NCBI GenBank assembly: GCA_035387745.1
Contig: DAOOON010000030.1
Coordinates: forward strand, 1 to 7,678
From: an archaeon
GTDB lineage: Archaea; Iainarchaeota; Iainarchaeia; Iainarchaeales; CSSED10-239
DNA: 7,678 nucleotides
Direction: 5' to 3'
Shown here: positions 1-7,678 of the stretch, in pieces
Layout of the letters: the number at the start of each line of letters is the position of its first letter
Position numbering within the stretch: position 1 is the first letter of the stretch
The notes under the pieces: model-generated
Told to the model about the DNA's origin: nothing
What the model saw: only the letters and a program-made list of their open reading frames with translations
The model's database searches: none
Made by a program: the position numbers and the translations under genes

Positions 1-39
1 ATACATAAGCTAAAGAGAGAAAATGAGGCTCTTTCTAAA

Positions 40-804
40 TTAAAGAAATAGTTTTTTAAAGCTAGATATGATTTCGCCACTTGCCTCTTTAAAACCCGGA
101 ACATTAAGAATCAACTGAGGTAATTCTGTTTCCCAGAGTTTTTCTCTGTCTTCTATTTCTGTAATAAATTCTTTTAAATTAAATTTTTGATTATAGAATG
201 CCAGTTTTTTATTTATTATATCCTTATCAATTTCTATTTTTTTTAATATTAAGAAATATAAGTCATAAACATCTCTCGCTTTTTTTCTAGTCATTATGGC
301 CCGCACTTTTTCTGCTAATATTTCTTTAATATCTAAGGTGTTGATATAAAATACAGGGAATTCGTTATAGATGTGATTTATTCTAGAAACTGCGCCATTA
401 GAGAGGTAGTCGTTTCTTCTAGAGAAATCAATAGTGTTTTTGCATCTGGTGTTGTTTGTATTTTTATATAATGGCCCGTAGAAATAAACTTGTGTGTCTT
501 GAAATTTATTGTCTTCTATTTTATAGTCAATTACAATATCATAGTCTGCAAGAAACGTTTTTATTTTATTTAATGTTTCATCAATATTCAAATCTTTATC
601 AACTACATTAAAATCCAGATCTTCAGAAAATCTATCCAGTCCATAACAAAGCATTAGTGCTGTTCCTCCTTTAAACATTAATTTTTCAGGAAATAATTTA
701 GATATTGCAAAAAGTATTGCAATATGCAGGTAGTTTTTTTCAGTTTGCCCCAGATTGAAATTTATTTTTTTTTTATATTCTTTTAATTCATCAATATTGA
801 TCAT
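40..804 (-). CDS. abiEii: AbiEii/AbiGii-family nucleotidyltransferase toxin (type IV toxin-antitoxin, DUF1814/PF08843-like)
   Basis: The ORF is 40..819. It contains the family-typical block FKGGTALMLCYGLDRFSEDLDF (GGTAL ... R.SEDLDF nucleotidyltransferase motif). It lies directly downstream of, and overlaps, an AbiEi-like gene. I prefer the second ATG at 804 (MINIDELKEY...) because GAGG (reverse complement of 814-817) sits 9 nt upstream of it. The ATG at 819 is itself part of that GAGG context. Confidence 0.85.
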   Translation of the reverse strand: MINIDELKEYKKKINFNLGQTEKNYLHIAILFAISKLFPEKLMFKGGTALMLCYGLDRFSEDLDFNVVDKDLNIDETLNKIKTFLADYDIVIDYKIEDNKFQDTQVYFYGPLYKNTNNTRCKNTIDFSRRNDYLSNGAVSRINHIYNEFPVFYINTLDIKEILAEKVRAIMTRKKARDVYDLYFLILKKIEIDKDIINKKLAFYNQKFNLKEFITEIEDREKLWETELPQLILNVPGFKEASGEIISSFKKLFL

Positions 805-1486
805 AATCAAGAACCTCATTTATATTTATTTTCCATTTTGCGTTGTTGATTTTTGATTTTTTAAGTTTTCTGTTTAATAGGATGTATTTTTTAGTGTTTT
901 TAATTTTTGATAGATATTCTTCATAGATGTCTATTCCCTTAATTTCTAGTAGATACCCTGTTCTTCTTATTAAATCAAGATTATTTATTCTATTTAAATA
1001 ATTAATTAGTTTATCTTTGTCTAGATTGTCTTTTAATAATTTATGTAATTCAGATATACTAACATATTTTTGATAGATTAAACAATCTAATAGTAGTTTT
1101 TCTTTCTCTGCAATAAATATTTCAAAATCGCCATATCTTATTTTTTTATATCCAAAAAAATTTCTTTTATTTATTTTAATAAACTTTATTTGCCTTAGTT
1201 CTTTTTTTTGTTTAGTTATAGCAACTGTTGCTTTTAACGGTATTTGAGTAGTATAGCCATAAAAATTAAGCGCAGATAAAAAAGAAAGATAAGATGGATT
1301 AATAATTTGTGTTGCATAAATTAATGGATCCTCGTGCAGCGTATATTTCCCTTTTTCTATAGTTTTTATTTTTGTAATGTGTCTGCAGATATATACTTCT
1401 GGATATTTAATCCCATAGTGTAATTTTAGATCTTTGTTTCTAAACAAAGGCAGTTTAGTGAGTTTTGATAAATCCATAATAAACAT
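791..1486 (-). CDS. abiEi: AbiEi-family antitoxin / wHTH transcriptional regulator
   Basis: This 231-aa ORF sits upstream of, and overlaps, the AbiEii gene (14 nt overlap with start 804, 29 nt with start 819). It has an N-terminal IEKGKY-type wHTH signature. PSYLSFLSALNFYGYTTQIP and EKEKLLLDCL resemble the conserved AbiEi blocks (P.Y.S..SAL..yG...Q.P; EkalLD). The start could be ATG 1486 or ATG 1477 (MDLSKL...). No SD is present, so the transcript is probably leaderless. Confidence 0.75.
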   Translation of the reverse strand: MFIMDLSKLTKLPLFRNKDLKLHYGIKYPEVYICRHITKIKTIEKGKYTLHEDPLIYATQIINPSYLSFLSALNFYGYTTQIPLKATVAITKQKKELRQIKFIKINKRNFFGYKKIRYGDFEIFIAEKEKLLLDCLIYQKYVSISELHKLLKDNLDKDKLINYLNRINNLDLIRRTGYLLEIKGIDIYEEYLSKIKNTKKYILLNRKLKKSKINNAKWKININEVLDYDQY

Positions 1487-1520
1487 ATATATAAAAACAT
1501 TTATAACCCTTTTTATATAT
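1487..1520 (-). promoter_or_regulatory. Candidate abiE promoter/operator: 11-bp perfect inverted repeat bracketing a TATA-like box
   Basis: ATATATAAAAA (1487-1497) and TTTTTATATAT (1510-1520) are exact reverse complements separated by 12 nt. On the minus strand the spacer reads TTATAAAT (1499-1506). The element abuts the abiEi start codon. On the minus strand ATATATAAAA lies at -34..-25 of ATG 1486, and TTATAAAT lies at -29..-22 of ATG 1477. Confidence 0.4.
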
Positions 1521-1580
1521 TAAATTATACAAAAAAGTACAATTTACGTTATAAAAAGTAGGCGACATAAAAATAGTAAA

Positions 1581-1606
1581 AAAAGATATCGTTTTTGATA
1601 TCTTTT
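1581..1606. terminator. Perfect 10-bp stem hairpin flanked by A/T runs (bidirectional terminator-like)
   Basis: AAAAGATATC (1581-1590), loop GTTTTT, GATATCTTTT (1597-1606). On the plus strand it is followed by GGAG then T7 (1611-1617). On the minus strand it is followed by TTTACTATTTTT. No annotated gene ends here, so the terminated transcript is unknown. Confidence 0.4.
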
Positions 1607-1922
1607 GGAGTTTTTTTATTATTTTGGCTTTTATTTATTTTAGGTGATCAAACTCATACACCCCTGTTTAGTTAAATGTTTTTGATTTTAGCAATTTAAT
1701 AAAATTAGAAAAGGTGCAGTCTTTTATTTCATAATTTTTTTCTTCAAGAAGGCGCACTCTTCCACCCCCTGTGTAATTTAGTTTTTATTTTTTGAAAAAT
1801 GTATTTTAAGCTATATAATATATAAGAAAAAAAATCTAAGTAAAACGCAGTTTCTATTTTTTTTAAAATTCTTATTTTAAGGGGCCAATTATACATAAAA
1901 ACGGGTTTAATTTTGCCATAAC

Positions 1923-1948
1923 CTCGCTATTTCTCTAATATTTCAGCC
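1923..1948 (+). repeat. Possible interrupted fourth copy of the boundary motif (CTCGCTAT / 13-nt insert / CAGCC)
   Basis: CTCGCTAT (1923-1930) is identical to 4503-4510. It is followed by ttctctaatattt and then CAGCC (1944-1948), where the intact motif has CAGAC. It lies 226 nt before the S-layer ATG, and the intact copy at 4503 lies 225 nt before the ATPase-1 ATG. TTCAGCCA (1942-1949) recurs at 6094-6101. Confidence 0.3.
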
Positions 1949-2106
1949 ACTAAAAAAGTAAGCTCTAAAAACCAACCCTTTTTAAACATTACTGCCCCTT
2001 AAGTTCTATATTCCACATATATGGAATAACTGAATCTGTTTTGTACTGGAGTTTATTTTTGAGCCAGTCATTAATACACACAGGTTCAATCTTCATAAAC
2101 AAAAAA

Positions 2107-2130
2107 AGTTTCTTTGTTAGAAAAGAAACT
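2107..2130 (+). promoter_or_regulatory. 5' leader hairpin of the S-layer mRNA
   Basis: AGTTTCTTT (2107-2115), loop GTTAGA, AAAGAAACT (2122-2130). This is a 9-bp perfect stem ending 5 nt before the GGAGG RBS. The position is typical of stabilising leader hairpins in highly expressed surface-protein genes. Confidence 0.45.
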
Positions 2131-2135
2131 AAAAT

Positions 2136-2140
2136 GGAGG
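2136..2140 (+). promoter_or_regulatory. Shine-Dalgarno (GGAGG) of the S-layer gene
   Basis: GGAGG lies 8 nt before ATG 2149. It is the only strong SD in the window. Confidence 0.7.
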
Positions 2141-2148
2141 AGAAATAA

Positions 2149-2232
2149 ATGAAGAATATAAATGTAAAGAAAGTAGTTGCTGGCGCAGCAGCACTTGCAT
2201 TAGGTGTAGGTGTTCTTGGCGTAGCAATAGCT
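2149..2232 (+). other. Signal peptide (residues 1-28), predicted cleavage after AIA
   Basis: MKNINVKK forms a basic n-region. VVAGAAALALGVGVLGVAIA forms a hydrophobic h-region ending in an A-x-A motif, followed by GNNNGT. Confidence 0.6.
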
Positions 2233-4404
2233 GGTAACAACAATGGTACAGCATTTGGTTCTGTTGCAAAGACAGATGTTTACAACACAGCAGACATGTC
2301 ACCAAAAGTAACCTTAGTTACCGGAACAGTCGGAGACGATGATGCATGGGCACAAAACATTGCAAACGCAATTGCAAGTAATGCAAAGAGAGAGAACCCA
2401 CTATATGCTTCATGGGTACCATCCGATGGCGAAACAACCACAACAACCGGCGAAGGTAAAGAATTCAAAAAGAACGAAATAGGAGACGATTTTGCGGATT
2501 TAAAACTAGATTATAAAGACTATCCTGCGCTTGGAGACTATAAAGTAAAAGTAAATAATACAAAATTTGGAACAACAGAGATAAAAGTAAAAGATTTCTT
2601 ACTTGTTTCAGGTAATGTTGCTTTTGATCCAGACGAAGATGTAAAAGACTTAACAACAACAATAGAGTCCCAACAATTAAAATACCAGGTAACATTTACA
2701 CCAGGAATAAAAGACGGTGCAGATGATACAGGAAGTCCAGATTTCAAATTCGAGATTATGGGTAAAGAATATACACTAGAAGAATGGGACGGTACATCAA
2801 AAGAATTAACTCTTGTTCAAAATAAGGCAACCACACCATATAGTGAAGGAGATTCTTTTACAGCAGATAATTACACAATAGAAGTAGTAAACATCCTTGA
2901 TTCTGGGGCAGAGAATGAATACGAAGTAGAATTAAGATTAAAGGATGCTTCAGGCACAGTCAAATCTACAGACATATTTGTAGCAGGAGACGAAATATTT
3001 AGTGACTATCTTGATGTAACTGTAGAAATTTCAAAAGTATATTCTAACAGAGTTGCGGTGGTCGCAGGAACTAGTGCAAAATTAACTCTTAAAGACGGAG
3101 ATTTAATTGAGGATTTCCCAGAATCTGAAGATGAGTTATGGGCAGTAGATATGGAGGTTGTTGATAAAGCATTAATAAGCATAACAATCTATAATGATGA
3201 CCCAGATGTAGAATGGAAAAACGAAAACGCTCTAAAAATCGGAGATTCAGCATCATATCCATTTGACTTTGCAAAAGTTAAGTTTGAAGGTCTTACAGAA
3301 GAGGATTCAAAAGCAGTAACTGTTGAAGATGGATATATAAATTATACAGATGCAGATGACGAAGATCACGAAATATTCTTTTACGACTATGCTTCCTGGA
3401 GTAACGGTGTAGAAAGATATACCACAAGAAAAACAATTGATGACAAGAAACTGTACTTTGATTTCAATACAACTTCTGGTAAATTTACTATACAAGAAAC
3501 AAACAGCGACGGGGAATATCTAGATCACGACGGAACTTGGGGTACATTACACGAATACGATATACCAGATAACAATACAATCGACTTTAATGTTGGATTA
3601 TGGAATAATGAAGAGGAACTAGTGACCTATACCATATATACCGATTCAAATACAAGCATTAAAAAAATCGCTGTTGGCTTAAAAAAAGGAGCTACAGGAA
3701 CCATAAACGATTTAGACAAGGACCACACTTGGGAAATTGGTGACATATATGACAGCGTAGATGTTGACAACCACAAAACCGGTATAATGATCGGTGATAA
3801 CGATGATGGCTTTGCAACAGCAGCACTAAAGTCTATGTTTGAATTTATCGTTTCAGATGATACAGAAGGGGCATTTACTGCACATATCGACGCATATACA
3901 GGCAATTTAGTAAATACCAGCAGTACAAAGTACAAAGCAGGTCTTGTTCAAGTTACTTCTGAAGACTTCTATGATTTAGATCAAGAAGAAACAGATGATT
4001 TAAGATGGGCATATACCGATTGGGGCACAAAGTACGAAGTTGATGGTGGTAAATTCACTGCAACAATACCAGAAGAGCAATTATATGCAAAAATCTTTAT
4101 CGGTGCAGGAACAGTAACAACAGGCGGTACAGAAGAGAACCCATATGATGAATACATTATGACTCCAGTAACCGTGTCAGATCTTCTAAAGAAAGACTCT
4201 ATGGCAGCAACCGGTACCTTAATCGTTGTCGGTGGACACCTTGCAAATACAGTAGCAGACGGTATAACAAATACCTTCCTTGCACAAACAGGAGATTACA
4301 TTGTGGGTAAATACTCAAACGGTAATATCTACGTTGCAGGTTGGACAAAGGCAGACACAGGTACAGCAGCAGGCGAATTAGTAACCACAATAAATGGTTG
4401 GTAA
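2149..4404 (+). CDS. Secreted S-layer-like surface (glyco)protein
   Basis: The ORF is 751 aa and has the highest G+C in the window. The N-terminus is a signal peptide. PKVTLVTGTVGDDDAWAQNIANAIAS resembles the N-terminal vvVG..a..D...A..IA block of Methanococcales-type S-layer proteins. LIVVGGHLANTVADGI ... NIYVAGWTKADTGTAAGELV resembles the C-terminal VGGp.AN ... VAG....T..AA..L block (PF05123/PF05124, TIGR01564-like; from memory, not searched). The protein is very acidic, has a TTTTT linker and 8 N-x-S/T sequons, and lacks a C-terminal TM anchor. Confidence 0.7.
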   Translation: MKNINVKKVVAGAAALALGVGVLGVAIAGNNNGTAFGSVAKTDVYNTADMSPKVTLVTGTVGDDDAWAQNIANAIASNAKRENPLYASWVPSDGETTTTTGEGKEFKKNEIGDDFADLKLDYKDYPALGDYKVKVNNTKFGTTEIKVKDFLLVSGNVAFDPDEDVKDLTTTIESQQLKYQVTFTPGIKDGADDTGSPDFKFEIMGKEYTLEEWDGTSKELTLVQNKATTPYSEGDSFTADNYTIEVVNILDSGAENEYEVELRLKDASGTVKSTDIFVAGDEIFSDYLDVTVEISKVYSNRVAVVAGTSAKLTLKDGDLIEDFPESEDELWAVDMEVVDKALISITIYNDDPDVEWKNENALKIGDSASYPFDFAKVKFEGLTEEDSKAVTVEDGYINYTDADDEDHEIFFYDYASWSNGVERYTTRKTIDDKKLYFDFNTTSGKFTIQETNSDGEYLDHDGTWGTLHEYDIPDNNTIDFNVGLWNNEEELVTYTIYTDSNTSIKKIAVGLKKGATGTINDLDKDHTWEIGDIYDSVDVDNHKTGIMIGDNDDGFATAALKSMFEFIVSDDTEGAFTAHIDAYTGNLVNTSSTKYKAGLVQVTSEDFYDLDQEETDDLRWAYTDWGTKYEVDGGKFTATIPEEQLYAKIFIGAGTVTTGGTEENPYDEYIMTPVTVSDLLKKDSMAATGTLIVVGGHLANTVADGITNTFLAQTGDYIVGKYSNGNIYVAGWTKADTGTAAGELVTTINGW

Positions 4405-4418
4405 ATAAGTCTAAAACC

Positions 4419-4465
4419 AAAATTGTAAGCTAATAACTTACAATTTTCTTTTCTTTTTCTTTTTG
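4419..4465 (+). terminator. Hairpin plus oligo-T terminator of the S-layer gene
   Basis: AAAATTGTAAG (4419-4429), loop CTAATAA, CTTACAATTTT (4437-4447). This 11-bp perfect stem starts 15 nt after the stop codon and is followed by CTTTTCTTTTTCTTTTT (to 4465). Confidence 0.65.
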
Positions 4466-4495
4466 AACCGGTTTTACGCGGATTCACGCGCAATA

Positions 4496-4515
4496 TTTAA
4501 AACTCGCTATCAGAC
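4496..4515 (+). repeat. Boundary motif copy 1: TTTAAAACTCGCTATCAGAC
   Basis: The 13-nt core CTCGCTATCAGAC is at 4503-4515. The 20-mer matches 6008-6027 at 19 of 20 positions (C/T at core position 3). It lies 225 nt upstream of ATG 4728. Confidence 0.85.
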
Positions 4516-4548
4516 CATAATCTTACAATCACACAATGCATCATTGTA

Positions 4549-4589
4549 AATGACACAAAATAGAAAAATGTGTCATTACAAATGACACA
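4549..4589. repeat. Three AATGACACA half-sites (direct, inverted, direct)
   Basis: AATGACACA at 4549-4557, its exact complement TGTGTCATT at 4569-4577, and AATGACACA again at 4581-4589. The last two form a perfect 9+9 palindrome with a 3-nt spacer. The larger direct repeats TCATTGTAAATGACACA (4541-4557) and TCATTACAAATGACACA (4573-4589) differ at 2 positions. Confidence 0.7.
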
Positions 4590-4610
4590 TCTAAAAGATG
4601 TTTAAATATC
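4590..4610 (+). promoter_or_regulatory. Conserved distal TATA-like block (TCTAAAAGATGTTTAAATATC)
   Basis: This block is collinear with TCTAGAAAAATGTTCTTTAATATC at 6142-6165 and loosely with 1964-1990 upstream of the S-layer gene. In both ATPase spacers it is preceded by an identical ATTACAAATG (4575-4584 and 6119-6128). It could be a second promoter giving a leader of about 95 nt. Confidence 0.3.
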
Positions 4611-4638
4611 ATAATCTAAACAACACCGCGCGCATGTG

Positions 4639-4692
4639 TTCGTTACTATCGAAAGCTTTGCTTAGTAATCATTCGTTACTATCGAAAGCTTT
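4639..4692 (+). repeat. Two perfect 21-nt direct repeats TTCGTTACTATCGAAAGCTTT, period 33 nt
   Basis: The copies are at 4639-4659 and 4672-4692. Each contains the 8-bp palindrome AAAGCTTT. The second copy overlaps the proximal TATA-like box by 3 nt. Confidence 0.9.
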
Positions 4693-4699
4693 AAATATT
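4690..4699 (+). promoter_or_regulatory. Proximal TATA-like box (TTTAAATATT) of ATPase-1
   Basis: It starts 38 nt before ATG 4728 (32 nt before TTG 4722). No SD is present, which suggests a leaderless or very short-leader mRNA. Confidence 0.5.
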
Positions 4700-4727
4700 A
4701 TTTCAACCACTATATTTATGATTGTGT

Positions 4728-5987
4728 ATGATAACAAAAGATGAATTAAAAAAAGTAATTTTAGATCAAAGAGAAAGTTTTGAGAAATCAGAAAACATTA
4801 TACAAAGACAAGTAGATTTAAAATCTTATATAAATTATGATTCGATTGTGGTAATAAGTGGGGTAAGAAGGTGTGGTAAATCTACATTATTAAAAATAAT
4901 TAAAACTAAAATAAATCCAAAAGATTACCTTTATTGTGATTTTTCAGACGAAAGATTAAATAATTTAACAATTGCGGATTTACAACTAATATATGAAATA
5001 TTTTTAGAAAAATACGAATCTGGAAAAAAATATTTTTTTTTTGATGAAATACAATATGTAAACGGGTGGGAAAAATTCGTAAATAGATTATACGAAAAAG
5101 AAGAGGCAAAAATATTTGTAACTGGATCAAACAGCTCTTTACTTAGTTCAGAAATATCGTCTGTTTTAACAGGAAGAAACAAAGTAATAGAGCTTTACCC
5201 ATTTTCTTTTAAAGAATACATTACTGCAAAGAAAGAAACAATAGATATAAACAACTTATCAACAAAAGAAGGCATTAAATTAAATAAATATTTTGATGAT
5301 TATTTTAATATAGGTGGATTTCCGCATGTTATAAATACAAATGATGTTCAGATATTAAAAGAATATTACACAAATATAATATATAAAGACATAATTGTTA
5401 GAAAAAAGATAAGGCAAGTAAAAGAAATAAAAGAAATAATCTCATTTTTATTAAATAACATAGGCCAGATAATATCATATAAAAAGATAATTGCTAATTC
5501 AGAAATAAAAAGCACAAGCACAATAAAGAATTTCATAGATTATCTTAATGAAGCATATATTTTATTTACATTATCCAAATATGACAAATCTATCAGAAAA
5601 CAAATACAAAATCCAAAAAAATCATATTTTATAGATATGGGGATGGTAAGAAAAATAAGTGTTAATTTTTCAGAAAATAATGGCTGGTATTTAGAAAACG
5701 TTGTATTTTTAGAATTATTAAGAAGAAATAAAGAAATTTATTATCATAAAAAAGAAAAAGAATGTGATTTTGTAGTAAAGGAAGGCACACAAATTAAAGA
5801 AGCCATACAAGTATCTTATGAAATGAATCAAAAAACAGAAACAAGAGAGATTAAAGGATTAATTAATGCAATAAAAACCTATAATCTTAAAGAAGGAATA
5901 ATTATAACGAGAGACCAAGAAGAAACGAGAATAGTAGAAGGATATAAAATAAAAATAATTCCAATAGCTAAATGGTTATTAGAGTAA
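4728..5987 (+). CDS. AAA+ ATPase, AAA_14 + DUF4143 architecture (COG1373-type 'archaeal ATPase'), paralogue 1
   Basis: Walker A is GVRRCGKST and Walker B is YFFFDEIQ. TGSNSSLL, LTGR and PFSFKEY blocks are present. A central wHTH-like segment reads SYKKIIANSEIKSTSTIKNFIDYLNEAYILF. The C-terminal nuclease-fold-like segment reads LENVVFLEL ... ECDFVV ... AIQVSYEM ... TREIKGL. The tracked ORF begins at TTG 4722; I prefer ATG 4728 (MITKDEL). Confidence 0.85.
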   Translation: MITKDELKKVILDQRESFEKSENIIQRQVDLKSYINYDSIVVISGVRRCGKSTLLKIIKTKINPKDYLYCDFSDERLNNLTIADLQLIYEIFLEKYESGKKYFFFDEIQYVNGWEKFVNRLYEKEEAKIFVTGSNSSLLSSEISSVLTGRNKVIELYPFSFKEYITAKKETIDINNLSTKEGIKLNKYFDDYFNIGGFPHVINTNDVQILKEYYTNIIYKDIIVRKKIRQVKEIKEIISFLLNNIGQIISYKKIIANSEIKSTSTIKNFIDYLNEAYILFTLSKYDKSIRKQIQNPKKSYFIDMGMVRKISVNFSENNGWYLENVVFLELLRRNKEIYYHKKEKECDFVVKEGTQIKEAIQVSYEMNQKTETREIKGLINAIKTYNLKEGIIITRDQEETRIVEGYKIKIIPIAKWLLE

Positions 5988-6005
5988 TTTCTTTTCTTTT
6001 TATTT
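5988..6005 (+). terminator. Oligo-T tract after ATPase-1 (TTTCTTTTCTTTTTATTT)
   Basis: It starts immediately after the TAA stop at 5985-5987 and has no hairpin. It is homologous to the T-tract at 4446-4465. Archaeal termination at oligo-T is established knowledge. Confidence 0.4.
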
Positions 6006-6007
6006 AG

Positions 6008-6027
6008 TTTAAAACTTGCTATCAGAC
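6008..6027 (+). repeat. Boundary motif copy 2: TTTAAAACTTGCTATCAGAC
   Basis: The core CTTGCTATCAGAC is at 6015-6027, 263 nt upstream of ATG 6278. Confidence 0.85.
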
Positions 6028-6189
6028 TAAATAAATGTGCTATTTTTGTCAATTGTTATTGTTCATATGATTGACCAAAAAAGACGTTTTTTGTTCAGCC
6101 AACTGACCATAATTTTTTATTACAAATGCGGCTCATTTATATCTAGAAAAATGTTCTTTAATATCGAATACTTTTGTCTTTAAAGAAAA

Positions 6190-6247
6190 AAGTGCGTGCG
6201 TTTCTCCACCCACTTTCGTTTTTAAGTGCGTGCGTTTTACCACTCGC
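6190..6247 (+). repeat. Two direct repeats headed by AAGTGCGTGCGTTT, period 34 nt
   Basis: The perfect 14-mers are at 6190-6203 and 6224-6237. The tails have diverged (CTCCACCCACTTTCG versus TACCACTCGCTTT) and share CCAC. These are G+C-rich islets in AT-rich DNA. The second copy ends where the TATA-like box begins. Confidence 0.85.
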
Positions 6248-6256
6248 TTTTTAAAT
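6248..6256 (+). promoter_or_regulatory. Proximal TATA-like box (TTTTTAAAT) of ATPase-2
   Basis: The TTTAAAT core starts 28 nt before ATG 6278. No SD is present, which fits a leaderless transcript. Confidence 0.5.
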
Positions 6257-6277
6257 GTTGTTATACATTAATTATTT

Positions 6278-7528
6278 ATGTATTCAAAAGAACAATTAAA
6301 AGAAATAATTGTTTCTCAAAAAGAAGCGATTGATTCTCAAGATATAGGACTAATAAGAACAGATTATTTAAAATTATTAAAAGAATCAATTCATCCAAAA
6401 ATAGTCACAATATTAAAGGGCCCAAGAAGAGTAGGAAAATCAACAATAGTTTTACAATTTATAAAAGAGATAAATAACAACTATTATTATTTTGATTTTG
6501 ATGATGAGAGAATAGCAAATTTTAAAACAGGGGATTTTGAAACACTAATGCTGGCTTTTCAAGAGCTATACCAAGATAAAGATTATTTGTTATTTGATGA
6601 AATTCAAAATATAGATTCTTGGGAATTATTTATAAATAGGCAATTAAAACAAAATAAAAAAATAATAATAACTGGCTCAAACTCAAAATTATTAAGTGCT
6701 GATTTAGGCACACATCTAACTGGCAGGCACATAGACATAGAAATATTCCCTTTTTCTTTTAAAGAATACCTTTATGCGAAAGATTTTAAAACTAAACAAG
6801 CATACACTATAAAGGAAAAAGCAGAACTTGAAAAATTATTTAAAGATTATCAAAAAACCGGAGGTTTCCCACAAGTTGTATTTTTTTATGACTATAGGAT
6901 ATTACAAGAACTATACAGAGACATAATTGAAAAAGACACAAAAGATCTAAAAAGTAATCAAAAAATAAAAGACGTTTCCGATTATTTATTATTTAATATT
7001 TCTACATTAGTTTCTTTAAGAAGCATACAGAAAAACTTTGGTTTAAAAAACACAAACGAAGCAAAAGCTATAATAAAAAGACTAGAAGCAACATATCTTT
7101 TCCAATTTATAGAAATTTATTCAAATTCTTATAAGGAAAGAAAAGCAAACCCCATGAAATGTTATTCAATAGATGTTGGTTTAGTAAACAATATTTCAAC
7201 AAAACTAGTAGAGGATAGGGGGCAGCAATTTGAAAATTTAGTATATTTAAAGCTAAGGAAAGAAAATGCACAAATATATTATTATAAAAAGAAAGGGGAA
7301 ACAGATTTTATAGTAATAGATAATAAAAAACCAATACTTGTAGCACAAGCTTGTAGTAATCTAGCAGACAATAAAACCAAAGAAAGAGAAGTAAGTTCTT
7401 TATTAGAATGTATGGATCAATTAAATATTAAAGTCGGGATAATAATAAACAAAGATCTAGAAAAAGAAGAAACAATTGATGGCAAAAGAATAAAGTTTAT
7501 ACCTATAATTAATTGGTTATTAGAATAA
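6278..7528 (+). CDS. AAA+ ATPase, AAA_14 + DUF4143 architecture (COG1373-type), paralogue 2
   Basis: Walker A is GPRRVGKST and Walker B is YLLFDEIQ. TGSNSKLL, LTGR, PFSFKEY and GGFPQV blocks are present, followed by FENLVYLKL ... ETDFIV ... KEREVSSL. It shares its C-terminal ending with paralogue 1 (IPIINWLLE versus IPIAKWLLE). Outside these blocks the two proteins are clearly diverged. Confidence 0.85.
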   Translation: MYSKEQLKEIIVSQKEAIDSQDIGLIRTDYLKLLKESIHPKIVTILKGPRRVGKSTIVLQFIKEINNNYYYFDFDDERIANFKTGDFETLMLAFQELYQDKDYLLFDEIQNIDSWELFINRQLKQNKKIIITGSNSKLLSADLGTHLTGRHIDIEIFPFSFKEYLYAKDFKTKQAYTIKEKAELEKLFKDYQKTGGFPQVVFFYDYRILQELYRDIIEKDTKDLKSNQKIKDVSDYLLFNISTLVSLRSIQKNFGLKNTNEAKAIIKRLEATYLFQFIEIYSNSYKERKANPMKCYSIDVGLVNNISTKLVEDRGQQFENLVYLKLRKENAQIYYYKKKGETDFIVIDNKKPILVAQACSNLADNKTKEREVSSLLECMDQLNIKVGIIINKDLEKEETIDGKRIKFIPIINWLLE

Positions 7529-7537
7529 CTACTTGGT

Positions 7538-7561
7538 TAATAACTTACAATTTCTTTTTTT
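7538..7561 (+). repeat. 3'-flank block shared with the S-layer terminator, plus oligo-T tract
   Basis: TAATAACTTACAATTT (7538-7553) is identical to 4431-4446, which is the loop and right arm of the S-layer terminator hairpin. It is followed by CTTTTTTTT. The left arm of the hairpin is absent here. Confidence 0.7.
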
Positions 7562-7579
7562 AATTTCTAAAATCTCATT

Positions 7580-7592
7580 CTTGCTATCAGAC
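7580..7592 (+). repeat. Boundary motif copy 3: CTTGCTATCAGAC
   Basis: It is an exact 13-mer match to 6015-6027 and lies 52 nt after the ATPase-2 stop. If the spacing rule holds, the next gene should start about 225-263 nt downstream, beyond the window end. Confidence 0.8.
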
Positions 7593-7678
7593 AAGCATTT
7601 TTTGTACTTTTTTTAGTTTTTAACAATTAGTTAATTATTTAAATATAATTGTCTATAAATATATTATATGCAAACAAA

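Follow-up and report, generated by a model that had tools for sequence, protein, structure and literature searches.

The 13-nt motif CTYGCTATCAGAC, which recurs in a stretch of 7,678 nt (the window) from a DPANN archaeon related to Ca. Iainarchaeum, is probably the conserved distal end of the 3' flank of an S-layer protein gene in one DPANN clade. It is likely that its recurrence is jointly explained by this position at the end of the S-layer tail, by a recombination hotspot behind the S-layer gene, and by duplicated scars of that tail behind inserted genes. Judged from the comparison of related loci, all of which are metagenome assemblies, the motif belongs to the S-layer 3' flank and not to the ATPase modules.

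The three copies are genuine and chance is far exceeded, as the initial annotation had held: exact matches are located at 4503-4515 (CTC...), 6015-6027 and 7580-7592 (CTT...), all on the plus strand, and none of 200 dinucleotide-preserving shuffles gave three matches (mean 0.09). Allowing two mismatches revealed no further match in the window. The T-rich tract reported upstream of every copy (4444-4464, 5988-6001, 7551-7561) and the TTTAAAA directly preceding copies 1 and 2 were both seen. A proposed interrupted copy at 1923-1948 (plus strand) had to be rejected, since this stretch is unconserved in four relatives, which have only CAGCCA in common. Because it is not a copy, the regular motif-to-start spacing of about 226 nt that had been described is no rule; copy 3 is 88 nt away from the ATG that follows (7668), and in relatives the following start codon lies some 117 to 372 nt from the motif. 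Other identities of the motif were also considered. A MITE or IS element, with terminal inverted repeats and a short target-site duplication, does not fit, as no inverted (minus-strand) copy was found. Searching the window with Rfam covariance models gave a single match at chance level (E = 4.1), away from the motif, which lends no support to a known RNA family (C/D box sRNA or others), and no tRNA or tmRNA was found in the window.

The S-layer gene and its 3' flank

The features at and behind the S-layer gene are as follows.

2149-4404, plus strand: S-layer protein gene (751 aa), homologues of which carry PF05124 (S_layer_C)
4183-4515, plus strand: conserved S-layer 3' block, from alignment with L073 and the flank test
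4423-4443, plus strand: stem-loop TTGTAAGCTAATAACTTACAA, abutting the T-tract, from covariation and fold score
4444-4464, plus strand: T-tract after the S-layer gene (oligo-T, archaeal terminator type), invariant in 7 lineages
4465-4502, plus strand: X linker, GC-rich, 38 nt, from T-tract to 13-mer, by comparison of relatives
4503-4515, plus strand: 13-mer copy 1, CTCGCTATCAGAC, the native copy, tied to the intact S-layer gene

Homologues of the S-layer protein are named Ca. ainarchaeum/archaeon. The centre of the gene (2438-4115) is an allele that cannot be aligned with that of strain L001, whereas both flanks are 98-99% identical. The conserved 3' block comprises the last ~220 coding nt, the stop codon, a hairpin, the T-tract, the linker and the 13-mer, and its homology to L073 (~98%) ends at the final base of the 13-mer. 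Six of the 13 pairs of the stem-loop are preserved through double changes across eight flanks, and its single-sequence fold has a z of -3.5. The X linker occurs twice in L073 and in an X-like version in the first scar of L080, with short AT-rich linkers taking its place in other lineages.

In eight related lineages, the 13-mer is found 70-105 nt past the S-layer stop, after the hairpin and T-tract. Mean pairwise identity reaches 0.91 within the motif; it is 0.54 and 0.52 in the neighbouring 13-nt segments and 0.48 over the final 45 nt of coding sequence. In a profile of 17 copies, positions 1-8 and 11-13 are near-invariant. The motif is not a genome-wide signal, since searching the 188-293 kb contigs of relatives gave just one match in each. 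It is possible, although we have little confidence in this view, that the 13-mer is conserved because it closes the S-layer transcription unit as its final cis element, acting as a primary-sequence signal that forms or insulates the 3' end. A role of the 13-mer itself in termination or processing is our preferred guess, and if it is a 3'-end signal, the scars might double as terminators for the inserted genes.

Defence-type modules and S-layer scars

Downstream of copy 1, the window contains two ATPase modules and the start of a third module.

4516-4638, plus strand: proximal part of spacer 1 with palindromes of the GTCATT..AATGAC type (4542-4586), similar in relatives
4639-4702, plus strand: ATPase1 promoter, 21-nt direct repeats (4639-4659, 4672-4692) abutting TATA-like AAATATTA
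4728-5987, plus strand: ATPase1, AAA_14 and DUF4143 (PD-(D/E)XK), defence candidate PDC-S01
5988-6027, plus strand: trimmed S-layer 3'-flank scar with T-tract (5988-6001), linker (6002-6014) and copy 2 (6015-6027)
6028-6180, plus strand: promoter remnants between copy 2 and the ATPase2 promoter, from similarity to relatives
6190-6260, plus strand: ATPase2 promoter, 27-nt direct repeats (6190-6216, 6224-6250) abutting TATA-like TTTTTAAATG
6278-7528, plus strand: ATPase2, AAA_14 and DUF4143, PDC-S01, 39% identical to ATPase1
7538-7592, plus strand: trimmed S-layer 3'-flank scar with right hairpin half (7538-7553), T-tract (7551-7561), linker (7562-7579) and copy 3 (7580-7592)
7668-7678, plus strand: start of an AbiEi-like gene, the next module (AbiEi/AbiEii in L001 at 11391-12903)

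Depending on the lineage, between zero and five AAA_14 ATPase genes (PDC-S01) occupy the slot 3' of the S-layer gene, where AbiE pairs and other genes are also found, and relatives differ in the PDC-S01, AbiE, Bro-N and PIN genes that lie in the interval up to the T2SSE gene. With variable defence genes between conserved flanking genes, the slot qualifies as a defence island or hotspot. The arrays were seen in more than one independent assembly (L080/L081; L001-L006 and L092-L097). Comparison with L073 shows the ATPase1 module as an indel whose limits coincide exactly with copies 1 and 2, which share TTTAAAACTYGCTATCAGAC; in the flank test against L073, W_c1 scored 1.00 on the left and 0.28 on the right, and W_c2 0.37 and 0.77, respectively. 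The proposal that the motif marks module boundaries was thus upheld in a test set beforehand, as relatives differ in module number and order exactly there.

Fuller scars are found in L080 and L073. All four L080 ATPases with downstream sequence are followed by a 70-160 nt S-layer coding remnant, the hairpin, the T-tract and the motif. These repeats are 87-94% identical to each other, whereas the ATPases between them share only 25-41%; their right ends lie 6-14 nt past the motif (three of four at +6), with variable left ends. A scar of this kind also stands behind each inserted ATPase of L073. The S-layer-derived direct repeats that flank the elements in L080 and L073 are present in trimmed form in the window: the scar at copy 2 aligns over 65 nt with the S-layer 3' flank of L043 at 89% identity, that at copy 3 is 77-83% identical to the flanks of L043, L044 and L027, and TAATAACTTACAATTT, a half of the S-layer hairpin, is found both at 4431 and at 7538. 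By these similarities, copies 2 and 3 are identified as trimmed S-layer-tail scars of the L080/L073 type. The alignments show that the repeats derive from the S-layer 3' end, that the modules are polymorphic and that breakpoints lie at the motif.

One may ask whether the copies are scars at all, or were kept independently as functional end-of-gene signals (termination, processing, insulator). The motif is always positioned past a T-tract, co-oriented with transcription, after unrelated genes; trimmed scars keep it together with the T-tract, and the ends of two transcript-like contigs, each from a different sample, fall within copy 1 at 4507. However, the contigs ending at 4507 are only putatively RNA, and breaks near 4486 and 4617 are seen in DNA contigs too. 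Furthermore, the motif is missing after ATPases that lack an S-layer tail (the L071 ATPases; L075 7134-8414; L082), it is not genome-wide, and some scars are decaying, such as CTTGCTATCGGGC in L073 and CTTGCTATCACGT in L072_b. Since the motif in the L080 scars is also no better conserved than the surrounding 200-nt repeat, independent retention is rather improbable.

Every ATPase gene is preceded by a repeat pair and by a TATA box that lies 25-35 nt from the ATG; these elements are kept with orthologues elsewhere, as found for the ATPase1 promoter in L080 and L082; in L082, which represents another locus, promoter and operators are retained and the motif is absent. An operator for a regulator common to the downstream genes would agree with the position of most copies upstream of ATPase genes and with copies 1 and 2 abutting the TATA-like TTTAAAA. 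Nevertheless, this is very unlikely in view of the variable spacing between motif and following start codon (88 to 372 nt), the varying distance to the TATA box, which is absent at scar 1 of L080, the unrelated downstream genes (ATPases, AbiEi, a Bro-N-like gene; none in L072), and the operator pair that every ATPase has at its own TATA box.

The collinear blocks that had been noted in both ATPase spacers are indeed there, in the order ATTACAAATG (4575, 6119), TCTARAAA..TTTAATATC, repeat pair and TATA box. Palindromes comparable to those of spacer 1 occur downstream of the motif in L075 and L080. Between copy 2 and the ATPase2 promoter, 6040-6117 resembles the upstream region of AAA14_398 type in L073, and 6119-6180 is a degenerate operator region of ATPase1 type. 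Two adjacent paralogous ATPases with such spacers could suggest that an ATPase module was simply duplicated in tandem on the spot, leaving spacer remnants, which is nevertheless barely credible. A tandem gene duplication is contradicted because identity between the two ATPases is only 39%, whereas ATPase1 shares 45-50% with bacterial proteins, to which it is thus closer than to ATPase2, and 84% with its counterpart in L080. The comparison of the L080 repeats likewise contradicts it: the repeats stem from the S-layer 3' end, the gene in front of copy 1 is the unrelated S-layer gene, and module order varies among relatives. Thus, the part of the initial annotation that placed a non-random motif at module boundaries stands, whereas the propagation of modules from one another does not.

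Possible routes of module accretion

In the explanation that we favour, the interval behind the S-layer gene would be a recombination hotspot where single-gene defence-type modules accumulate, namely ATPase-nuclease genes of the PDC-S01 type, each with its own promoter, and AbiEi/AbiEii pairs. Each module would end in a scar because the S-layer 3' end was duplicated in every accretion or rearrangement event, and the scars behind ATPase1 and ATPase2 would later have been trimmed to T-tract and 13-mer. The duplications may have been homology-driven, by Campbell-type single-crossover integration and excision of circular module DNA with target homology, as well as by unequal crossing-over between scars, using host recombination and no dedicated recombinase.

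An attachment site had been among the options put forward at the outset, with the 13-mer as the core of an att- or integron-like site at which a recombinase encoded elsewhere in the genome moves cassettes. The exact bounding of the ATPase1 indel by two copies, the end of inter-lineage homology 0-6 nt past the motif in all comparisons, and the strict conservation and direct orientation of the copies would suit such a site. A dedicated att core is nevertheless quite unlikely, because the modules of the motif-less lineages L077, L078 and L082, which have the same architecture, are flanked by other repeats, namely local-target duplications of 53, 69 and 555 nt (the 555-nt repeat in L078). The repeats also take in 70-160 nt of variable S-layer coding remnant, which argues for homologous or illegitimate events with no fixed core, and the motif shows neither dyad symmetry nor a hairpin. 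No recombinase or integrase Pfam was detected in the 21 kb around the window (L001) or at any relative locus (~150 kb of context), no attP-like copy of the 13-mer was found in viral contigs, and the modules, holding only one ATPase gene or AbiE pair, encode no integrase. Finally, the 'empty' site of L072 is a deletion remnant that keeps the promoter and 20 nt of the ORF, and not the product of clean excision.

Breakpoints 0-6 nt from the 13-mer and crossover on 13-20 nt of identity would also fit a site-specific enzyme.

Mobile single-gene defence cassettes might also insert at gene 3' ends or terminators in these DPANN without an element-borne integrase, duplicating 50-550 nt and preferring the S-layer tail, which we regard as unlikely. 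Insertion might then be driven by the PD-(D/E)XK nuclease of PDC-S01 or by a host enzyme, and the 13-mer would be the boundary or crossover signal of the landing pad.

Known systems and meaning for DPANN archaea

Genomic islands are known to accrete in tandem at tRNA and tmRNA genes by integrase-mediated events. The S-layer array shares with these the intact target gene at one end, a partial copy of the target 3' end after each element, direct repeats with roughly common distal and element-specific proximal boundaries, and strain-variable arrays. It differs in that the target is a protein-coding S-layer gene with its terminator and the elements are 1.5-kb single-gene modules without integrase, whereas the repeats of 40-250 nt (555 nt in L078) and the motif-less cases suggest homology-driven events. 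In integrons, the array adjoins attI, Pc and the tyrosine recombinase IntI, attC is an imperfect palindrome with R''/L''-L'/R' core sites (GTTRRRY), and most cassettes are promoterless. Co-oriented single-gene cassettes, a recurring boundary element, toxin-antitoxin or defence cargo and the lack of a recombinase inside the array proper are common to both. In contrast to integrons, no IntI or attI was found in the 21 kb around the window (L001) or at relative loci, the 13-mer plus linker shows no conserved pairs, dyad (17-copy profile) or GTTRRRY, and the cassettes have their own promoters (repeat pair and TATA). In Xer/dif modules (IMEX, pdif), a site of ~28 bp consists of two inverted 11-bp arms and a 6-bp spacer; the conserved element is asymmetric, reading CTTGCTAT NN GAC TA in the 17-copy profile, which does not agree with such a site.

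Archaeal oligo-T intrinsic terminators are defined by the T-tract alone. Runs of at least five T on the coding strand soon after the stop are present at the three T-tracts of the window, each directly after the stop or hairpin of its gene, with the 13-mer always downstream. The difference lies in the conserved, sequence-specific 13-mer itself, which follows 13-45 nt past the T-tract and is not called for by present models of how oligo-T tracts terminate transcription in archaea.

Additive and replacement flexible genomic islands, with switching of S-layer cassettes by homologous recombination, have been described (PMC4033161). As in replacement islands, the S-layer centre is swapped between strains within flanks of 98-99% identity, and as in additive islands, cassettes may be present in or missing from the adjoining slot; unlike in those islands, scars derived from the 3' end of the neighbouring replacement island stand between the cassettes. 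PDC-S01 and AbiE are families reported to be enriched in DPANN, and variable defence or candidate-defence genes between the conserved S-layer and T2SSE ATPase genes resemble defence islands and hotspots (PMC12988326). Unlike described hotspots, the present one is anchored on the S-layer terminator, with modules delimited by its duplicated tail. We know of no earlier description of arrays with up to five PDC-S01 paralogues in ~9 kb.

In these symbiotic archaea with small genomes, one locus joins rapid replacement of the main surface protein, the likely contact surface for virus and host, with an equally rapid turnover of candidate antiviral genes. The arraying of up to five PDC-S01 paralogues, without a visible recombinase and each delimited by a duplicated terminator region, offers a testable model of how recombinase-poor DPANN genomes may gain and shuffle defence genes. 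Beyond the archaeal oligo-T terminator, there is a strongly conserved 13-mer, and should this prove to act in termination or processing, archaeal 3'-end formation would gain a sequence-specific element.

A variable slot behind the S-layer gene

Modules of defence-type genes differ between relatives of this archaeon at repeats that are derived from the tail of the S-layer protein gene. The window is contained in a Logan contig of 68.5 kb, of which 21 kb was analysed (the strain locus L001), and all loci compared are metagenome assemblies. The window is syntenic with relatives of about 80% nucleotide identity, which reveals a conserved frame: a radical-SAM gene, a 77-aa gene, MJ0538, the S-layer gene, a slot of variable content, a large surface protein, a convergent T2SSE ATPase gene and RPA. 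Homologues of the S-layer protein carry PF05124 and bear names such as 'Candidatus ainarchaeum sp.'; by homology and synteny, the organism is placed among the DPANN archaea, close to Iainarchaeota. The genes of the window are the following:

40-819, minus strand, AbiEii
791-1486, minus strand, AbiEi
2149-4404, plus strand, S-layer protein gene
4728-5987, plus strand, ATPase1, AAA_14 + DUF4143 (PADLOC PDC-S01, E = 1e-115)
6278-7528, plus strand, ATPase2, AAA_14 + DUF4143 (PADLOC PDC-S01, E = 3e-95)

PDC-S01 is an unvalidated candidate, an ATPase fused to a PD-(D/E)XK domain, which is common in Archaea; AbiE and such defence candidates are enriched in DPANN genomes (PMC12988326, PMC3424549). The slot is empty in the related loci L022 and L072, and holds one AAA_14 gene in L073, one together with others in L075, two in L071 and five consecutive ones in L080/L081. 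In the window it contains two AAA_14 ATPases and an AbiEi/AbiEii pair, a gene order found in all 16 contigs that carry ATPase1. The five AAA_14/PDC-S01 genes of L080 (1-8911; also L081), with pairwise identities of 25–41%, occupy less than 9 kb, and for a small DPANN genome this array of paralogues is very dense.

Other intervals vary as well. Two further intergenic insertions relative to L022 and L072 are the AbiEii/AbiEi pair located 5' of the S-layer gene (window 1-1855, L001 3779-5500), which L071 has too, and a pair of genes of 91 and 88 aa (L001 2103-2779). A second recurring element, GCACTGGACAGCTACCC(C/T)CCCGAAAA, lies just 5' of ORF6N/Bro-N-type genes at differing places and in different genomes:

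L001 15640-15665
L073 16725-16750
L075 8555-8590 and 14545-14580

The 13-mer as the end of the S-layer gene tail

A pattern search of the window, which has a G+C content of 29%, located CTYGCTATCAGAC at 4503, 6015 and 7580, all three on the plus strand, and no further matches with up to two mismatches allowed. Three matches were reached in none of 200 shuffles of the window, which bears out the initial annotation in that the repeat is far beyond chance; the T-rich tract that it described before each copy (3/3) and the TTTAAAA before two of them are also present. The interrupted copy that it suspected at 1923-1948 is ruled out, since this region is not conserved in relatives.

The exact 13-mer occurs 3' of the S-layer stop codon in L071, L072, the L022 group, L073 and L043, and as the variants CTTGCTATATGAC in L080 and CTTACTATAAGAC in L075, of which the S-layer protein is 42% identical. 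It is positioned 70–105 nt past the stop, behind a stem-loop and a T-tract; in the stem-loop, 6 of 13 pairs show double changes that preserve the pairing. T-tract and motif are separated by a linker of 13 to 45 nt, with unrelated versions among lineages. Across eight lineages the 13-mer has a mean pairwise identity of 0.91, as compared to 0.54 and 0.52 for the neighbouring 13 nt and 0.48 for the final 45 coding nt; in a profile of 17 copies, positions 1-8 and 11-13 are almost invariant, with variation at 4, 9 and 10. The motif is absent from the more distant loci L077, L078 and L079, though T-tracts are present there. Relatives with contigs of 188–293 kb contain the combination of T-tract and motif once per contig, and the motif is therefore a single-locus element and not a genome-wide one. 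A metagenome scan yielded 52 loci, six of which (the L022 group and L043) are relatives while the rest look like chance matches, and an 18-mer scan of a genome contig collection that does not include this archaeon gave six matches, all in coding sequence of unrelated bacteria (queA-like, kinase start). The 13-mer thus belongs to the tail of the S-layer gene, where it forms the far boundary of the conserved block.

Some copies carry a GC-rich segment of 35–38 nt, GAACCGGTTTTACGCGGATTCACGCGCAATATTTAAAA, between T-tract and 13-mer, of which a diverged version is found in L080:

window 4465-4502
L073 12398-12435 and 13909-13946
L080 3127-3161

The non-native copies are scars of this tail. In L080, sequence continues past four of the ATPase genes, and each of these is trailed by a remnant of the final 70–160 nt of S-layer coding sequence (…AARALI..INAM*), with stop, hairpin, T-tract and motif behind it. 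The repeats share 87–94% identity with the native tail; their right ends lie 6 nt past the motif in three of four cases and 14 nt in the fourth, and their left ends differ. L073 likewise has a scar of this type behind its ATPase gene, one that stems from another S-layer allele. The right-hand half of the S-layer hairpin recurs ahead of window copy 3 (TAATAACTTACAATTT at 4431 and 7538), and, flanking sequence included, copies 2 and 3 are 77–89% identical to S-layer tails found in relatives. A diverged fourth motif copy is located 3' of an 859-aa surface gene in L001 and L073.

The breakpoints follow the repeats. From 4183 onwards the window matches L073 at about 98% identity up to the final base of the 13-mer, past which the two are unrelated. 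When flanks of 60 nt were compared to the same L073 copy, identity was 1.00 on the left and 0.28 on the right for copy 1, and 0.37 and 0.77, respectively, for copy 2. The 1512-nt ATPase1 module is thus an indel bounded by copies 1 and 2, so that the gain, loss or reordering of modules at the motif for which the initial annotation proposed to look is indeed found. In L001, an AbiE module starts within 12 nt past copy 3.

Two ATPase promoter regions are left in the 'empty' slot of L072 (4684-4805) and L022, along with the initial 20 nt of one ORF, in which ATG has become CTG. The slot records gene loss through internal deletion, and this remnant of promoter and ORF rules out precise cassette excision in L072.

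Tandem duplication could also have produced adjacent ATPase genes with similar spacers. It is ruled out by the 39% identity between ATPase1 and ATPase2, as ATPase1 is closer to proteins of Bacteroidota and Chlorobi (45–50%); its identity to the first ATPase of L080 is 84%. Each ATPase gene has its own direct-repeat pair that abuts its TATA box. Conservation of the ATPase1-type pair extends to L080 and, at another locus that lacks the 13-mer, to L082; the motif therefore does not belong to the ATPase module. The collinear blocks that the two ATPase spacers had been noted to share do exist, but they do not reflect propagation of spacer plus gene as one module: those in spacer 2 are a degenerate ATPase1-type promoter remnant, which adjoins a remnant of an AAA14_398-type upstream region. 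Direct repeats, often internally palindromic and spaced 33–37 nt, abut the TATA box of every PDC-S01 gene; their sequence differs among ATPase subfamilies and is conserved within orthologues. They look like operators, perhaps autoregulatory ones:

window 4639-4692 and 6190-6250
L075 7040-7100
L071 8990-9050
L082 6636-6704

Possible role of the 13-mer

The motif is always co-oriented with transcription and 3' of a T-tract, and its distance to a TATA box and to the next gene varies. The reading that we tentatively prefer is that it may serve the very highly expressed S-layer unit as a primary-sequence signal, completing 3'-end formation or insulation. A known RNA family is not supported: an Rfam scan of the window gave nothing relevant, and no tRNA or tmRNA was found in it. 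RNA structure is not supported either, as linker plus motif contain no conserved base pairs; single-sequence folds of copies 2 and 3 were no better than shuffles. The absence of dyad symmetry from the 17-copy profile excludes a dif/Xer site or a palindromic operator. A C/D-box sRNA on the minus strand was rejected because the C-box-like ATGATGC near copy 1 is, by eye, not conserved at copy 2, and TTTAAAA is not a TATA promoter element, since the distance from TATA-like sequence to motif varies and scar 1 of L080 has none. Finally, CTTGCTATC resembles rolling-circle nick sites of the CTTGATA type; no Rep gene is present.

Four short JGI contigs (L007-L010; samples 3300019205/19/21/47), putatively mRNA, span only the predicted S-layer transcript (window 2024-4629; also L043). 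The four begin between 2024 and 2108, 3' of the TATA at 1976-1995. Two that come from different samples both end at 4507, five bases into the motif, and the other two at 4620 and 4629; DNA contigs likewise start near 4486 and 4617. The ends at 4507 hint at a 3' end within the 13-mer, which is only suggestive.

Insertion without the motif and its proposed mechanism

In L077, a single ATPase gene is flanked by perfect 53-nt repeats (10957-11009 and 12466-12518) that hold a hairpin and T-run directly 3' of the stop of the upstream gene. In L078, a 555-nt repeat (8877-9430 and 11202-11754, 94% identical) encloses an ATPase module; the repeat is composed of the 3' ends of both convergent flanking genes, with remnant ORFs of 36 and 93 aa left, and L082 has an AbiE pair between perfect 69-nt repeats (4901-4969 and 6636-6704). 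Module insertion in these genomes thus generally goes along with duplication of the local target, and can proceed without the 13-mer. The annotated contexts of window and relatives showed no integrase, transposase or other recombinase, and three viral scans for an attP-like motif copy gave only chance matches.

The S-layer gene itself is also subject to exchange. Its centre (2438-4115) and the corresponding part of L001 (6152-7838) are unalignable over about 1.7 kb and encode proteins that are 41% identical, while both sides are 98–99% identical. This is a strain-level allele replacement in which the crossovers lie within the conserved coding ends for the N and C termini; S-layer cassette replacement by homologous recombination is a known pattern (PMC4033161). 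The upstream region (1976-2148), from the TATA-like CCCTTTTTAAACATT through a leader of about 150 nt, is 88–100% conserved in five lineages, far better than the coding sequence. A perfect palindrome, TATTCCACATATATGGAATA, spans 2009-2028 in this region, and a hairpin precedes the GGAGG ribosome-binding site.

Where islands accrete in tandem at tRNA genes, every element is left with a partial copy of the 3' end of its target. This is the closest analogue of the slot arrays, although the target here is the tail of a protein gene and the elements are single genes that lack an integrase. By their defining tests, the array is neither an integron attC array nor a set of Xer/dif modules. It can be classed as a defence hotspot and as additive plus replacement flexible islands, though without the mobile-element enzymes that are usually invoked. 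Modules would be gained, lost and shuffled through homology-driven events, probably single-crossover integration or excision of circular DNA carrying target homology, together with unequal crossing-over between scars.

Follow-up and report, generated by a model that had tools for sequence, protein, structure and literature searches.

The window, by which we mean the whole 7,678-nt stretch of archaeal DNA analyzed here, carries two tandem ATPase genes, the gene of a 751-aa protein, and a pair of AbiE genes on the opposite strand. These genes, together with two parts of ATPase-1, are as follows.

40-819, minus strand: AbiEii toxin gene
791-1486, minus strand: AbiEi antitoxin gene, overlapping the AbiEii gene by 29 nt; type IV toxin-antitoxin, abortive infection
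2149-4404, plus strand: gene of a 751-aa protein with an N-terminal hydrophobic segment, Thr/Asp/Gly-rich
4728-5987, plus strand: ATPase-1 gene, 419 aa, AAA_14 plus DUF4143, PADLOC PDC-S01 (Pfam, PADLOC, alignment)
5418-5630, plus strand: predicted winged helix of ATPase-1, residues 231-301, with the presumed recognition helix at 263-275 (models, Foldseek)
5679-5909, plus strand: PD-(D/E)XK-like domain of ATPase-1, residues 318-394 (alignment, models, PMC3424549)
6278-7528, plus strand: ATPase-2 gene, 416 aa, tandem paralog, PDC-S01 match (Pfam, PADLOC, alignment)

AbiE genes also flank the ATPase arrays in L001, L005, and L127 of our locus collection, and the region therefore looks like a small defense island. 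The 751-aa protein matched nothing in Pfam, NCBIfam, or PHROG and is presumably a secreted or surface-layer protein; its gene has a GC content of 35 to 39%, against 23 to 26% in the ATPase genes. Directly past its stop codon and before a T-run lies a perfect hairpin, AAAATTGTAAG-CTAATAA-CTTACAATTTT (4413-4447), one half of which, TAATAACTTACAATTT, is found again at 7539-7554, after ATPase-2.

By domain content and profile match, both ATPases belong to the PDC-S01 family (AAA_14-DUF4143, COG1373). The Pfam matches are AAA_14 (1.9e-39) and DUF4143 (8.6e-21) for ATPase-1 and AAA_14 (1.3e-36) and DUF4143 (3.7e-16) for ATPase-2, and the PADLOC profile PDLC04787 covers nearly the full length of each (E = 1.3e-115 and 2.5e-95, respectively). 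The two proteins are 39% identical. ATPase-1 starts at the ATG at 4728, which aligns with the N termini of all homologs (MITKDELKK), and not at the TTG at 4722. Its Walker A (GVRRCGKST) and Walker B (FFFDE) motifs include residues that are invariant in the family alignment (G45, G50, K51, and S52 in the former and D106 and E107 in the latter), as are E323, E345, D347, Q361, and E374 of the PD-(D/E)XK-like domain. The PADLOC entry PDC-S01 denotes a candidate single-gene defense system in which an ATPase is fused to a PD-(D/E)XK domain. It is reported to be the fourth most common prokaryotic defense candidate, with ~39,000 copies in one survey, and has crossed between bacteria and archaea several times; most PDC candidates still await validation (PMC12988326). 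DUF4143 has been placed in the PD-(D/E)XK superfamily as a domain of unknown function (PMC3424549), and the literature on DUF4143, COG1373, PF13173/PF13635, and PDC-S01 yielded catalog mentions only, with no described mechanism. A PDB sequence search with the ATPase returned just weak P-loop matches and no related entry, and searches of PHROGs and NCBIfam gave nothing useful.

An AlphaFold model of ATPase-1, made from a 92-sequence alignment (mean pLDDT 91), is composed of an AAA+ core, a helical lid, a winged helix, and an alpha-beta-beta-beta-alpha-beta domain. The C-terminal half was also modeled alone (pLDDT 91). The winged helix comprises helices 231-243, 251-256, and 263-275 and strands 279-282 and 297-301. 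The fold neighbors of the whole model, RuvB, Orc1/Cdc6, RFC, and Avs, are AAA+ proteins with a winged helix after the lid. Within the C-terminal half, Foldseek paired the winged helix with the MarR-type regulators MepR, ZitR, BpsR, and ST1710 at modest E values (0.016 to 0.1, probability ~0.9), which is a resemblance in fold and not membership, as ATPase-1 has no Pfam match to MarR. The nuclease-like part of the same half matched McrC (6hz4_M/N) and Can2. The wHTH-like segment that the earlier note had read in the ATPase is thus recovered in the models, as a winged helix behind the AAA+ lid with MarR-type fold neighbors.

The promoter region of ATPase-1 holds a pair of direct repeats, which we call type-A sites.

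4639-4659, plus strand: distal type-A copy, TTCGTTACTATCGAAAGCTTT, made up of a dyad core, TTCGTTACTATCGAA (4639-4653), and the flank AGCTTT (sequence, repeat finder, shuffles, ortholog conservation)
4672-4692, plus strand: proximal type-A copy, TTCGTTACTATCGAAAGCTTT, with its dyad core at 4672-4686 (sequence, repeat finder); its 3' flank occupies the BRE position and continues into the TATA box (invariant columns of the promoter alignment)
4690-4699, plus strand: putative TATA box of ATPase-1, TTTAAATATT (sequence and conservation only)

Direct reading and the repeat finder agree that the two copies are identical at 21/21 positions, with a period of 33 nt from start to start and a 12-nt spacer between them, as the earlier note had described; its placement of the second copy as running into TTTAAATATT, 38 nt before the ATG (4690 to 4728), is likewise correct. 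The proximal dyad stops 3 nt short of TTTAAATA. The repeat score of the 150 nt upstream of ATPase-1 has a z value of 14.4 and was reached by none of 100 dinucleotide-preserving shuffles. Beyond each 21-mer, the following 12 nt agree at just 5/12 positions, and this sharp end to the identity indicates that the pair is not a decaying tandem duplication. A neutral and recent duplication, a transcribed RNA structure, or part of a small open reading frame might each account for two perfectly identical copies, and a 48-aa ORF (4598-4744) does span both. We regard this group of explanations as hardly credible, given the abrupt stop of identity at 21 nt and the conservation of the pair across 58 to 86% protein identity. 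As to the individual candidates, Rfam gave no match at E <= 1 over the whole window, the predicted fold of 4630-4730 had a z value of -1.3, and the small ORF contains a stop codon in one orthologous locus (L010) and lacks a start codon in another (L005). A CRISPR array was considered as well and rejected; such arrays have at least three repeats of 23 to 50 nt, spacers of similar length, and cas genes, whereas here there are two 21-nt copies with a 12-nt spacer at a promoter.

Homologs of ATPase-1 at 58 to 86% protein identity were located in metagenome assemblies. The type-A set consists of the window and loci L002, L005, L010, L011-13, and L127, plus the partial locus L041. Their upstream regions read as follows (percentages are protein identity to ATPase-1).

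L005 (79%): AAGTGTTCGATACTAACGAAAGCTTT twice, perfect, period 33, then TTTAAATATT
L010 (76%): AAGTGTTCGATACTAACGAAAGCTTT twice, perfect, period 33, then TATA-like TTTTTAATATG
L011-13 (61%): AATCGTTCGATACCAxCGAACxxTTT twice, period 33, then TTTAAAAACC
L127, gene 7417 (73%): GTTCTTTACTATCGAACACTTT twice, period 33, then TTTATAAATC
L002 (84%): good proximal and degenerate distal copy, period 33, then TTTAAATATT
L041 (partial, 72%): proximal copy only, no period, then TTTATAAAG

The earlier note had named absence of the repeats from orthologous promoters, in advance, as grounds for giving up its proposal; the repeats are present there, and neither their period of 33 nt nor their distance to the TATA box has changed. 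When nine promoters were aligned, conservation was limited to the pair of sites, the TATA box, and the region around the start, with none 5' of the distal site. Wherever a type-A promoter has two copies, the period is 33, and the distance from dyad to TATA box is constant. The invariant columns of the proximal copy are TTC..T..A..CGAA...TTT, and by this alignment the conserved core is a 15-bp dyad, TTCG-N7-CGAA, and not AAAGCTTT. The latter, which the earlier note had singled out as the embedded palindrome, does occur in both copies (4652-4659 and 4685-4692), but it marks where the site meets the BRE/TATA region, and it becomes ACAGTTT, ACACTTT, or AAACTTT in orthologs. The two copies of a promoter vary in step, both having GTTACTAT in the window and both GATACTAA in L005 and L010. 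Two features of this set count against autoregulation of the gene by its own product: L041 has the proximal copy alone, and the two copies also share the 3' flank of the repeat unit (AGCTTT in the window), an asymmetry for which a simple dimer on a palindrome would have no need.

ATPase-2 has a pair of its own, of a different sequence (type B).

6190-6216, plus strand: distal type-B site, AAGTGCGTGCGTTTCTCCACCCACTTT (repeat finder, shuffles, 77%-identical orthologs)
6224-6250, plus strand: proximal type-B site (repeat finder, ortholog conservation)

The type-B dyad is AGTGCGTG-N8-CACCCACT, and the proximal site continues into TTTAAATGTT (6250-6259), 28 nt 5' of the ATPase-2 ATG at 6278. Orthologs of ATPase-2 (77% identical) in L127 and L129 have a recognizably similar type-B pair. 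Two further site types were found at other family genes, namely type C (TGTGTCATT-N3-AATGAC, period 33; L129 gene 2201-3463) and type D (GTTC-N8-GA(A/C)C, period 33; L129 gene 3631 and L002 gene 4956, whose products are 63% identical to each other). Type A was seen in six loci, type B in three, and type D in two, plus one orphan. In all promoters of types A, B, C, and D, the proximal dyad likewise adjoins what sequence and conservation indicate is the TATA box. The view that the pair is peculiar to ATPase-1 must therefore be given up, as the design is family-wide and what is private is the sequence of the site.

The ATPase genes occur in shuffled order, A-B in the window, B-A in L127, B-C-D in L129, and A-E-D-F in L002 (E and F being two further ATPase types), and in L005 a type-A gene stands alone behind AbiEi and AbiEii genes. 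In every locus compared, the site type stays with the ATPase type despite these changes of order and neighbors, as autoregulation would predict. The sites are conserved in orthologous promoters and divergent between paralogs, and the predicted recognition helices differ as well (KSTSTIKN in type A versus KNTNEAKA in type B). Operator similarity correlated with protein similarity (rho 0.33). Once the rest of the protein was controlled for, the covariation of operator and winged helix that the earlier note had proposed to look for was slight and not significant (partial Mantel r = 0.08, p = 0.11, with 36 genes and a crude site alignment), which leaves some weight to another possibility, that the sites are operators for a different, trans-encoded host transcription factor. 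Neighboring paralogs in one genome carry unrelated sites, which makes such a factor unlikely; moreover, the site moves with the gene into different neighborhoods and into both domains of life, and the loci have no gene in common other than the ATPase. We consider a host factor quite improbable. That the ATPase is the sole protein common to the loci and that its type-specific site travels with the gene point instead to the ATPase binding its own promoter, presumably through the winged helix.

Site pairs also occur in the window without a gene.

4537-4557 and 4569-4589, plus strand: orphan type-C pair, TGCATCATTGTAAATGACACA and the perfect 9+3+9 palindrome TGTGTCATTACAAATGACACA, period 32 (alignment with a type-C promoter)
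6059-6077 and 6091-6109, plus strand: orphan type-D pair, TTGTTCATATGATTGACCA and TTGTTCAGCCAACTGACCA, period 32 (alignment with type-D promoters)
6154-6174, plus strand: degenerate single type-A site, TTCTTTAATATCGAATACTTT, upstream of the type-B pair (repeat finder)

The orphan type-C pair aligns with the promoter of L129 gene 2201-3463 and is followed by CATCTAAAAG and then by a second TATA-like sequence, GTTTAAATATCA, at 4601-4612; the window has no type-C gene. The orphan type-D pair lacks a TATA box and has no type-D gene behind it. On the basis of these alignments we read both pairs as probable relics of lost cassettes. The degenerate site at 6154-6174 agrees with the repeat of the window at 17/21 positions and, at 19/21, with the proximal site found in an orthologous promoter; chance would give 0.01 matches per window. 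The earlier note's claim that the window has nothing else resembling the repeat therefore does not hold. It looks like the relic of a type-A promoter, and with the type-D orphan, likewise upstream of the ATPase-2 pair, it suggests that the spacer at 5987-6278 is a patchwork of promoter relics. A scan for bacterial-type terminators had a single match, the type-C palindrome on the minus strand; bacterial promoter and terminator scans are uninformative for an archaeon.

The junctions behind the genes are repetitive as well. A module consisting of a T-run (TTTCTTTTCTTTTT...) and then CT(T/C)GCTATCAGAC follows the 751-aa gene, ATPase-1, and ATPase-2 (4503-4515, 6015-6027, and 7580-7592) and recurs in L001 (17162-17174), a locus with five matches against 0.47 expected. 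Either a terminator or a recombination junction might fit this module. We rejected the T-run plus CTTGCTATCAGAC as a cassette boundary, since L001 has a weaker copy behind an unrelated 859-aa gene; the motif may be nothing more than a terminator. In L002, ~200-nt repeats of the 3' coding end of a large upstream gene (1240-1560, 2912-3240, 4602-4900, and 6162-6500) are placed behind every one of three tandem ATPase genes; they contain frameshifting indels and carry along a hairpin, a T-run, and CTTGCTATATGAC. It looks as if cassettes there were gained and lost by recombination between these repeats, with no integrase seen.

Shuffled tandem arrays with repeated junction sequences, orphan pairs without genes, and the presence of Orc1/Cdc6 among the fold neighbors would all suit a reading of the repeats as iterons, origin recognition boxes, or recombination sites of a mobile gene cassette. 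This reading, of which the earlier note had offered the iteron form as its alternative, is very improbable in our judgment. Only two copies exist, the 12 nt between them contain no AT-rich unwinding region, and each tandem paralog, having a pair of its own, would require its own origin. The sites lie only 5' of the gene and at a fixed distance to the TATA or -7 box, the 21 kb surrounding the locus have no annotated integrase, Rep, or Cdc6_C domain, and the repeated junctions are of a different sequence (the T-run plus CTTGCTATCAGAC). Nor does the cumulative GC skew turn at 4650. Integron attC cassettes were likewise rejected, with no integrase in 21 kb, the pairs 5' of the gene, and the 3' T-run plus CTTGCTATCAGAC not palindromic.

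The design was surveyed in 80 reference-genome loci and 39 metagenome loci, in which family genes were found with a profile made from the family alignment. The 150 nt upstream of each gene were searched for the highest-scoring ungapped direct repeat (period 15 to 60), which was called significant if at most 1 of 100 shuffles reached its score; ORFs of at least 250 aa from the same loci served as controls. A significant repeat was present upstream of 39 of 94 non-redundant family genes (41%) and 7 of 151 controls (5%; Fisher p = 9e-13), and some of the control matches are family sites viewed from a divergent neighbor gene. The best period was 23, 32, or 33 at 60/94 family genes compared with 16/151 controls (Fisher p = 2e-18), and 35 of the 39 significant family repeats had a period of 23 or 31 to 34. 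Clustered at 60% identity, 27 of 66 protein clusters had such a pair. The two period classes, 23 and 31 to 34, are separated by ~10 bp, or one helical turn, as would be predicted if two bound units touch on the same face of the DNA. On the other side, the 59% of family genes without a significant repeat under this simple ungapped score count against autoregulation, as do the modest MarR-like fold matches of the winged helix and its slight covariation with the operator.

The repeat units are mostly dyads (e.g., TTCATTAGTAATGAA, TTTCTATTcacAATAGAAA, and TTCATTgccAATGAA), and pairs were found in archaea (Woesearchaeota, Methanosarcinales, Thermoplasmatota, and Methanoperedens) as well as bacteria (Bacteroidales, Patescibacteria, Chlamydiales, and Pedobacter). 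The same two-site design thus recurs across PDC-S01 in both domains. A case from a cultured organism is METHO_RS12315 of Methanomethylovorans hollandica, on plasmid pMETHO01, with GATTATAATC dyads at a period of 32. In archaea, the proximal copy usually adjoins a TATA-like box; in Bacteroidales, it adjoins a TAnnTTTG box and falls where the -33 element would be expected. Upstream of two genes (L113, from Methanoperedens, gene start 313, with a 32-nt unit and a period of 33; and L124, gene start 5418, with a 23-nt unit), the sequence past the second copy begins another copy, so that there are seemingly three in tandem. As a separate observation, the family is found on 243 plasmid records, of which Acinetobacter accounts for 174, and on just 18 phage records, mostly short unannotated fecal contigs; all of these members are annotated merely as "ATP-binding protein."

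Taken together, the promoter layout and its distribution make it probable that the 21-nt repeats are an operator pair through which ATPase-1 regulates its own promoter, probably by repression. The 15-bp dyad of each copy, TTCG-N7-CGAA, is a type of site that dimers of winged-helix domains bind, and the 33 bp from one dyad to the next, or about three helical turns, would place both on the same face of the DNA, so that two bound units could touch. Protein on the proximal dyad would cover the BRE position and hinder TFB and TBP, and ATPase-1 would thereby keep its own transcription low; ATPase-2 would do likewise through its own, different pair. We infer here that the sites are bound by the ATPase, that the two are occupied cooperatively, and that transcription is thereby repressed rather than activated. 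Repression is favored by the position of the proximal dyad, at the BRE or the -33 region, by the resemblance of the core promoter elements to consensus, and by the occurrence of the same layout in two domains that have different transcription machineries and between which the family crossed. Steric repression fits these observations better than activation does, since an activator would have to make contacts particular to a single transcription machinery. Of the repressor-operator geometry proposed in the earlier note, the position at the core promoter and the conservation in orthologs are supported, and binding and the sign of regulation are proposed.

Alternatively, sites bound by the ATPase could form an activating or assembly platform, in which two dimers on dyads three turns apart would seed an AAA+ oligomer in the manner of NtrC at its enhancer, and this oligomer would recruit TBP and TFB or take the protein from a resting to an active state and back. 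In favor of this, both sites are upstream of the TATA box and clear of the start site, the AAA+, lid, and winged helix resemble those of RuvB and Orc1, the phase of the spacing is strict (23 or 33), and the direct-repeat character reaches beyond the dyad. The archaeal activator Ptr2 has two sites just upstream of the TATA box, and a site upstream of and adjoining the TATA box also fits activators of this kind, which counts against a firm reading as repression. In other members, however, the sites flank the TATA box or the second lies over the start (L020 and L027), the proximal site of Bacteroidales sits at the expected -33 element, the core promoter elements are near consensus, and the design is identical in both domains though their transcription machineries differ. 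We therefore hold a platform to be possible but unlikely and prefer repression by the ATPase.

Autorepression of this kind has partial counterparts in known systems. The winged-helix antitoxin AbiEi represses the abiE promoter by cooperative binding to a repeat pair (PMC7319586, PMC3985639). The likeness lies in a defense-associated winged-helix protein with a repeat pair within its own promoter, and AbiE genes are neighbors of the ATPases here (40-1486). AbiEi, though, is a small two-domain antitoxin in a two-gene operon, whereas the presumed binder in our case is the effector itself, an AAA+ ATPase with a nuclease-like domain, in a single-gene unit; and binding by AbiEi is demonstrated, while that of ATPase-1 is proposed. 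In restriction-modification systems, the C proteins, which are small HTH proteins in their own right, both activate and repress from paired C-box operators. They share with the ATPases an autoregulatory module that accompanies a mobile nuclease gene, with two adjacent dyads of system-specific sequence at the promoter, and differ in that the predicted DNA-binding domain is here fused to the ATPase-nuclease and there is no methylase partner. Archaeal regulators that act at the BRE/TATA region include the repressors Lrs14 and TrmB, NrpR with two operators, and the activator Ptr2 with its two upstream sites. They, too, have dyads at or near the BRE/TATA region and two sites separated by whole helical turns, but they are dedicated factors of the Lrp, TrmB, and NrpR families, to none of which ATPase-1 belongs, and the present design is also bacterial.

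Among ATPases, DnaA binds boxes in its own promoter, Orc1/Cdc6 binds ORB elements, NtrC binds two dyads ~32 bp apart, and MalT binds MalT boxes. Each is a P-loop ATPase with a winged helix or HTH that uses phased, repeated sites as a platform, and DnaA is autoregulatory. ATPase-1 is not a member of any of these families by sequence; it has a C-terminal PD-(D/E)XK domain and two sites only, at the core promoter. McrBC resembles it in combining an AAA+ motor with a PD-(D/E)XK nuclease, and McrBC function needs two DNA recognition sites. It differs in having two subunits, in using GTP, and in recognizing modified cytosines, and the similarity of ATPase-1 to it is by fold only (E = 5e-4 to 2e-3). 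We know of no autoregulatory sites in McrBC.

A wider reading, which we offer as speculative and rather unlikely, is that PDC-S01 proteins are sequence-specific DNA-binding ATPase-nucleases whose operators report their DNA specificity, the shuffled arrays of paralogs being a diversifying, restriction-like repertoire. The protein's own pair would hold it as a harmless repressor, and cognate dyads at other spacings on incoming DNA would license ATP-driven assembly and cleavage as in McrBC. A scan of IMG/VR for the type-A dyad plus flank (TTCGWTACNAWCGAANNNTTT) returned 27 single matches and no pairs, which resembles background and gives no evidence of viral targets.

Operator pairs as a kind of element are already known. 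What appears to be new in the searchable literature is a very abundant and uncharacterized defense candidate that carries a lineage-specific, phased pair of sites in its own promoter in both domains. If each PDC-S01 gene does carry in its promoter the site that its product binds, one could read from genome sequence which DNA thousands of such proteins recognize, the regulation of a very abundant defense candidate would become testable, and a single regulatory module would be working unchanged in bacterial and archaeal promoters.

Follow-up and report, generated by a model that had tools for sequence, protein, structure and literature searches.

The window, that is, the whole 7,678-nucleotide stretch of DNA analysed here, contains five genes. 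An AbiEii/AbiEi pair occupies the minus strand (40-1486), followed by a 751-aa gene (2149-4404) that the first-pass annotation had called an S-layer gene and that has no Pfam or NCBIfam family match. The other two genes, on the plus strand, encode paralogous ATPases that are arranged head-to-tail and share 39% identity: ATPase-1 (419 aa, 4728-5987 from the ATG at 4728) and ATPase-2 (416 aa, 6278-7528), the latter made up of an AAA_14 ATPase, a lid, a winged helix and a PD-(D/E)xK-like domain (DUF4143). AbiE pairs flank the ATPase array. The contig to which the window belongs is archaeal and AT-rich and has been recovered again and again from anaerobic-digester metagenomes, and RPA-like and MJ0538-family genes are present on a 68-kb contig. 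A scaffold element consisting of a T/C-rich run and then TTTAAAACTYGCTATCAGAC is found after the 751-aa gene (4496-4515) and after ATPase-1 (6008-6027), and just its core, CTTGCTATCAGAC, remains after ATPase-2 (7580-7592). The proposal that both ATPases are surrounded by a homologous scaffold is therefore right in part: this element is shared, but the spacer sequence outside it is a mosaic.

The sequence AAGTGCGTGCGTTT occurs exactly at 6190-6203 and 6224-6237, with a period of 34, as had been described, and it belongs to a longer repeat than was then noted. Two 27-nt units (6190-6216 and 6224-6250) are identical at 23 positions of 27 (85%), and their repeat score was reached by none of 200 shuffles of the 130-nt upstream region. 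Both units are palindromic (8/13 and 7/13 symmetric pairs). The distal site O1 (AAGTGCGTGCGTTTCTCCACCCACTTT, 6190-6216) is an imperfect 26-bp palindrome, AAGTGcGTG-N8-CACcCACTT, that is conserved, without a shift of register, at the orthologous loci L018, L013, L011 and L019. The proximal site O2 (AAGTGCGTGCGTTTTACCACTCGCTTT, 6224-6250) lies 34 bp downstream of O1, centre to centre, which is about three helical turns, and its 3′ half falls at the BRE position. The CCAC letters that had been taken for tails of the repeat are indeed present, though they are the right half-sites of these imperfect palindromes and not mere tails. O2 runs into TTTTTAAAT (6248-6256), as reported earlier, and its last T residues are part of the TATA box, whose core TTTAAAT (6250-6256, plus strand) starts 28 nt before the ATG at 6278, also as reported. 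This spacing implies a leaderless or near-leaderless ATPase-2 mRNA. The site is G+C-rich and built on a 9-8-9 plan, the family norm being 9-3-9. In ten contigs of the same strain the operators are identical, so they display no population variation.

The ATPase-1 promoter carries two identical 21-nt sites, TTCGTTACTATCGAAAGCTTT, a distal one at 4639-4659 with the palindromic core TTCGtTA-C-TAtCGAA and a proximal one at 4672-4692, with a period of 33. The proximal site overlaps the TATA-like TTTAAATA (4690-4697), the final three T of the former being the first three bases of the latter. This pair follows the 9-3-9 plan of the family, and variants of the site, GTTCGaTACyAaCGAAc, are found twice with a period of 33 in the ATPase-1-clade loci L011:7417, L024, L027, L032 and L149. 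Thus, the two promoters agree in position and copy number and nearly in period (33 versus 34), while the 21-nt and 27-nt repeats have no sequence similarity to each other, just as the first-pass annotation had it. No further copies of the ATPase-1 or ATPase-2 sites were found within 21 kb of this genome, which favours local control over a regulon. A weaker relative of the ATPase-2 repeat had been proposed upstream of the 751-aa gene (1749-1769). The best match there, 17/27 at 1746-1772, is at chance level, since it was equalled or bettered in 26% of Markov-1 simulations of the window.

Two further lines of interpretation were considered and abandoned. CRISPR-like, iteron and small-RNA readings of the repeats were dropped because of the copy number, the palindromic nature of the units, their fixed position against the TATA box and the lack of an Rfam match (E <= 1) in the window, which contains no tRNA either. 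Exact operator strings were also sought in viral contigs; the ATPase-2 site gave one hit and the ATPase-1 site six. All of these lie in G+C-richer sequence, on unrelated contigs without an ATPase homologue; they are taken as chance and lend no weight to the idea of viral targets.

The spacers of the array hold additional sites without a gene of their own. Directly upstream of the ATPase-2 repeats lies a single site of the ATPase-1 type (TTCTTTAATATCGAATACTTT, 6154-6174), a degenerate third copy that matches the ATPase-1-clade site of L011 at 19 of 21 positions, and L011 itself has an equal single ATPase-1-type site upstream of its ATPase-2 orthologue. Also upstream of ATPase-2, a pair of orphan sites TTGTTCA-N6-TGACCAA (6059-6078 and 6091-6109) is spaced by a period of 32; in L013 a 398-aa ATPase (L013:3631) has the corresponding pair as its promoter. 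A second orphan pair with a period of 32, formed by TGCATCATT-GTA-AATGACACA (4537-4557) and TGTGTCATT-ACA-AATGACACA (4569-4589), lies upstream of ATPase-1, and its counterpart in L013 serves a 420-aa ATPase (L013:2201) as promoter. On related contigs there are three to five or more paralogues, arranged in differing orders, L011 having five or more. Together, the shuffled paralogues and the orphan sites indicate that ATPase cassettes have been gained, lost and reordered, with promoters left behind. The earlier idea of a conserved geometry with a swapped specificity element, each paralogue having a module of its own, holds on the cis side and generalises to other loci. The orphan sites argue against strict insulation, though: because sites of other classes sit within the upstream region of ATPase-2, insulation may be incomplete and some cross-regulation may occur.

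The first-pass annotation had expected paired repeats in homologous modules of other genomes, and these were found at the same position. The ATPase-2 orthologues of L018, L013 and L011 (76-77% identity) and of L019 (50%) are preceded by two units with a period of 34. Across all five ATPase-2-clade loci the TTTTTAAA box, at which the units end, is invariant, as is the skeleton AGTG-n-(G/T)TGC-n-(T/C)TT…CC…C(A/G)C-TTTT. O1 matches O2 at 25.2 of 27 positions within a genome and at 19.9 of 27 between genomes, and at the 15 variable columns the two units agree in 66 of 75 cells. Since the variable bases differ from genome to genome but are shared by the two units of each, O1 and O2 show concerted evolution. 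Dyad symmetry is weak in this clade (4-9 of 13 pairs), and the variable bases shift jointly in O1 and O2 without mirroring between half-sites. Gene conversion or re-duplication fits this pattern as well as does co-evolution with a symmetric dimer.

How general is this layout? We fetched 80 metagenome and 80 named-genome homologous loci, overall about 165 from archaea and bacteria, and scored the 130 nt upstream of each start codon by its highest-scoring gap-free match to itself at any offset from 20 to 50 nt. In 84 metagenome loci, a significant upstream repeat with a period of 32-34 precedes 27 of 87 ATPase-family genes and 1 of 120 other ORFs, and the spacer of that single ORF is common to an ATPase. 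The best period is 33 in 36 of the 87 ATPase genes of the metagenome set. Among 78 named genomes, repeats are significant at 19/43 archaeal and 23/35 bacterial loci, and the periods are 23 (16 loci), 32-34 (23 loci) or 46 (one), with almost none otherwise; the step from 23 to 33 is one helical turn. Of 163 loci, 104 can be fitted with twin 21-bp palindromes of the form x5-CATT-N3-AATG-x5, in which the outer bases vary (TTGTTCATTAGTAATGAACAA, TATACATTGTCAATGTATA, TGGATTGGTAATCCA and GTTTTCATTGACAGTGAAAAC are examples). Palindrome length ranges from 15 to 29 bp across the family, and the period stays at 23 or 32-34 bp. Each protein clade, delimited at about 50% identity, has its own site family, and tandem paralogues within one genome have different sites. 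Judged from these upstream sequences, nearly every branch of the ATPase family appears to possess a private pair of sites at a fixed spacing of 23 or 33 bases, a layout which suggests that the protein controls its own gene through its own DNA sequence.

The survey also bears on the simplest explanation for two adjacent repeats, a neutral tandem duplication of a promoter segment that has no function. Some pairs do look like almost perfect 34-bp tandem duplicates, that of L019 being identical at 32 of 33 positions. However, the layout recurs with unrelated sequences at about 100 loci in two domains of life and is not found at neighbour genes, and the two 21-nt sites of ATPase-1 do not differ at all, but only 5 of the 12 bases after each site match. 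We therefore regard neutral duplication as extremely improbable.

A second possibility is that the repeats act through nucleic-acid structure, folding into separate hairpins or a single long one, in RNA or as cruciform DNA, that terminate or insulate read-through from the upstream gene. The genes stand in head-to-tail arrays, T runs occur at the unit ends, and the 72-nt region 6185-6256 folds as RNA with -20.3 kcal/mol (z = -4.15), the corresponding z for the ATPase-1 region being -2.5; yet any twin palindrome would fold in this way. Several features would be hard to account for by pairing. Palindromes of 15-29 bp all keep to a period of 23 or 32-34 bp, the inner CATT-N3-AATG core is kept as sequence, beyond what pairing asks for, the two units are near-identical even in their central spacers, and their position is tied to the downstream TATA box and start codon and not to the upstream stop codon; nor was any Rfam family matched. 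The fixed period, the conserved core, the identity of the units and the lock to TATA and start codon favour recognition of DNA by a protein over RNA structure, which we consider quite unlikely as the main function of the repeats.

The position of the sites on the promoter is informative as to what such a protein would do. In archaeal genomes the end of O2 stands at a median of 31 nt (IQR 30-31) ahead of the start codon, and 19 of 24 archaeal loci have a TATA-like box (TTTAAATA, TTTATATA) no more than a few bases further on. At the level of sequence, these positions agree with an archaeal BRE/TATA promoter, in which the TATA box stands about 25-30 nt before the transcription start, with BRE just upstream of it. 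Being placed against the TATA box, O2 would sit at the BRE position, and the archaeal mRNAs would have little or no leader. Many bacterial members have one site over a -35-like hexamer and a second one that lies between a -10-like TATAT box and the start codon, this second site ending at a median of 17 nt (IQR 9-34) before it. Taken together, the archaeal and bacterial positions point to a repressor-type layout. Three properties that would be expected of twin operators were observed, namely a conserved position that is absent from neighbour genes, helical phasing and overlap with the core promoter.

The same archaeal geometry could be read as activation, with the ATPase-bound twin sites acting as an upstream activating element through positive autoregulation or recruitment of TBP/TFB. 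Archaeal O1 and O2 lie upstream of TATA, a site directly upstream of TATA could activate, and archaeal activators such as Ptr2 bind upstream of TATA, which likewise favours this reading. Nevertheless, O2 lies over the BRE position itself and not upstream of BRE, and the bacterial sites, at the -35-like hexamer and between the -10-like box and the start codon, have the layout of a repressor. Activation is thus an unlikely alternative to repression.

What could recognise the twin sites? The largest cluster of conserved non-ATPase neighbours is present in 8 of 164 loci, so that the ATPase is the only conserved gene; for this reason, the trans factor that varies with the clade is most simply the ATPase itself. 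It belongs to the AAA_14/DUF4143 family (COG1373), the PADLOC candidate defence gene PDC-S01. ATPase-2 and ATPase-1 match Pfam PF13173 (AAA_14; E = 1.3e-36 and 1.9e-39, respectively), PF13635 (DUF4143; E = 3.7e-16 and 8.7e-21) and, over the full length, the PADLOC PDC-S01 profile PDLC04787 (E = 2.5e-95 and 1.3e-115). A PDB sequence search returned no relative. The AlphaFold model of ATPase-2 (pLDDT 92) consists of an AAA+ core, a helical lid, a winged helix (residues 224-297) and a nuclease-like alpha/beta domain (314-409). With regard to an intact (D/E)xK catalytic motif in the latter, E341-x-D343 is conserved but the second motif is Q357-V-C, with Q357 invariant in 70 homologues. The predicted winged helix-turn-helix is encoded at 6947-7168 (plus strand) and comprises helices 224-239, 247-253 and 259-271 and strands 275-280 and 293-297; helix 259-271 would be the recognition helix of this proposed reader of O1 and O2, and the segment between the strands (281-292, SYKERKANPMK) contains basic residues. 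The fold neighbours of the whole protein are STAND NTPases (Sr35, Avs4, MalT, SAMD9), Orc1/Cdc6 on origin DNA, and RFC. When isolated, the winged helix finds its closest folds, with weak E-values, mostly among DNA-binding proteins (PurR, MarR-family, PadR, Fur, Z-alpha).

We then related protein and site by the mutual information between protein columns and half-site bases in 90 non-redundant pairs. The covariation peaks at helix 2-helix 3, where the 29-residue windows starting at 243-248 rank 1-2 of 357, a peak that is confounded by phylogeny, and the nuclease-like domain shows the least. The top covarying columns include residues 248, 251, 254, 257, 258 and 260. Within the ATPase-2 clade, residue 260 (N/T) varies with unit base 6 (C versus A/G), in a comparison of four sequences only. 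Per-domain protein identity against site similarity discriminates weakly (rho 0.19-0.30). The proteins also differ with the period: their median length is 402 aa for period 23 and 421 aa for period 33 (p = 2e-13, again confounded by phylogeny), and the main period-linked indel falls in the stretch that joins the ATPase core to the lid (residues 174-184). Since both the covariation and the association of length with period are confounded by shared ancestry, they are supportive, not decisive.

Winged helices in STAND/AAA+ NTPases are often regulatory modules and not DNA readers, which counts against self-binding. Such STAND-type domains, to whose proteins the best whole-protein fold matches belong, often do not bind DNA, and the sites might then be operators of unlinked, clade-specific regulators encoded elsewhere in the genome. 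In that case, dozens of site families would each require an unlinked factor of their own, whereas the ATPase is the sole conserved gene, the site bases covary best with its winged helix and the site spacing follows its indel. This makes unlinked regulators very unlikely. The canonical winged helix, the helix 2-helix 3 covariation and the link between spacing and indel, together with the conservation of no other gene, support own-site recognition, and we infer that each protein recognises only its own site.

The mobility of the array raises one more alternative, in which the repeats, for example as cassette junctions or iteron-like sequences, serve recombination or replication and so move or copy the ATPase cassettes, with no role in transcription. 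The shuffling of arrays among related genomes, the gene-less orphan pairs in the spacers and an ATPase with Orc1/Cdc6-like fold neighbours and a nuclease-like domain would all suit such elements. On the other hand, there are two copies only, with no Rep, integrase or origin context, the conserved cassette junction is a different sequence (the scaffold of T/C-run and TTTAAAACTYGCTATCAGAC), and the sites are locked to the core promoter. This explanation is highly improbable.

A model of self-control is the one that we favour, as somewhat more probable than not: the twin sites would be the operators of ATPase-2, to which the ATPase itself binds cooperatively through its winged helix, each paralogue repressing its own gene. 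The protein would bind O1 and O2 with one dimer per palindrome, and the two dimers would cooperate across 34 bp on one face of the DNA. Occupancy of O2 would then block access of TFB/TBP, so that the gene represses itself, and in bacteria the equivalent site would cover the -35 to +1 region. ATPase-1 would act likewise at its own sites, and such private sites would allow the paralogues of an array to be controlled independently. As a matter of speculation, repression might be released by the nucleotide state of the ATPase or by an infection signal. A broader and doubtful extension is that PDC-S01 ATPases are sequence-specific DNA sensors with a fast-diversifying winged helix, and that their tandem arrays form a repertoire of ATP-driven, nuclease-linked receptors in which binding to the promoter sets the dose and marks self. 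If this were true, the twin sites would read out the target palindrome of each paralogue, for instance in invading DNA, and the targets of tens of thousands of uncharacterised defence-candidate genes would be predictable from genome sequence.

PDC-S01, described as an ATPase fused to a PD-(D/E)xK domain, is reported to rank fourth in frequency among the defence-type genes of prokaryotes and to be enriched in archaea, and most such candidates await validation (PMC12988326). A full-text search of the literature on DUF4143, COG1373 and PDC-S01 yielded no description of regulation or DNA binding for the family. The twin-site architecture would be its first concrete and testable molecular property, one that predicts for each member the cognate DNA, the probable DNA-reading domain and the mode of control. 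Private sites would explain how paralogues can stand side by side without regulatory cross-talk. Moreover, the family offers a large natural set of winged-helix/site pairs that could be used to study the evolution of specificity and as orthogonal regulators in archaea and bacteria.

Several known systems resemble this arrangement in part. The NrdR boxes of ribonucleotide reductase operons are two tandem palindromes, 31-32 bp apart from centre to centre or about three helical turns; they overlap elements of the core promoter, and the repressor that binds them senses nucleotides. The tandem palindrome pair, the spacing of about three turns and the overlap with the core promoter are common to both. 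NrdR, however, has one consensus across its regulon and across taxa, whereas the ATPase sites are clade-specific and found at the own gene only, and the protein here is an AAA+/STAND-like ATPase with a nuclease-like domain. The C proteins of restriction-modification systems bind two adjacent palindromes as cooperative dimers, autoregulate and fall into specificity groups that prevent cross-talk. They share with our loci a small regulatory module in a defence gene and the paired palindromes; but C proteins are separate, small HTH proteins with closer sites, while here a domain of the effector ATPase is the proposed reader, with sites spaced by 23 or 33 bp. AbiEi, of type IV toxin-antitoxin systems, comes close in that its winged helix cooperatively binds two inverted repeats and represses its own promoter, and it belongs to the same defence island. 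It differs in being a separate antitoxin whose partner is a nucleotidyltransferase toxin, the ATPase modules being single genes with another site sequence and spacing.

Phage lambda and 434 operators are arrays in which 17-21-bp palindromes recur about every 23-24 bp, and at which cooperative dimers confer different 'immunity' specificities on a common layout. They are near the period-23 subfamily and the immunity regions named by the first-pass annotation, but the ATPase loci have no phage context, divergent promoters or switch, and two sites, not three. Orc1/Cdc6 likewise has an AAA+ ATPase followed by a DNA-reading winged helix, and 2qby_B is among the top structural neighbours; yet the fold match is weak (TM 0.31), an origin context is absent, Orc1 lacks the nuclease-like domain and the ATPase sites are on a promoter. 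With plasmid iterons, to which the first-pass annotation had likened the repeats, the loci have in common repeated sites specific to a linked protein, incompatibility-like groups and autorepression. Iterons, in contrast, are several direct repeats at a replication origin that are bound by Rep monomers, and the two palindromic promoter units described here do not bear out that analogy, neither the window nor 21 kb of flanking sequence showing any Rep or origin feature. Control by autorepression at twin palindromes is familiar. What is new is its near-universal, quantised and hypervariable form, in one of the commonest uncharacterised families of defence candidates, where an ATPase-nuclease-like effector apparently contains the reader domain itself.

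Across all loci compared, the twin sites, that is, the paired palindromes that stand as candidate operators 5′ of the ATPase genes, fall into two spacing classes, 23 and 32–34 bp, and these classes track two protein subfamilies, whose median lengths are 402 and 421 aa. The subfamilies differ in length mainly by some 12 residues at positions 174–184 of ATPase-2, in the stretch that connects the ATPase core to the lid. ATPase-2 also carries a nuclease-like domain in which, within residues 341–361 (window 7298–7360), E341-x-D343 is retained but Q357-V-C takes the place of (D/E)-x-K as the second motif. The Q357 residue is the same in 70 homologues. Catalysis by this domain may be changed or lost in this clade.

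Two complete pairs of twin sites, both with an offset of 32 between their sites, are also located at window 4537–4589 and 6059–6109 without a gene downstream. In the homologous locus L013, the counterparts of these orphan pairs are the proximal promoters of ATPase paralogues of 420 and 398 aa. The orphan pairs look like promoters remaining after deletion of ATPase cassettes, and they may still be bound by paralogues encoded elsewhere in the genome. Just 5′ of the ATPase-2 sites there is, in addition, a single ATPase-1-type site (window 6154–6174), followed by the TATA-like sequence CTTTAAAG. The same arrangement precedes the ATPase-2 orthologue of another locus (L011, about 5735–5760) despite its different gene order. 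Through this single site, ATPase-1 could influence ATPase-2.

The 3′ flanks of the putative S-layer gene, ATPase-1 and ATPase-2 share a scaffold (window 4443–4515, 5990–6027 and 7549–7592, respectively), consisting of a T/C-rich run and then TTTAAAACTYGCTATCAGAC, of which the ATPase-2 copy has the CTTGCTATCAGAC core only. The exact motif is confined to loci of the window's lineage (L001–L016), and a degenerate copy is present in L001 (about 15590–15625), 3′ of an 859-aa gene. This scaffold could represent a terminator combined with a second promoter, or else the recombination junction between cassettes. The copy that follows the putative S-layer gene also has GAACCGGTTTTACGCGGATTCACGCGCAA (window 4465–4492), a G+C-rich insert with two ACGCG that separates the T-run from the scaffold motif and is missing from the matching spacer of L013.

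The long spacer 5′ of the putative S-layer gene contains a loose direct repeat, AAGGTGCAGTCTTTT (window 1711–1725) and AAGGCGCACTCTTCC (1749–1763), whose copies are 38 nt apart, share 11 of 15 bases and bear no relation to the ATPase sites. Within G+C-rich islands of L001, GCACTGGACA occurs at 15641–15650 and 19629–19638, just 5′ of a 67-aa ORF and of the RPA-like gene, two unrelated genes, and may be a further regulatory motif of this genome.

The terminator hairpin AAAATTGTAAGCTAATAACTTACAATTTT 3′ of the putative S-layer gene (window 4419–4447) has a partial duplicate 3′ of ATPase-2 (7536–7556), and in L013 a duplicated 3′ end of the same gene is located after the ATPase array (4828–4990). 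Therefore, the array lies within a duplication of the end of the putative S-layer gene. AbiEi/AbiEii toxin-antitoxin pairs are encoded on both sides of the array (window 40–1486, minus strand, and L001 11391–12903), and in related contigs AbiE pairs are interleaved with ATPase paralogues. The AbiE and ATPase region is a compact, variable defence island beside a large putative surface-protein gene.
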